This document shows, in pieces, positions 1 through 64,000 of a DNA stretch of 64,000 nucleotides; the stretch's first letter is position 1; each line of letters begins with the position of its first letter. Below the pieces are notes generated by a model. The model saw only the letters and a program-made list of their open reading frames with translations. It did not search any database and was not told the DNA's origin. The stretch is from Thermodesulfobacteriota bacterium (GTDB taxonomy: Bacteria; Desulfobacterota; Desulfobacteria; Desulfobacterales; SURF-7). The translations under genes were made by a program, and so were the position numbers. The stretch lies in contig JBMORA010000034.1 in NCBI GenBank assembly GCA_049320885.1, forward strand, positions 1 to 64,000, written 5' to 3'.

Positions 1-108
1 TTTCAATCAATCCCAATCGGGATTGACGGGGTTGTAAAAACAGGCTTTTTGCCAGAATTGCAAGTTGAATGGGTAGTTATTTTATAAGTATAAGTAATCA
101 TTAATCAG

Positions 109-125
109 TTAACCGGACAGCAGTG
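109..125. mobile_element. Possible terminal inverted repeat (end) of an IS4-family element, remnant only
   Basis: TTAACCGGACAGCAGTG resembles, from memory, the right end of IS4-family elements; it lies in AT-rich non-coding DNA at the window edge. No transposase is visible, so this is unverified. Confidence 0.3.
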
Positions 126-315
126 ATATGACAACTTAATTTTATGCGTCAATAGAGTTTCAAGCACCGACTCCGAAGAAACGGTAGAAGAAGCAGACCG
201 TCGCGCAGCGGCGGATTTCGCGGTCACCGTCATGCCCGATTCGCTGCGGCCGCCCATCATGGTTCCATCTGCCCTGGAGCTTTCGTTTTTCCGGAAATGT
301 TCGGAGAAATATCTT

Positions 316-344
316 TTGACAGGATACCGCGGGTCGTGTATATT
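316..344 (+). promoter_or_regulatory. sigma70-type promoter for the histidine kinase
   Basis: TTGACA-N17-TATATT, about 55 nt upstream of ATG 398. Confidence 0.6.
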
Positions 345-397
345 TGAATATCTTTTTATTTCATTATGTTGCAAATATATCCGACAGGCAGGCACGG

Positions 398-1846
398 ATG
401 TCCTTGGGAATCATCACCACAGCGGACAAGGCCCAGGGCTTGCGTATCAGACGCAGCTTCATGGCGGTCGTTTTTTTCGTGTTGTGCTACGGCTTGGTGT
501 GGCTGGCCCTGCAGGCCGGTTTTGTTGATTTGTCCCCGGAGCACTTTGCCGCGGCTTTTGCCGTCAATATGACCATGATGGCCATCCCGTATGCCGTCAT
601 CCGCACCGGACTCAACCTCAAATTCAGGGACCCGAGCCTCACCATCCCGCAGATGGTCATTGCGATTTTCTGGACGACCTATCTGATGCTGCATGTTCAG
701 GAGATCCGGGGTGCCTTTCTGGCCATTTACTTCCTGACGATTCTGTTCGGCGTGTTTCAACTCAACCGCGGTGAGTTCATCCTGGTTTCCCTGATCGCGA
801 TAACGGGCTACGGCCTGGTGATCATCTGGGACATGTCCGTCCGCCCGCCGCGATTCGATTTGACCCTGAATGTGGTCCAGTTCATCATTCTATCGGTCTG
901 CCTCTTCTGGTTGTCGTTCATCGGCAGCTATATCAAGGGAATCCGGGAACGGCTGAAAGCCAGCAAAATCACCCTGGAGCAACGCCATGTGGAAATCGTC
1001 AATCAGCGCGACTCCCTGCGCCGGGCCCATGCGCAACTGGAGGAAACGAACCGCGCCCTGGAGGCATCGATCCGGGAATTGCGCCAGACCCAGGATCAAT
1101 TGGTTCAATCGGAAAAAATGGCGGCACTGGGCGGGCTGGTGGCGGGAGTGGCCCACGAGATCAACACCCCGCTGAGCGTGGCCATCATGGCCGCATCGTT
1201 GCTGGAGGACAAGAGCCGTGACCAGGAGGCACATTTCCGGCAGGGAGTCCTGAAACGGTCCGATTTGGAAAAATATCTCAAAACGGCCATTGAGTCATGC
1301 CGTCTCTTGTCCAACAATCTGAACAAGGTGGCGGATCTGGTGCGCCATTTCAAACAGGTGGCCGTGGAACCGACCGGTGAGGAAAAAAGACGGATCCATA
1401 TCAAATCCTTCATCGATGAAATCCTGATCGGTCTTGGCGCACAGATCCATTGCGCGGGCCATACCGTTGAGGTCGACTGTCCCGAAGACATCGAGCTTGT
1501 CTGCTATCCGGGGCTCTTTTACCAGATCTTCACTACGTTGATATACAACTCCCTGTTGCATGGATTTGAGGGGATGACCGCCGGCCGGATTTCCATTCTC
1601 GCCAGGCGGGAAGAGAGCTGGCTGGTACTATATTACACCGATAACGGCAAGGGGATGGACCAGGCGACCCTTGGGAAAGTGTTTGATCCCTTTTTCACCA
1701 CCAAGCGCGCCAGGGGCGGAACCGGACTGGGCATGCATATACTGTACAATCTCGTCACCCAGATGCTGAAGGGCCGGGTGGAGTGTACCAGCACGCCCGG
1801 CGAAGGGGTCCTGTTTTTGCTTCGTATCCCCATGCCTCCTGAATGA
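398..1846 (+). CDS. Membrane-bound sensor histidine kinase
   Basis: About 6 N-terminal TM segments, coiled coil, H-box EKMAALGGLVAGVAHEINTP, HATPase boxes DNGKG, FDPFFTTK and GTGLG. Start moved to ATG 398, downstream of the promoter. Confidence 0.9.
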   Translation: MSLGIITTADKAQGLRIRRSFMAVVFFVLCYGLVWLALQAGFVDLSPEHFAAAFAVNMTMMAIPYAVIRTGLNLKFRDPSLTIPQMVIAIFWTTYLMLHVQEIRGAFLAIYFLTILFGVFQLNRGEFILVSLIAITGYGLVIIWDMSVRPPRFDLTLNVVQFIILSVCLFWLSFIGSYIKGIRERLKASKITLEQRHVEIVNQRDSLRRAHAQLEETNRALEASIRELRQTQDQLVQSEKMAALGGLVAGVAHEINTPLSVAIMAASLLEDKSRDQEAHFRQGVLKRSDLEKYLKTAIESCRLLSNNLNKVADLVRHFKQVAVEPTGEEKRRIHIKSFIDEILIGLGAQIHCAGHTVEVDCPEDIELVCYPGLFYQIFTTLIYNSLLHGFEGMTAGRISILARREESWLVLYYTDNGKGMDQATLGKVFDPFFTTKRARGGTGLGMHILYNLVTQMLKGRVECTSTPGEGVLFLLRIPMPPE

Positions 1847-1859
1847 ATCCCGCGTTCTT

Positions 1860-2618
1860 TTACTTGTCCGGGAAAAACCTTTTCATCGCCTTCTTATGTT
1901 CTTCCGAGAGGAGCAGAATCGGCTGAATATGGGCCTCCAGATCCAGAACTGTCTGAAGATCGATATGCAGCGAGCGGTTTAAATTCCGTTTGGTCATGGC
2001 CAGGGCGTCTTTTGATTTCCGTGCAATTTTTCTGGCAAGCGTCATCACCTCCACGGAAATGGTTTCATGGGGCACGATTTTATTGATCAGCCCAATGGAA
2101 AGCGCCTCCTCGGCCCCAAGAACCGCTCCGGTCAAGGCGAATTCCTTGGCTCTGGCCATGCCGATCCGTTCCGTCAGGAAATAGGACGTGCCGATATCCA
2201 GCACGGCTCCGATCTTGATGAATCCGGTGCAGAATTTCGCCCGCTCCGTGGCATAGGTGATATCGGAACAAAGCGCCAGTCCCAGACCGCCGCCAAAAGC
2301 GAAACCATCCACTTCGGTGATCACCGTCCACGGGCCCTCATGCAGTTCATGGACGAAGGAATTCATTTTTTTCATGACACCGCAAAGATACATCGGCTCC
2401 ATGTTTTCTCCCAGAAGGTCGATATCGGAACCGGTGCTGAAATTGCCGCCTTCACCGCGGATGACAACGACTTTCACGCTCTCTTCTTTCAGCGCTACTC
2501 GGACATCCTCGATCGGGCCTTCCAGTTGCGGACACAGGGCGTTCATCTTGTCCGGAATATTCAGACTTAACCGTACAACCCCCTCTTCCCGCTCCACGAG
2601 TAACAGTTCGGACGCCAT
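1860..2618 (-). CDS. Enoyl-CoA hydratase/isomerase (crotonase) family protein
   Basis: Crotonase motifs FSTGSDI, VDGFAFGGGLGLALCSD and AEEALSIGLIN. Confidence 0.9.
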   Translation of the reverse strand: MASELLLVEREEGVVRLSLNIPDKMNALCPQLEGPIEDVRVALKEESVKVVVIRGEGGNFSTGSDIDLLGENMEPMYLCGVMKKMNSFVHELHEGPWTVITEVDGFAFGGGLGLALCSDITYATERAKFCTGFIKIGAVLDIGTSYFLTERIGMARAKEFALTGAVLGAEEALSIGLINKIVPHETISVEVMTLARKIARKSKDALAMTKRNLNRSLHIDLQTVLDLEAHIQPILLLSEEHKKAMKRFFPDK

Positions 2619-2620
2619 CT

Positions 2621-3448
2621 TTACTCTCCCGTAAAAACCGGTTTTCGTTTTTCCATAAAGGCGCTGACCGCTTCAAACAGGTCTTTCGAGGGCAGCGCCG
2701 ATGCATTTTTCTGGGCGACATACGCCAGGCTGTTATAGACTCCGTTGTCGCGGGTATACCGAAGCATTTCCTTGACACCGGCAACCGTCATGGGCGGACA
2801 GTCGGCTATCTGCCGGGCCAGTTTTCCGGCCTCTTCATAAAGCGCTTCCCTGTCTTCACATAGCCGGGTAATCAGTCCCATTGTCAGCGCCTCTTCGGCG
2901 GTGAAATCCCGGCCGGAAAGCGCGAGCTCACTGGTCCATCCATGGCCGATGATTGCGGGCAGGCGCTGCAGAGATCCGACATCGGCGATGATTCCGATTC
3001 TGGTCTCCCGGATACTGAAAACAGCGTCCCTTGCGGCAAGACGGATATCGCAGGCACTGATCAGATCCACCCCGCCGCCGATACAATGGCTGTGAACCGC
3101 CGCGATCACGGGTTTTCGGCACATTTCGATGCTGCTGATGTTTTCCTGCAGGGAAATGATCTTTCTTCTCATGTTGTCCCGCTCGGACGCCGTACCCTTT
3201 CCGGGAATAATCGATGCGGCCTCCATCAGATCCAGTCCGGCGGTAAAACTTTTTCCTTCCGCCTTGATCACGACGACGCGGATATCCGGATCATTATCAA
3301 ACTCCGCGAATCGAACGCTCAGTTCCGCAAAAAAGGCCAGGGTCATGGTATTGCGCTTTTCCGGGCAGTTGAAAATCAACCAGGCGATATGGCCGTCTCG
3401 TTCGACTGCAAAAGGCGCTCCTGCGTTCATCCCATCCTCCTTATTCAT
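2621..3448 (-). CDS. Crotonase family protein (dienoyl-CoA isomerase-like)
   Basis: FTAGLDL, KPVIAAVHSHCIGGGVDLISACDIR, ADVGSLQRLP. Confidence 0.9.
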   Translation of the reverse strand: MNKEDGMNAGAPFAVERDGHIAWLIFNCPEKRNTMTLAFFAELSVRFAEFDNDPDIRVVVIKAEGKSFTAGLDLMEAASIIPGKGTASERDNMRRKIISLQENISSIEMCRKPVIAAVHSHCIGGGVDLISACDIRLAARDAVFSIRETRIGIIADVGSLQRLPAIIGHGWTSELALSGRDFTAEEALTMGLITRLCEDREALYEEAGKLARQIADCPPMTVAGVKEMLRYTRDNGVYNSLAYVAQKNASALPSKDLFEAVSAFMEKRKPVFTGE

Positions 3449-3509
3449 GTCCGCCCGCTTTTATTTCCACCAGCGTCGTTGGGCTCAGTCTTTCCTCGGC
3501 CGGTCGGCG

Positions 3510-4655
3510 CTACAAATTCATGGCTCCCGCGATAATGGTTTTCATGATTTCGGTTGTTCCCGCGAAGATCGTGAAGACCCGCAGATCCCGGAAATAACGG
3601 ACAAGCGGATTGTTTTCCAGAATGCCGGCCTGGCCGCAAAGATCCAGCGCCCGGTCGATGAGGTGATTGCTCATCTCCGAACTCGCGAATTTGGACATCA
3701 TGGTCTCCTTGGTGACGTCCTTACCCTCCATATGCTGACCGATCACATGATCCAGGAATACCCTGTTCATTTGGACTTCGGTGGCCATTTCGGCAAGGGC
3801 GAATCTGGCGGCCTGGGATTTCGAAAGCGGCTTCCCGCCGACCAGTGTTGCCCGGCAATAGGCTATTGCCATTTCCAGGACATGCTCAGCGGCGGCGACA
3901 CTCCAAATGGCGGTCACCAGGCGTTCCTGTTGCAGTTTTTCCATCAGCATCCGGAAACCGCGGCCTTTTTCACCCAGGAGATTTGTTTTCGGAATCCGGC
4001 AATCAGTAAAAAAAAGTTCCGCGGTATCCTGACTGTGCAACCCCATTTTTTCCAGTTTTCTACCCCGCGAAAAACCCTTGGTTCCATCTTCAACAATATA
4101 TAGGGAGACCGCTTCGTATTTATTGTCGACCAGAGGGTCTTTGGCCGCCAGGATAACCATGTCGCAGTTGGCGCCGTTGGAGATGAAAGTTTTGGAACCG
4201 TTGATGACGATGTCGTCGCCGTCTTCGACGGCGGTGGTCTGCAATGAGGCCAGGTCGCTGCCGGCGTTGGGTTCCGTCATGGCCACGGCCGTTATGATAT
4301 CCCCGGAAACGCATTTGGGAAGGTATTTTTTCTTCTGCTCTTCGGAACCGAATGATTCAATATAGGGAACCACGATATCGCTGTGAAAACCGGCCACCAG
4401 GCCGCCCTGCCCGGTGCGGATCATTTCTTCCGAGACAATGACCGAGTGGAGGAAATCCTTGCCGCCCCCCCCATATTCTGTTGATACCGCCGTGGACAGA
4501 AACCCGGCGGCACCCATTTTTTTCCAGGCGCTTTTGGGGACGATCTTGTTTTCTTCCCACTCCCCGGCATGGGGCATCACTTCTTGTTCCAGAAATCCGC
4601 GCAGTCGCTGACGGAAATCATCATGCTCTTTTGTATATCGCAGGAGTCCCATCAT
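3510..4655 (-). CDS. Acyl-CoA dehydrogenase (long-chain type)
   Basis: AMTEPNAGSDL, NGSKTFISNG, KMGLHSQDTAELFF, IFAGTTEIMK. Start at ATG 4655 or 4652 after AAGGAG. Confidence 0.92.
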   Translation of the reverse strand: MMGLLRYTKEHDDFRQRLRGFLEQEVMPHAGEWEENKIVPKSAWKKMGAAGFLSTAVSTEYGGGGKDFLHSVIVSEEMIRTGQGGLVAGFHSDIVVPYIESFGSEEQKKKYLPKCVSGDIITAVAMTEPNAGSDLASLQTTAVEDGDDIVINGSKTFISNGANCDMVILAAKDPLVDNKYEAVSLYIVEDGTKGFSRGRKLEKMGLHSQDTAELFFTDCRIPKTNLLGEKGRGFRMLMEKLQQERLVTAIWSVAAAEHVLEMAIAYCRATLVGGKPLSKSQAARFALAEMATEVQMNRVFLDHVIGQHMEGKDVTKETMMSKFASSEMSNHLIDRALDLCGQAGILENNPLVRYFRDLRVFTIFAGTTEIMKTIIAGAMNL

Positions 4656-4697
4656 CTCTCCTTGCCGATTCAGGGGGAGTCGGCTGCTTTTCATTTA

Positions 4698-4722
4698 AAG
4701 TTTAAAGTCAGACTTTAAACTT
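4698..4722. promoter_or_regulatory. Perfect 12-bp inverted repeat, probable operator
   Basis: AAGTTTAAAGTC-A-GACTTTAAACTT, between the acyl-CoA dehydrogenase operon and the divergent MerR-family gene. Confidence 0.75.
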
Positions 4723-4728
4723 GATTTT

Positions 4729-4757
4729 TTTATATGTACTGCCTATGGATAAGTCAA
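4729..4757 (-). promoter_or_regulatory. sigma70-type promoter of the acyl-CoA dehydrogenase/crotonase operon
   Basis: Minus strand TTGACT-N17-TATAAA. Confidence 0.65.
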
Positions 4758-4815
4758 GGTTTTTTTCTGGCCACGATTTCCAGGTGTTTTGACATGACCA
4801 TGCGAAAAGGCGATT

Positions 4816-5532
4816 GTGATGGATTTAAAAATCAGTGAACTCGCAAACCGGACCCGGGTGGCGGCATCGACGATACGGTATTATGTATCCCAGGGACTGC
4901 TGCCCGAACCTGAAAAAGTAAACAAAAACATGTCCTATTATGACGAACGTTGCGTGGAAAAAATCAGGGCCATTCTTTTCCTCAAGGACACCCGCCGCTA
5001 CCCGCTGTCGCTGATCAAAAACATCCTGAAACGCATGGACCAGGGAGTGAGTCTCGAACATGCCGAGGCCATCGAAAATTCCGTGTTCGGAACCCAATCC
5101 GGAGAACAAAGGGGTCTGGTGGACAGGCAGCAATTCCTGGCAAGCACCGGACTGACCGGCGCCGAGCTGGATAAAGCGGAAAAAATTGAACTGATCATGC
5201 CCTACCGCCATGAAAAAAATAAAAAACTGTATAATAACGAGGATATCAGTTTTGGTCGGGACATTCTCAAGCATTTCCTGGAAATGGGGCTTGAAATCGA
5301 AGACTGCGGCTTTTATATTGAGCTGGGCAAGCAAATCATCGCCCGGGAGGATATGATCCGGAAAAAACTGATCCAAGGGAAGTCAACCGCGGAGAAAATC
5401 GGAATCACGGTCGAATTATCGGCCATCGCCGGCTTCGCGCGCAGCTACATATTCAAGCGTCTTTTCCAGCGAAAGACCATGGCCAATATCGCGGTCAGTC
5501 TGGAACGACGGGAGAAAACCGGAAAAGGATAA
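4816..5532 (+). CDS. MerR-family transcriptional regulator
   Basis: N-terminal LKISELANRTRVAASTIRYYVSQGLLP MerR HTH, with a second degenerate HTH mid-protein. Confidence 0.88.
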   Translation: MMDLKISELANRTRVAASTIRYYVSQGLLPEPEKVNKNMSYYDERCVEKIRAILFLKDTRRYPLSLIKNILKRMDQGVSLEHAEAIENSVFGTQSGEQRGLVDRQQFLASTGLTGAELDKAEKIELIMPYRHEKNKKLYNNEDISFGRDILKHFLEMGLEIEDCGFYIELGKQIIAREDMIRKKLIQGKSTAEKIGITVELSAIAGFARSYIFKRLFQRKTMANIAVSLERREKTGKG

Positions 5533-5592
5533 ACCGGAGGCAGCCGGTTCTCCCGTTTTGCCGCTCCCCGCGCGGAACAGGAGGAATAGGGT

Positions 5593-5859
5593 ATGGCGGT
5601 TGGTTGGTCACGGGATGAGGCGGTTCAGGATCAAGTGGACGCTACGGTGAAATCCGCCGTCGAATTGGCCAAAAGCCGGTTGCCGGCCGGCGAAAGCCGG
5701 ACCCATTGCGAGGAATGCGCGACGGAAATACCCGAAGCCCGGCGCCGGGCCATTCCCGGGGTCCGTTATTGCGTTCCATGCCAATCCGAAAAGGAAAAAA
5801 GCCAGAAAGCCCGCGAACTCTACAATCGAAGGGCAAGCAAGGACAGTCAGCTGAAATGA
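5593..5859 (+). CDS. DksA/TraR C4-type zinc finger protein (YbiI-like)
   Basis: MAVGWSRDEAVQDQ...CEEC...IPEARRRAIPGVRYCVPCQ...RRASKDSQLK; RBS GGAGG. Confidence 0.9.
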   Translation: MAVGWSRDEAVQDQVDATVKSAVELAKSRLPAGESRTHCEECATEIPEARRRAIPGVRYCVPCQSEKEKSQKARELYNRRASKDSQLK

Positions 5860-5892
5860 GAAAAGAACCAAAACCAAAGGGGAAATAAGCAT

Positions 5893-7809
5893 ATGCAGGC
5901 TTTGAAAACGCTTCTTCATTTCTCCATTCCATTCAATCTGGTCGCCACGATTGTTCTTTTCACCGCTTCCGACGGCTGGACAGCGACATGGAATGTAGCA
6001 AGTGTGACGGAATTGCAGAACGTACTGACAACCTGCGCCACGAACAATCAGGACGATACCATCGAAATCGCCCAAGGGAATTATGGTGTTTCGACACCGC
6101 TGACCTATACTTCGAGCGAAAATTATTCGCTGACCATTGCGGGCGCCGGAAAAAGCGCCACGGTTCTCGATGGGGGCGGCACATACAGATTATTCTCCCT
6201 CAGCACCACCCAGCCCGATGCCGCCGTTCAGATCCGGAACATGACCCTCCGGAACGCCGCGGCCGGCGGGAACGGGGGCGCGCTGCAAATCTCGACCGAA
6301 GGAGCCGCTGTCACCATAAGCGATTGCGAATTGGCGGATTGCTCGGTCTCAAGCGGTACCAGCGTCGGAGGCGCCGCGAGCCTGAATACCGGTTCCGGAA
6401 CCATCCAGGTCATTTCCAGTGAATTCCTGCGCAACAGCTCCAAAGGAAATGTGGGCGGACTGTATGCCGCCACCGATACCGGGACCTGCTATTTCACCAA
6501 TTGCACATTTGAAGGAAACACGGTCAACAATAGCGGCGGGAGCGAGTATTACGGGGATGGCGGCGGCGCCATGTTCTATTCAAACGGGGCCAGCCAGGGG
6601 ATCATCACGGGAAATGTATTCCGCAACAACCAAGCCCAAGGCGGGAGCAATCCGGATGCCGGCGGACTGATGACCTACCAGCTGGGCAACGGTTCGACGG
6701 TCAGCATCGAAAGCAATACGTTTACCGCCAATGCCGCGGGATTGGGCGGCGGGGGGTGTTTCATCCGGATGAATGCGGATTCCTGCACCGTCACGGCGCG
6801 CGACAACACGTTTTCAAGCAACAGGACTTCCATCGGCAGCGGCGCGGGGATCCTGGTCTACATCAACGCAGGAACCCTCGCCTATTCCGGCAATGTTCAT
6901 ACGGGCAATAACGCTGCGGAAGACGGTGGCGGCGCCTGGCTCAGCCTTTTTTCAGGCAACGCCACGGTTTCCGGCAATACATTTGCCTCCAACCAATGCG
7001 CCCAAAACGGTGGCGGGTTGAGTATCTTTACGGATACAGGTCAGTTCACGATTTCAAGGAACCTTTTTTACGGAAATACGGCTGAAAATGCCGGCGCCGG
7101 TCTTTCCGGGGCCACGAGTTCCGGTACCGTGGCCATTGTCAACAATACCACCTACAACAACGCCGCATCCGGAGACGGCGGCGGTCTGTATCTGTATATG
7201 GATCAGGCCCTGGCCCGGATTTCCATGAGCAACAATATCCTCTGGAGCGACACGCCCAATGAACTGGGGTATTCCTTTGGTTCCGGCAGCGGAACCCTGG
7301 CCATGACCTATTCGGCTGTCATGAACGGCTCCGCCGAACCATGGTTTGGCCTCGGGTGCATTGCCAGCGACCCGCTTTTTGTCAATGCCGCCGGCGGGGA
7401 TTTTCATCTTTCCTGGTCCGATGCGCCACTTGCCAATAGCACCCAGTCCCCATGCATTGACAGCGCTGACCCCGCTTCGCCACTGGATGCCGACAATACC
7501 AGGGCGGATATGGGGGCGCTTGCCTATTCATCAGATTCCACGCCGACCGATCCGATCACATATTACCGTGACCAGGATGGAGACGGCTGCGGCGATCCGA
7601 ACCATTCGGTCCAGGACGACTCCCCGCCCACCGGGTATGTGCCCGACATGACCGATTGCAACGACCAGGATGCCGGCATTCACCCCGGCGCGACGGAAAT
7701 TGCCGACAATTCCATCGATGAAGATTGCGACGGCTCGGACCGGAAAAGCAGCGGCGATGCCGGCGGCGGCAGCAGCGGCTGTTTCATCTCAAGCCTGATC
7801 GGGAAATGA
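5893..7809 (+). CDS. Secreted right-handed parallel beta-helix protein with an Asp/Cys putative metal-binding motif and a C-terminal Gly-rich GCFI motif
   Basis: Signal peptide; repeated FxxN...GGG/GGA motifs; DPLFV...DFHL...SPCID...[13 protein letters not shown]...DCND...IHPGATE...DEDCDG; ends [15 protein letters not shown]. Confidence 0.82.
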
Positions 7810-7875
7810 ACCCAGCATTGATGGAATGACCCCAATCCCGTATTCGGACCGGATTTGCAGAAAGGAAGAAAACAG

Positions 7876-8643
7876 ATGAAACCAAATGGTTTTTTCGTTG
7901 CTGTGATCGGGGTCGTGTTCACGATACTCACCGGGCCTTGTCTTATTCAGGCTGATGAGCCGCTCCAAATTGTTACAGACGTTTGGCCGCCGTATGCATT
8001 CGAACAGAATTCAATCCTGGCCGGGACGGATGTTGAGATCATCCAGGCGGTCTTTGCCCAATTAACAATACCGATCCAGATACACATATATCCATGGAAG
8101 CGCTGCTTGTACATGATGGAAAACAGGCAAGCTGATGCGATTTTAGATGCCAGCGTTACGCCGGAACGCAGAACATTTCTCTTTTTTCCGGAAGAACCTG
8201 TTTCGGAAGGGATAACCGTATTCTTTGTCAAAAAGGGACGCCAAATACCTTATAGGACATTGCAGGACTTGAATGGATTAAGGGCCGGTGCGCTGATCGG
8301 ATATAGTTATTGCGACGAAATCGATAATGCACCATTTATGAAAAAGGCCGAACGCGTTGCCTCGTTGGATCAAAACTTTAAAAAGCTCATGGCGAATCGA
8401 ATTGATTTTTTCGTAGAGGTCGCGGCTGTCGGGCATAGCACGGCCAAGTCCCTGGGAATTTCAAACCAGATTGAAATTATTCCCAATGCACATTATTGTC
8501 GTGGCGGAAATTTTTTGGCCTTCGCGAAAAAACCCGGCCTTGAGGAACTCAGCTCCCGATTTGGAAAAACCCTGCGCCTCTTTAAGACCACTGCGGCTTA
8601 TCGGGAAATCATTAAAAAATATGGCATCGATAACCAATGGTAA
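7876..8643 (+). CDS. Periplasmic substrate-binding protein (family 3, orphan)
   Basis: Signal peptide; WPPYAF, GTDVEI, YPWKRC, GYSY, KLMANRID; no permease adjacent. Confidence 0.85.
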   Translation: MKPNGFFVAVIGVVFTILTGPCLIQADEPLQIVTDVWPPYAFEQNSILAGTDVEIIQAVFAQLTIPIQIHIYPWKRCLYMMENRQADAILDASVTPERRTFLFFPEEPVSEGITVFFVKKGRQIPYRTLQDLNGLRAGALIGYSYCDEIDNAPFMKKAERVASLDQNFKKLMANRIDFFVEVAAVGHSTAKSLGISNQIEIIPNAHYCRGGNFLAFAKKPGLEELSSRFGKTLRLFKTTAAYREIIKKYGIDNQW

Positions 8644-8651
8644 CAGCCGGT

Positions 8652-10289
8652 TCATCCGGGATGACTATCCGTGCGCTTCCCTGTCTCGGCGCTGACAAAA
8701 CAAAACGGATCTTTATCCTTGAAAACATCCAGGCCATGGCTGTGGATGATCGCCAGACATCCCCGGCAGACAGGATTCAGGTGGCAGTTCCGACAGGCTT
8801 CGCTCCCATTCCGGTATTTTTGGGCAAGCTCGGAATGATAAATATCAAAAAGAGACTTGTGGCGGATGTCGCCGATTGGTGAAGGAAACTTCCTGCAGGC
8901 ATGAACTTCGCCGTCCGGGAGCAAGGAAACAAAATTGAACGCCGCTCCACAACCGTAGCCGGTGCAGCCGCCAAAAAACGCATTGTTTTTTTCTTTGCGG
9001 ATAATATTGAAGAGGTTGTCTTTAAAACCCAGTATCGGGTTATGCGCTGCTGCTGTTTCGTATTCATATAAAAAGGAGACAAATTTTTCTTTTTCCGGCA
9101 TCAGAAGATGTTTGCCCTCCCCGATGGCGGAAAGACGGTTGAAGGTAAAAAAATCCGCACGCTCCCGGAGCAATTCTCCAAGGGGAAGAACCTGATTCAG
9201 ATTGTCGCGGGTCAGGGTAAGCATGACCATGCTGTAAATACCCATCTTCCTGAGTTGGTCCAGAAAAACAAGCGAACGGCGGAAATGGCCAGCGCCGCGA
9301 ATATAATCATTGTGTTCTTCCAGGCCTTCCAGGCTGATCTGGAAAAAAAGAGGTTTTGTTGTTCTACATAGCCTTTCCATCTGAGCTTCGGCAGTGGGGT
9401 TGCCCAATATGGCCACCCCCAAACCTCTATCTGACGTATCATGATATAGTTGTAAAAAATGTGGATATAGCAGCGGATTTCCACCGGTAAAGGTCACCTG
9501 GCCCCTTACATTCATCCGGGTGCAAAACCCGTTAAAATCATCCAGGATGGATAGAGCCGTATCATAGGCCATGGGTTCCCGGTCACTTCGATCATAACAG
9601 TGCTTGCAATGAAGATCGCAGTCCTGGGTGATATGCCATTGGAGAGTAAAGATATCTGCGGATTCAAATGGCTCCAGGATTTTGAGGGATTGCGGCGGAA
9701 GGGAAACAGCCCTACGGATTCGGGAGGGGGGCGATAAAAGGAGGCCCTGTGCAACCGCCCTTCGCAAAACGGCCAGGATTGCACCGACAGTGGTTTGTCC
9801 GATTGCCGCTGCTTCCCGCGGATCCATCTCTTCGACGGCAATCTTCAAAGCGAGAAGATCGATATCCAGGGCTTCCCGGATATGGAATTCATTTGTTCGG
9901 GGATGACGCCAGATGATGACATGCACCGGAGAGGCTTCCGGCTGAGGGCAGTCTGGCCCGCTAACAGGATTTTTCAGCAGAGCGGCAATATGTTTCCAGG
10001 ATACCGGAACCAGGGAAAGACTAGGATTGATCGAAATTTTTTCAGGTGATTCCGTCGAATGTGCATCCTCTGACTTTACCTGGTGGGATATCCATTCCAA
10101 ACGGGCAAGATCGTCAATATAATCCGGAAGATGATGAGCTGTCTTCTGGGAAGCCAGCGCATCAGCGAATGTCTGCGGTGTGATGTCATTTCCCAATGCC
10201 GCCAGCACCCTGTCCCAGGATTCTTTACCAAGGATGCGGCGGCAGGTGAAAAAGACAGATTGATATCGTTCACTGCAAATTCGGGGCAA
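8652..10289 (-). CDS. sbtM: Radical SAM/SPASM peptide maturase, selenobiotic/thio(seleno)oxazole SbtM type
   Basis: FTLQWHITQDCDLHCKHC (CxxxCxxC), TGGNP, SPASM region GGCTGYGCGAAFNF...C...CRNC...CRGC...DPFC, an N-terminal extension of about 200 aa (DLARLEW), and an adjacent UGA-containing precursor. Confidence 0.88.
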   Translation of the reverse strand: MPRICSERYQSVFFTCRRILGKESWDRVLAALGNDITPQTFADALASQKTAHHLPDYIDDLARLEWISHQVKSEDAHSTESPEKISINPSLSLVPVSWKHIAALLKNPVSGPDCPQPEASPVHVIIWRHPRTNEFHIREALDIDLLALKIAVEEMDPREAAAIGQTTVGAILAVLRRAVAQGLLLSPPSRIRRAVSLPPQSLKILEPFESADIFTLQWHITQDCDLHCKHCYDRSDREPMAYDTALSILDDFNGFCTRMNVRGQVTFTGGNPLLYPHFLQLYHDTSDRGLGVAILGNPTAEAQMERLCRTTKPLFFQISLEGLEEHNDYIRGAGHFRRSLVFLDQLRKMGIYSMVMLTLTRDNLNQVLPLGELLRERADFFTFNRLSAIGEGKHLLMPEKEKFVSFLYEYETAAAHNPILGFKDNLFNIIRKEKNNAFFGGCTGYGCGAAFNFVSLLPDGEVHACRKFPSPIGDIRHKSLFDIYHSELAQKYRNGSEACRNCHLNPVCRGCLAIIHSHGLDVFKDKDPFCFVSAETGKRTDSHPG

Positions 10290-10344
10290 AATGTCTCAAG
10301 TCGAAATGGAAAGGTGGATCAGCCTTCATCAGGCCTGAAACCAT

Positions 10345-10361
10345 ACACGCAGACTGCGTGC
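10345..10361 (-). promoter_or_regulatory. SECIS-like hairpin 3 (after UGA codon 74)
   Basis: mRNA GCACGCA-GUC-UGCGUGU at +14..+30 after the UGA at 10377-10375; it lies beyond the UAG stop. Confidence 0.65.
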
Positions 10362-10368
10362 GGACCAC

Positions 10369-10596
10369 CTAGTTTCAGCCGCTTTTGGCGGGTTTTTCTT
10401 GTTTCACGTCCTCGTCGGTGCCACCGGCACCGGAAGAGCCGCCGCCTCAACCGCTTTGGGAGCTACCTGCTCCGTTTTTGTGGCCGCCTCAGGCGCTATT
10501 ACCGGATGAGCAGCCATCCAGCGCAAAAGCAGATCCGGTGATCAGGCCGGCAACGCAAAAACCTGCAAGGATCTTTTTCAAGTCTTTACCATCCAT
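10369..10596 (-). CDS. sbtA: Selenocysteine-containing RiPP precursor (SbtA family), 75 aa with three UGA/Sec codons
   Basis: RBS AGGAG, then MDGKDLKKILAGFCVAGLITGSAFALDGCSSGNSA-U-GGHKNGAGSSQSG-U-GGGSSGAGGTDEDVKQEKPAKSG-U-N-TAG. UGAs at 10491-10489, 10449-10447 and 10377-10375. Absent from the ORF track. Confidence 0.87.
10416..10432 (-). promoter_or_regulatory. SECIS-like hairpin 2 (after UGA codon 50)
   Basis: mRNA CGGUGCC-GGU-GGCACCG at +15..+31 after the UGA; GGU at +22..+24. Confidence 0.75.
10459..10473 (-). promoter_or_regulatory. SECIS-like hairpin 1 (after UGA codon 36)
   Basis: mRNA GGAGC-AGGUA-GCUCC at +16..+30 after the UGA; GGU at +22..+24. Confidence 0.75.
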
Positions 10597-11053
10597 AACG
10601 GTCTCCTATCAGGTTAAGGTGAGATGCTGCCTCCCCCCTGGGCCGGGGTCGGGGTATGAAACCAAAACAACACGCTCCTCGGATGCATTGATTTTTTCTA
10701 TTGCTTTGTCTTTTGCGATTGAAAAAAGACATATCAGACCGGCTCATAACGGTCAATCCCGTTTTTTTAGATGAAAGGGTCTCGGTCAAACCCTGTCTCG
10801 ACACAACCGCTCGGATTTCAGGCCGAAGCTGCCTGGGCCGATCCCAAGGTCTTCTGGAGGGCCGAGACCACAGGGTAGGCCTGCCTGAATGTGCTGGCTC
10901 AAACCGGTCAACCCGATTCCCCGCTATATTGGGAAACGTCCTAACGGCCATGCCGTCTGCCAAACCGTCGACGATTACCTGATCGGCCTTTTCGGGACCA
11001 ACCCGGCCGGTTCCGAAAAACCGCCGGCAAAACCCCATTATGTCCTTTTTTGT

Positions 11054-11074
11054 TTCATACTATTTTGATATGAA
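11054..11074. promoter_or_regulatory. AT-rich inverted repeat, candidate Rrf2 operator
   Basis: TTCATA-CTATTTTGA-TATGAA, 60 nt upstream of the Rrf2 gene. Confidence 0.5.
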
Positions 11075-11133
11075 TAATCCGCTCCCCTGCAATGAGGATG
11101 CAACAGAATATCGAACAAAGGAGTCGCATTTCC

Positions 11134-11595
11134 ATGTTGGTAACGAAAAAGACCCAGTATACCCTTCGAGCCTTGCTGGAATTGGCAAAACAGTACGGCA
11201 ACGGTCCGATCAAAATTGCCGCTATCGCCGAAGCCCAATCCATACCCATGCGCTTTTTGGAGGTGATCCTGAATCAGTTGAAACCCACCGGCTGGCTGGT
11301 ATCCAAACGGGGGCATTACGGCGGCTACCAACTCTCCCGGCCACCGCAGCGCATCAACGTGGGGGATGTCATTCGGTTTCTGTCCCGCAACCACGGTTCG
11401 GAGTATTGCACCCTGAATGTCCGGCGCTTTGATTGCGGCCTGAATGGCGCATGCGCGTTTCTGCCCATGTGGCAAAAAGTCCAGGAATCCATGTTCGATG
11501 TGTTCGACCGCACGACGCTGGAGAACCTCATGGAAAATGAAAAAGTCGCCATGGAAGCGGAGGTGTCCGAAAAGGCCCTTAAACTATTAGGGTAA
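11134..11595 (+). CDS. Rrf2-family transcriptional regulator with three Cys (probable Fe-S ligands)
   Basis: YTLRALLELA, IPMRFLEVILNQLK, SKRGHYGGYQL, C-x8-C-x5-C; RBS AAGGAG before ATG 11134. Confidence 0.9.
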   Translation: MLVTKKTQYTLRALLELAKQYGNGPIKIAAIAEAQSIPMRFLEVILNQLKPTGWLVSKRGHYGGYQLSRPPQRINVGDVIRFLSRNHGSEYCTLNVRRFDCGLNGACAFLPMWQKVQESMFDVFDRTTLENLMENEKVAMEAEVSEKALKLLG

Positions 11596-11614
11596 CGTCA
11601 TATCACCTGCTCGA

Positions 11615-12757
11615 TCAAAATCGTTCAATCAGCTTGTCAATAATAAAGGAGCTTTCCCGCATGGCCTGTTCGCCAAACGGTCCGAACCATTCGGCAATTT
11701 TGTGGAACTGGCTTTTGAAGGCTTCCTTGTCCCCGTTTTCCAGCATTGCAAGATTGTTGGCCATGCTGTTGATATAGTCCTTGAGCAATGCCCGCCGCTC
11801 GGGTGTGGCAAAGATGATTTCCGCATACAGGGAGGCATCCTGAGCAAACAGCCGCCCGACCATACCCAATTCAAGGCGGTAAATGGGGCTTGAGAATTCA
11901 AGAGTCCGTGCCAGCGGAACCTTTCTGGCCGCCAGAAACTGTCCAAAGGCAAAGGTGGCGAAATGGCGGAGGGACTGGACAAACTCCATGATTTCATCAT
12001 GTTCGTCAGCATCGGACATGACCATAACAGCGCCCCACAGGGAAAACTGATCGATCACCCACTGGCAGGCAGCATCATCCCGGCCCGGAGTCGCCACGAC
12101 AATCTGCTTGTCCAGGGTCGATGTGGTGGGTCCGAACAAGGGATGCAATCCCAGGACCGGTCCGGGATGGGCATTCATCATGGCATCCAGGGGGACCCTC
12201 TTGATGCTGGTGACATCGGTGAGGACGGTTTCCGGCCGCAAATACGGGGCTATCTTCGCAATAACCTCCGCTGTCCGGTTAATGGAGACGGATATGATGC
12301 ACAGGTCAATACCCGCGCACAACGCTTCAATCTTCGGCCAGTCCCTGCTCCCCATGGAGCGGACCTCATATCCCGCGCTCTCGAAACAGTTGACAAAATA
12401 CCGGCCCATTTCACCGGTTCCACCGACAATCAGAACCTTGGCACCGGGTTTCACGGCCTTTCTGGCCATCTGTCCGGTCTGTTCCATGCGGGAACGGCGC
12501 ATGATAATCCGGTACAGCTCTTCAATATAGTCCGGGCATAAACCGGCGGCCCTGGCCTGCTGGCGCCGTGCCGATATGAGGTCTTCCTCTCTGGCCGGAT
12601 GATAGACCTGCAGGTTATGAGCCTTTTTCAATTCAACCACGTGCTCCACCTGCTGCTTACGCCGGGAGAGCAGATCCACCACCTGCCGGTCTATTGCATC
12701 GATCTTGTCACGCAAGGCCGACAACTCTGTCTGCCACGGCAATGAAACATCACTCAT
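11615..12757 (-). CDS. tyrA: Bifunctional chorismate mutase/prephenate dehydrogenase
   Basis: LRDKIDAIDRQVV CM domain; IVGGTGEMG, DVTSIK, LHPLFGP, FSSPIYRLEL, RLFAQDASLY. Confidence 0.93.
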   Translation of the reverse strand: MSDVSLPWQTELSALRDKIDAIDRQVVDLLSRRKQQVEHVVELKKAHNLQVYHPAREEDLISARRQQARAAGLCPDYIEELYRIIMRRSRMEQTGQMARKAVKPGAKVLIVGGTGEMGRYFVNCFESAGYEVRSMGSRDWPKIEALCAGIDLCIISVSINRTAEVIAKIAPYLRPETVLTDVTSIKRVPLDAMMNAHPGPVLGLHPLFGPTTSTLDKQIVVATPGRDDAACQWVIDQFSLWGAVMVMSDADEHDEIMEFVQSLRHFATFAFGQFLAARKVPLARTLEFSSPIYRLELGMVGRLFAQDASLYAEIIFATPERRALLKDYINSMANNLAMLENGDKEAFKSQFHKIAEWFGPFGEQAMRESSFIIDKLIERF

Positions 12758-12955
12758 TTTTCAACCCAATCCATTAAAAACACAGAATACATGTTTATGT
12801 TGTGCGTTTTCCAACAAATCGGCATCATATTCGTAAAGCCGCTTTTTATCAATACAGGTCATCTCAAAAAATTTGAAATTTCTTGCCGTTGTCATTGTTT
12901 TAGTAGTATGTTCGTGACCATCGATGATCAAAACACCCTAGGGGAGGACTCACCC

Positions 12956-14035
12956 ATGTCAATTCTCTACTCACAAGCCAGCCTCGGCCCGCTGACATTG
13001 AAAAACCGTCTGGTCATGGCGCCGATGACGCGCAGCCGGGCTACCGGCAATATTCCCAACACGCTGATGGCGGAGTACTACGCGCAACGCAGTTCAGCGG
13101 GGCTCATTATTGCGGAGGGCACCTCGCCCTCACCGAATGGCTTGGGTTATCCGCGAATACCGGGGATATTCACCCCGAACCAGGTCGAGGGGTGGAAACG
13201 CATTACCGATGCGGTGCATGCCGAAGGCGCCAAGATGTTCGTCCAGCTCATGCATTGCGGACGAATTGGCCATCCGCTGAACCTCCCTGCGGGAGCACGC
13301 GTGCTGGCGCCTTCAGCCGTGGCCGCCAGCGGCGAGATGTACACGGATACCGAGGGCATGAAACCGCTTCCCGTACCCCAGGCGATGACCGGGGACGATA
13401 TCAAGACCACCATCGCGGAGTTTGTTCAGGCCGCTAAAAATGCCGTAAAAGCCGGATTTGACGGCATTGAGTTGCACAGTGCGAATGGGTACCTGCTGGA
13501 ACAGTTCATCCGCCCGAATACAAATCGGCGGACAGATGACTATGGCGGTCCGATGGAGAACCGCGCGCGTTTCGTGCTGGAAGTAGTCGAGGCCGTGATT
13601 CGTGCCATCGGCAAGGACCTGGTGGGCATCCGGCTTTCGCCATACGGTGTGTTCAATGACATGCCGCTGTATGACACGATGGAGACGGATTACACCTATC
13701 TGGCGCAGCAACTCAACGCTCGCGGGTTGCTTTACATCCACCTCGTGGATCACTCGCCCATGGGCGCACCGCCGGTGCCTGATTCCATCAAGACGATATT
13801 CCGCAGGCTATTCAAGCGTGCGCTGATTCTATCCGGCGGTTACGACGCCGACCGCGCCGAAAGCGACCTGGTCGAAGGCAAATGCGATCTCATTGCCGTG
13901 GGGCGGCCTTTCATTGCGAACCCCGATTTATTGAAGCGCTGGCGAAGCGGCACGGCAGTAAATGTGCCGGATATGGCGACGTTCTACACACCAGGCCCCA
14001 AGGGTTATACCGACTACCCGCTGCTGAAAAAATAA
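12956..14035 (+). CDS. Old yellow enzyme family alkene reductase (NemA-like)
   Basis: NRLVMAPMTRSRA, YYAQR, GFDGIELHSANGYLLEQF, GRPFIANPDL, GYTDYP; RBS GGGGAGG before ATG 12956. Confidence 0.93.
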   Translation: MSILYSQASLGPLTLKNRLVMAPMTRSRATGNIPNTLMAEYYAQRSSAGLIIAEGTSPSPNGLGYPRIPGIFTPNQVEGWKRITDAVHAEGAKMFVQLMHCGRIGHPLNLPAGARVLAPSAVAASGEMYTDTEGMKPLPVPQAMTGDDIKTTIAEFVQAAKNAVKAGFDGIELHSANGYLLEQFIRPNTNRRTDDYGGPMENRARFVLEVVEAVIRAIGKDLVGIRLSPYGVFNDMPLYDTMETDYTYLAQQLNARGLLYIHLVDHSPMGAPPVPDSIKTIFRRLFKRALILSGGYDADRAESDLVEGKCDLIAVGRPFIANPDLLKRWRSGTAVNVPDMATFYTPGPKGYTDYPLLKK

Positions 14036-14058
14036 ATTCTCCCTTTTCGTGGCATGAC

Positions 14059-14160
14059 GAGCCGTTGAAGAAGGGGATGTCGGAATTGAGGAGCGATTTT
14101 GGTCCGGGCTATCGCATTAGTACGATCTTCAATTTCGGACATCAAACCATCATGTTGCAA
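14059..14160 (+). pseudogene. Fragment of a RelE/ParE-type addiction-module toxin gene
   Basis: Translates EPLKKGMSELRSDFGPGYRI, matching the G(V/I)SELRIDxGPGYRVY motif of that toxin family; no start codon or N-terminus. Confidence 0.55.
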
Positions 14161-14785
14161 ATCGCCCTTCTTAATATTTTTCTCTTAAGCAACGGGTGTA
14201 AGATACCCAGGTCTCTTCTATCAGCCAGCGGGTAAAAAATGATTGACACCACAGTTGGAATTATATATGGCAACTAGTAGAGTGGCCACAACAGCCATAA
14301 TACCAAAAATCGCCGAAAGATATTCGAAATGGGAACTTATCGAAGTTTAACTTAAGTTTCTGTGATCTATCGCATACTGCTTTGTCTGCAGTTTTTTTGG
14401 TTTTTACTTATTAGACACGATCTGCGAAATCGACCCAATCTATTATTTCTATTTAATATTTGATTACATCCGGATGGATTGCATCTTGTTTTGATTTTTT
14501 CTTTCGCTGGAAACGACGAATTGCGAAATTGACGAAAAAGAAAGAATCGTCAGACAATCGGTTTCAGGATTGGACATACATCATTCACGATTCCGAATAG
14601 ACATCCATAATTTGCAAAATGGTGTAACGTACCGAAAAGAAGCCTATTCATTAAATAGTCTCGTTGGAACGCGAATGTAAACCGTTGGAGTCCTTTCCCA
14701 CTTCGCTGTTTTCGATTTTGACTCCAAAACGCGATCTTGAACGAAAAACATTTTCTCATATGAATTCTAATATATAAGGAGCAAA

Positions 14786-15577
14786 ATGAAACCTCAAGGA
14801 ATAATACTATCGATTGTATCTTTTTTCCTTGTGGCCTCGACGCCGGTAAATGCCAATGAATACACTGTGACGCCACGGGTTTGGTTCTCTTCGTACACCA
14901 TCAGCGAACAAGAAAACGATTCGGCCGCAGTATGCAACGATTTACAGATGCTGTTGTATGGCATGACGGTTGCCATGAAACCAGATATATTTCGCAGTAC
15001 AGATGTTTTGCTTTCACTGTATGGGGGCAGCGGCGATGCTCAGGCTCTTGAAGCGGACCCACCATGGTCAACAGAACAGCGACAAGACCTTGATCGTGTG
15101 GATATCGAGTTGTTTGTTCGTCACCATATCGGGAGTGAAAAAATATGGTATTTTGGATGGGGGGGCAGATATATCATGGTTGATTCTACCAGAGATACTT
15201 CCATGGGGGATGAGGAATATTACTCCGACGAAGCTGCGGAACCCTATCTGTGGAAATCAGAACAGCGGATATTGCTTGGGGAGGTCGGAATCGGATTTTC
15301 CAAAGCGATTAGCGATAATGCAGAACATATTTTGTTTGGAAACTGTTTGGCGGGGTTCGGACGGGAAGAATCGAAATTCAAAAATCCCCACTCTAGTTAC
15401 TCCGGTAGTACCAGTGATACGGAAACTATCTTTTCCGCGGATATCAATATCGGGTATATGTATCAATTCAGCAAACAGTTCTCGGGAAATATCCGTTGGC
15501 GCAATTTCATTATCAAATCTGATATCAGAGAAGTAGATATTTGGGGACCCGAAATCGGAATCGCCATACATTTTTAA
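14786..15577 (+). CDS. Hypothetical secreted protein, probable outer-membrane beta-barrel
   Basis: Strong RBS TAAGGAG, signal peptide, amphipathic strands rich in aromatic residues, C-terminal GPEIGIAIHF. Confidence 0.7.
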   Translation: MKPQGIILSIVSFFLVASTPVNANEYTVTPRVWFSSYTISEQENDSAAVCNDLQMLLYGMTVAMKPDIFRSTDVLLSLYGGSGDAQALEADPPWSTEQRQDLDRVDIELFVRHHIGSEKIWYFGWGGRYIMVDSTRDTSMGDEEYYSDEAAEPYLWKSEQRILLGEVGIGFSKAISDNAEHILFGNCLAGFGREESKFKNPHSSYSGSTSDTETIFSADINIGYMYQFSKQFSGNIRWRNFIIKSDIREVDIWGPEIGIAIHF

Positions 15578-15622
15578 TAACATACGCCATTATTAAGCAG
15601 TAATGAGTGATGAACTCCCGCA

Positions 15623-16525
15623 ATGTCCACACCTGTAACATACAAACGATTTATCTCAAACAGTGGGCTGCTGGTGGTTTCATTCTTGTTGATCATTGGG
15701 TGTAATAAATGGTCAACTGATTTCAATCAGGAAGGAAAAATCAAGAATATCGCCCTGGTAATTGGAAATGGTGGATATCTGCACACCCCCCCCCTGGGAA
15801 ACCCCAAAAACGATGCGCAAGATATAGGAGAAGCTTTGCGGATAGTAGAATTTGATGTCATCGAAGGTTTCGACCTGGATTCGGAACATATGAAAGAGAA
15901 ATTAAGCAAGTTCTATTCAAGCCTGGAGGGAGCGGAGGTAGGGCTGTTTTTCTATGCTGGCCATGGCCTACAGGTTTCGGGGAGAAACTTTCTAATTCCA
16001 GTCGATGCAAAATTTGATGACGATTTGGTTGGACTCTCGGGCACACTCGAAGAGCAGGCCATTGAATTAAACGAAATCGTAAGAGTTTTGGGAGAAAAGG
16101 CTAAAACCAGCATCGTTTTTTTGGATGCATGCCGTGACAACCCGTTAACAGCTGAATTGGGAAAAAACGCGGAAAGTCGTGGGGTAATAACTGTTCCTAG
16201 AATGAACAGGCGTGGGAGATCAATAGCCTCAGCAGAAATACGGCGTGGCTTGGCAGAGTTGGAAGCGGGCTCAAGCATGAATATGTTTATCGCCTACGCG
16301 ACTCAACCGGGAAACATCGCCTTGGACGGTATCGGTCGTAATAGCCCGTTTTCGGATGCTTTGAAACGTTTTCTCGTTGTTCCAGGCCTTGAGCTGCGGC
16401 AGGTTTTGACGCAAGTTCGCAAAGAAGTAATTGCCAAAACTCAAAACAAGCAGGTCCCTTGGGATCATGCCTCGTTAACCGAACGTTTTTACTTTATCAA
16501 ACAAATGGAGGCACCACCTCCATGA
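15623..16525 (+). CDS. Caspase-family (peptidase C14) protein, probable lipoprotein
   Basis: ALVIGNGGY, LGNPKNDA, FFYAGHG (catalytic His), LDACRDNP (catalytic Cys), NSPFS, KQVPW; lipobox-like IIGC. Confidence 0.9.
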   Translation: MSTPVTYKRFISNSGLLVVSFLLIIGCNKWSTDFNQEGKIKNIALVIGNGGYLHTPPLGNPKNDAQDIGEALRIVEFDVIEGFDLDSEHMKEKLSKFYSSLEGAEVGLFFYAGHGLQVSGRNFLIPVDAKFDDDLVGLSGTLEEQAIELNEIVRVLGEKAKTSIVFLDACRDNPLTAELGKNAESRGVITVPRMNRRGRSIASAEIRRGLAELEAGSSMNMFIAYATQPGNIALDGIGRNSPFSDALKRFLVVPGLELRQVLTQVRKEVIAKTQNKQVPWDHASLTERFYFIKQMEAPPP

Positions 16526-16855
16526 TAGGTATTATCTTACCAAAATGGGCGATGGCACTAACAACACTCCGGACGATGAATCGCAAACCTGGAGAAATCC
16601 GGATGTGTTACAGGGCGGCCAGGCTGAAGCGGTGTACAGATGATGTTGGATTTGCGGTAATTTGGCGGTCGGCGATGAATTCCGTGACGTTATCGGCGAC
16701 ATCTTCCAGGCTATCCGGCGAAATATGGATTTCCAATTGCCTTCCGCTCTGGCTTTTTAGGTGCAATACCCCTTCCGCTTCAGTATAACCGCTGTTTCTC
16801 CCAACTCAGGTCTATTTTCAGGTAACTTTATGGAACGTCTGATCGCTACAACTTT

Positions 16856-17314
16856 TTATCCTTTCTTCGGCCCCTGTTTCAGGAAGTAAACGAAATACCC
16901 TGCAAAAACCAGATCGCCGGTGGCGCCGCCCACCACCAGGATGGTGGCGCGGTCGCAGCCGAAGAAATAGATGTAGTACCAGACCAGGGCCACGAGGGTT
17001 TTGGTGATGATACCCAGAATAAGGATGCCCGGGTTCTTGTCGATGTCGCTGGCCACGATCAGGTAGCCGATGCCGAAAATCATCACCGCTCCCCAGAACA
17101 TGGAATTCAGGAACAGGGTATGAAAATCCGATGTGTGGATGCCGTAGAAGAGGCGGAGGCTCAGGTCGGACAGGAAGATGCCGGGGATGGCGCCGGAAAA
17201 ATTCCACAGGGCGGCGATGAGGAAGAATTTTTTCCAGGTGTCCGGGTCCCAGGCGGTGGGGTTGAGTTTTCCCTGGATGGTCTCCAGTTTGGCTTTCAGA
17301 TCGGTGGCGTTCAT
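16856..17314 (-). CDS. Hypothetical membrane protein (about 4 TM)
   Basis: Four hydrophobic segments, host-like GC3, RBS-like AGGGA. Confidence 0.7.
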   Translation of the reverse strand: MNATDLKAKLETIQGKLNPTAWDPDTWKKFFLIAALWNFSGAIPGIFLSDLSLRLFYGIHTSDFHTLFLNSMFWGAVMIFGIGYLIVASDIDKNPGILILGIITKTLVALVWYYIYFFGCDRATILVVGGATGDLVFAGYFVYFLKQGPKKG

Positions 17315-17625
17315 GGCGGCGGCTCTTTCCCTGTTGATGGTCGCGGGTCATTCCATTTCGTGATGAAAATCTCTTTTCTTCATAGCCTACAATTCTTTCC
17401 TTTGTCAAATATTGTTGACGATGTCACAATTTTTCATATGGTTATGCGCCTGATTCCGTCGTCTGAATTCTCCAGGAAACGGTTTTTGCTTTTCTCCCTG
17501 AACTCTGTGCTTCTGGAACGACGGAGTGTTGACTGTCACATTGTTTTTTTATCATACAAGTTTAATTTTTGATAAAACCGTACAAAACCCTTTTGAAGAA
17601 GGCAAGTTTTTACCAGCCGAGGACG

Positions 17626-18510
17626 CTATAAAGGATTCACCACGGCCCGGGCGATGCCGGCCCAGGGAAAGATCCGCTGACCGCTGCGCGCGCCGGTGAA
17701 ATAGCGTCTCCCCAGCGCCGGCATGGCGTCGTGGGTCACCCGGCCAAACCCCCGCCGGGTCAGAAAATCCGCCACCTCCGCCTCGTCGATGCCGAAGGTC
17801 GCCGGCTCGCCCCTTTTCCGGATGGCCTTGACGAAACGCCGGGTTTCCTCGGTTTCCGCTTGGCGGCCGTCGATGACGGACCGGTGCAGGTAGCTCATGA
17901 TCAGGGAGCTGCCCGGAGCGGAATGCCCGGCCATGAACGCCAGGGTCTCGTCCACGGCCGCGGCGGTCAGGTAAGTCACCACGCCTTCCCAGATGAACAG
18001 GGTCTTCTTGTCATTGCCATACCCGGCGGCATACAGCTTCCGGCCCGGTTTCTCCTGGTCGAAATCCACGGCCACATAGGTTACATGATCCGGCAGGGAC
18101 CCCATGGCTTTGCGAACCCGGTTCTGTTTCTCCTGCTGGGTGGCAGGATGGTCCACTTCGAATACCCGGACGCCGGCCGCAAGGGCTGGAAAACGGTAAG
18201 CCCGGGAGTCCAGGCCGGCTCCCAGGATCACCAATTGCTCCAGTCCCTCGTCCAGGCAAACCTGCAACCGGTCGTCAATGTAGCGGGTGCGCGTGAGAAC
18301 CAGTCCGGGCATTCCCGGTGCCTGACGCTCGGAATATCTATGCCCCAGAGTCCTCAGAAAACCGGTTGCTACAATGGTTTGAAGCGCCGGGCTGACCAGT
18401 CTGCATGCCAGGTAGTCGTTGCAGACGCGTTCATCCGCCGGCCGCATGGCCTCGGCTGCTCGCCAGGCCGCCACGATTTCCGCCGTGCGGCTGAATTGTT
18501 TTGGTTTCAT
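17626..18510 (-). CDS. SAM-dependent methyltransferase (LCM/TIGR00027-like)
   Basis: SRTAE...RA, RTRYIDD, QLVILGAGLDSRAYR, FEVDHPATQ, FIWEGVVTYL; RBS GAGGAG before ATG 18510. Confidence 0.9.
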   Translation of the reverse strand: MKPKQFSRTAEIVAAWRAAEAMRPADERVCNDYLACRLVSPALQTIVATGFLRTLGHRYSERQAPGMPGLVLTRTRYIDDRLQVCLDEGLEQLVILGAGLDSRAYRFPALAAGVRVFEVDHPATQQEKQNRVRKAMGSLPDHVTYVAVDFDQEKPGRKLYAAGYGNDKKTLFIWEGVVTYLTAAAVDETLAFMAGHSAPGSSLIMSYLHRSVIDGRQAETEETRRFVKAIRKRGEPATFGIDEAEVADFLTRRGFGRVTHDAMPALGRRYFTGARSGQRIFPWAGIARAVVNPL

Positions 18511-18616
18511 AATCAATCTCCTCATGCTCCCCGCTTGACAACGCCGCGCCTTTTTGCGCAAATGCCCATATGATCCGGTTCCAAAAACATCCGGTTTCGA
18601 CCCAAAAGGAGGAGTT

Positions 18617-19105
18617 GTGATCCATCTTCGCAGACATAAGGGCGGCATCCTTGCAGCAGCGGCGCTGATTCTGGTCGTCTGGGGCTGCTATCCCAAGGCC
18701 GTGGGTCCCGCTGGTCCCGGCGGACAGCGGTTGACCTGGCCCGAAATGGACCTGGCCCAGCGCAAAGAGCACATGAAAACGGAAATCCTGCCCCGGGCCG
18801 CCGCGCTTTTCAAATCCTGGCGGCCCGAACGCTTTGGCGAAACCGACTGCCGCCTGTGCCATGGCCGGGGAGTATTCACCGCCAATTTCAAGATGCCCAC
18901 CGCCGAACTTCCCCGACTCAGCGGCGAACTGCTCCTGGGACCCGAATTCGCCAAGCATCCGGAAACGACCCGGCTGAAGCTGGACCGACTGGTTCCCATG
19001 ATGTCCGAGGCCCTGGGTCTGCGGTCCTTCAGCATCGTCACCCACAGCGGTTTCGGCTGCTACTCCTGCCACCTGGGCCCCGAAGGCCCCCTGTTCGGCA
19101 ACTGA
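18617..19105 (+). CDS. Diheme c-type cytochrome, probable lipoprotein
   Basis: CRLCH and CYSCH motifs; signal peptide with VVWGC; RBS AGGAGG before GTG 18617. Confidence 0.78.
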   Translation: MIHLRRHKGGILAAAALILVVWGCYPKAVGPAGPGGQRLTWPEMDLAQRKEHMKTEILPRAAALFKSWRPERFGETDCRLCHGRGVFTANFKMPTAELPRLSGELLLGPEFAKHPETTRLKLDRLVPMMSEALGLRSFSIVTHSGFGCYSCHLGPEGPLFGN

Positions 19106-19106
19106 T

Positions 19107-19460
19107 CTGGCAATCCCGCCGTCCCAGCCCCTCCAGCCCCCTCACCGCCCCTGCCGGTACCTGGGACCAAGGGGCTGCCGTCTGCCCCGGCTGCGGCGTC
19201 CCTGGATCTGCACCTGGTATCTCTGCCCCACCCAGACGGCCGCCCTGGACCACATGCCCCTGCGCCTCCGGAACGATCACGCAGCAACCGTCCGGAAAAT
19301 CAAGACGGCGCGAAATCAGCTGGCTTCTTTCCCGGACGGGATCAGGATTCATCCCGGTGAACGGTCTCCGGAGAAAACGCCGGCAAACACACGGCCACAT
19401 ATTCGGCGCCCGCGGAACCCGGCGTGCTGTATTGCACCCATTCGCCCGCGGGAACCATGA
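19107..19460 (+). pseudogene. 5'-truncated Cys-cluster protein fragment (YkgJ/CxxCxxCC-like C-terminal half)
   Basis: Open frame LAIPPSQP...PCRYLGPRGCRLPRLRRPWICTWYLCP begins 1 nt after the cytochrome stop with no start codon; its 3' part overlaps the opposite-strand cupin gene. Confidence 0.55.
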
Positions 19461-19704
19461 CCGCTTCCCCCTGATGAACATCCACCGTCTTTTCCCGGGA
19501 GGTCACCCGCAGCATTCCCTTGAGAACAAGCGTGTATTCGTTGAATTCCGGACATTGCCCAGGCTCGATCCATCCGGCAGGGCTTTGCATCCGGGCGACG
19601 CTCAGTTCCGACGAGCCGGTGGCAACGCGTCCGAAAAATTCCTCGATCGCCTTGGGTTTGTTGCCGGCCGATGATATGAGGACGGGCTTGCGGACGACCC
19701 TCAT
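19342..19704 (-). CDS. Cupin domain protein
   Basis: AGNKPKAIEEFFGRV, SPAGWIEPGQCPEFNEYTLV, EWVQYSTP, CLPAFSPETVHRD. Confidence 0.85.
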   Translation of the reverse strand: MRVVRKPVLISSAGNKPKAIEEFFGRVATGSSELSVARMQSPAGWIEPGQCPEFNEYTLVLKGMLRVTSREKTVDVHQGEAVMVPAGEWVQYSTPGSAGAEYVAVCLPAFSPETVHRDES

Positions 19705-20375
19705 GCGGACCTCCCGTCGTCGCAAGGTTCGTCGATATCGGTGCTGCGCTGATGCTCGGCCCACTCGGGGGCCTTGGTGCAGGCGTCCAGGCCGCCTGTT
19801 TCCGCCGGGCGCCCCTCCCAGACCGTGACACCCTGAGCCCGCATCCGCTCCACGCTGTTGCGGCCGTTTTCCGCATCCACCGGCCGGGTCGCTTCGGCGA
19901 TGAGCACCACATCGATCCCCAGCTTGCGGGCATCCATGACCGTGGCCAGGACGCAGACATCCAGGGCCAGCCCGGCCACGAACAAGCGACGGACGCCCTT
20001 GCGCTTCAGGTGTTCCCCGAACCCGGTCTGGTCAAAGGCCGAATTCTGATCCTGATCGAAGCGCACGCCCTTGGTGACGACGGTGACGTCCGGCGGCAGT
20101 TCCAGCAGGGGGTGGAACCCGGCGCCGGTGCTGTCCTGAAGGCAGTGGGGCGGCCACGCCCCCCCTTCCGTGGTAAAGCTGAGGTGGTTGCGGGGATGCC
20201 AATCGCGGGAGGCGAACACCGGAACGCCGGCTTCCCCGGCCTTGCGGAGCCAGGTATTGATCACCGGCACCACCCGGTCGCCTTCTGTAATGGGCAACGC
20301 CCCGCCCGGACAGAAATCCTGCTGCACATCGACGATCAGCAACGCATCTCCTGAAGTAAAACCCATGGTTTCCAT
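19701..20375 (-). CDS. Nicotinamidase/isochorismatase family hydrolase (PncA-like) with a C-terminal extension
   Basis: DVQQDFCPGGAL, SRDWHP, WPPHC, KG, GLALDVCV (Asp-Lys-Cys triad); start uncertain between 20396, 20375 and 20366. Confidence 0.88.
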   Translation of the reverse strand: METMGFTSGDALLIVDVQQDFCPGGALPITEGDRVVPVINTWLRKAGEAGVPVFASRDWHPRNHLSFTTEGGAWPPHCLQDSTGAGFHPLLELPPDVTVVTKGVRFDQDQNSAFDQTGFGEHLKRKGVRRLFVAGLALDVCVLATVMDARKLGIDVVLIAEATRPVDAENGRNSVERMRAQGVTVWEGRPAETGGLDACTKAPEWAEHQRSTDIDEPCDDGRSA

Positions 20376-20484
20376 GATCGAACCCTCCTTCGGCATACGG
20401 TTTTCGGACAGCCTGAGCGGCTGTTCCTCCGGCTGATGGAACCTGTTCCATACTAGTCATCGGCGGCCGGATGTCAAATCCGGC

Positions 20485-21729
20485 CTATTCGTAGATTTTT
20501 TCCCCCGGCGCCTCCGCCTCCGCCGCGTCGTTCTCCAGATCCCGGGTGACGCCGGCCTTTTTGGCCAGCAGGTATTCCCGGTACCACTCGTGGGCGATGA
20601 TCAGGGACATGACTTCGTTGGAGCCGGTCCAGATGGACGCCAACCGCAGGTCCCGGACGATGCGCTCCACCGGGAACACGTTGGTGTAGCCGATGCCGCC
20701 CATGACCTGCATGGCGTTATTGGCTGCCTTCTGGCAGGCCTCGGTGACAAATTTCTTGGCCTCCGAGATCATGCGCCGGACCCGGTCCGGATCAATGCCG
20801 GCCTCCACGGCCCGGCAGGTGGTGTAGATCATGGAGCGGCAGGCGTCCAGGAGCATGGCCGCCTCGGAAATCTGAAAGCTGACCCCCTGGAAGCGGTTGA
20901 TGGTCTGGCCGAAGGCCTTGCGCCGGGTGGTGTAGCCCGTGGCGACCTCCAGGGCCGGTCGGGCCGCGCCGATGGTCATGGCCGCTGTGCCCAGGCGTTC
21001 CGGAATCATCATGGTGTTGAAGACCGCGTAGGCGCCGTTGACCCGTCCCAGGACGTTTTCCCGGGGCACCCGGACATCCTTGAACACCAGCCGGCCCGCG
21101 CCGCCGCCCCGGCAGCCCATCAGGCCGTAGAGGTATTCCACGGACACCCCCGGCCCCCGGTCCACCAGAAAACAGGTCAGGGACTCCTGGGGCTTGGCCT
21201 CGGGAGCGGTCTTGGCATAGACCAGAAAATAATCCGCCCCTTCGGCGCCCACGATGAAGCGTTTCTGGCCGTTGAGCAGGAAATAATCGCCCTGGTCCTC
21301 GGCCGTGCTGGTGGCGCCGAAAAAATCCGACCCGCCCCGGGGTTCGGTGAGGCATTCGGCGGCAAAAATCTCCCCTTTCAGCAGAGGCTTGACGTATTTT
21401 TCCTTCTGGGCGTCGGTGCCGTGGAGAATCACGGCGTCGCAGACCAGTTCAGCCCCCACGCCGAACACGCAGGCGAAAATATATCCCAGGGTACCGATCT
21501 CCTCCATGACCGTGGCGGTGGCCACCCAGTCCAGACCCCGGCCGCCCCATTCCCGGGGATACCGGCACCCCAGCAGGTTCCGCTTGCCGGCTTCCTGCAG
21601 AAATTCCTTGGGAAACTTGATCTTGTCGGCATCCATGTCCAGGATCATCCGCCGGGGAACCCATTTGACCAGTTCCCGGGCCTCGTCGCGGATTTTCCGT
21701 TGTTCTTCGTTCAACAAATAATCAAACAT
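20485..21729 (-). CDS. Acyl-CoA dehydrogenase
   Basis: LTEPRGGSD, LNGQKRFI, RKAFGQTI, QVMGGIGY, IWTGSNEV. Confidence 0.92.
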   Translation of the reverse strand: MFDYLLNEEQRKIRDEARELVKWVPRRMILDMDADKIKFPKEFLQEAGKRNLLGCRYPREWGGRGLDWVATATVMEEIGTLGYIFACVFGVGAELVCDAVILHGTDAQKEKYVKPLLKGEIFAAECLTEPRGGSDFFGATSTAEDQGDYFLLNGQKRFIVGAEGADYFLVYAKTAPEAKPQESLTCFLVDRGPGVSVEYLYGLMGCRGGGAGRLVFKDVRVPRENVLGRVNGAYAVFNTMMIPERLGTAAMTIGAARPALEVATGYTTRRKAFGQTINRFQGVSFQISEAAMLLDACRSMIYTTCRAVEAGIDPDRVRRMISEAKKFVTEACQKAANNAMQVMGGIGYTNVFPVERIVRDLRLASIWTGSNEVMSLIIAHEWYREYLLAKKAGVTRDLENDAAEAEAPGEKIYE

Positions 21730-21778
21730 CTGGGTTACCTCCTGAGAATCGAATGGATGATTGCCGGACGAAAACCGG

Positions 21779-22513
21779 TCAGCCCTTCGACAGGGCCGCC
21801 TCGATTTCCCCGGCGATCCGGATGGCCGCCAGGGCCGGGTCCGCCGCGTCCCGGATGGGGCGGCCGATCACCAGGTAATCCGCTCCGTTCCGGACCGCTT
21901 CGGCGGGGGTCATGACCCGCTCCTGGTCGTCACCGCCGGGCCGGTCGCCGGCCGGCCGGATACCGGGGGTCACGATGATGAAATCCGGCCCCAGTTCCTT
22001 CCGGATCATGGCCGCCTCCATGCCCGAGCAGACCACGCCGGCGCAACCCGCGTCCCGGGCAGTTCGGGCCCGCTGGAGGACCAGGGCCCGCAGATCATGG
22101 CAATACCGGTCCTGAAATCCGGCCTGCCGGATATCCCCGGCCCCGACGCTGGTCAGCAAGGTAACGGCCAGCACTCCCGTCTGCCCGGCGCTGCCCGCAA
22201 CCGCGGCCTCCAGCATCTTCGGCGATTCCCCGCAGTGCACGGTGACATAGGAAACACCCAGATCGGCCGCCGCCCGCATGGCCCGGCCCACCGTGGCCGG
22301 AATGTCGTGCAGTTTCAGGTCCAGAAATACAGCCGTTTCCTTTCCCCGCCCTTTCCGGATTTCCCGGACGGCCGCCGGCCCCGAACGGATGAACAGCTCG
22401 AGTCCGACCTTGAACATGCCCACATGGCCGGCCAGCCATTCCACCAGGGGCAGGGCCGCGTCCAGGGCCGGCACATCCAGGGGAAAGACCAGATAATCTT
22501 TCGGTTTTTTCAC
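21779..22513 (-). CDS. pyrF: Orotidine-5'-phosphate decarboxylase
   Basis: FKVGLELF, FLDLKLHDIPATV, VTPGIRP, DDQERVMTP, VIGRPI. Confidence 0.95.
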   Translation of the reverse strand: MKKPKDYLVFPLDVPALDAALPLVEWLAGHVGMFKVGLELFIRSGPAAVREIRKGRGKETAVFLDLKLHDIPATVGRAMRAAADLGVSYVTVHCGESPKMLEAAVAGSAGQTGVLAVTLLTSVGAGDIRQAGFQDRYCHDLRALVLQRARTARDAGCAGVVCSGMEAAMIRKELGPDFIIVTPGIRPAGDRPGGDDQERVMTPAEAVRNGADYLVIGRPIRDAADPALAAIRIAGEIEAALSKG

Positions 22514-22676
22514 AGCGACCTCCTTTTGTCCTGACTGTCTTCATACTCCAACAGCACCTGCCGGATAAAGTTTTTTTTCCGCCACCGGAAACATAATTTT
22601 AGTGATGCAGCTAAGCGCCATGTATGTTATATAAAAATTTTGACAATGAGCGGCAACGCAACCCAAGGAAGCAACC

Positions 22677-23417
22677 ATGCCAAAATCCGATGACCATTTG
22701 AGTTTTATTCAATGGAAAGATTTGAAAAATATACAAGATCAGACCGTATACTCCTTTGGTCTGATCGTCCAGAAAATGCGCACCGAAGTTACCCGGCTGA
22801 TCAACGCCATCGGCTCCCAGGCCGCCTACACTCCCTTGCGGCAGTCCAATTTCGTTTCCCTGGTCATGCTCTTCCGCATCCGGGAAAGCATGCTGTCCAT
22901 CGAATTGCTGATCTCCAAGGGGCTTGCCCATGACGCCGCGGCCCTGCTCTTGTCGCTCATTGAATTAAGGCTGGAGATTCAATATGTTGTACTTAGTTCC
23001 AGCCATGCCGATGAATGGATCGCCCGGAAAAAACAGCAGGCCGAACCATGGCCGGTGGAAACCTTGTTCCAGGAGCTTTTCCCGGATGAGGAGACCCGGC
23101 AGGCGGAAAAGGCCAATTACCAGCACTTCGTCCAGATGCACCACGCCGATCCCATGGGCCGGCAGCCCGATTTCCCCATCAAGGAAGACGCCATCGTTTC
23201 CGCCTCCCGAGACGAACTGGCTGTTTGCCTGTTCTGCGCCGGAAGCGAATGCTACCGGATTCTGAAAGCCGCGGCCACGGACTTCGCCGATGCCGGTTTC
23301 CATATCGAAAACAGCCTGGCCGCCGTGGAGGAACTGCACGAACTGAATAAAAAGCTGCAGTCCATTCAGAAAAAGAAACCGGCCCCCGCCGCCCGGAAAT
23401 ATTACCCCGGAGCCTAA
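22677..23417 (+). CDS. Hypothetical alpha-helical protein (weak DUF5677-like pattern)
   Basis: Long ORF with RBS and host codon bias; AAALLLSLIE...YV and Y...HH pattern. Confidence 0.6.
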   Translation: MPKSDDHLSFIQWKDLKNIQDQTVYSFGLIVQKMRTEVTRLINAIGSQAAYTPLRQSNFVSLVMLFRIRESMLSIELLISKGLAHDAAALLLSLIELRLEIQYVVLSSSHADEWIARKKQQAEPWPVETLFQELFPDEETRQAEKANYQHFVQMHHADPMGRQPDFPIKEDAIVSASRDELAVCLFCAGSECYRILKAAATDFADAGFHIENSLAAVEELHELNKKLQSIQKKKPAPAARKYYPGA

Positions 23418-23432
23418 CGAACGGATGACACC

Positions 23433-24806
23433 ATGCGCGGTCTACCCAAACACCATGTGACCACCGGCAGCTTTTATGTGGGCGAATCAAAAGCCTTGAT
23501 TATTGAGGCTTATCTTGGAACCTGCGTGGGGCTGGCCATTCACGATAAGACCTCGGGTGTCGGAGGCCTGCTGCACCTGCTGCTGCCCGAACCGGTTTCA
23601 ACGGAATCCGGATCCAATCCGGACAAGTATGCCCGGACCGGTGTGCCGCGGTTTCTTGAAGCCCTGAAGGCGGCCGGCGCGGTTCCTCACCGCATGCAGG
23701 CCTGGATCGCCGGTGGCGCGCTGGTGGGCCCCCTCACCCGCCAGGACATGGCCCTGGACATCGGCGGCCGCACGGCGGAAATCGCCCTCCGCCATCTGAA
23801 ACAGGAAGGCATCCGGATCGAACAGGCCGAAACCGGTGGGTTTTTCACCTGCTCCCTGGAACTCAATCTGACCACCTGGGAAACCCGGATTCAACCCGCC
23901 GGCTTCGACAAGCTGGATCCCGCTGCCGAAACCGCTCCACCCAGCCCCGAGGACATCGACCGGGCCATCAGCCGGCTTCAGCCCATTCCCCAGGTGGCCC
24001 TGAAAATCATGCGGCTCATCGGCGAGGATCGCCATGATTTCAAGACCATGGCCAGCGAGGTGCGCAAGGACCAGGTCCTCACCGCCCAAACCCTGCGATT
24101 ATGCAATTCAGCACTCTTCGCCGGCCGGCCGCGCATCGATTCCATTGAAGACGCCCTCATCATTCTGGGCCAGGACGCCCTGGTCAAATCGATTTTGCAA
24201 GTATCCATCAACCGTTATTTCGATCAATCCGCCAACGGCTACGCCCTGTGCAAGGGGGGACTGTTCCATCACAGCATCGGCACGGCCAGAATAGCGGAAA
24301 AACTGGCCCAGTTGACGGAAGCGGCGCTCCCGTCCGTGGCCTACACCGCCGGCCTGCTCCACGATATCGGCATGGTGGTTCTGGACCAATATGTGGCCGG
24401 CTCCTTTCCGTATTTCTACCGGGGGATGCAGCTGGACGGCCGCAGCATCCTGACCATCGAGCGGGAGCTGTTCGGCATTGACCATCCCGAAATCGGCAAG
24501 CGCCTGGCCGCCAGATGGTCCTTTCCGGCCTCGCTGACGGAGGCCGTGGCCCTGCACCATGAGCCGGAGAAGGCGGTCATTGCGCCCGAACTGACCCATA
24601 TCGTCTATCTTGCGGAACTGCTCATGTCCCGATTTCATACCGGTTTGGAGCTGGAACGCAGCGACACCGACCATTTCGACCGGCGGCTCGCCGCCATTGG
24701 ATTGTCCCGGAACCATTTCATCCAGATCGTCGACCGCATCCCGGCGGAAGTGTTCGGCGAGCTGCTTGCCAAAACCATGGAACAGCCCACGGAAAACAGC
24801 CCATGA
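23433..24806 (+). CDS. CheD-HDOD fusion protein
   Basis: N-terminal CheD (LGTCVG, GGLLHLLLP, KYA, AGGA); C-terminal HDOD (LQPIPQVALKI, DQVLTAQTLRLCNS, AGLLHDIG, HH). Confidence 0.88.
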   Translation: MRGLPKHHVTTGSFYVGESKALIIEAYLGTCVGLAIHDKTSGVGGLLHLLLPEPVSTESGSNPDKYARTGVPRFLEALKAAGAVPHRMQAWIAGGALVGPLTRQDMALDIGGRTAEIALRHLKQEGIRIEQAETGGFFTCSLELNLTTWETRIQPAGFDKLDPAAETAPPSPEDIDRAISRLQPIPQVALKIMRLIGEDRHDFKTMASEVRKDQVLTAQTLRLCNSALFAGRPRIDSIEDALIILGQDALVKSILQVSINRYFDQSANGYALCKGGLFHHSIGTARIAEKLAQLTEAALPSVAYTAGLLHDIGMVVLDQYVAGSFPYFYRGMQLDGRSILTIERELFGIDHPEIGKRLAARWSFPASLTEAVALHHEPEKAVIAPELTHIVYLAELLMSRFHTGLELERSDTDHFDRRLAAIGLSRNHFIQIVDRIPAEVFGELLAKTMEQPTENSP

Positions 24807-26212
24807 AACCGACCGATATCCAACGGAAACAGCTCCAGTCCCTGCCCGGCGTCGATCGCATCCTCCTCCTCGCCCGGGAAATGCCGGGAATGGACGCAGT
24901 CCCCAAATCCGTGCTGGTCGGCTCCATCCGCAAGGTGATCGACGGTCTGCGCCAAGCGGTTCTGCGGGAAACCGGCCAGGTTCCGGATGAAGGGGCCATT
25001 CTGGCCGCGGTCGGTCGCCAGGTGGAACGGGAAATGACCCCGAACCTGAAACCGGTCGTCAACGCCACCGGGGTGGTGGTGCACACCAACCTGGGCCGTT
25101 CGCTGCTGGCCGCGGAAGCGGTTGCGGCCATCACCCGTATCGCGGCCACCTATTCCAATCTGGAATTCGATCTGACCTCCGGCAGGCGCGGTCTGCGGTA
25201 CAGTCTCGTGGAAGACCTGATCCGGGAAATCAGCGGTGCGGAAGCCGCCATGGCGGTGAACAACAACGCCGGAGCGGTCCTGCTCTGTCTGGACACGCTG
25301 GCCAGGGGCAAGGCCGTGGTGGTTTCCCGGGGGGAACTGGTGGAGATCGGCGGTTCCTTCCGGATTCCCGATGTCATGGCCAGGAGCGGAGCTGTCTTGA
25401 AAGAAGTCGGCACCACCAACCGGACCCACCCGCGGGATTATGAGCAGGCCATTTCTTCGGAAACCGCCCTGCTGCTGAAGGTACATACCAGCAACTTCAG
25501 TGTCGTTGGCTTCACCGCGTCCGTATCCCTCCCGGATCTCGTGCAGCTGGCAGGGCGCTACGGGCTGCCGGTCATGGAGGATCTGGGCAGCGGCACGTTC
25601 ATGGACTTTTCCGCTTTCGGGCTGATGAAAGAGCCCACGGTCCAGGAATCGGTGGCCGCCGGGGCCGACGTGGTCACCTTCAGCGGCGATAAACTCCTCG
25701 GCGGTCCCCAGGCCGGCATCATCGTCGGCCGGAAATCCATCCTCGACGAGATCAAGAAAAACCCCCTGACCCGGGCCCTGCGCATCGACAAGCTGACCCT
25801 GGCGGCTTTGGAAGCCACCTTGCGCCTGTACCGCGACCCGGCCACGATGGTGGAAAAAATCCCCACCCTGCGGATGCTGCTTACCCCCCTTGCGGTCATC
25901 GAAAAACGCGCCGACATCCTGATCCGGTTGCTGGAAGCCATCGCCGATGACCGGATTGCCGTGTGCCGGAAATACCTGTCTTCCAAAACCGGCGGCGGCG
26001 CCCTGCCCCTGATGGAGCTGCCCAGTTGCTGCGTCGGCCTGACCGTGGGAACGATGACCGCCGCCGCCATCGAAAAACGCCTGCGGTCGGCGGCGGTCCC
26101 CGTCATCGGCCGCATCGAGGACGACCTGTTCCTCATGGACGCCCGCACCATCCAGGACGGCGAGCTGGAAATCATCCGGGACGCGGTTGTGGAACTGATC
26201 CAAACCCGATGA
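24803..26212 (+). CDS. selA: L-seryl-tRNA(Sec) selenium transferase
   Basis: NATGVVVHTNLGRS, VNNNAGA, SRGELVEIGGSFRIPDVM, EVGTTNRTH, FSGDKLLGGPQAG. Confidence 0.96.
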   Translation: MKPTDIQRKQLQSLPGVDRILLLAREMPGMDAVPKSVLVGSIRKVIDGLRQAVLRETGQVPDEGAILAAVGRQVEREMTPNLKPVVNATGVVVHTNLGRSLLAAEAVAAITRIAATYSNLEFDLTSGRRGLRYSLVEDLIREISGAEAAMAVNNNAGAVLLCLDTLARGKAVVVSRGELVEIGGSFRIPDVMARSGAVLKEVGTTNRTHPRDYEQAISSETALLLKVHTSNFSVVGFTASVSLPDLVQLAGRYGLPVMEDLGSGTFMDFSAFGLMKEPTVQESVAAGADVVTFSGDKLLGGPQAGIIVGRKSILDEIKKNPLTRALRIDKLTLAALEATLRLYRDPATMVEKIPTLRMLLTPLAVIEKRADILIRLLEAIADDRIAVCRKYLSSKTGGGALPLMELPSCCVGLTVGTMTAAAIEKRLRSAAVPVIGRIEDDLFLMDARTIQDGELEIIRDAVVELIQTR

Positions 26213-26218
26213 ATTGAT

Positions 26219-26274
26219 ATTTGAGATTTGAGATTTCAAATTTCAAATTTCAGATCTCAAATTTCAAATCTCAA
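26219..26274. repeat. Heptamer tandem array (8 units, self-complementary)
   Basis: ATTTGAG x2, then ATTTCAA/ATTTCAG/ATCTCAA x6, immediately after the selA stop. Confidence 0.85.
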
Positions 26275-26369
26275 ATCCCATATCCCCCATTCTTTACTTG
26301 CGGTTCACGTAGGGATGATGATAATACCCCTTGCATCAACGCCGCATAGGCGCCAAACAGGAGATAACC

Positions 26370-26603
26370 ATGCCGATTTACGAATATTGTTGTGAAAAAT
26401 GCGGGAAAGAGTTCGAATACCTGGTGCTGGGGTCCCAACCCCCCGAAGGCTGCCCCGCCTGCAACAGCCCGAAGGTCAAACGCCTGATGTCCGCCTGCGG
26501 ATTCACCTCCAAAGGCAGCGGCGGAGAAACCGTGCGTTCCTCCGCCTCCGCTTCCTCGTGCAGCGGCTGCAAGGCGTCCAGCTGCTCCTCCTGCGGATCA
26601 TGA
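26370..26603 (+). CDS. FmdB-family zinc ribbon protein with a Cys/Ser-rich tail
   Basis: MPIYEYCCEKCG...CPACNS...RLMS; tail SSCSGCKASSCSSCGS; RBS AGGAG. Confidence 0.88.
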   Translation: MPIYEYCCEKCGKEFEYLVLGSQPPEGCPACNSPKVKRLMSACGFTSKGSGGETVRSSASASSCSGCKASSCSSCGS

Positions 26604-27550
26604 AAACAACCATCCGCATCGGCACCCGCGGCAGCAAACTGGCCCTGTGGCAGGCCGAATGGGTCAGAGCCCGCCTGCTCGCGGCCTGGCCTTCATCCAT
26701 GGTGGAACTGCTGATCATCAAGACCACGGGAGATAAAATCCTGGACGTGCCCCTGGCCAAGGTGGGGGGCAAGGGGCTGTTCGTGAAGGAAATCGAGGAG
26801 GCCCTGCTGGACGGCCGCATCGACCTGGCGGTCCACAGCATGAAAGACATGCCCACCGATCTGCCCGAGGGGCTGATGATCGGGGCCGTTCCCGAACGGG
26901 AGAATCCCTTCGACGTCCTCATCACCCCCGACGGCGCCACCCTGGCGCAATTGCCCCACGGGGCCGTGGTGGGCACCAGCAGCCTGCGGCGGGCCGCCCA
27001 GTTGAAACACGTCCGGCCGGATGTGCGCATCCAATCCCTGCGAGGCAACCTGGACACCCGCATTCAAAAGCTGCGGACGGAAAACCTGGACGGTATCGTG
27101 CTGGCCGCCGCCGGCGTGAAACGGCTGGATTACGGCCGCCATATTTCCGAATATCTGCCTCCGGATGTGATGCTGCCGGCCGTGGGCCAGGGAGCCCTGT
27201 GCATTGAAACCAGAAAAGCGGACAGCGACGTGATGGCGGCCATCGCCGGCCTGGACCATCCGGAAACCCGGACGGCGGTCATGGGGGAACGCGCGTTTCT
27301 GCGCCGCCTGGAAGGCGGCTGTCAGGTCCCCATCGCCGCCTTCGGCAGGATAGAGGCCGGCCGACTGATCATGACCGGCATGGTGGCGGGCCTGAACGGC
27401 GAAAAAATGATCAGGGCCCGGGAGACCGGTCCGGTGGAATCCGCAGAACGGCTGGGACGCGACCTGGCCGAACGATTGCTGGACAAAGGCGCCGGAACGC
27501 TCCTGGAAGAACTGAAATCCATGGAAACAGGAAAACCCAATGAACGGTAA
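26600..27550 (+). CDS. hemC: Hydroxymethylbilane synthase
   Basis: RIGTRGSKLALWQA, GGKGLFVKEIE, AVHSMKD, GTSSLRR, LEGGCQVP. Confidence 0.96.
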   Translation: MKTTIRIGTRGSKLALWQAEWVRARLLAAWPSSMVELLIIKTTGDKILDVPLAKVGGKGLFVKEIEEALLDGRIDLAVHSMKDMPTDLPEGLMIGAVPERENPFDVLITPDGATLAQLPHGAVVGTSSLRRAAQLKHVRPDVRIQSLRGNLDTRIQKLRTENLDGIVLAAAGVKRLDYGRHISEYLPPDVMLPAVGQGALCIETRKADSDVMAAIAGLDHPETRTAVMGERAFLRRLEGGCQVPIAAFGRIEAGRLIMTGMVAGLNGEKMIRARETGPVESAERLGRDLAERLLDKGAGTLLEELKSMETGKPNER

Positions 27551-29084
27551 AGTCTATCTGATCGGTGCCGGCCCGGGTGATCCGGGCCTCCTGACGATCA
27601 AGGGCAGGGAATGCATCGCATGCGCCGATGTCGTCGTTTACGACTATCTCGCCTCTCCCCGGCTGTTGGCCTTTGCCGCGGAGCAGGCCGAACGGATCTA
27701 CGTGGGCAAAAAAGGCGGGGACCATACCCTTTCCCAGGACGGCATCAACGCCCTGCTGGTGGAAAAAGCCAAGGCCGGAAACACCGTGGCGCGCCTCAAG
27801 GGCGGCGATCCCTTTATCTTCGGCCGCGGGGGGGAAGAAGCGGAAGTGCTCATCAAGGCCGGCATCCCCTTTGAAATCGTGCCCGGGGTCACCTCCGCCA
27901 TCGCCGCTCCGGCCTATGCCGGCATTCCCCTGACCCATCGTAAATTCACTTCCACCCTGGCCTTCATCACCGGTCACGAGGACCCGACGAAAACCGCCAC
28001 GGATATTGACTGGGAGTCCCTGGCCCGGGGCATCGGCACCCTTGTCTTCCTGATGGGCGTGAAAAACCTGCCCCGGATCGTGGAAAAGCTCCTGGAACAC
28101 GGGCGGGGTAAAGAGACGCCGGCGGCCCTGGTGAGCTGGGGAACCACCGCCCGTCAGAAAACCGTGGCCGGCACCCTCGGCACCATTGTGGAAAATGTCC
28201 AGGCCGCCGGCCTGACCTCACCGGCCGTCATCATTGTCGGCGAGGTGGTGACCCTGCGGGAAACCATGCAATGGTTCGAAAACCGCCCCCTGATGGGCAA
28301 ACGCATTTTGGTCACCCGGGCCCGCAGCCAGGCCAGCGATCTGGTGACGCGCCTCGGCGAAATGGGCGCGGACTGCATCGAATACCCCACCATCCGGATC
28401 GAAGCGGCGGCCGACACCACTGCCCTGGACCGGGCCATCGACGGCCTCGCCGGATACGATTGGCTGGTTTTCACCAGCGTCAACGGTGTCCGTTGCTTTT
28501 TTGAACAGCTGTTCCGGAAAGGCCGGGACGCGAGAGCCCTGGGACATCTGCGCACGGCCGTCATCGGTCCGGCCACTGCCCGGCAGCTCCGGGATTTCGG
28601 GGTTTGCAGCGATATCACCCCTAAAACCTATCGCGCCGAATCCATTGTGGAGGCCTTTGCCGAAACAGACATGCGATCCAAACGGGTACTGCTGCCCCGG
28701 GCCAGAGGGGCCCGGCCGATCCTGCCGGTGGAACTGGAAAACCAGGGGGCCATTGTGGATGAAATCATCACCTACGAAGCCCGGCCCGTAACCGAACAGG
28801 CGGAACAACTGCTGGCCAGCCTGCGGGAAAAAGCCGTGGACATGGTCACCTTCACGAGTTCCTCCACCGTCACCCATTTCAGGAACCTGCTGCCCGACGG
28901 AGAAGTCCAAGACCTCATGGCCGGAGTCACCGTGGCGAGCATCGGACCCATCACTTCGGATACGGCCCGGGACCTGGGGTTTACCGTCCACGTCACGGCC
29001 GATGAATACACCATTCCGGGGCTGTGCGCCGCCATCGTCCGTCATTACGCCGGCAAGGAGGCTGACGAAGCGCCCGCCGCATAG
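27540..29084 (+). CDS. cobA: Uroporphyrinogen-III C-methyltransferase / uroporphyrinogen-III synthase fusion (CobA-HemD)
   Basis: GAGPGDPGLLT, RLKGGDPFIFGRGGEE; HemD half ILVTRA, FTSVNGV, FTSSSTV, IGPIT. Confidence 0.95.
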   Translation: MNGKVYLIGAGPGDPGLLTIKGRECIACADVVVYDYLASPRLLAFAAEQAERIYVGKKGGDHTLSQDGINALLVEKAKAGNTVARLKGGDPFIFGRGGEEAEVLIKAGIPFEIVPGVTSAIAAPAYAGIPLTHRKFTSTLAFITGHEDPTKTATDIDWESLARGIGTLVFLMGVKNLPRIVEKLLEHGRGKETPAALVSWGTTARQKTVAGTLGTIVENVQAAGLTSPAVIIVGEVVTLRETMQWFENRPLMGKRILVTRARSQASDLVTRLGEMGADCIEYPTIRIEAAADTTALDRAIDGLAGYDWLVFTSVNGVRCFFEQLFRKGRDARALGHLRTAVIGPATARQLRDFGVCSDITPKTYRAESIVEAFAETDMRSKRVLLPRARGARPILPVELENQGAIVDEIITYEARPVTEQAEQLLASLREKAVDMVTFTSSSTVTHFRNLLPDGEVQDLMAGVTVASIGPITSDTARDLGFTVHVTADEYTIPGLCAAIVRHYAGKEADEAPAA

Positions 29085-29139
29085 AAACGAACAAGCCGAT
29101 CCCCGATCACTCCCGGCCGCACCGGTTCCCGCGGACATC

Positions 29140-29155
29140 CGTCAATCTTTTGACG
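29140..29155. promoter_or_regulatory. Inverted repeat, candidate enhancer (UAS) for a sigma54 activator
   Basis: CGTCAA-TCTT-TTGACG, about 90 nt upstream of the -24 element. Confidence 0.55.
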
Positions 29156-29241
29156 CTCCCCGGGACAGCCGGAACGGGCCGGACAAGTCCGAAGCTTCAA
29201 GGAACCAAGGCCGTCCATGGGCCGGCCGCCATACGACGGTT

Positions 29242-29257
29242 TGGCACTTTTCTTGCT
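29242..29257 (+). promoter_or_regulatory. sigma54 (-24/-12) promoter
   Basis: TGGCAC-TTTTC-TTGCT, a consensus match with correct GG/GC spacing. Confidence 0.78.
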
Positions 29258-29358
29258 TTCACCACTCACAGTAACCAGCCCATCGTCACCAAAGCCAAAT
29301 AACCACCATCCCGCGGCCCACACGCGTTGCGCCGCAAGCCGCGCCCAGGAGGGCTCGC

Positions 29359-30636
29359 ATGTTCGAAAAAAGTTACTACACCCTTCGGGAACTCGCCGAC
29401 GAATTGAATACCGGCGAATCCACCATTCGCTTCTGGCAGGACCAGTTCAACCCATGGGTCCCCTGCACGGGGAAAGGCCGGGAAAAATGGTATCCCAAAA
29501 TCGCCATCGACATCTTGCGCTTCATCATGAAAAACGCCGAAGAGGGTCATGGCATGGAGGAGATCGAGAGCCGCTTGATGCACCGGTATCCGCCGGCCGA
29601 AGAGAAGCGCGAAGAAACGCCACCTGCTGGTGCCGGTTATTTCGGTGAACGGTTTCCGCTTCCCGCCGGTCTTCGGGAAGTACTGGAAGTCATTGTCCGC
29701 GAGCAGAAACGCCTTGGCGACGCCGCTGAAAACGCTGTCCGGCAGATTGAATCCATATCCCGCTCCCTGGAAATCATCGCGGAAACCCTGGCGAACACAC
29801 CATCCGGAACCGCTGGATCGGCCCCCATCCGGATGACGGAAGCCTTACCGGAAAAGCAACCAGCGGAAGAGCCGGCGGCCGTGGAACCATCACCGCCGGC
29901 GATACCCGACGATCTGATGGAACTGCTCAAAGACGCCACCCTGGAAACGGATACAGAACACGAACCTCAAAAGGAAACGCCCATTGAACCCACCGGCCCG
30001 GCGGCGGAACCGCCCGCGGACGACCTCGCCTCGCTGCTGGAAACTCCCGGGGCGGACGCAGCCCATGAAACGGACGATCTGGCCGGGCTCATCGAAACCA
30101 TCGGTCCGGCGGCGGAACCGCAACTGGACGACCTCGCCTCGCTGCTGGAAACCCCCGGGGCGGACGCAGCCCATGAAACGGACGATCTGGCCGGGCTCAT
30201 CGAGCCCATCGGTCCGGCGGCGGAACCGCAATTGGACGACCTCGCCTCGCTGCTGGAAACCCCCGGGGCGGATACGGCCCGCGAGCCGGACGATCTGGCC
30301 GGGCTCATCGAACCGGTTTCAACGGAGACAAAACCGCTGACGAAGGCCGCCCCGGAAACACCGGCCCCGAAACCGCCGGAGACCGCGGCACCGGCTCCGG
30401 CTGAAAAAAAGAAACTCACCGATATTCCGGATGATCACAAATCCAAAATGATCGCCGTCATCATCGGCATGAAGGAAAAGCAGAAACTGTCCGTCAGCCA
30501 GACGGTGGAGCGACTGAACCGGAAAGGATACAACCCATTGTCCGGAGAAGACCACTGGACCCATTCGGCCGTGGAACAAATTTACAAACACATCGATATC
30601 GTCCGGACGACCCGGGAACGGACGGCCGCAGGATAA
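29359..30636 (+). CDS. MerR-type HTH protein with coiled coil, acidic tandem repeats and a small C-terminal domain
   Basis: YTLRELADELNTGESTIRFW HTH; repeats of DDLASLLETPG...; C-terminal LNRKGYNPLSGEDHW. Confidence 0.78.
   Translation: MFEKSYYTLRELADELNTGESTIRFWQDQFNPWVPCTGKGREKWYPKIAIDILRFIMKNAEEGHGMEEIESRLMHRYPPAEEKREETPPAGAGYFGERFPLPAGLREVLEVIVREQKRLGDAAENAVRQIESISRSLEIIAETLANTPSGTAGSAPIRMTEALPEKQPAEEPAAVEPSPPAIPDDLMELLKDATLETDTEHEPQKETPIEPTGPAAEPPADDLASLLETPGADAAHETDDLAGLIETIGPAAEPQLDDLASLLETPGADAAHETDDLAGLIEPIGPAAEPQLDDLASLLETPGADTAREPDDLAGLIEPVSTETKPLTKAAPETPAPKPPETAAPAPAEKKKLTDIPDDHKSKMIAVIIGMKEKQKLSVSQTVERLNRKGYNPLSGEDHWTHSAVEQIYKHIDIVRTTRERTAAG
29995..30316 (+). repeat. Three 108-bp (36-aa) coding tandem repeats
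   Basis: GACGACCTCGCCTCGCTGCTGGAAAC recurs at 30019, 30127 and 30235. Confidence 0.92.
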
Positions 30637-30758
30637 AAACCGCTCCAGGGGCCGGTAAGATAAGGGAACAATCAACGATTGACAAGCGCAAGCATTCCTC
30701 TGTATAAGAAATTACGGAAATCCACAAACAAACCCGGGTGATTTTTTGGGAGCCTGCC

Positions 30759-31169
30759 GTGCCGTTTAACCGCCAGCCACTGGAACGCCGCAAATCGAAA
30801 CGCTACAAACCCCGGGATGGGGCGTTTGCCGTATTGAGACCGAACACCAACGCCACCAAAATAGGCAACATCATCGACATCAGCATGTCCGGCATGGCCT
30901 TCTACTGCGTCGACTCCCAGGAAAGCGAAACCAAAACCGACGATTTCAACATGGACATTTTCATGAGCGGCTCCGGCTTCATGGTGGATCATATCCCCTT
31001 CCGGATCATTTCTGAAATCGTCGTGCCGAAAGAGATCCCCTTTTATTCGGTTGTCACCAGAAGGCTGGGGGTCGAATTCGACACCATGCCGCCCCGGAAA
31101 CGCTCCATGCTGGAACATTTTCTCCGCAAGCACACCCGCGATGAGAATCCTCCCGACACACCAGCTTAA
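30759..31169 (+). CDS. PilZ domain protein
   Basis: ERRKSKR (RxxxR), DISMSG, RRLGVEF. Confidence 0.8.
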   Translation: MPFNRQPLERRKSKRYKPRDGAFAVLRPNTNATKIGNIIDISMSGMAFYCVDSQESETKTDDFNMDIFMSGSGFMVDHIPFRIISEIVVPKEIPFYSVVTRRLGVEFDTMPPRKRSMLEHFLRKHTRDENPPDTPA

Positions 31170-31273
31170 AAAGTCTTGACGAATAAGAATCGCCTGATAA
31201 AATATCTCTTTTGTTTTTGGGCATGACATTTGGCTGGTCGGCCCCATCAACCCAAGACAAGGAGACAGGACCC

Positions 31274-33085
31274 ATGGCACAGGCAATTTCGGACCGCCGG
31301 GATATTGATTTCATCTTGCATGAAATGCTCAATGTCGCGGATCTGGCCCAGTATGAGAAATACGCCGATTTCGACAGAAAAACGGTTGATCTCATTATTT
31401 CGGAAGCCCGCAATTTAGCGGTAAAAGAAATCCTCCCGACCCAGAAAATAGGCGATGAAGAAGGTTGTAAATTCGAAAACGGCGTCGTCAAGGTGCCGGA
31501 GGCCTTTAAACGGCCTTACAAACTGTTCCGGGAAGGCGAATGGATCGCCATGACGGACGCCCCGGAATATGGCGGACAAGGCATGCCGAAAACCGTCGCC
31601 CTGGCGGCGGGGGAATATTTCACGGGCGCCAACTGCGCCTGGATGATGTATCCCGGCCTGACCCACGGCGCCGCGAAAATGATCGAGGAACTGGGGACCC
31701 CGGAACAAAAAAAGCTTTTCGTTAAAAAAATGTACACCGGACAGTGGGCCGGCACCATGCTCCTGACCGAACCCGAAGCCGGCTCCGACGTGGGCGCCCT
31801 GACGACCTCGGCGAAAAAAAACAGCGACGGCACCTACACCATCACCGGCAACAAGATTTTTATCTCCGGCGGCGAGCACGATCTGACGGAAAACATCATC
31901 CATCCGGTACTGGCCCGCATTGAGGGGGCTCCCGCCGGAACCAGGGGGATCTCGCTGTTCATCGTTCCCAAAATCTGGGTCAATCCGGACGGCAGCCTGG
32001 GGGAAGACAACGATGTGGTGTGCACCGGCATCGAGGAAAAAATGGGTATCCATGGAAACGCCACCTGTTCCCTGGCTCTCGGCGGCAAGGGGAAATGCCG
32101 CGGCATGCTGCTGGGCGAAGAGAACAAGGGCATGAAGGCCATGTTCCTGATGATGAACGAAGCGCGCCTGGGAGTCGGATTGCAGGGCTTCGGTTTCGCC
32201 ACCGCCTCCTATATCAATGCGGTCAACTATGCCAAGGAACGCAAACAGGGCAAGAGTCTGCTCCAATTCATGGACCCCAACGCCCCGTCTGTCGCCATCA
32301 TCGAGCATCCCGATGTTCGGCGCCAGTTGATGTTCATGAAAGCATACGTCGAGGGCATCCGCAGCATGATCTATTTTCTGGGTTCCTGCTTCGACCGGGT
32401 GGCCGTAGCCAAAACCGATGAGGAACGCCAGACCGCCCAGAATCTCATCGAGCTTCTGATTCCCGTCGTCAAGGCCTACAGCACTGACAAGGGGTTCGAG
32501 GTCTGCGTGCAGGGAGTTCAGGTATACGGTGGTTACGGGTATATAAAGGAATATCCCCAGGAACAGCTGCTGCGCGATTGCAAAATCACCAGTATCTATG
32601 AAGGCACCAACGGCATTCAGGCCATGGATCTCCTGGGCCGGAAGCTGGGCATGAACAAGGGCAAGCCGTTCATGGAGCTTCTCGGAACCATCAACAAGAC
32701 CATCGCCGCCGCCAAGGCCATAGCCGGCCTGGAAGACCTCGCCGGCCGCGTGGAGGAAGCCGTGAACAAACTCGGGGAAGTCGCCATGCATATGGGCATG
32801 ACCGCCATGTCCGCCAACGTGTTGGATGCCTTCGCCCAGGCAACGCCCTTTCTCGAAGTCTGCGGCGATGTGGTATTGGCCTGGCAGCACCTATGGCGGG
32901 CCGTTGTGGCGGCCCCGAAAATCACCGGCGCCAAAAGCAAGGACGCGCCGTTTTACGAAGGCCAGGTCCGCACCGCGGAATTCTATATCAAATGCCTCCT
33001 GCCGGCGACCATCGGCAAGATGAGAGCGCTGTCGGAGACCAACGAAGCGATCATGAAGATGCCGCTGGCTGCTTTCAACGGGTAG
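31274..33085 (+). CDS. Acyl-CoA dehydrogenase (long, about 600-aa family)
   Basis: GTMLLTEPEAGSDVG, KIFISGGEHDLTENIIH, EEKMGIHGNATC, IYEGTNGIQAMDLLGRK. Confidence 0.93.
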   Translation: MAQAISDRRDIDFILHEMLNVADLAQYEKYADFDRKTVDLIISEARNLAVKEILPTQKIGDEEGCKFENGVVKVPEAFKRPYKLFREGEWIAMTDAPEYGGQGMPKTVALAAGEYFTGANCAWMMYPGLTHGAAKMIEELGTPEQKKLFVKKMYTGQWAGTMLLTEPEAGSDVGALTTSAKKNSDGTYTITGNKIFISGGEHDLTENIIHPVLARIEGAPAGTRGISLFIVPKIWVNPDGSLGEDNDVVCTGIEEKMGIHGNATCSLALGGKGKCRGMLLGEENKGMKAMFLMMNEARLGVGLQGFGFATASYINAVNYAKERKQGKSLLQFMDPNAPSVAIIEHPDVRRQLMFMKAYVEGIRSMIYFLGSCFDRVAVAKTDEERQTAQNLIELLIPVVKAYSTDKGFEVCVQGVQVYGGYGYIKEYPQEQLLRDCKITSIYEGTNGIQAMDLLGRKLGMNKGKPFMELLGTINKTIAAAKAIAGLEDLAGRVEEAVNKLGEVAMHMGMTAMSANVLDAFAQATPFLEVCGDVVLAWQHLWRAVVAAPKITGAKSKDAPFYEGQVRTAEFYIKCLLPATIGKMRALSETNEAIMKMPLAAFNG

Positions 33086-33122
33086 GACGGAAGCTTCCTC
33101 ACCCATCCAATGAACCGACCGG

Positions 33123-33156
33123 ACGGTTCGGGGGGATTCCCCCGAACCGTTTTTTT
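33123..33156 (+). terminator. Rho-independent terminator
   Basis: ACGGTTCGGGGG-GATT-CCCCCGAACCGT followed by T6. Confidence 0.88.
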
Positions 33157-33284
33157 ACACCCCGCCCGCTGGCTTCCCGCCCGCCGGTACTTGACAAATT
33201 CATATTTGCCACCATTATATTCCAGATCTAGGTTATTCATCATCTGAATTGTCAACCCCATCGGCAACAGGAGTCATAACGGCA

Positions 33285-35207
33285 ATGAAAAAAGAAACCC
33301 ATTCCTTTAAAACCGAAGTCCAGCAGCTGCTGAAGCTCATCATCAATTCCCTTTATTCCAATCCGGAAATTTTCCTGCGCGAATTGATTTCCAACGCTTC
33401 CGATGCCATCGACAAATTGCGTTTCAAATCCCAGACGGAACCTCATCTGCTCGGCGACGACACGGAACTGAAAATCAAAATCATCCCGGACAGGACGAAC
33501 AATACCCTCCGTGTAACGGATAACGGCATCGGCATGACCCTTGACGAGGTCATGGACAATATCGGCACCATCGCCAAAAGCGGCACCGGCGCTTTCTTGA
33601 AGGCTTTGGAACAAACCAAGAAAGATTCGGCTCTGACGCCGGAACTGATCGGTCAATTCGGGGTCGGATTTTACAGCGCCTTCATCGTGGCGAAAAAAGT
33701 GACCATCATCACCCGGGCCGCCGGTTCGGAAAAGGCCGTTCGCTGGGAATCCTCCGGCGACGGCTCCTACACCATCGAGGAAACCGAGCGTCCCGGCAGG
33801 GGCACCGATATCATCCTGGAACTCAAGGACCGGGAAAAGGACGAGCCCGATTTCACCGAGGAATGGACCATCCGGCGGATCGTCAAGCAGCATTCGGATT
33901 TTGTCAACTACCCCATTCTGATGGACGTGGAAAAGGAAGAACCCGTGCCGGAAAAGGAACAGCTTCTGGACAAGGACGGCAAGCCGACGGGCGAAAAAAC
34001 CCGCAAGGTCGTCCGGGAAGAAACCCTGAATTCCATGAAGGCCATCTGGCTCAAGAACAAGGACGAAGTCACCGAAGAGGAACATAAAGAATTTTACACC
34101 CATATCAGTCACGACTGGAATCCGCCCCTGACCCGTCTGCATATGAAAATGGAAGGGGCCACCGAATACCACGTGCTCCTGTATATTCCCTCCAAGGCGC
34201 CCTTCGACCTGTTCACGCCGGAACGAAAACACGGTCTCCATCTTTACAGCCGGCGGGTGTTCATCATGGACGACTGCAAGGAATTGATTCCGGACTATCT
34301 CGGGTTCGTCAAGGGCGTGGTGGACGCTCCGGACCTGAATCTCAATGTCAGCCGTGAAATCCTGCAACAGGATCGCCTGGTGCGCAACATCCGCAAGAAC
34401 ATCGTCAAGAAACTGTTCGATCTGTTCTCCAAAATGGAAAAAGAACCCTATGAAACCTTCTATAAGGAGTTCGGACCGATTCTGAAAAGCGGCGTTCACA
34501 CGGATTTCGAAAACAAGGACAAAATCGCGGAACTTCTCCGCTACAGGACCACCAAATCGGACGGCAACCTGATCTCCCTCAAGGATTACGTCGCCGGCAT
34601 GCCCAAGGATCAAAAGGAAATATACTACATCACCGGCGACAACCTTTCCGCCATTCTCAACAGCCCCCATCTCGAAGCCCTGAAGGCAAAAGATTATGAG
34701 GTTCTCCTGATGACCGATCCCGTCGACGAATGGGTGGTCATGTCCCTCTCCGAATATGACGGCAAAAAACTGAAAAGCGCGGAGAAGGGCGACCTTGATG
34801 TCAAGGAAATCGATGCCGCCAAAAAAGATTCCTATTCGGATCTGTTCGCTCACATCAAATCGCGGCTGGAAAGCAAAATCAAGGAAGTCAAACCGTCGAC
34901 GAGACTGAAGGAATCGGTCGCCTGCCTGTCCGGGGACACCTATGACATGAGCGCCTACATGGAAAAAATCCTGCGGGCCAGCGGGCAGCCGGTACCCGAC
35001 GTCAAACGCGTGCTGGAATTGAACCTCGACCATCCGGTGGTGGCGAAAATCAATTCCCTGCTGGCAAAAGACAAGAATGATCCCCTGATCAACGATTACA
35101 CGGACCTGCTCTTTGACATGGCGGTGATCGGCGAGGGCGGCAAAATCGAAAATCCCTCCCGATTTTCCAAGTTGGTGGGCGATCTGATGGCCGGCGCCAT
35201 CCAATAA
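33285..35207 (+). CDS. htpG: Molecular chaperone HtpG (Hsp90)
   Basis: [45 protein letters not shown]. Confidence 0.97.
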
Positions 35208-35431
35208 CGACCTGTTTCCCGGGCCGACCGCGCCGCCTGCTGCGCGGTCGGCCTTCAGCGGTTTCCCCTCCTCCGGTTCGGTATCCCGGACGGTTTTTTT
35301 TACAGATGCCCCCCGGAAATGCATTGAAATAACCGATAACATACGATATACACCGTAAGAGAATGGTTGCACCCAAATGGCATGGAAGACCGAGCCTGAT
35401 CCAAACCCAACCATGGAGAAGAGGTCGACCA

Positions 35432-35779
35432 ATGACACCAGAACCCACTGAAAACGGCAGCTATGAGAACAGGGCCGCGCCCCGCTCCGCGCCGGACAAA
35501 TTCTACAGCGTGGAATTCGCCCTGAAAGGCGAGGAATCGCATTACCAGTTCAAGATCTGGAATATGTCGTCCGACGGCATGTGTATTCTCGTGCGCGAGG
35601 ATTCGGCCGTTCTGCGCCATATCCACACGGGTGAAGTGCTGCAGATGAAATACTATGCCGCGGAACCCCGACGGATCGTTGAAAGCCTGAAAACGGAGGT
35701 CAGACACATCACCAGGGACGAACAGGGACGGTTTAAAGGCCACTTCATGGTGGGACTGTCCATCCTGGAGCACAACTAG
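35432..35779 (+). CDS. PilZ domain protein
   Basis: ENRAAPR, NMSSDG, EVRHIT...VGL. Confidence 0.72.
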   Translation: MTPEPTENGSYENRAAPRSAPDKFYSVEFALKGEESHYQFKIWNMSSDGMCILVREDSAVLRHIHTGEVLQMKYYAAEPRRIVESLKTEVRHITRDEQGRFKGHFMVGLSILEHN

Positions 35780-35837
35780 GCAGTTCGGTTGATTCACCCG
35801 CGATTCTCACCCCCGACCGGGCAGCAAGGAAGACACC

Positions 35838-37451
35838 ATGAGCGATTTTGTGTTTCAAGAACTCTTTCCGCTGAAAGAAGACAAAACCCACTACCGGCGG
35901 CTGACCCGCGACTATCAGGAAATTTCGACCTTCAACGGCAAAACAATCCTTACGGTGGCGCCGGAAGGATTGACCCTGCTTTCCGAGACCGCTTTCAGGG
36001 AAACGGCGCACCTCCTCAGGACCTCCCACCTGATTCAGCTGCGACACATCACCGATGACCCGGAAAGCTCGGCGAACGACCGCTTCGTAGCCCTGGAGAT
36101 GATCAAAAACGCGGTTATCTCCGCGGATTTCGTCTTCCCCATGTGCCAGGATACCGGCACGGCCGTCATCATCGGCAAGAAAGGACAGCAGGTATGGACC
36201 GGCGGCGGCGATGAAGAAGCGCTTTCACGGGGTGTTTTCAACACTTACACCGGCACCAACCTGCGCTATTCCCAAATGGCGCCGCTATCCATGTTCGATG
36301 AAGTCAACACCCGCTGCAATCTGCCGGCCCAAATCGAGATCTACGCCGTGGATGGGGAAGACTACCGCTTTTTGTTCATTGCCAAGGGCGGCGGATCGGC
36401 CAATAAGACCTTCCTCTTTCAGGAAACCAAGGCGATCCTAAACCCGCAAGCATTGCTGGCCTTCATGATCACGAAAATGAAGGCGCTGGGAACGGCGGCC
36501 TGCCCGCCGTACCATCTGGCGTTTGCAGTGGGCGGGACATCCGCCGAAGCCGCGCTTAAAACCGTCAAGCTGGCCAGCGCCGGCTACCTGGACGGCCTGC
36601 CCGTATCAGGCGGAAAGGGGGGCCATGCCTTCCGGGATTTACAGATGGAACAATTGGTTCTGGAGCAATCGCGCCGATTGGGCCTCGGCGCCCAATTCGG
36701 CGGGAAATATTTCTGCCATGATGTGCGCGTAATCCGGTTGCCGCGGCACGGCGCCTCTTGCCCCATCGGTATGGGCGTGAGTTGCAGCGCGGACCGCAAT
36801 ATCAAGGCCAAGATCACAAGGGAAGGCATTTTCCTGGAACAACTGGAAACCGATCCGTCCCGTTTCCTGCCGGAACCGGTTGAAACCGACGCCGGGACCG
36901 TCCGCATCGATCTGAACCGGCCCATGGACGCCATCCGCGAAATCCTGGGCCGGCATCCCGTCGCCACCCGGCTGCTGCTCAGCGGCCCCATCGTGGTGGC
37001 CCGGGATATCGCCCATGCCAAACTCAAGGAGCGCCTCGACCGGGGGGAAGACCTGCCGGATTATTTCAAAAAGCACATTATTTATTACGCCGGTCCAGCC
37101 AAGACGCCTCCGGGTTATCCGTCCGGCTCCTTCGGCCCCACCACCGCGGGACGGATGGACCCCTACGTCGATCTTTTCCAGGCCCGCGGCGGTTCCCTGG
37201 TCATGCTGGCCAAGGGCAACCGAACACCCGCCGTCACCGAGGCATGCCGGAAATACGGCGGTTTCTACCTCGGCTCCATCGGCGGACCGGCCGCCCGTCT
37301 CGGCAAGGAATGCATCACCGCGGTGGAAACCCTGGAATTCGAGGAACTCGGGATGGAAGCGATTTTTCGGATCACGGTCCAGGATTTTCCGGCCTTCATC
37401 ATCGTGGACGACAAGGGAAACGATTTCTTTCAGGCCTTCACCCGCCCCTAA
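35838..37451 (+). CDS. Class I (Fe-S) fumarate hydratase
   Basis: [49 protein letters not shown]. Confidence 0.96.
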
Positions 37452-37491
37452 CATCCACCCCGGCAGGGGCGGCGTTGTTCCCGCTCCGGTT

Positions 37492-37713
37492 TTAAGGGAT
37501 ATAACTCCGCACCAGGGGATAGGACAGCAACAATAAAGCCAGCAGCAGGGCCACCATCAGAAAGGCCCCCAGCCTGCCTTTCGGAGCGGGAAGCGTTTTT
37601 TTCCGGAGATTCTTCAATTCCAGATCGTTTTCCCGCACGATGCGCCGAATCGCCTTGTTGGTTTCAGCGATGAGCGCTTCGGTTTCCATGATCATTTCTT
37701 TTGTCGGTCTCAT
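37492..37713 (-). CDS. Small hypothetical protein with a C-terminal TM helix
   Basis: Charged helical N-terminus followed by LGAFLMVALLLALLLLSYPL; start uncertain. Confidence 0.5.
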   Translation of the reverse strand: MRPTKEMIMETEALIAETNKAIRRIVRENDLELKNLRKKTLPAPKGRLGAFLMVALLLALLLLSYPLVRSYIP

Positions 37714-37770
37714 CTCGTCCGTCCTTGATGCCACCCCGGCATTCGGCCCGCCGGATGCCCGGCCGGCCGC

Positions 37771-38448
37771 TCAAAAACCGCGCCACGTCACGATGTGGTC
37801 AATGGGTTCCCGGGGACTCTGCACGCGGTTGGCGGGAAAATCCCAATCCGGGTAACCGATGGCAATGGCGGCCATCAGACGCTTGTCGTCCGGTATGCCG
37901 GCATGCCGGCGCACCACATCGGCATAGGTGATTCCCTGATTTTCAACGCAGGTATGCAAGCCGTAATGCAGGGCGGCAAGGCAGATATTCTGCAATACGG
38001 AGCCCACATCCAGATAGGTTCCCTGAATCGGCAGGGAGCTGTCGGCTACGATGATGATCGCCGCCGGTGCGTCGAAATACCGGAAGCCGCGCTCCATCCA
38101 GGCAGCCCTTTTCTGCTTGTCCTCCCGGGGAATCTCCATGAGGGCGAACAACTGCTTGGCGATTTCGATCTGCCGCCGACGGTAGACGCTGTCCCTGGGC
38201 CGCTCCACAAGGATGTGTTCCATTTCCTTGGGCGGTAGTTCGAAATTCCGCACCTTGTCGACATTTCCCCGGCGAACCTGCTCCAGCACTTCGCCTGCCA
38301 TCACGATGAATTCCCATGGCTGGGTGTTCTCCGCCGAAGGCGCCCGGACGGCAATCTCCAGAATCGCCCGGATGGTTTCCTTGGTCACCGGATCGTTTTT
38401 GAACTTTCGAATGCTCTTGCGGGTGCGAATGGCTTCCAGAAGTTCCAT
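37771..38448 (-). CDS. Nitroreductase family protein
   Basis: [35 protein letters not shown]. Confidence 0.92.
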
Positions 38449-38667
38449 TCCATCTCCTGTGATTTCCGTTCAAAACACTTTACAATTTTAAAATATATTG
38501 ATAAAAATCAAATCAGATTGTAATAAACCGACACCGCAGATTTCAAGACCGCTTCCAACCACATCGCACGGCAAACGATTCATCATCTGGTAACACAGGG
38601 GGACGGTTTTTTCAATACGACCACCAGAAAGAAAAGCCGTGGTATGTGATCCATATAGGAAAACCAA

Positions 38668-40341
38668 ATGTCTGTTCATGAACTCGCCGGCCTTCCGGCC
38701 CCCAAATCCTTGCTTGCCGACATCCCGAAAATCGTTTCCGCGTATTACACCGGAAAACCAGATGCCACAGTATCCGCCCAGCGGGTCGCCTTCGGCACCT
38801 CCGGCCACCGCGGGACATCCCTTGACAACAGTTTCAACGAGGACCATATCGTTGCCATCAGCCAGGCCATCTGCGAATACCGGGCTGCCAGAAACATCAG
38901 CGGGCCCCTGTTCATGGGCCGGGACACCCATGCCTTGTCCGAACCGGCCATGGCCACGGCCCTGGAAATTTTCGCCGCGGCCCGCGTCCCGGTCATGATC
39001 CAGGAAAAAAGGGGCTTCACCCCCACCCCGGTGATCTCTCATGCCGTTCTGACTTACAATCGCAACCGCAGCCGGGATTTCGCCGATGGGGTAGTGATCA
39101 CCCCCTCCCACAACCCCCCGGCCGACGGCGGCTTCAAATACAACCCCCCCCATGGAGGGCCGGCGGATGAAAGCGTGACCCGCATCATCGCCGACAGGGC
39201 CAACGAAATCCTCGGCAACCCGGGTTTGCGCGCCGAACGCCTCTTGCTGGAAAAAGCCCTGAAGACCGCGAGCATTCATACCCACGATTTCATCACCCCC
39301 TATGTACGGGATCTGGCGGAGATCATCGATATGGAGGCCATCCGCTCGTCCGGGCTTCACCTGGGGGTGGATCCCATGGGAGGCGCCGGCGTTCATTTCT
39401 GGGAACCCATCGCCGACCTCCATGGTCTTTCCATGGAAGTGGTCAACCCCCATGTCGACCCGACCTTTGCTTTCATGCCCCTGGATAAGGACGGCAAAAT
39501 CCGGATGGACTGTTCCTCTCCGTTTGCCATGCAGGGCCTGATCGCCCTCAAGGATCGGTTCGATCTGGCCTTCGGCAACGACCCGGATGTGGACCGTCAC
39601 GGCATCGTGACCGCGGGAGCCGGTCTGCTGAACCCCAACCACTATCTGGCCGTGGCGATCTGGTATCTCTTTCAGAACCGGCCGGCATGGCCCAAGGACG
39701 CCATGATCGGTAAAACCCTGGTGTCCACCTCCATGATCGACCGGGTGGCGGCTTCCCTGAGCCGGAAATTGTGCGAAGTGCCCGTGGGGTTCAAATGGTT
39801 CGTTGACGGCCTGCTTACCGGAACCTTTGGGTTTGGCGGCGAAGAAAGCGCCGGAGCGACCTTCTTGCGGAAAAACGGCCGGGTCTGGACAACCGACAAG
39901 GACGGCATTGTCATGAACCTGCTGGCAGCCGAGATCATGGCCAAAACCGGAAAAGACCTGGCGGATCTCTATCACATGCTGGAAGAACGGCACGGCGTCG
40001 CCGAATACGAACGCATGGACGCCCCGGCGGATCAGGCCCAAAAAGAATTATTGAAAAAACTGTCGCCGGAAATGGTTATGGTCGACAGTCTGGCCGGCGA
40101 GCCGATTATCGGAAGACTCACCCGCGCCCCCGGCAATCAGGCCCCCATCGGCGGCTTGAAGGTGGTGACCGAAAACGGCTGGTTTGCGGCCAGACCCTCC
40201 GGCACCGAGGATATCTATAAAATCTACGCGGAAAGTTTCAAGGGGAAACATCATCTCCGGGCGATCCAGGAAGAAGCCAAGTCCATTGTCGGCGCCGTTT
40301 TCGCCGCCGCCACTACTCCTGAACCAAACCAGAACGCCTGA
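38668..40341 (+). CDS. pgm: Phosphoglucomutase
   Basis: [37 protein letters not shown]. Confidence 0.96.
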
Positions 40342-40368
40342 GCATCGACAAAAGGAGACACCGACTCC

Positions 40369-40962
40369 ATGAATGATCTTGAAATCGGCATCAAAATCGA
40401 ACGTACCGGGGAGGACCGAAGGGTAAAAGGCCCCGTGGAACATCGCCGGAAATGGAAACGCTTCATCGTCCAGACCGGCCCCATCGTCATTCTCCATGTA
40501 CCGCGACTGCTCGGTCTCGCGGGAGAGAAAACCGTCGAACTGGGACCTGTGATCAACATCAGCGAAGGCGGACTCATGGTCCAGTTCATTGAAAACAAGG
40601 AACGTCTGCGGGATTGCGGGGTATTGTCCATCCAGGTGCCGGGTCTTGGAATCAAGGCCGGCAGGATTTCTTTCGAAGTCGTTCGGGACTTCGAAGTCGG
40701 CAAGCTGCCGGACGGAAGAAAAATCCGGAACCGCAGCATTAAATTCAGCTCCCTGACTCCGCCCCAGCTGGTCCAGGTAAAGGAATTCATCCGCGCGTTC
40801 TCATCGGATTTTCAAAAGGACCGCCGCAGCGGAAAAGAAAGGCGTGCACGCATGGATCCCGATTTCTTCGATTCCGAGTGGAAACTCAAGTCCGACAGAC
40901 GCAGGGGTCATGATCGCAGGCAGTACCCGGCCGTCACGAAATTAAAGACGCAGAATTCATAG
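40369..40962 (+). CDS. PilZ domain protein with C-terminal DRR...ERR motifs
   Basis: HRRKWKR, NISEGG, DRRSGKERR, DRRRGHDRR. Confidence 0.72.
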   Translation: MNDLEIGIKIERTGEDRRVKGPVEHRRKWKRFIVQTGPIVILHVPRLLGLAGEKTVELGPVINISEGGLMVQFIENKERLRDCGVLSIQVPGLGIKAGRISFEVVRDFEVGKLPDGRKIRNRSIKFSSLTPPQLVQVKEFIRAFSSDFQKDRRSGKERRARMDPDFFDSEWKLKSDRRRGHDRRQYPAVTKLKTQNS

Positions 40963-42642
40963 ATGTCGCCCAACAGCGGAAATCGTTTTCCCATGACGCC
41001 TCCATTGACTACCACCCCCCGGGGCATCCGGCTGATCCTTATGGCGGTTCCCCCTGCCATGGGCCTCCTGGCGCTCCTGCTCGGGCAGGATGCCTCCTGG
41101 GATCTGCGCAATTACCATTTTTACAACCCCTTCGCCTTTTTGACCGGCCGCATGGGATATGACGTCGGGCCGGCGCAGGTGGCCACTTATTACAACCCGC
41201 TCATGCATCTGCCTTTCTATTTTGCCGTCACCAATCTGCCGCCTAGGCTGGTGGCCTTCGGACTGGGATGCCTCCAGGGAACCAATATTTTTTTGTTGTA
41301 TGGAATTGCCGTTAGAATGATCGGGCCATCCTCGGACAGCCGCGACCGATGGCTCTGCCTGATCACCGCGATACTTGGAATCCTGGGAGCCACCAACATC
41401 GCCGAAACAGGCACCAGTTACGGAGACAACCTGCTGAGCATTCCGGTGCTGTTCTCCCTTTTTCTGATCATGGATCGATTTCACCGCCTTGGTTCCCCGG
41501 GATCAACCGGCCTGCTCATTGCGGCGGCGGCCGGCCTGGCGGCCGGATGCGCGGCGGGTCTCAAACAACCTTTCGCCGTCTACGCCGTCGGGATGTGCCT
41601 CGCCTTCTTTGGTCTGTCGCTGCCCCTGAAACGCCGGTTCGAGCTGGCCTTCTGTTTCGGTCTGGGCGTCCTTGCCGGCATGGCCCTGACCGGCGGTTTC
41701 TGGCTTCTGGAAATGTGGCGCCGGTATGCGAACCCGCTTTTCCCCTATTTCAATCAGTTCTTCCGTTCTTCCTGGGGATCGCCCGAGTCCTACCGCGATA
41801 TGCGTTTCCTGTCATCCGACCCGCTCATCCAGCTTCTCTTTCCCGTCTGGATCAACCTGAACCCCCTGCAAGTCGGTGAAGTGGCATTCCGCGACCTGCG
41901 GCTGTCCATCCTCTATGTGCTGCTGATCATTCTGTTGGGCAAAAAACTCGTCCAGCCGGGGAAACAACCCGCGGTTTCCGGGGATGCGGAATCGACTTCC
42001 AGAAACCGCTTCCTGCTCCTCTTCGTCGTCGTTTCCTTTCTGATATGGATGAAACTCTTTTCCGTCTATCGTTATATCATTATTTGCGATTTTCTGGCGC
42101 CACTGACCATCCTGGCGGTTCTCGGAATGCTCGTGGCAAAACGGGACCGGCAGGTTCGCCTTGCCCTGGGCTGCTTCATTGTGATTCTGGCCCTGCTGGT
42201 TCCGGGGGACTGGGGCCGCAGGCCTTTTTCCTCCGATTATTTCGGTGTCCGGCCGCCTGCGCTCGGTCATCCCTCCAACACCCTGGTGCTGTCTGCTGGT
42301 TACGATCCCATGGCCTATATGATCCCATTTTTCCCGCCCGAAGTGCGTTTCCTGCGCATTCACAGCTATCTGACCGGACCGTCCGCGCATCCGAACGGTT
42401 TGGACGAACAAATGCGCGCCATCGTTCGCGAGCACTCGGGCGACATGTACCTGCTGGTTCGATCCTATGAAAAAGCAGCCGCCCGCCGGGCCGTTCAATT
42501 CCATGGACTGGAAATCGACGACCGGTATTGCCGGACCTTCACGCCCCACGTGGAACCCCAGCAGGAACATCCCTTCTGTTTCTGCCCGGTTGTGAAAACG
42601 GCAGGCGCCGGACCGCCCCCATCGGTGAAAGAAAGAGGGTAA
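40963..42642 (+). CDS. Polytopic membrane protein, probable GT-C-fold glycosyltransferase
   Basis: GQDASWDLRNYH acidic first loop, more than 10 TM segments, GLK, NPLFPYFN, YRY. Confidence 0.65.
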   Translation: MSPNSGNRFPMTPPLTTTPRGIRLILMAVPPAMGLLALLLGQDASWDLRNYHFYNPFAFLTGRMGYDVGPAQVATYYNPLMHLPFYFAVTNLPPRLVAFGLGCLQGTNIFLLYGIAVRMIGPSSDSRDRWLCLITAILGILGATNIAETGTSYGDNLLSIPVLFSLFLIMDRFHRLGSPGSTGLLIAAAAGLAAGCAAGLKQPFAVYAVGMCLAFFGLSLPLKRRFELAFCFGLGVLAGMALTGGFWLLEMWRRYANPLFPYFNQFFRSSWGSPESYRDMRFLSSDPLIQLLFPVWINLNPLQVGEVAFRDLRLSILYVLLIILLGKKLVQPGKQPAVSGDAESTSRNRFLLLFVVVSFLIWMKLFSVYRYIIICDFLAPLTILAVLGMLVAKRDRQVRLALGCFIVILALLVPGDWGRRPFSSDYFGVRPPALGHPSNTLVLSAGYDPMAYMIPFFPPEVRFLRIHSYLTGPSAHPNGLDEQMRAIVREHSGDMYLLVRSYEKAAARRAVQFHGLEIDDRYCRTFTPHVEPQQEHPFCFCPVVKTAGAGPPPSVKERG

Positions 42643-42652
42643 AGCAGCCGCC

Positions 42653-43819
42653 TCAGCCCGTCATCATCTCCCAGGCCATTGCCGCCACCCGTTTGGCCGC
42701 CCCGGGTTCCCCCAGCTTCTCTTTTATTTGCGACAGTTCCTGCGCCACGGCATGCATCCGTTCCGGATCTTTCAAAATTTTCAGGGCTTCGGCGGCAATC
42801 CGGGCCGGTGTGGCGTGTTGCTGGATCAACTCCGGTACGACCTTCTTGCCGGCGACGATATTGGCGATTCCGATATGATCGACCTTGACCAGCATGCTGC
42901 CGATCATATAGGTGAGGGGCGAAACCAGATACAGAATCACCATGGGTTTTTCCAGCAAGGCGGTTTCAAGGGTTGCGGTTCCCGACACCGCCAGGGCCAG
43001 GTCACAGAAGCCGACGGCCTGATAAAATTGATCCGTCACCACCCGGACCGGGATTTTCCGCCGGCGGATATGGTTTTCAACGGCTTCGGCATCCAGACCG
43101 GGAGCCAGCGGCAGGATAAAACCAGCCCCGGACATTTCCCGCCGGATGAGGACCGCGGCGTCCAGGATCAGCGGCAGCATCCGGTCGATTTCTCCCTTCC
43201 GGCTTCCCGGCAACAAACCGATGATGGGGCTCTCGGTTTCAAAGCCGAGCCGCTGTCGGGCCGCTTCCCGGTCCATCTGTGCGGGAATCCGATCCCGCAG
43301 GGGGTGGCCCACAAACCGGACATCCAGACCGACCCGCTGATAGAAGGGAACCTCGAACGGAAAGATCACCGCCATCCTGTCGACGATCCGGGCGATTTTC
43401 CTAGCCCGGCCCTGACGCCAGGCCCAGATTTGCGGGCTGATATAGTACAAGACCGGAATACGATACTTCTTGGCATATCGGGCCACCGCCAGATTGAAGT
43501 CCGGATAGTCGATCAGCAGCACCAGATCCGGTGGACGTTCCCGGATGATCTTCTTCACCGCGCTGTAGGCGTTCCAGATCGTCGAAAAATTGGCCAGGAC
43601 TTCCAGGATTCCGACTACGGCGAGGTCCTTGGAATGGCGAATGAGTTCCACGCCCTCCCCGGCCAGGGCGTCACCGCCGACCCCGTAGACGGCAACCGCC
43701 GGATCGATTTTTTTCAGGGCCGCCACGACCCCGGCACCGTGGTGGTCGCCGGAGGTTTCACCGGTGACGATCAGCATTTTTTTTCGATTCGCGTCAGTCA
43801 TCGGAATGGCTGGATTCAT
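42653..43819 (-). CDS. lpxB: Lipid-A-disaccharide synthase
   Basis: GETSGD, IDYPDFN, YYISPQIWAWR, FVGHP, LLPGSR, SGTATLE, PELIQ. Confidence 0.96.
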   Translation of the reverse strand: MNPAIPMTDANRKKMLIVTGETSGDHHGAGVVAALKKIDPAVAVYGVGGDALAGEGVELIRHSKDLAVVGILEVLANFSTIWNAYSAVKKIIRERPPDLVLLIDYPDFNLAVARYAKKYRIPVLYYISPQIWAWRQGRARKIARIVDRMAVIFPFEVPFYQRVGLDVRFVGHPLRDRIPAQMDREAARQRLGFETESPIIGLLPGSRKGEIDRMLPLILDAAVLIRREMSGAGFILPLAPGLDAEAVENHIRRRKIPVRVVTDQFYQAVGFCDLALAVSGTATLETALLEKPMVILYLVSPLTYMIGSMLVKVDHIGIANIVAGKKVVPELIQQHATPARIAAEALKILKDPERMHAVAQELSQIKEKLGEPGAAKRVAAMAWEMMTG

Positions 43820-44784
43820 TAGACATTCAGATTCAAGGCCGCTTTCCGGGCGTCCACCTGGGCGACGATTTCCAGGGCCACCCGCAAGGCATCCCGGCCG
43901 GCCTCGCCGGATACCACCGGTTCGCTGCGGGTTCTCACGGCGTGAAGAAACGACTGAATCTCCTTTTTCAAGGAGTCCCCCTGCCGGATATCGATTTTTT
44001 CATACACGATCTGGGGAGTTCCGCCCGTATCCGGAGTTCCCTGCCGCCGATACACCTCCACCTGCTGAACGGCGAAATCGATGGACAGATACGCATCCCG
44101 CTGGAACACCCTGATCTTGCGCATTTCCTTGGCGGATATGCGGCTGGCGCTGATATTGGCCACGCAACCGGACTCGAATTCGATACGGACATTGGCGATG
44201 TCGTTTTTCTCTTTCGACAGGATCGGCACCCCCACGGCATGGATGGCTTTCGCCGGCGATCGCGTGATGTTCAGAATGATATCGATATCGTGAATCATGA
44301 TATCCAGGATGACATCCACATCCATGCTGCGATCTTTGAATGGCGCCAGCCGATGGGATTCAATGAACAGCGGATTCCCTAAAATGCCTTCGATGGCGTT
44401 CAGAGCGGCATTGAAACGCTCCAGGTGCCCGACCTGAAGCACCCTCTTTTCCTGTTTGGCCATGGCAATCAGTTCATCCGCTTCCGCAAGGGTCGTGGTC
44501 ATGGGTTTTTCAACCAGAACATCCACTCCATGCAACAGAAAATCCCGGGCGATGGCATGGTGGCGGTGGGTCGGCACCACGATGCTGACAGCCGCCACCT
44601 TTCCCAGGAGATCACGATAATCGGAATAGGCCTGGACATGCAACTGTTCGGATATTCTTCCCGCCGCCCCGCTATCCGTATCAACAATTCCAACCAGTTC
44701 CGCCTCCTCAAGCGCGGCGTACTTTTCCGCGTGAAATTTTCCCAGATAGCCGACACCCACAACCCCTACTTTGATCGGTTTCAT
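43819..44784 (-). CDS. Gfo/Idh/MocA oxidoreductase, GnnA-like (UDP-GlcNAc 3-dehydrogenase candidate)
   Basis: GVGYLGKFHAEKY, VEKP, GHLERFN, DIMIHDID; its stop overlaps the lpxB start. Confidence 0.85.
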   Translation of the reverse strand: MKPIKVGVVGVGYLGKFHAEKYAALEEAELVGIVDTDSGAAGRISEQLHVQAYSDYRDLLGKVAAVSIVVPTHRHHAIARDFLLHGVDVLVEKPMTTTLAEADELIAMAKQEKRVLQVGHLERFNAALNAIEGILGNPLFIESHRLAPFKDRSMDVDVILDIMIHDIDIILNITRSPAKAIHAVGVPILSKEKNDIANVRIEFESGCVANISASRISAKEMRKIRVFQRDAYLSIDFAVQQVEVYRRQGTPDTGGTPQIVYEKIDIRQGDSLKKEIQSFLHAVRTRSEPVVSGEAGRDALRVALEIVAQVDARKAALNLNV

Positions 44785-45107
44785 GTGGCCCCAATGCTCC
44801 CTTCTGTTGCTCTGAACCAATACCGTTCCGGTCCCGCCGAATCGCTTCCGGCCGGTAACCCATAGCAGGTTTTAGCCCAAAAATCGACGGGATTTTCATG
44901 CAAGGACTTTTCGCTTGAAATTTTTCCAGGCTGTGATAGGGATATCGCAATATCAATGTGATTTTTACGATATTTCGCCCGACCCCACCGGACAGAAGCG
45001 TGACGGTCGAATTGGAAGGCTTGTTGTTCGCCCCCCCCTCCTTCCCCATGGCTCCGTCAACGAAGGTGGACTCCATCGCAATTAAAACCGGCTGGTAAGG
45101 AATTCCC

Positions 45108-48100
45108 ATGCAAGGAAACGGGGCCTTCAAGGAATCCGAACGAAGGATTGTCACGGTGATGTTCGTGGACATCGCCGGTTTCACGTCCATGGCCGAAAGC
45201 CTGGATCCGGAATCCATCACGGTGCTCATGAACGACTGTTTTGCCATCATGGAGGAAACCATCGAAAAAAACGGCGGCGCCATTGACAAATTCATGGGGG
45301 ATTGCGTAATGGCGGTTTTCGGGCTCCCCGCAGTCCAGGAACTATCCGCCATCAATGCCGTCAATGCCGTGATCGAAATTCGCAACCGGATAGAGAAATT
45401 CAGTGCCGACAACCACCTGGAGCCCCCTCTTTCCATTCATGCCGGAATCAACACGGGAATTGTCGTTGCCGGAGCCGTGGGGGGAATCAAAAGGCGCGAT
45501 TTCACGGTCATGGGGGATACCGTCAATGTCGCGGCCCGTCTGGAGGATGCCTCCGCATCGGGTCAGATTCTCGTGGGGCCAGCCACTTTCCAATCCGCCG
45601 GACTCCGGTTCCGCTTCAAACAATTGAGTCCCATCCCATTGAAAGGAAAAGGCGAGCCCCTGCCGGTTTATGAATTATTATCCGACAAGACCCGGATCCA
45701 CCGTTCCCTGCCCGGCACAAACCGCGCCATTGTCTCTCCCCTTGTCGGGCGGGAAGGCGAGATGACATTGCTCGCCTCCCTTTTGGCAAACGCCGTTTCC
45801 GGAAAAGGAAGGATCATCCATATCATGGGTGAATCGGGAATCGGGAAATCCCGTCTGGTGGCGGAAATCAGAAAATTGGAACCGATAAACCAATTCGTCT
45901 GCCTGGAAGGCCGCGCGCTTTCCGTGGGAAAAAACCTGAGCTACCACCCATTTATCGATCTGTTTAAGCAATGGGCCGGTATTCCGGAAGATGTCCCGGA
46001 ATCAACGGCGATCCGTCAATTGGAAAGCGCCTTCCGCGCCGCCGGTCTGGGAGACGAAACCGAAGAAGTGCTCCCGTTTGTGGCCACGCTTATGGGCTTG
46101 AATCTTCCGGAAGCTTATCGCCTTCATCTGGAAGGGATTCAGGAGCCGGCCCTTGAACGGCTGATTTGTAAAAGCGTTCGCCAGTTGATCGCGCGGATAT
46201 CCGAAAAGCGTCCGCTTCTCATTCTGATGGAGGACCTGCATTGGGCCGATGAAACGAGCATTGATTTGCTGCTGTCGCTTTTTTCCGTCGTTGAATTTCT
46301 GCCGGTTGTTTTTCTGAACCTCTTCCGTCCGCGTTACCGGCTAACCGGTGAGCGCGTAGCCGCATTTTCCAGGGACCATCTCGCGTCGCATCTGACGGAA
46401 ATCCTCCTTCCACCCCTGACTACCGTCCAGAGCGGCAGGCTGATACGCAATCTTTCGATACGAAAGGAAATTCCCCAGGCCTTGTGCGATCAAATCCTGG
46501 CCCGGGCGGACGGCAATCCGTATTTTGTGGAGGAAGTTCTGCGGTCGCTTCTGGATATCGGGGCATTTTCCATCCAAAACAAACTACCGGTAGCCACTGA
46601 GGCTGGGTCCGATTTTTCCATTCCCCAGACGCTCAACGACGTCATCATGGAAAGAATCGACCGTCTGGATGACCGCGCCCGCCAGTTGATTCGCATCGCC
46701 TCGGTGATCGGAAGAAGTTTTTACCAGCGAATTCTCAATACGGTGGCCGGCAATCCGGAGGATCTGGAGGTATATCTGGCACGGCTGCAACACGCAGAAT
46801 TCATCAAGGAAAGAAAACAACTGAACGAAACGGAATACTATTTCAAACACGCCCTCACCCAGGAAACCGCCTATGAATCGATTCTGCTCAGCACCAAAAA
46901 ACGGCTGCATCGGAAAATCGCCCAGGCCATCGAGACCCTCTATACCGACCGCCTCTATGAATTTTACGGCATGCTCTCGTACCATTACAGTTGCGCTGAA
47001 ACCCCGGAAAAGGCGGAGCAGTATATGCTGTTGGCCGGCAGGGAAGCCATGAAATCCGCGGCCTCCAGCGAAGCCCTGCATTACTACCGGGAAGCCTTGA
47101 GAATATACCTCTACCGGCATGGTTCCATCGCCGATCCCCTGAGGGTGGCTGAACTGGAAAAAAATATCGCCGTCAGCTGCTACAACAAGGGGCGCCATGA
47201 GGAAGCACACGACTATTTCCAGCGTGCCCTGTCCCGATATGAACCGGAACCGATAGTCCCCCGGTTCATCCGAAAATACCGACTCCTGAGCGATCTGGCC
47301 TGGTTGATCCTGAGTCTCTATTGTCCATGGTTTTTCTGGAAAAAATCCCCTTCCCCCAGGGAAGCGGAAATCATCGACCTGACATACCGGAAGGCGGCAG
47401 CGCTTTCCAATCTTGATCCGCGAAGTTTTTTTTCCGAATCCCTCCATTTCTCAAAGCTGCTGTCGCAATACGATGTCACCACCATCAGCCGGGGCGTTGA
47501 CATGCTCATCGGCCTGAGCGTCATCTTTTCATGGCCGGCCTCATCATTCCGGCTCAGCCGCAAGATTCTCGCGTTCGTCGGCCGCCTGGTCCATCCGGAA
47601 GATGACGTCGAAAAGCTCACGTTTGCACTTGCCGCTCTCTTTCCGGACTACTATGAAGGCAGGTGGCAACAGAAGTATGACCACAGCCTGGTGGAGGCCG
47701 TATTGAAGAAAGGGGAGATCCTGCCGGTAGTCGCCTATATCACGTTCCACGGACGGATCCGACTCGAGCAGGGGGACTACGCGGGAGCGAGGCGCCTGGT
47801 CGCCAAATTGTCGGAAATCGACAGGGTCTTCACCCACTCCTTGGCCAGAACCCTGAAATACTACCTGAATATCAAGCTCCTGCTGAAATATCGCAAACTG
47901 CCAGCAGCGCTTCTGGAAGCCGATGAAGGAATCGCCTTTGCATCCGAAACCGATTTCCAACAGATCCGCATGGTGTTATCCGCCTTCAAGACCCGCATCC
48001 TGATCCTGCTGGATGATTTCCCGGGAGCCGAAATCGCCATGCAACAAACCGAGGAATATAAAACGGGTCTACACCTCCCGCCACCCTACGTCAGCAATTA

Positions 48101-48545
48101 TCTCATCACCAGGCTGTTGTTCGACCTCGCGAAATTGAAAACCGCCGTTCTCCAAGATGATTCGGCCTCGGTCCGGACCATCAGCCGCCGGGCATTCCGG
48201 GTAGGCAGGGAAGTTCGCAAAATGGCCAAGAAGCTTGCCTATGAACGAACGGAGGCTTTCCGATTGCTGGGAGACTTTTTCCATTTGACGCAACAGGATC
48301 ACCGGGCCCGCAACTGGTGGCAACGCAGCCTGGAGGAAGGCCGCCGGCTGAATGCCCGTGTGGAATTGTCACGCACCTATCTTGAAGTCGGCATGTATCT
48401 ATCCAGGCCGGAAAACAGCCACCGGCTCCAGGATCATTCCGCTGGGCCGAAGTTCATGGAAGAAGCGCGGCGTCTCTTTCGGGAGTTGAATCTTCAATGG
48501 GACTTGCAACGGATGAAAGGCGACCTCCACCTGCCCCTCTGGTGA
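45108..48545 (+). CDS. Class III adenylate/guanylate cyclase fused to an AAA ATPase and TPR-like repeats
   Basis: MFVDIAGFT, DKFMGD, GINTG, MGDTVNVAARLE; Walker A GESGIGKS; Walker B LMEDLHWAD; GNPYF; FKHAL; helical C-terminus. Confidence 0.92.
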   Translation: MQGNGAFKESERRIVTVMFVDIAGFTSMAESLDPESITVLMNDCFAIMEETIEKNGGAIDKFMGDCVMAVFGLPAVQELSAINAVNAVIEIRNRIEKFSADNHLEPPLSIHAGINTGIVVAGAVGGIKRRDFTVMGDTVNVAARLEDASASGQILVGPATFQSAGLRFRFKQLSPIPLKGKGEPLPVYELLSDKTRIHRSLPGTNRAIVSPLVGREGEMTLLASLLANAVSGKGRIIHIMGESGIGKSRLVAEIRKLEPINQFVCLEGRALSVGKNLSYHPFIDLFKQWAGIPEDVPESTAIRQLESAFRAAGLGDETEEVLPFVATLMGLNLPEAYRLHLEGIQEPALERLICKSVRQLIARISEKRPLLILMEDLHWADETSIDLLLSLFSVVEFLPVVFLNLFRPRYRLTGERVAAFSRDHLASHLTEILLPPLTTVQSGRLIRNLSIRKEIPQALCDQILARADGNPYFVEEVLRSLLDIGAFSIQNKLPVATEAGSDFSIPQTLNDVIMERIDRLDDRARQLIRIASVIGRSFYQRILNTVAGNPEDLEVYLARLQHAEFIKERKQLNETEYYFKHALTQETAYESILLSTKKRLHRKIAQAIETLYTDRLYEFYGMLSYHYSCAETPEKAEQYMLLAGREAMKSAASSEALHYYREALRIYLYRHGSIADPLRVAELEKNIAVSCYNKGRHEEAHDYFQRALSRYEPEPIVPRFIRKYRLLSDLAWLILSLYCPWFFWKKSPSPREAEIIDLTYRKAAALSNLDPRSFFSESLHFSKLLSQYDVTTISRGVDMLIGLSVIFSWPASSFRLSRKILAFVGRLVHPEDDVEKLTFALAALFPDYYEGRWQQKYDHSLVEAVLKKGEILPVVAYITFHGRIRLEQGDYAGARRLVAKLSEIDRVFTHSLARTLKYYLNIKLLLKYRKLPAALLEADEGIAFASETDFQQIRMVLSAFKTRILILLDDFPGAEIAMQQTEEYKTGLHLPPPYVSNYLITRLLFDLAKLKTAVLQDDSASVRTISRRAFRVGREVRKMAKKLAYERTEAFRLLGDFFHLTQQDHRARNWWQRSLEEGRRLNARVELSRTYLEVGMYLSRPENSHRLQDHSAGPKFMEEARRLFRELNLQWDLQRMKGDLHLPLW

Positions 48546-48550
48546 TAAAA

Positions 48551-48589
48551 CAGAATCGGGGAGTTCCCTGCGGTAACTCCCCGATTCTG
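48551..48589. terminator. Strong hairpin between convergent genes (probable bidirectional terminator)
   Basis: CAGAATCGGGGAGTT-N9-AACTCCCCGATTCTG, 15-bp perfect stem. Confidence 0.8.
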
Positions 48590-48618
48590 AAAGTCCGTGA
48601 GTGTTTCTGCTGTTCCCT

Positions 48619-50676
48619 TTACTTGAATACAACGGAATTTTTGTGCGATTCCTTCCCGCCGATGGCGATATTGGTATTCTGTCCACCGCTGAAAATGGAC
48701 AGGTCCGTATCATTAACCTTGAGACCGGAGCCGGATATGTTTGTGATATTGCCGTTCACACTGCGGTTTTTAACGATGACGGAACCCGAATTGGCCACAC
48801 TGCCCGAACCGATGGCCACGTTGGTCACCGCTCCGCCGGCCGCCTTGTTCACGATATTGCCTTTCACGTTGGCGTTCTCCAGATTGACCGCACCCAAATT
48901 CGCCTTTGCGCGGCTGCCGACGGCCACGTTGGTGACCACACCGCCAGCCACGGTATTGACCACATTGCCTTTCATGGTGCTGTTCTCCATGTTCACGGAA
49001 CCGGTGTTGGCCTGTGACCGGCTGCCCACCGCAACATTCGTCACCACCCCACCGGCAACGGTATTGACCACGTTCCCCTTCATGGTGCTGTTCTCTAAAT
49101 TTACGGCGCCGGTATTGGCTTTTGACTGGCTGCCGATGGCGGCGTTGGTCACAACCCCGCCGGCTACCGTATTGACCGCGTTGCCCTGCATCGTGCTGTT
49201 CTCCAGGTTAACGGCCGCCATATTGGCTTTGGCGTTGCTGCCGATGGCGGCGTTGGTCATAACCCCGCCGGCCGCCGTATTGACCGCGTTGCCCTGCATC
49301 GTGCTGTTCTCCAGGTTAACGGCCGCCATATTGGCTTTGGCGTTGCTGCCGATGGCCGCATTGGTCATAACCCCGCCGGCCGCCGTATTCACGATGGTTC
49401 CCTTGGCCGAACTGTTTTTCATGTCCAGGGCCGCCATGTTCGCCTCACTGTTGCTGCCGATGGCCGCATTGGTCATAACGCCACCGACCGCGGTATTCAC
49501 CGTCGTCCCCTGGCGGTTGCTGTTTTCCATGTTCACCGCCGCCATATTGGCCTTGGTATTGCTGCCGATGGCGGCATTGGTCACCACGCCGCCTCCGGCG
49601 GTATTGATCATGGCTCCCTTGGCGGTGCTGTTTTCCATGTTCACGGCGGCCATATTCGCCTTGCTTTTATTGCCGATGGCCGCATTGGTTACAACGCCGC
49701 CGACGGCCGTGTTGACCATGGTGCCTTCCGCGGAGCTGTTTTTCATATCGACCGCGCCCAGATTCGCTTCGGTTTTATTCCCGATGGCCGCATTGGTCAC
49801 GGTCTGACCACCGACGGTGTTGACGGCCGCTCCTTTCAACTCGCTGTTGTTCATGCTGACCGATCCCAAATTGGCGTTGCTGCTGTTGCCAATGGCCACG
49901 TTGGTGACCGTCTGGCCGGCGACGGTGTTGACGACCGCTCCTTTTACCGTGCTGTTTTTCAAATCCACGGCGCCAAGATTGGCGGTATTACCCTTTCCCA
50001 CGGCGACGTTGGTGACCGTCTGGCCCGCCACCGTATTGACGGCCGCACCTTTCATTTGACTGCCGGTCATGTTGATGGAACCCAGGTTGGCGGTGTTGTT
50101 CTTTCCCAAAGCCACGTTGGTAAGCGTCTGCCCCGCCACGGTGTTCACCGCCGCCCCGCTGACTTCACTGCCCTGCATGGCTACGGATCCCAGACGGGCC
50201 TGGTTATCGCTGCCCACCGCGACATTAGTGAGATTTTTTCCCACCGCGGTATTGGCCACCACTCCCGTCACCTGGCTGTCTTCCGTCTTCACGGACGCCA
50301 GATCCGCTTCATTGCCGCTGCCGACGGCTACGTTAATATTGTTTTTCCCCAGATTGGTATTGACGATTCCGCCCTGAACCGATCCGCCGACAGCAACGGA
50401 TCCGAGATTGGCCTCGTTCCGATTGCCCACAGCGACATTCACCTTCTGTTTTCCCTGGTCGGCATTGACGATCGCCCCCCTGGTTTTGGCGTCTTTCAGG
50501 CCGATGGAACCTTGAGTTGCTTTGCTTTCCTTGCCGACTGCCACATTAACCGCCTTGTCGGTCCGGGTCGGAATATTGATAACGGCGTCCTTTACATCGG
50601 AGCCAGCCGAAACGGGCGATGGCGGCATGCCCATCAACAACGCCATCATGATCATGGAAAGAAACATTGTCCTCAT
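48619..50676 (-). CDS. Secreted tandem-repeat protein (about 17 x 36 aa), candidate beta-solenoid or amyloid
   Basis: RBS AAGGAGG, signal peptide, repeats TN(V/A)A(I/V)GxxxxAN(L/M)(G/A)(S/A)VxxxNSxxxGxxVNTxxG. Confidence 0.85.
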   Translation of the reverse strand: MRTMFLSMIMMALLMGMPPSPVSAGSDVKDAVINIPTRTDKAVNVAVGKESKATQGSIGLKDAKTRGAIVNADQGKQKVNVAVGNRNEANLGSVAVGGSVQGGIVNTNLGKNNINVAVGSGNEADLASVKTEDSQVTGVVANTAVGKNLTNVAVGSDNQARLGSVAMQGSEVSGAAVNTVAGQTLTNVALGKNNTANLGSINMTGSQMKGAAVNTVAGQTVTNVAVGKGNTANLGAVDLKNSTVKGAVVNTVAGQTVTNVAIGNSSNANLGSVSMNNSELKGAAVNTVGGQTVTNAAIGNKTEANLGAVDMKNSSAEGTMVNTAVGGVVTNAAIGNKSKANMAAVNMENSTAKGAMINTAGGGVVTNAAIGSNTKANMAAVNMENSNRQGTTVNTAVGGVMTNAAIGSNSEANMAALDMKNSSAKGTIVNTAAGGVMTNAAIGSNAKANMAAVNLENSTMQGNAVNTAAGGVMTNAAIGSNAKANMAAVNLENSTMQGNAVNTVAGGVVTNAAIGSQSKANTGAVNLENSTMKGNVVNTVAGGVVTNVAVGSRSQANTGSVNMENSTMKGNVVNTVAGGVVTNVAVGSRAKANLGAVNLENANVKGNIVNKAAGGAVTNVAIGSGSVANSGSVIVKNRSVNGNITNISGSGLKVNDTDLSIFSGGQNTNIAIGGKESHKNSVVFK

Positions 50677-50888
50677 ATCCGGTCCCTCCTTTTATCTGGA
50701 ATCCACCAACTAATACCATCATATTATCCATTTTTATTTTATTTTCAAGGGCATTTTGGGCGGTCCTTATTGCGGTGCTCTTGTCCGGACCGGAAGTTCG
50801 CCCTTCCCGCACCACCACCTTATTTCAATCCAGCGATCCCGCCAATGAAGCCGCTTACCGGGCGCCTGTGAACCATATCACAGTCAAC

Positions 50889-50927
50889 AAAAAAGCCGCC
50901 TTCCGGGTTGTCCCCCGGAAAGCGGCT
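50889..50927 (-). terminator. Rho-independent terminator of the VWA lipoprotein gene
   Basis: Minus strand AGCCGCTTTCCGGG...CCCGGAAGGCGGCT followed by a T-run. Confidence 0.75.
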
Positions 50928-50981
50928 CCACAATCATCTTTCTCTTACTCGCTTTTTATGCGTTTTACGAGCAGCTCGCCA

Positions 50982-52781
50982 TCATCTCCGGCCGTCATAC
51001 CCATCGCAATTCTGATCCCACCCATCCGTTTCGGTGTCCGCCATATTGGGATTGATGAGATCGGCATAGGGCTCCGCATCCAGATCATCCTTGCAATCGC
51101 TGTTGATATTGCAGTCCTTGCCGCCGAAACCATCTCCGTCCTGATCCATGCAGGTGTCGCATTTGTTCCAGTTGTAAGGATCCAGATCGTTGCAGTCGGT
51201 TTTATTATCGTCATCGACAAAATAATATTTATCCGAATCGAAATCGAAGTATTTGACCTTTTCCGTTTCAAGCGAATTCGAACAGCCGCCCTCAAATTTG
51301 GCGGCGTTGTAGCCTTGGGCCGCCGCGCCGAACCGCCCGATAGGATCATGCACGTTCACGGTAAGGGTATGCAGGCCTTCCCGAAAGCTCAGACAGAAGG
51401 CCAAAATGTAGGATTTCAAATGTTCCCGCCTGGCTTCAAAAGCCGCCAGGATGAATTTTTCGGTCAACTCCGATGTTGTCGGGGCCCCGAACCATCCGTT
51501 TTTGCCGATGCCTTGTTGTTCTTCGGATATCAACCGGCCCTCGCGGGACCTGTCCGTTTCCCCAACATTAAGACTCACTGTGATGACATTGTGCTTCGAA
51601 GCCGTCACTTTTCCAAGGGCGTTCGCGTAGGTTTTTCGGCCAGCCGTGTCCCGGCCGTCTGAAAAGACGACCAGTGTGCCTACCTTGGTCATGGCATCCT
51701 CGGCCCGCTTGTCCAGTTTGTCAATTCCATTGATGATAGCCCCGTAAAGGTTGGAAGAGTCATCTTCGTCTACATATTGATCAAGATTGTTGATTTTTGC
51801 GTGTAGCTGCTGTCTGGCGGATTCGATATTCTTCCTGTGAGGACCTGGATCGATAAAAGTAGCGATTTCAGTTATATCTGCATCGCTATTGAAGTAATAA
51901 ACACCAATCGTCTGGCCACTTTGCAGCACATAATCGATAAATTTCTTGGCAGAAGTTTTCAGCTCACTTAACGCGTTAACCCCATTGTCCATAACGCTTC
52001 CAGACAGGTCGAGCAACAAGAGCACGTCCGTTGTTGCCGGCAGAATTTCAAATCCCCGCTCCGGTCCTATCAACTCGCTGCTATCATCAAAAATTTTAAA
52101 ATGATCCGACTTGAGTCCGCTGACGGGAACTTTAGAAGTCTGGGTTTTGGCAATCATATTGAGCGTCAGGTTGGCCGGTTCGTTTGGTTCGTTGGCGTAC
52201 AGGGAAACCGCAATATCTTCATCGGCGACGACTGGATTGCAAACAACGATCCGAATCACCTCTGAAGCACTCATGATCGTGGCACCGTCATCCGAGACAG
52301 TCGCTTTAAAATAATGAGTTCCGGTTTTCGCCGGCGTCCAGGTAAAAGTTCTGGTCTGGGCGTTGAATGCGGCGGTTACATCCGGCCAATCAAGGATGGG
52401 CAGACCGGTATCCGAATGTAAGACTAAGGTGCCGTCGGCAGCGTTGACTTTGTATTTTTTGCCTTCGCTGCTCGGCAGATCCACCGGATAGAAATCATAT
52501 ACCAGGACGTCGTCCGGAGTATCCAGGGCCTCCAAGGTGATGGACAGCGGGACACCCACATAGGCAATGCGATCCCCCACCGGCTTCAACAACGGAGCCT
52601 TGTTCGCGCCCTTGGTAACGGTCAGGTCGAAGATTTTTTCCTCTTTCGGCGGCGACGAGGGCGGCGGATCATCGCTGCTGCACCCGCTGAGCTGTATGAG
52701 CATGCAGCTCATGAAAGCGACGGCAGCAACCACTGCCGGAATGGAGGTCCATATTCGCCTTTGGCGGCCGTTAGGAATCAT
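50982..52781 (-). CDS. Lipoprotein with an Ig-like domain, a VWA domain and Asp/Cys putative metal-binding repeats
   Basis: Lipobox LSGC; NKAPLL...FTWTP...VSDDG; MIDAS DLSGS and FSDGRD; DCND, DQDGDG, DQNCDG; RBS GAGGAG before ATG 52781. Confidence 0.82.
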   Translation of the reverse strand: MIPNGRQRRIWTSIPAVVAAVAFMSCMLIQLSGCSSDDPPPSSPPKEEKIFDLTVTKGANKAPLLKPVGDRIAYVGVPLSITLEALDTPDDVLVYDFYPVDLPSSEGKKYKVNAADGTLVLHSDTGLPILDWPDVTAAFNAQTRTFTWTPAKTGTHYFKATVSDDGATIMSASEVIRIVVCNPVVADEDIAVSLYANEPNEPANLTLNMIAKTQTSKVPVSGLKSDHFKIFDDSSELIGPERGFEILPATTDVLLLLDLSGSVMDNGVNALSELKTSAKKFIDYVLQSGQTIGVYYFNSDADITEIATFIDPGPHRKNIESARQQLHAKINNLDQYVDEDDSSNLYGAIINGIDKLDKRAEDAMTKVGTLVVFSDGRDTAGRKTYANALGKVTASKHNVITVSLNVGETDRSREGRLISEEQQGIGKNGWFGAPTTSELTEKFILAAFEARREHLKSYILAFCLSFREGLHTLTVNVHDPIGRFGAAAQGYNAAKFEGGCSNSLETEKVKYFDFDSDKYYFVDDDNKTDCNDLDPYNWNKCDTCMDQDGDGFGGKDCNINSDCKDDLDAEPYADLINPNMADTETDGWDQNCDGYDGRR

Positions 52782-53143
52782 CGTCAATATCTCCTCTGTT
52801 TTGGGGAACCATTGTCCGGCCGGACGCCGGTACAATGACTTCCCGTGCGGTTTTCTCTTTTACTTCCTAATCAGGAACCCGATGAAAATCAGTATTCCTG
52901 CATGTGAACCATGTTTACAGCATTCCCGCCCGCTTGTCAAGCAGCAAGTTGCTGCTCAGCGCATCGCCCGGAAATAAATAATGGCATATTATTGAATATG
53001 ATTTTTTTAAATAATTTTATTTTTAATTATATTGACATTTTTATCATGATCATTTTAGGTACAGTTTCCCAGACCGGATTCCGGACAGGGAAAGCGGAAG
53101 CTACCGAATAACAAATTAAGGGATAACGACAGGGAGGTGCTAT

Positions 53144-54334
53144 ATGCGATCCATGCTGGAAAATGTCAGGGTCATCGATTTCACGGCCAATGTTTCCGGG
53201 CCTGCGGCCAGCACTTTTTTAGCCGATATGGGAGCGGAGGTGATCAAGGTGGAAAAACCCGGGTTCGGAGACGACGCCCGCCTATTTCCGCCCTACAAGG
53301 CCGGATTCTCCGCCCCCTTTGTGGTCATGAACCGAGGCAAGAAGGGAGTTTGTATCGATCTTAAAAAACAGGAAGGGATCGAACTGTTTAAAGAAATCGT
53401 GAAACAATCCGACGTGGTGATGGAAAATCATCGTCCCGGAACCATGGAAAAATACGGTTTGGGTTATGAAGACTTGAAGGGGATCAATCCACGCCTGATC
53501 ATGCTCTCCCTGTCCGGGTATGGTCAATATGGTCCGCTTGCCGAACGACCGGCCTATGATTCGATCATTCAGGCCATGACCGGCATCATGGCCACCACCG
53601 GTTTCCCGGATGGACCGCCCACCAAGGCAGGCCCCATCGTCATCGACATCGCCACGGCCATGCAGGCGGCTTTTGCCATTTGCGCTGCTCTGTATGCCCG
53701 GGAAAAAACCGGCGAAGGGGAGTTCCTGGATGTTTCCATGTTCGATGTGGGAGTCAACCTCATGGCAGGGACCTGGACGGACTATACGGTCATGGGCAAT
53801 GTCCAGAAAAGAACCGGCAACCGGTATCCCTACGTCAGTCCTTTTGACACATATCAGGCCAAGGACGGGTATTTCATGATCTGCAGCGCGGGCGACACCA
53901 CCTTCCATCGAATCTGTGACGCCATGGGTAAACCGGAACTGAAAACCGATCCCCGTTTTTCGAATCTTTTTGTCCGCAACGACAATGAACCGGCATTAAC
54001 AAAGCTCATGCAGGAGTGGGTTTCCCGCCATACAACGGAAGAACTGTTGCAGCTTTCCGTCCAATTCGGATTTCCAGGCTCACCGATTCTGAATGTGGAT
54101 CAAGTGGTCAACCACCCCCATACCCGGGCCAGAGGCCTGGCAGTGGATGTGGACCAGCCCAATCGAGGCGTTATAAACATATACGGCCCCCCCACCAAGG
54201 CAAAAAACAGTGAAATCAAGGTTCGAGGTCCGGCGCCGGAACATGGCCAGCACAATGAATGGCTGCTGCGGGAGGTCCTGGGTAAAACCGTCGAGGAAGC
54301 GGCGGTCGTCCTTTCCTCCGGGGCGATGGGTTAG
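53144..54334 (+). CDS. CaiB/BaiF family (class III) CoA-transferase
   Basis: GPAASTFLADMGAEVIKVE, NRGKK, ENHRPG, SGYGQYGP, AYD. Confidence 0.93.
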   Translation: MRSMLENVRVIDFTANVSGPAASTFLADMGAEVIKVEKPGFGDDARLFPPYKAGFSAPFVVMNRGKKGVCIDLKKQEGIELFKEIVKQSDVVMENHRPGTMEKYGLGYEDLKGINPRLIMLSLSGYGQYGPLAERPAYDSIIQAMTGIMATTGFPDGPPTKAGPIVIDIATAMQAAFAICAALYAREKTGEGEFLDVSMFDVGVNLMAGTWTDYTVMGNVQKRTGNRYPYVSPFDTYQAKDGYFMICSAGDTTFHRICDAMGKPELKTDPRFSNLFVRNDNEPALTKLMQEWVSRHTTEELLQLSVQFGFPGSPILNVDQVVNHPHTRARGLAVDVDQPNRGVINIYGPPTKAKNSEIKVRGPAPEHGQHNEWLLREVLGKTVEEAAVVLSSGAMG

Positions 54335-54394
54335 GGGGCAATCCCATTCGGACCGGTCGGCGGACCAGCCGGACTGAATGGGGGATTGCAATGA

Positions 54395-55363
54395 TCAGGT
54401 TTTTTCTTGTATATCCCTGACGGTTTCCGGCTGCAGACGGAATTTTTCGCGGATGCGCTCCAGGGAAACCAACCTGCCGGAACGGGCCGAGGGCGTAAGG
54501 AATGATTTGAGCTTCATTTCCAGGACCCGCGGATGCTGTTCGCTGCCGATGGCCAATATGCCGTCGGTGATGACCTTCTGCAGCAACAATTCATGCTCCG
54601 TGCGCTCCCGGATATTCACGGCAAAGGGTAAAAAAAAGAAATTGGCGAACACGATGCCGTAAATCGTCGATGTCAGGGCGATGGGAACCGTCGAAAGGAC
54701 AATCTCCGTGTCACCGACGCCCACAAGCATGGCGATCATTCCGACCACGCTTCCCACCAGACCGAAGGAAGGCGAGATCTCGGCCATGGTGAGCAATACC
54801 CGTTCACTTTTTTCCCGCCGCAGTCGGAAATACATCATCTCCGTATACAAGAGCTCCCGGATTTGATGCAGCGGATATCCATCCACCAGAAAGCCCAGGG
54901 CCCGGTGCAGGAACAGGATGGTGGTCTCCTTCTCGTCCTCCTGCAGCGCCAAAAGCCCTTTCAACCGGCATTTCACAGAAAGATCCACCAGGATTTCAAC
55001 AATTTCACTAATCTGTTTGACCGGCTGCCGATAGGAACCTAGCAGCACTTTATACACGATGATGAGCTGTTCGAGCCGGTAGCTGACAAGAGTCGCTCCC
55101 GCGGTTCCCCCCACCACCACAATCAAACCGGAAATATTGAAAAAGACGCCGAAATTCCCCTGCAATAAAAACCCCGATAAAAACAGCGCCACACAAATCC
55201 CCAGCCCCACCAGATTCCGGTTCCGGCTCATCCAGTTGAAAGAATGGGCAAAAGGCTTGGTCAGGGGTCTGGAGGTTCGGACATCACCAAAGGCATGGGT
55301 ATAATCATTTTTCAGCTCATGGATTCGATCATCATCATCTTCTTCCAGTCGTTCCGACCGCAT
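54395..55363 (-). CDS. MotA/PomA-family stator subunit
   Basis: IVVVGGTAGA, GLLALQ, PSFGLVGSVVGM, ALTSTIYG...LP, HPRVLEMKL; start either 55363 (good RBS, N-terminal extension) or 55231. Confidence 0.88.
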   Translation of the reverse strand: MRSERLEEDDDDRIHELKNDYTHAFGDVRTSRPLTKPFAHSFNWMSRNRNLVGLGICVALFLSGFLLQGNFGVFFNISGLIVVVGGTAGATLVSYRLEQLIIVYKVLLGSYRQPVKQISEIVEILVDLSVKCRLKGLLALQEDEKETTILFLHRALGFLVDGYPLHQIRELLYTEMMYFRLRREKSERVLLTMAEISPSFGLVGSVVGMIAMLVGVGDTEIVLSTVPIALTSTIYGIVFANFFFLPFAVNIRERTEHELLLQKVITDGILAIGSEQHPRVLEMKLKSFLTPSARSGRLVSLERIREKFRLQPETVRDIQEKT

Positions 55364-56288
55364 TGTACGCTCCACCTAAAGGCAGTTCTCGCAAATGGCC
55401 CCGCCGCGCATAGGGCAATTCCCGGGTAATGAGGATTTCAACCCGGCGATTGGCGGCACGGCTTTCTTCTGACGTATCCGTATACATGGGTTGAATGTGA
55501 GCATAACCGCTTACATAAAACCGTTCTTCCGGCAGTTTCATCTCCTCAATCAAAAAGCGGGCCACGGCGCAGGCCCTCAGGGACGACAGTTCCCAGTTGG
55601 TGCCGAAACGCGTGGAATTCGTCGGCGTCGCATCCGTATGTCCAACCACATTGACCATGTATGGAAAATTGCCCAGCAACCCGGCGATTTGCCTCAATGA
55701 ATTCCGGGCATCCGGTTTCAGTTCCGACTGGCCGCTGGCAAACAAGACATCCCCAGGCAGGATAATGCGCACAGCCTGATTCGATCCCAGTTCAAGGGAT
55801 TGGAGATCGGCAAACCACTTGTCCTGCATGATGGGACTCCCCCATTCATATACATGCTCCACCAGCGGCGGAATGGTCTCCATACGGTCTCGTTTTTCCA
55901 CCGGCTTCGGTTTGCTTTCAACCGCTGTTTCCGCTTTTGCCTTGGACTTTTCCAGGTTGAAGCCCTGCTGGGTCGCCTTCTGAACATAGAGGACCAGGAA
56001 AAGCACGAACATCGTCATCATGACATCGGACCACAGAATGGACCAGTGAACGATCTTCTGCTTTCGTTTCCGGAAGAAGCCCAGGCTCTCGCTGGTAAAA
56101 TCCGGCTCGACATCCGGGAAATGTTCAGAGGAAAACGGCGCCGACGGTTCCGGGGTGTCGGCTGGTTTGCCCGGGGTGAAAACAGGCTCCGGACAAAACG
56201 AGAACAGGGGTCTTTGCATGGGACCGGATTTTCCGCTCTTTGCATGGGTGTTATCGGAATTGGCCGGTAAGGTCGATGTGGAATTCAT
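55335..56288 (-). CDS. MotB/PomB-family stator subunit (OmpA-like domain)
   Basis: TM WSILWSDVMMTMFVLFLVLY with conserved Asp; LFASG, VVGHTD, NWELSSLRA, NRRVEI. Confidence 0.9.
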   Translation of the reverse strand: MNSTSTLPANSDNTHAKSGKSGPMQRPLFSFCPEPVFTPGKPADTPEPSAPFSSEHFPDVEPDFTSESLGFFRKRKQKIVHWSILWSDVMMTMFVLFLVLYVQKATQQGFNLEKSKAKAETAVESKPKPVEKRDRMETIPPLVEHVYEWGSPIMQDKWFADLQSLELGSNQAVRIILPGDVLFASGQSELKPDARNSLRQIAGLLGNFPYMVNVVGHTDATPTNSTRFGTNWELSSLRACAVARFLIEEMKLPEERFYVSGYAHIQPMYTDTSEESRAANRRVEILITRELPYARRGHLRELPLGGAYNAVGTTGRR

Positions 56289-56319
56289 GAAAAAGCCCTC
56301 TGATTGTATTCGAAAAGAA

Positions 56320-56335
56320 AGCCAAAAGCATGCCA
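56320..56335 (-). promoter_or_regulatory. Candidate sigma54 promoter for motB-motA
   Basis: Minus strand TGGCAT-GCTTT-TGGCT with GG/GC 12 nt apart, 32 nt upstream of the motB ATG. Confidence 0.55.
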
Positions 56336-56512
56336 AAAGATCAAAAAAACACGTGGATTTTGTCCAGAAATCCGATCGCGGTCCGGCCGCCCTGATCCGG
56401 GATTTTTGAGGCCGGGTCACACCTGGGCCACAGCCGTCCTCCATTACCGGGAACAGCGGCGGCTTCTGGAACTACCATGGGAAAAATTTTCCGCCTGGGG
56501 TGATCTTATGAC

Positions 56513-57682
56513 TTATGTGTCGATCAGGCTGTACTCCGGCATGTTGAACAACTGACGTACGCTGAAGCCCAGGGTATCCGGCAAGTATCGTCCCCATATT
56601 TTGATGGGAATTTCATCGATATGGACGGCCGGACTCAAGCCGACGGCGAGAAGGTACTCTATGATATATTCAATGTTTTTTGGTATGTTGCCATAAAATC
56701 GCTGTTGCTGACGCTGATCGAAAATCCGCTTTTCATGCATGGATCTGCCGATCTCCGATTCCACGAGTTCCTTGTAGGTTGTGACAATCAGGTCGATCTG
56801 AATGGCAGGATACCCGGTCGCACCGAATGCAAGAAAGTCATCCGTAATCCCGGACACGGGCAGTCCCCGCAGGGAAAGGTTCATGGCGGGGGCCACGCTA
56901 TTAAATTTCTTTTGTAACTTCGAATAGTCAACCGGAACATCAACAATATAATGCACCGCATTATACATTCCCGTATGACGTTCTTTCTCGACGATCTCGA
57001 TACCCGGAAGACTCAGGACGGCTGTCTCCAGTTCCGCCTCATCCGGCGGATCCATCACGATCTTCATACCGAGCACATCCCGTATGGTCATGATCTCCAC
57101 CGGCAGCCGCAGGCCGTTTTCACGGATCTGCTCCATGACTTTCTTCTCAGCCCGAACCAGATCCGCCATGACACCGGGATCTTCCAACACTTCCGCCGGC
57201 AACCGTTTCGATAAGGACGGATGCGCCGCCGCCATGACTTCCCGGTGGATGAACTCGGAAGCGTACCGGCTGGCTTTTTCGGCCGTTCGCTTGATCCGTT
57301 TGAAGCGGCACATACTCAAAATCCGGTCGCGCTCGTCATGGTAGATCAGGCCGGCGATGGGCGAACTATTATAGTAGTACTCCGGTGTCCGCAGATAATC
57401 GTTGATCAATGCCTCGATTCTCGTTGTCCGGCGGTGGCCGGAACGGCACAGAAAATCCTTCAGCTCTTTCTTTGTGGCAATGGGCCTCAGGAAAACCGCA
57501 CCTTCAAACAGCAAGGGGATCAGCCTGCCGATAAAATCCTGAATGGTTTCCCAGGCAATGAAGCTGTCATAGGTGATGATCCGGGTTATCCGGATGGGAT
57601 CGGCTTCTTCCAGCTGATCGGACAACCAGCGGTTGGTGATTTCGAACAATTCGTCCCGGTGCGGGAAGGCCGAGATATACAT
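56513..57682 (-). CDS. Hypothetical protein with a divergent RelA/SpoT-like nucleotidyltransferase motif order
   Basis: KRIKRTAEK...IRDVLGMKIV...GMYNAVHYIV...IQIDLIVTT...SEIGRSMH. Confidence 0.6.
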   Translation of the reverse strand: MYISAFPHRDELFEITNRWLSDQLEEADPIRITRIITYDSFIAWETIQDFIGRLIPLLFEGAVFLRPIATKKELKDFLCRSGHRRTTRIEALINDYLRTPEYYYNSSPIAGLIYHDERDRILSMCRFKRIKRTAEKASRYASEFIHREVMAAAHPSLSKRLPAEVLEDPGVMADLVRAEKKVMEQIRENGLRLPVEIMTIRDVLGMKIVMDPPDEAELETAVLSLPGIEIVEKERHTGMYNAVHYIVDVPVDYSKLQKKFNSVAPAMNLSLRGLPVSGITDDFLAFGATGYPAIQIDLIVTTYKELVESEIGRSMHEKRIFDQRQQQRFYGNIPKNIEYIIEYLLAVGLSPAVHIDEIPIKIWGRYLPDTLGFSVRQLFNMPEYSLIDT

Positions 57683-57729
57683 GCTTGCTTACCAGTTGTA
57701 TTGTCTAAAGGAAACGATGCGAACCCGGG

Positions 57730-57981
57730 TCATTTTTCGTCAACGGCTCCGTTCCTCACCGCGCTGATGATTTCCAGAATGTCCTCCCTGTAGTCCAACG
57801 GGGCGCTGATTTCGCCCCATCCTTTTTGCATCTGGAACAGGCCGTCATACGCCGTATCATGATAGGATCGCAGCAAATGCGGAATCTCCTGTTCCGTCAA
57901 TATGGAAGTGACCAGTTGGGATTCGATATCACTGTCCAATACGGCAATTTTAACGAAAAACTGTTCATTGGAATCGTTCAT
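57730..57981 (-). CDS. DUF2007-like small protein
   Basis: KIAVLDSDIESQLVTSILTEQEIPH...YHDTAYDGLFQ..KGWG; RBS AAAGGA. Confidence 0.75.
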   Translation of the reverse strand: MNDSNEQFFVKIAVLDSDIESQLVTSILTEQEIPHLLRSYHDTAYDGLFQMQKGWGEISAPLDYREDILEIISAVRNGAVDEK

Positions 57982-58028
57982 GGGTTCCTTTCTTTCCGCC
58001 ACCCGCCAGTCCCCCGCCATTCATCTGT

Positions 58029-58298
58029 CTATGCATAGGTATCGATCAATCTTCCCCTGGTTGCTACCCCTTGTGATACCATGCGCTGTTTTGCGTTGTA
58101 AATATCATTCTCTTCATTTGATTTCAGATAATACCGATATCGCTCCCCATTCAAGGCGCCGCCGTGCGGCTGCAAACCGCTTTGACCCTGCCCCTGCCCC
58201 CGGAAGTCCAACGCCGGCCAATCCGACGGCGAAGGAGCATGCCCCTGATCCTGGCGTTGAAAATACGGGATCAGATAATAATGGGTCTGAACATTCAT
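58029..58298 (-). CDS. Small hypothetical protein ending GRLIDTYA
   Basis: 89-aa ORF with a C-terminal Y...G-x-x-I-D-x-Y-A motif. Confidence 0.55.
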   Translation of the reverse strand: MNVQTHYYLIPYFQRQDQGHAPSPSDWPALDFRGQGQGQSGLQPHGGALNGERYRYYLKSNEENDIYNAKQRMVSQGVATRGRLIDTYA

Positions 58299-58405
58299 AC
58301 AACCGCCCGGAAGAATTCATCTATCATGATTCGCCGTCCAAGCCTCCTGGAAGAGATTCTCCCCACCGTTCCGGATTCCCCCGGCGGGACCAATGGAAAT
58401 TAACA

Positions 58406-58421
58406 TGCAAATTTCTTACCA
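58406..58421 (-). promoter_or_regulatory. Candidate sigma54 promoter
   Basis: Minus strand TGGTAA-GAAAT-TTGCA with correct spacing, upstream of the 58298-56513 gene run. Confidence 0.55.
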
Positions 58422-58584
58422 TAATCACGAAATTCCAAATCGTTACCACCCTGGCCGGGGTCAAAAGGAGACTTTACAATTTTCGGCCGGCTTGATAGAG
58501 GTGATCCCAGTCAGACCTTCGATTTTTCATCCCAGAATGCGGAAATTCTGCCGATGGAATCGAAACCATAGGTAAAGGACCGAT

Positions 58585-58902
58585 ATGGATACGGAAGCCC
58601 TTCCGGATTTTCATGGCAAGATCGTCGTTTTTTACATTTCCAACGCGCCCGACTCCCTCCAGGACGGCGCTGTTCTCGAATATATTTCCTTCAAGCAATT
58701 CGGCGGCAAACTGTTCGTCGTGGGCCGTGTCCCGGAAATAGACGCGGAAAACGGGGATTGGATCGCCAACCTCCAGGGAGGCATCGCCTGGGATGCGGTA
58801 ACGAGTTACCTGATCTTCGACTCCCGGGAAAACTATCTCAGCCGAATGGGATTGACGAAAACGCCCCTTATTCAAAGACTGTTTGCCCGCATATTCAACT
58901 GA
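58585..58902 (+). CDS. Hypothetical protein
   Basis: 105-aa ORF with RBS AAAGGA and protein-like composition. Confidence 0.65.
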   Translation: MDTEALPDFHGKIVVFYISNAPDSLQDGAVLEYISFKQFGGKLFVVGRVPEIDAENGDWIANLQGGIAWDAVTSYLIFDSRENYLSRMGLTKTPLIQRLFARIFN

Positions 58903-58928
58903 CCTGCAATGGGAAGGGAAGCCGTTAG

Positions 58929-60668
58929 ATGAACCCGAGCGGTGGAGAGCTGATTGCCGATATCCTGAGAGCGCATGGGGTGCGATTTCTGTTCACCCTC
59001 ACTGGAGGACATATCGCCCCGATTCTGGTGGGCTGCCATCATCGTGGAATCCGGGTGGTGGATGTGCGGGACGAAGTGAATGCCGTTTTCGCGGCCGACG
59101 CCGTTGCGCGATTGACCGGCATACCCGGGGTGGCGGCCGTAACCGCCGGGCCGGGGGTTACCAATACCATCACCGCCCTGAAAAACGCCCAAATGGCCCA
59201 ATCCCCACTGATTCTCCTGGGGGGGGCTGCTGCGACGCTGATCAGAGGCCGGGGATCGCTCCAGGACATCGATCAAATCTCCCTGCTGAAATCCGTGGTG
59301 AAAATGGCCGTCACCATCAACCGGAACTGCGATATCGCGCCGGCCATGGAACATGCGTTTCAGACGGCCAGATCGGGAGTCCCCGGACCTGTTTTCGTGG
59401 AATGCCCCATCGATCTCTTGTACAGTGAAAAGCTGGTCCGGGAATGGTATGGCGCCAAATCCAGGGAATCGGGCGGGAATGACATAAAAAGCAAGCTGTT
59501 TCAGTTCTATATGAACCGGCATGTCAACAACCTGTTCGCCTGCGACCTGAATGAGGTGAAAACCAGACCACGAGGCTGCTCCTTCCCGGAAGTCAAGACC
59601 GGCCACATCATCAAGGCTGAAAAAATACTGGAGGGCGCCCACCGTCCCGTTCTCATTGTCGGCAGCCAGGCCATGCTGGAGCCCTCTCAGTCCGGGAGAC
59701 TGCTCTCTTCCCTGGAGCGCATGGCTATCCCGGTGTTTCTGGCAGGAATGGCGCGAGGCGTTATGGGAAAAAGTCATCATTTGCAGATGCGCCATCATCG
59801 CAAGGAGGCCTTAAAAAAAGCGGACGTGGTGGTGATCGCCGGCATGCCCTGCGATTTCCGCCTGGGATACGGCATGGCCATCAACAGCCGGGCCACGCTG
59901 ATCGCCATCAATCGCAGCAAGGCGGATCTGATGCTCAATCGGAAGCCGGAGCTGGCTGTTCATGCCGACCCGGCTCAATTCCTGGCAGCCCTGGCGGAAC
60001 GCTTCGTCCCCGGGGGACGCTCCAGGGACTGGACCGCCTCCCTGCGGTCATCGGATGACGACAGGGAAAATGAAATCCGCAAAATGGCCGAAATGAAGAC
60101 CGATGGTGTTCATCCCCTCCGCTTGTTGACCCGGCTGGAGGATTTTTTGACGGATGAAAGCATTCTGGTGGCGGACGGCGGGGATTTTGTGGCTACCGCT
60201 TCCTATGTCTTGCGTCCCCGGGCGCCGCTGAGCTGGCTCGATCCTGGCGTGTTCGGCACCCTGGGGGTAGGCGCGGGTTTCGCCACGGGCGCCAAACTCT
60301 GCAGGCCGGACGCCGAGGTCTGGCTGATCTACGGCGACGGCGCTGCGGGATACAGCCTCCAGGAATTCGACACCTTTGTGCGTCATGGCCTTCCGGTCAT
60401 CGCCGTGGTGGGAAACGATGCCGCCTGGGCCCAGATCGCCCGGGAACAGATCGAACTGTTCCATAACGAAATCGCCACCGTCCTCCGCCGTTCGGATTAT
60501 CACACGGTGGCGGCCGGATTCGGGGGCATGGGCATTCTCGTAACCCGGGAAGAGGAAATTCAGCCGGCCCTGGAATCCGCCAGGCACCACGCCAGGGAAG
60601 GCATCCCGGTCCTGATCAACGTCCACATAGGTAAAACCGACTTTCGCAAAGGCTCCATATCCATGTAA
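58929..60668 (+). CDS. Thiamine-diphosphate-dependent enzyme (acetolactate synthase-like / 2-hydroxyacyl-CoA lyase-like)
   Basis: [51 protein letters not shown]...GND. Confidence 0.9.
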
Positions 60669-60676
60669 GCTTTTCA

Positions 60677-61507
60677 TTATTTTAGCAAATTGATGACATT
60701 CTCCTCCTTGGCATTGGCCTGGGCCAGGGCGTAGGATCGCGCCCGGTTCAACAATTTGAGCCGTGACAATACCATGGATGCCTCGGCCATGTCCGCATCC
60801 CGGATGTTGGATTCAGACGCGAAGACATTGATCTGCGAAGTCGACAAATTTTGGATCGTCGAGGCCAGCTGATTCTGCACCGAACCGATTCGGGACCGGT
60901 TGGCGTTCAGGTCGCTCATCGCCTGGTCCGCAATTCCGATGGCTGCCTGGGCGCCTTCAAAGGTGGTCACATCGATTTCGCTCAACCGGCCGGCATCACT
61001 GTTGCCGAGTTCACCGGAAGCGGCGGAATCGATGGACAGGGAGATGGTTTCGCCCGCATAGGCGCCAGTCTGGAACGATTTATTCGTGAACTCACCGGTC
61101 AGCAGCCGTTGACCGTTGTAGGTGGTGGTCTGGGCGATCGTGTCCAACTGGGTCAGCATCTTGTCGATATCCGCCTGGATCGCCTGACGGGACGCAGAAC
61201 CCTGGCTGTCGTTGGCGGCCTGCAGCGCCTTTTCCCGTATCACCTGAATGATCCGGGAGGCGTTTTCCAGGGCGCCGTCCGCCACTTGCGCCATGGCCAC
61301 GGCATCGCTGGCGTTACGGATGGCCTGTCCCATACCGCGGGCCTGGCTCTCCAGTGAATCGGCGATGGTCATGCCGGAGGCGTCATCAGCGGCGCTGTTG
61401 ATGCGATGGCCCGAAGCGATGGTATCCAGCGTGGCCTGCAAGGACCGCTGGCCTTCCTGCAACGAACGGACCGCGAACATACCGCTGATATTGGAATTGA
61501 TTCTCAT
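60677..61507 (-). CDS. Short flagellin (D0/D1 only)
   Basis: MRINSNI, SGHRINSAADDASG, AQVADGAL, YNGQRLL, RSRIGSVQN, SNIRDADMA, ALAQAN; 276 aa. Confidence 0.92.
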   Translation of the reverse strand: MRINSNISGMFAVRSLQEGQRSLQATLDTIASGHRINSAADDASGMTIADSLESQARGMGQAIRNASDAVAMAQVADGALENASRIIQVIREKALQAANDSQGSASRQAIQADIDKMLTQLDTIAQTTTYNGQRLLTGEFTNKSFQTGAYAGETISLSIDSAASGELGNSDAGRLSEIDVTTFEGAQAAIGIADQAMSDLNANRSRIGSVQNQLASTIQNLSTSQINVFASESNIRDADMAEASMVLSRLKLLNRARSYALAQANAKEENVINLLK

Positions 61508-61522
61508 ACAACCCCCCATTGT

Positions 61523-61557
61523 AATTACGAATTACGAATTAGGATTTAGGAATTGCG
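61523..61557. repeat. Heptamer array AATTACG/AATTAGG x5
   Basis: AATTACG AATTACG AATTAGG ATTTAGG AATTGCG. Confidence 0.85.
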
Positions 61558-61644
61558 GATGGATATCCATATGATATCCATTCTGTACGGATTAACCAGT
61601 AAAAAAAGATATACCCGTCCAGCGGTCCCGATTCGACGGAACCT

Positions 61645-62046
61645 TCATTCGTAATTCGTAATTCCTAATTCGTAATTCCTTCTATAAAACGCCGCCGCCG
61701 CCTGCTGCTGATTCCTCTTGAAATCCGCACGATTCCTGTTTTCTTCGCGCTGGAAGGCCTCCGCTTCTTGCTGCTGGGCGCGCTTGAATTCGATTTCATT
61801 CCGTCGGGCCCGATTTTCAAAAGCCTCGGTTTCCCGTTGCTGCTCACGGTCAAACTCCTGCTTCGCCCGGACGCGGGCCTGCTCGGAAAGTCGAACGGAA
61901 TAGGCGGCATCATCGCCTTGCTCATCCCCGGACGCATGGCGGCCGGCCCCTTTCAGGGCTGCTTTGCCCTCGGGTTGCATTGTCTGCGCCCCGGAAACCG
62001 AGAGCTGCGCAATGCCTGCCGTTATGTCATTCCCCATTACCTTCAT
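61645..62046 (-). CDS. Small hypothetical protein with a YSVRLSEQAR motif and periodic E/Q/R-rich helical repeats
   Basis: RBS GAGGTG; Phe every 11 residues (F-x10-F) in the C-terminal half. Confidence 0.65.
   Translation of the reverse strand: MKVMGNDITAGIAQLSVSGAQTMQPEGKAALKGAGRHASGDEQGDDAAYSVRLSEQARVRAKQEFDREQQRETEAFENRARRNEIEFKRAQQQEAEAFQREENRNRADFKRNQQQAAAAFYRRNYELGITNYE
61647..61677. repeat. Heptamer array CGTAATT/CCTAATT x4, inverted relative to 61523-61557
   Basis: CGTAATT CGTAATT CCTAATT CGTAATT. Confidence 0.85.
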
Positions 62047-62088
62047 TGAGATCACCTCAGCGATTGAAATTGCCTTACAGCCGTGCCA

Positions 62089-62352
62089 TCAACCCGCGAT
62101 CTCTCCCGCCGCGTTATAGACGGCATTCTGATTCGCCGTCTGCTGTTCGGCTTGGGCCGCCTGACGCTCCTCCGTCTGTCGCCTGCGGGCCTCTTCCGAC
62201 AACTCCACCTGATAGGCTTCCTTTGGAGCGGTATTCGCTGATTCCTCAGTCTTTTCATTCCGCTCCGGCTCCCTCGCCGCGCTCCTAGCATCCTCGGGAC
62301 GCGCCGAATTCAACGCCTCGCCGCTGATACGCTCCAGCTGATTGATTTCCAT
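62089..62352 (-). CDS. Small hypothetical protein with a YQVELSEEAR motif
   Basis: RBS AAGGAG before ATG 62352; ends VYNAAGEIAG. Confidence 0.7.
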   Translation of the reverse strand: MEINQLERISGEALNSARPEDARSAAREPERNEKTEESANTAPKEAYQVELSEEARRRQTEERQAAQAEQQTANQNAVYNAAGEIAG

Positions 62353-62401
62353 AAGCCAGCTCCTTCTTCTTTGTAAGGTTACGGTGTAATCCAGGACCGT
62401 T

Positions 62402-63037
62402 CTACCCGAACGTATCGACGGTCCCACCGGTTATCTGAACGGTCGTATCCGCTGAATAGGCTTTTTCAGCGCCGTATTGCCGAAACACCGGTTCTTCACG
62501 CGCCAGCGCCTTGTTTTCCCGCATTCGCGACAAGGTGTATTCCATGGCTGCTTCAGCCCCCATCTGGGCCGCCTGGGCCGCTATCCGGCGGTCCTGGGCC
62601 GAAGGATCCCGGGGCGCCAGGGCGGCCCGTTGCACGGCCTTCATTTTTTCAGCCGTGGCCTTGGGGTCGCCCGGCACTTTCCCCATATCGATGGACACTT
62701 CCCCGGCTACGGCATAAGATTTCCCATCCGGACCACGCTCGTACTGAAACCGGGCGCCGCTGCGGACATATTGTCCTCCCGCCGTCACATGGGCCATCTC
62801 ATGGGCTCGCACCGCCGCATCCGCCTGTTTCAACTGCTGGATCAGGTCCAATTCCGCCCGGGTCAACTCTCCGACGCCACTGATTTTCTTCCCTTCCGCC
62901 CCCCCGGATTGGCGGTTTCCGTTTGCGGCTCCGTCACCTCCCATGGTCTCACCGGACCGGGTTTTCACCTCCGGACGGGCAGAACCACCGTTTTCGACAG
63001 ACGGCTGAGGATATGGCTTCACGGTTCCGATTTTCAC
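62402..63037 (-). CDS. SprA-related family protein (putative metalloprotease CJM1_0395-like)
   Basis: VRAHEMAH, YERGPDGKSYAVAGEVSID, AALAPRDPSAQD. Confidence 0.9.
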   Translation of the reverse strand: MKIGTVKPYPQPSVENGGSARPEVKTRSGETMGGDGAANGNRQSGGAEGKKISGVGELTRAELDLIQQLKQADAAVRAHEMAHVTAGGQYVRSGARFQYERGPDGKSYAVAGEVSIDMGKVPGDPKATAEKMKAVQRAALAPRDPSAQDRRIAAQAAQMGAEAAMEYTLSRMRENKALAREEPVFRQYGAEKAYSADTTVQITGGTVDTFG

Positions 63038-63058
63038 TCTTATACCTCCGCTAATCTG

Positions 63059-63086
63059 TTATCGTCCCGGGACCGGGAAAACTTGA
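63059..63086 (-). promoter_or_regulatory. sigma28 (FliA)-type promoter
   Basis: Minus strand TCAAGTTT-N12-GACGATAA, 22 nt upstream of the SprA start. Confidence 0.7.
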
Positions 63087-63190
63087 GGAAAAAATATTTG
63101 ACAATTGGGATGAAACCCATTATCACCATTTACAATTACCATTTATTCAATGAAATCAATATTAAAAATAAAAGAAAGCCCCCTCGGCCC

Positions 63191-63694
63191 ATGCAAGGAA
63201 GACCTGTTCGCGCCAGCAAAATCACGTTCACCCAGTTAATGACGGCCCAGGATGCCAACCTTGCCGGCAATGTCCACGGCGGTGTGGTCATGAAACACAT
63301 CGATAACGCCGCCGGTGTCGTTGCCGCGCGCCACGCCCAATCCAACGTGGTGACCGCCAGCATCGACCGGCTGGATTTCCATAATCCGGCTTTCATCGGC
63401 AACCTGCTCCTGGTTCAAGCCAGTCTGAACATGGTGGGACGGTCCTCCATGGAAATCGGCGTCCGGGTGGAAAGCGAGGACATGTTCACCGGACGGAGAC
63501 GTCATACCGCCTCCGCCTATCTGACCTTTGTAGCCCTGGACGAGCAGTTCAAACCCAAGGAAGTCCCCCCCCTGATTCTGGAAACGGATGACGAGAAACG
63601 ACGCAACCGCGAAGCCCTGGCCAGACGGAATGTGCGCCTTGTGGAAAAACGCAAGGAAAAGGCCTGCCAGCGAGACAATGTGGCTTGCGATTAA
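63191..63694 (+). CDS. Acyl-CoA thioesterase (hotdog fold)
   Basis: DANLAGNVHGG, VVTASID, GRSSMEIGV, AYLTFVALD. Confidence 0.93.
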   Translation: MQGRPVRASKITFTQLMTAQDANLAGNVHGGVVMKHIDNAAGVVAARHAQSNVVTASIDRLDFHNPAFIGNLLLVQASLNMVGRSSMEIGVRVESEDMFTGRRRHTASAYLTFVALDEQFKPKEVPPLILETDDEKRRNREALARRNVRLVEKRKEKACQRDNVACD

Positions 63695-63712
63695 CAGCAG
63701 CGGAAGGTGCCA

Positions 63713-64000
63713 ATGAAGATTCTGATCACCGGCGGCAGCGGATTCATCGGAACGGCTCTGAGCCGTTTTTTAGGTAAAAAAGGCCACCAGATCATCGCCC
63801 TTGGCACAACCCCGCCCCCGGATGTTTCCGACCCATCACGGTTCCGGTTCATCGCGGCGGATACCTCCCGATCCGGCCCCTGGCAACGGGAATTAAGTGG
63901 TGTGGACGCGGTGATCAATCTTACCGGCAGGACCATTTTCAAACGCTGGACGGAGGCTTATAAGCAACAAATTTATGACAGCCGCATCCGCACCACCGCC
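63713..64000 (+). CDS. TIGR01777-family NAD-dependent epimerase/oxidoreductase (runs off the window)
   Basis: MKILITGGSGFIG...DAVINLTG..IFKRWT...KQQIYDSRI. Confidence 0.85.
   Translation, partial: MKILITGGSGFIGTALSRFLGKKGHQIIALGTTPPPDVSDPSRFRFIAADTSRSGPWQRELSGVDAVINLTGRTIFKRWTEAYKQQIYDSRIRTTA

Follow-up and report, generated by a model that had tools for sequence, protein, structure and literature searches.

The window analyzed here, i.e., a 64,000-nt stretch of a Thermodesulfobacteriota bacterium (contig JBMORA010000034.1, positions 1 to 64,000), carries on its minus strand a radical SAM maturase gene preceded by a short frame with three in-frame UGA codons. This locus raises the question of whether these codons are read as selenocysteine (Sec) and, if so, what the modified peptide might do. 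An earlier note, made from the letters alone, had proposed a hidden three-Sec precursor beside an SbtM-type maturase.

Identification of the sbtA and sbtM genes

The precursor frame was found to read exactly as had been noted, with in-frame TGA at codons 36, 50, and 74 (10491, 10449, and 10377), followed by AAC and TAG. The features of the two genes are as follows:

10369..10596, minus strand: sbtA, 75-codon precursor gene (TIGR04081 and frame reading)
10603..10607, minus strand: ribosome-binding site AGGAG of sbtA, kept in 5/5 aligned genes
10489..10491, minus strand: UGA 1, codon 36, context S-A-U-G
10447..10449, minus strand: UGA 2, codon 50, context S-G-U-G; Cys here in homologue P0003
10375..10377, minus strand: UGA 3, codon 74, context S-G-U-N-stop
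8652..10289, minus strand: sbtM, gene of the 545-aa radical SAM/SPASM maturase of thio(seleno)oxazole type (TIGR04082, Radical_SAM, SPASM)
9597..9620, minus strand: CxxxCxxC SAM-cluster motif of SbtM, residues 224-231
8781..8951, minus strand: SPASM domain of SbtM, residues 447-503 (Pfam match)

When the read-through peptide was run against the family models, it scored 48.6 bits with TIGR04081 (cut-off 30.5), the sole model to match it, and it showed no DUF2282, Buf2, or EGKCG signature. The neighboring gene, which starts 79 nt after the TAG of sbtA on the same strand and is present in a single copy in the genome, scored 715.7 bits with TIGR04082 (cut-off 350), confirming that the maturase with CxxxCxxC and SPASM is SbtM; cysteines in its SPASM region are at residues 442, 447, 465, 499, 502, 508, 511, and 530. 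The locus adds a member to the known SbtA/SbtM family and is no distinct variant. It corrects a truncated annotation, sbtA having been missed, and supplies another three-Sec SbtA, being otherwise ordinary.

Among 55 distinct relatives, three Sec was the commonest form (21/55), and four Sec occurred in six. The earlier reading of the locus stood as to family, read-through, and multi-site substrate, the last as judged from the sequences compared; the rarity that it had implied for three Sec did not, since three is the modal number and multi-Sec SbtA is in print, a review describing SbtA with "at least two SeCys" (PMC9204691, excerpt). All-Cys forms of SbtA also exist, and UGA/Cys swaps were seen among homologues. 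No full-length Sec-bearing SbtA protein record was found in the collection searched, which may not return proteins with U, and no mention of TIGR04081 was found in the Haft selenoprotein preprint (10.1101/2022.07.06.499078). The contigs from one RNA run with 0.06 of the words were a 211-nt piece nearly identical to sbtM and two that resembled sbtA at less than 90%, and the run is therefore uninformative on expression at this locus.

Evidence for read-through of the UGA codons

Three features that the earlier note did not contain are the SECIS hairpins, the export/lipoprotein-type N-terminus of SbtA, and a domain in SbtM related to the partner proteins of MNIO enzymes. The hairpins and the host selA are located as follows:

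10459..10473, minus strand: SECIS-like hairpin 1, in frame, encodes G-A-G-S-S
10416..10432, minus strand: SECIS-like hairpin 2, in frame, encodes G-A-G-G-T
10345..10361, minus strand: SECIS-like hairpin 3, intergenic, past the UAG, an arrangement common in the SbtA family
24803..26212, plus strand: selA, host selenocysteine synthase, outside the sbtAM cluster (TIGR00474, 600.2 bits)

A hairpin begins 13-15 nt 3′ of each UGA of sbtA (3/3), which makes the three-UGA frame more than chance. With thresholds that were chosen once the three sbtA sites had been seen, the hairpin test was positive at 3/3 sites here and at 108/128 UGA sites of the family, the corresponding values for the controls being 1/30 motif Cys codons and 147/3000 random TGA triplets of the genome. 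The stems were also found to covary: over 12 sites from four genes, 97% of stem positions were paired, with 19 double changes, while none of 500 shuffles scored as high and slid windows gave at most 50%.

Coding conservation past UGA 1, whose absence the earlier note had said would count against the gene, was found in the homologues. Indels among the aligned relatives were in-frame only, and past UGA 1 pS exceeded pN in 7/8 sbtA pairs, the remaining pair being without a purifying signal (pS 0.078, pN 0.077); Cys was found to replace UGA in SbtA homologues. The gene proposed as selA passed TIGR00474, and selB, selC, and selD are likewise present in the genome. The selB gene was present in 39/39 genomes with sbtA/sbtM, a count without a comparison set that speaks for compatibility and not for dependence. 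With a Sec-type hairpin after every UGA, coding kept beyond the first, and selB, selC, and selD at hand, the proposed read-through was borne out, and the three UGAs are almost certainly read as selenocysteine.

The N-terminus of SbtA resembles an export signal

Pattern analysis was carried out on 54 SbtA sequences, and in all of them (54/54) an uncharged hydrophobic stretch was found, whose end is either small-x-small or a Cys of lipobox type.

10510..10596, minus strand: predicted export signal of SbtA, with basic n-region and hydrophobic h-region, ending in the lipobox-like L-D-G-C29 (pattern analysis, 54 SbtA)

A Cys at residue 27-29 past the hydrophobic stretch, in the context [LVI]-x-[GSA]-C, was present in 20/54 SbtA, among which the context was kept in 17/20 at -3 and in 20/20 at -1; the position was never UGA and never had a hairpin. 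In the present SbtA the lipobox is non-canonical, with Asp at -2, while its kin carry I-S-G-C, V-S-G-C, V-T-G-C, or L-A-G-C at the same position, and an alternative cleavage site of signal peptidase I type lies at A23-F-A25. The genome contains Lnt. From these patterns, the N-terminus probably acts as a general-secretion signal leading to export, and lipidation of Cys29 in this SbtA is predicted with about equal chances for and against.

SbtM contains an N-terminal domain of MNIO-partner type

9723..10289, minus strand: N-terminal domain of SbtM, residues 1-189, fused DUF2063-RRE of HvfC/BufC type (profile and fold)

As a single sequence this domain is poorly matched, with 22 bits against the HvfC model (cut-off 142), no Pfam match, and a score below the DUF2063 cut-off; the HvfC model matched the N-domain in 6/36 SbtM members (best E 4.6e-8). 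When a profile of the N-domain was used for the search, 20/20 of the free-standing proteins picked (220-260 aa, E 1e-21 to 1e-32) passed the DUF2063 gathering score. The AlphaFold model of the domain (pLDDT 89) superposed on 3DEE (NGO1945) with Z 13.9 and rmsd 3.4 over 171 residues, and on chain C of TglHI (8HCI) with Z 12.5, the next match having Z 6.9; a PDB sequence search with the profile gave nothing below E 0.38. In the model, the C-terminal half of the domain folds like the RRE known from proteins that bind leaders (6JX3, 5V1U). On profile and model grounds, the N-terminal ~190 residues of SbtM are a fused DUF2063-RRE partner domain, family-wide.

At eight loci of the free-standing partners, the upstream gene passed the BufB MNIO cut-off in 6/8, and a lipobox-type Cys-repeat precursor was present in 4/8. 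Partners of the DUF2063 type have been tied to precursors with export signals (PMC12452194). A quick tree of the N-domain and the free-standing partners separated two groups (SH-aLRT 99); since it is unrooted, it gives no direction of descent.

Proposed function of the locus

For radical SAM RiPP clusters such as sbtAM, the natural product and its role are mostly unknown (PMC9204691, excerpt). Our best explanation, which as a whole we hold at even chances, is that the three-UGA sbtA together with sbtM gives a Sec peptide on which SbtM forms 5-selenooxazoles, and that the exported product is a predicted soft-metal binder of the envelope. SelB and Sec-tRNA would read each UGA by means of its own hairpin, as the signals and the machinery suggest, and of the read-through itself there can be little doubt. 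SbtM would then hold SbtA through its fused DUF2063-RRE, as its homology suggests. Another SbtM has been reported in vitro to oxidize Sec/Cys twice (-4 Da) to thio(seleno)oxazole, taking both Cys and Sec as substrate (PMC9204691, excerpt); the radical SAM core here would do the same, quite likely at all three sites. Going by the family patterns, the N-terminus would serve as secretion signal, with Cys29 perhaps diacylglycerol-modified. Finally, by analogy with the 5-thiooxazoles of bufferins, selenol heterocycles on a flexible Gly/Ser/Lys chain might act as ligands of soft metals such as Cu(I), a step as likely to hold as to fail. On the other side, the conserved neighbors of sbtAM include neither a metal-resistance gene nor DoxX. 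The partner domain and the export/lipoprotein signal would together point to the membrane/periplasm, a triacylated N-terminus, and Cu(I)/Hg(II) binding.

Alternative explanations

Under the strongest alternative, which we regard as unlikely though worth weighing, biosynthesis and export are the same and the product is an envelope redox buffer or a selenium store instead of a metal chelator. With its selenol borne by a five-membered aromatic ring, the product would be similar to ovoselenol and selenoneine, in keeping with such a role, and the region upstream of sbtA contains a palindrome that also bears on it.

10687..10701, minus strand: candidate operator, differing at one position from the palindrome ATAG-N7-CTAT

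The exact palindrome, which we take to resemble an OxyR/LysR box, was enriched upstream of sbtA (7/55; mean of shuffles 0.06, maximum 2; control windows 0/53), and this genome also has two near-matches ahead of yedE, a selenium-linked gene. However, it was absent upstream of yedE at 8/8 other yedE loci, and no oxidative-stress regulon marked by it was evident in this genome. A selenium regulon shared with yedE was rejected as well, given the 0/8 other yedE loci and the presence of yedE in only 9/35 genomes. Selenium is moreover not obligatory, because all-Cys SbtA forms exist, and the characterized systems with a DUF2063-type partner domain and this heterocycle bind copper (PMC11626156, excerpt), both of which argue against a redox buffer or selenium store. 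Elsewhere in the upstream region, a conserved TTGAC is only suggestive as a promoter element; counts in the promoter/terminator scan were at shuffle level, with no minus-strand terminator between sbtA and sbtM.

The names "selenobiotic" and "selenobacteriocin" call to mind a classical RiPP, in which the N-terminus is a leader bound by the RRE of SbtM and cut by an unlinked protease to release one or more small diffusible antimicrobial or signal peptides. In its favor, conservation among 42 SbtA leaders reaches 90% or more at M1, K7, L10, A11, G12, and L18, which exceeds the need of a pure signal; the RRE fold of the N-domain and the non-canonical lipobox also fit. However, no conserved neighbor of sbtA other than sbtM was found, i.e., no protease, transporter, or immunity gene, and the hydrophobic stretch with its lipobox-type Cys or small-x-small end is found in every SbtA compared. 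As precursors that go with DUF2063-linked RREs have export signals in place of leader motifs (PMC12710340, excerpt), and as one conserved signal may fill both roles, we consider the classical leader improbable.

Another possibility, compatible with our best explanation and itself given a low probability, is that Cys is inserted at the UGAs, in part or throughout, via selC*/SelB*, the thio/seleno mix being set by selenium supply. A tRNA-Cys(UCA) (selC*), SelB*, and CysRS* are known in Desulfobacterales (PMC7609411, excerpt). On a contig other than that of sbtAM, the host has a tRNA with UCA anticodon (G000:C1:315730), A1:U72, and U73, whose acceptor stem has 8 pairs and whose T-stem has 4 and a bulged A; a second selB begins directly after it. 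Both marks and order match those described, and SbtM accepts Cys as well as Sec. On the other hand, cysS* without anticodon domain was not found in the 98%-complete assembly, whose only CysRS-type genes are the canonical one and one fused to cysteine synthase, nor downstream of three related selB* genes, and two relatives with the same three-UGA gene (G015 and G017) have only one selB each at E 1e-70 or better.

That UGA 1 is a true stop, leaving a 35-aa peptide with the remainder a relic or chance, is most improbable: the public records of close relatives (P0173, P0176) do end there, because gene callers stop at UGA, and against it stand the covarying hairpin behind every UGA, the frame-keeping indels, the Cys swaps, and the full Sec machinery.

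Comparison with known systems

SbtA/SbtM has been described before (Haft and Basu 2011; Lewis et al. 2021; via PMC9204691 and PMC11002830, excerpts), under TIGR04081/TIGR04082, with PF27804 on precursor records. Both genes here exceed the curated cut-offs and are adjacent on one strand, and the locus shares with the family UGA with SECIS, Gly-Sec sites, radical SAM with SPASM, and Sec machinery in the host. Sec is reported to lie generally within a GGUG motif, with modification at Gly-Sec (PMC9204691, excerpt), whereas the contexts here are S-A-U-G, S-G-U-G, and S-G-U-N, giving Gly-Sec at 2/3 sites and GGUG at 0/3; the family consensus over 119 sites was S-[GSA]-U-[GST]-G. At site 1, Ala and not Gly precedes Sec. 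The excerpts of PMC9204691 and PMC11002830 contain no mention of an export signal, lipobox, or DUF2063-type domain for SbtA/SbtM.

The DAG-RiPPs, which are RiPP-lipoprotein hybrids, likewise have in a subset of precursors an extra Cys right after the hydrophobic N-terminal stretch, their siblings being of signal peptidase I type (PMC13056109, excerpt). They are described there for MNIO clusters only, the word "radical" having 0 occurrences in that excerpt, whereas SbtA here has Asp at -2 of its lipobox and is lipidated by prediction only. Neither a selenium-containing RiPP-lipoprotein nor a radical-SAM-made DAG-RiPP was found in the literature searched.

The locus also shares features with the bufferin/oxazolin (EGKCG) metallophores, i.e., BufA/BufB/BufC, HvfA/HvfB/HvfC, and the Myxococcota-type cassettes (L078-L085). 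The DUF2063-RRE partner fold (3DEE) is common to both, in SbtM fused to the enzyme; the heterocycle class is reported to be alike (5-thiooxazole, about 305 nm); and the precursor is likewise signal-bearing (here by prediction) and low-complexity, with repeated small-Cys/Sec-Gly sites. In contrast, the catalyst here is a radical SAM enzyme and no MNIO, Sec replaces Cys, and the locus is without the EGKCG motif, DoxX, or ECF sigma. No MNIO (DUF692) was detected in the 98%-complete genome (0 PF05114 matches; Caulobacter control positive). Homology of SbtA to the precursors of MNIO cassettes was considered and is not claimed, the SbtA profile exceeding all shuffles for only 1/4 of them; the likeness is architectural.

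The result on partner domain and export at the level of the family outweighs that on the single locus. Tentatively, and with the odds somewhat against it, SbtA/SbtM may be the anaerobic selenium branch of the bufferin/oxazolin metallophores, with, in this SbtA, a lipid-anchored tri-selenooxazole buffering envelope copper/mercury in a sulfate reducer. Such a product would be both a RiPP-lipoprotein with selenium and a DAG-RiPP made by a radical SAM enzyme. If so, the family would gain a function, selenium ligands would join metal buffering in sulfate reducers, and one heterocycle would be built on one docking scaffold by unrelated enzymes of two classes, of which one depends on O2 and the other does not. 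The sbtAM pair would in effect be a bufferin/oxazolin-type cassette in which a radical SAM enzyme, fused to the partner protein, stands in place of the O2-using MNIO.

The sbtA-sbtM locus and the Sec genes of the host

The frame proposed in the earlier note, with three UGA codons followed by an Asn codon and UAG, was read in the sequence as described.

Features of the locus in the window
10596..10369, minus strand: sbtA, the precursor gene; codons 36, 50 and 74 are TGA, and the frame closes with AAC-TAG
10607..10603, minus strand: ribosome-binding site AGGAG
10289..8652, minus strand: sbtM, a 545-aa ORF, 79 nt after sbtA
11092-11595, plus strand: Rrf2-family regulator gene, transcribed divergently from sbtA; relatives do not conserve it as a neighbour

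The pairing of an SbtA peptide with an SbtM maturase, also claimed there, was borne out by the HMM check: the read-through peptide scored 48.6 bits against TIGR04081 (SbtA; cut-off 30.5), and the enzyme 715.7 bits against TIGR04082 (SbtM; cut-off 350). Both genes occur once in the host genome, whose Sec machinery, recognized earlier in part from selA, also comprises two selB genes, selD (carrying a TGA of its own) and two UCA tRNAs. Named records whose SbtM is 78-80% identical carry the titles Desulfosudis and Desulfocicer, which makes an anaerobe of Desulfobacterales type the likely host. Two further genes of the window, neither a conserved neighbour of sbtAM, encode a beta-helix protein with a putative MopE-type metal-binding motif (5893-7809, plus strand) and a caspase-domain (Peptidase_C14) protein (15623-16525, plus strand).

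UGA codons as recoding sites

Each UGA of the window sbtA is followed, after 13-15 nt, by a hairpin of 5-7 bp that has G in the loop; the third hairpin lies past the stop codon. With thresholds fixed after the window sites had been seen, the hairpin test was passed by 3/3 window sites and 108 of 128 family UGA sites; among the 30 motif Cys codons one passed, and among 3000 TGA triplets picked at random, 147. When covariation was examined, with the stem structure read from the same sequences that were tested, 12 sites from four genes were 97% paired with 19 double changes; none of 500 shuffles was as high, and slid controls were at most 50% paired. Coding conservation was found to run past the first UGA, since indels in the coding region preserve the frame and pS exceeded pN 3′ of this codon in seven of eight pairs (e.g., 0.28 vs 0.087), one pair being flat (0.078 vs 0.077). 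The alignment of UGA with Cys codons, raised beforehand as a possibility, was likewise observed: homologue P0003 carries Cys at the position of codon 50, and the patterns at the sites include U-U-U-U (L030), C-U-C-U (L040) and C-C-C-C (first gene of L041). Judged from these sequence comparisons, the window UGAs are recoding sites, and their read-through is nearly certain.

In six loci (L051, L053, L056, L057, L062 and L068), UGAs are paired 3 or 5 codons apart with a hairpin at the usual distance behind the second only, and one SECIS may there serve two Sec codons. Codon 57 of the L040 sbtA is a UGA in motif context without a hairpin behind it, at which the public record stops; this codon could be either a genuine stop or a site in decay. 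Two SbtA records (P0170, P0171) show Trp at Sec positions and were apparently called with TGA as Trp.

A second UCA tRNA and selB

G000:C1:315730-317772 (host assembly; L011:7731-9773): selC*-type UCA tRNA, then the second selB

The second UCA tRNA, as read from its sequence, shows A1:U72 and U73 and folds 8/4, the T-stem bearing a bulged A; the selB behind it is 32% identical to the first and is followed by a gene for a 2-hydroxyglutaryl-CoA dehydratase subunit, not by cysS*. These features agree with the selC*/selB* features in the accessible part of PMC7609411, and by sequence the pair matches selC*/selB*, the tRNA-Cys(UCA) system of Desulfobacterales. A second CysRS on a 765-aa frame (G000:C1:237826-240123), the N-terminal part of which reads like cysteine synthase, is a candidate synthetase for the selC*-type tRNA. 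Among related genomes, G002 has two selC*-type tRNA/selB copies, and the copy in G013 shows G1:C72, with selB* and yedE behind it.

SbtA in relatives and the upstream palindrome

Relatives were drawn from family genomes (7 of 18 with sbtM), a sample of the phylum (TIGR04081 matches in 34 of 401 genomes, the best 30 loci taken) and a collection of genome contigs (22 loci). A precursor was obtained from 54 of the 58 loci examined, none from L023, L037, L039 and L070, giving 55 distinct peptides. Counted with kin not independent and the last UGA assigned as Sec or stop by our own context rule, these contain no UGA in 5 cases, one in 5, two in 18, three in 21 and four in 6. By these counts, three Sec residues are ordinary in SbtA, and the window locus is a further member of a known family. 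Tandem sbtA genes occur at five loci, one lipobox-type and one signal peptidase I-type at L049, L055 and L059, and one all-Cys gene at L041 and L062.

10687-10701, minus strand: near-match, with one mismatch, to the palindrome ATAG-N7-CTAT, upstream of the window sbtA

Exact copies of the palindrome stand in 7 of the 55 regions upstream of sbtA (L015, L032, L034, L036, L038, L044 and L055; mean in shuffles 0.06), where they overlap promoter-like TTGAC sites or sit just 3′ of them. The palindrome is likely a repressor site and resembles the OxyR/LysR box. Two near-matches lie upstream of the selenium-linked yedE of the host (G000:C9:378299-379506; TIGR04112 above cut-off), and none was seen at eight other yedE loci.

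The N-terminal domain of SbtM

Residues 1-205 of the window SbtM matched no Pfam family and reached the HvfC family (NF050145) with E 1.1e-4, far under cut-off. Of 36 aligned SbtM N-domains, six match HvfC (best E 4.6e-8), four match DUF2063 weakly and one NGO1945_C. The profile search with this domain found 489 representatives, and 21 proteins, chosen by length and offset among the 150 matches listed, comprised one full SbtM and 20 free-standing proteins of 220-260 aa. All 20 passed the DUF2063 gathering score and matched HvfC as well as the N-terminal portion of the SbtM model; among ten looked up, the named ones are of DUF2063 or HvfC/BufC type, from Myxococcus, Corallococcus and Planctomycetota. 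The AlphaFold model of the domain (pLDDT 89) resembled NGO1945 (3DEE) with Z 13.9 and an rmsd of 3.4 across 171 residues, and chain C of TglHI (8HCI) with Z 12.5 and an rmsd of 3.9 across 183; the next match had Z 6.9, and Foldseek returned the same two entries at the top. From profiles and predicted fold we conclude that SbtM joins, in one fused chain, a radical SAM enzyme and the partner protein (DUF2063-RRE) of MNIO enzymes.

The N-terminus of SbtA

Hydrophobicity and motifs were analyzed in 54 intact precursors, L064 being excluded for an apparent frameshift. A hydrophobic stretch follows a Lys-containing start in 54/54, and 20 of these stretches terminate in a Cys (residue 27-29) preceded by L/V/I at -3 in 17 and by G/S/A at -1 in all 20. 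The residue after this Cys is variable, unlike the Sec context S-[GSA]-U-[GST]-G (119 sites). The Cys is never UGA, has no hairpin (0/20) and lies before the first Sec (residue 33 or later in all), as would be expected if it carries the lipid. Of the remaining 34, most show a small-x-small site (e.g., A-H-A) ahead of the first motif; the window SbtA has both L-D-G-C29, non-canonical at -2, and A23-F-A25. Lnt is encoded in the host genome. By these patterns the N-terminus looks like an export signal, and export of the window SbtA is quite probable. Six leader positions conserved at 90% or more count against a pure export signal and suggest that SbtM also recognizes this stretch.

Proposed mechanism and alternatives

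The hairpin belonging to each UGA would let SelB read that codon as Sec, and SbtM, binding the precursor through its fused DUF2063-RRE domain, would turn the Sec residues into 5-selenooxazoles, a chemistry known for another SbtM and predicted here for all three sites. The peptide would then leave by the general secretion route, acquire a lipid at Cys29 or be cleaved by signal peptidase I and, by analogy with bufferins, bind soft metals in the envelope. We give this whole chain an even chance; a lipid-anchored tri-selenooxazole, formed without oxygen and acting as a metal buffer, is the more tentative reading of its product.

Among the alternatives, a redox or selenium-storage role is unlikely, though the best placed; the product would resemble ovoselenol and selenoneine. 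A diffusible RiPP released by classical leader cleavage is still less probable; sbtM was the sole conserved neighbour of sbtA in relatives' loci, so no dedicated protease or exporter goes with the pair. Decoding of the UGAs as Cys through selC*/SelB* would be compatible with the rest of our preferred explanation and is about equally improbable; no cysS* synthetase for the selC*-type tRNA was found in the host assembly. A true stop at the first UGA is scarcely credible. Public protein records of close relatives do terminate there, so sbtA is under-annotated, not new.

Comparison with MNIO cassettes

Published papers, in their accessible parts, connect SbtM and MNIO (DUF692) systems by the heterocycle only: the SbtM product has a 302-305 nm band in common with these compounds (10.1101/2025.11.18.689057, PMC12538549). 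The analogy with bufferins draws on this band and on three further points: bufferin 5-thiooxazoles, made with a DUF2063 partner from precursors that bear a signal, bind periplasmic copper (10.1101/2024.03.18.585515, PMC11626156); precursors found with this type of partner carry such signals (PMC12452194, PMC12710340); and there are lipidated versions (PMC13056109). The surveyed portions of the literature contain no statement of a DUF2063/HvfC-type domain in SbtM or of an export or lipoprotein signal in SbtA, the term SbtM is absent from one supplementary file of PMC12710340, and Haft and Basu 2011 and Lewis et al. 2021, outside the survey, may note either.

The host genome has no MNIO. A metagenome scan with a Myxococcus-centred alignment gave eight loci, six with an upstream gene above the BufB MNIO cut-off; the remaining two begin too near the contig end. 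In four of the eight, the precursor has a hydrophobic N-terminus, a lipobox that reads T-G-C or G-A-C, and [GS]-C-G repeats.

Precursor-MNIO-DUF2063 cassettes (lipobox precursors, GSCG-type repeats)
L078:2120-4048
L079:2802-4717
L081:2782-4714
L085:2654-4660

These four precursors pass no NCBIfam precursor model, and their products are candidates for unnamed lipidated thiooxazole RiPPs. As the SbtA profile supported homology in only one of the four, the likeness is claimed for build, not homology. The family-level link to bufferin/oxazolin metallophores, and not the three-Sec count, is what matters here, and it opens the function of the family to direct tests. The likeness in build extends to the C-terminus, where one MNIO-cassette precursor ends in S-G-C-G-G-K-K and SbtA ends include S-G-U-G-G-K-K.
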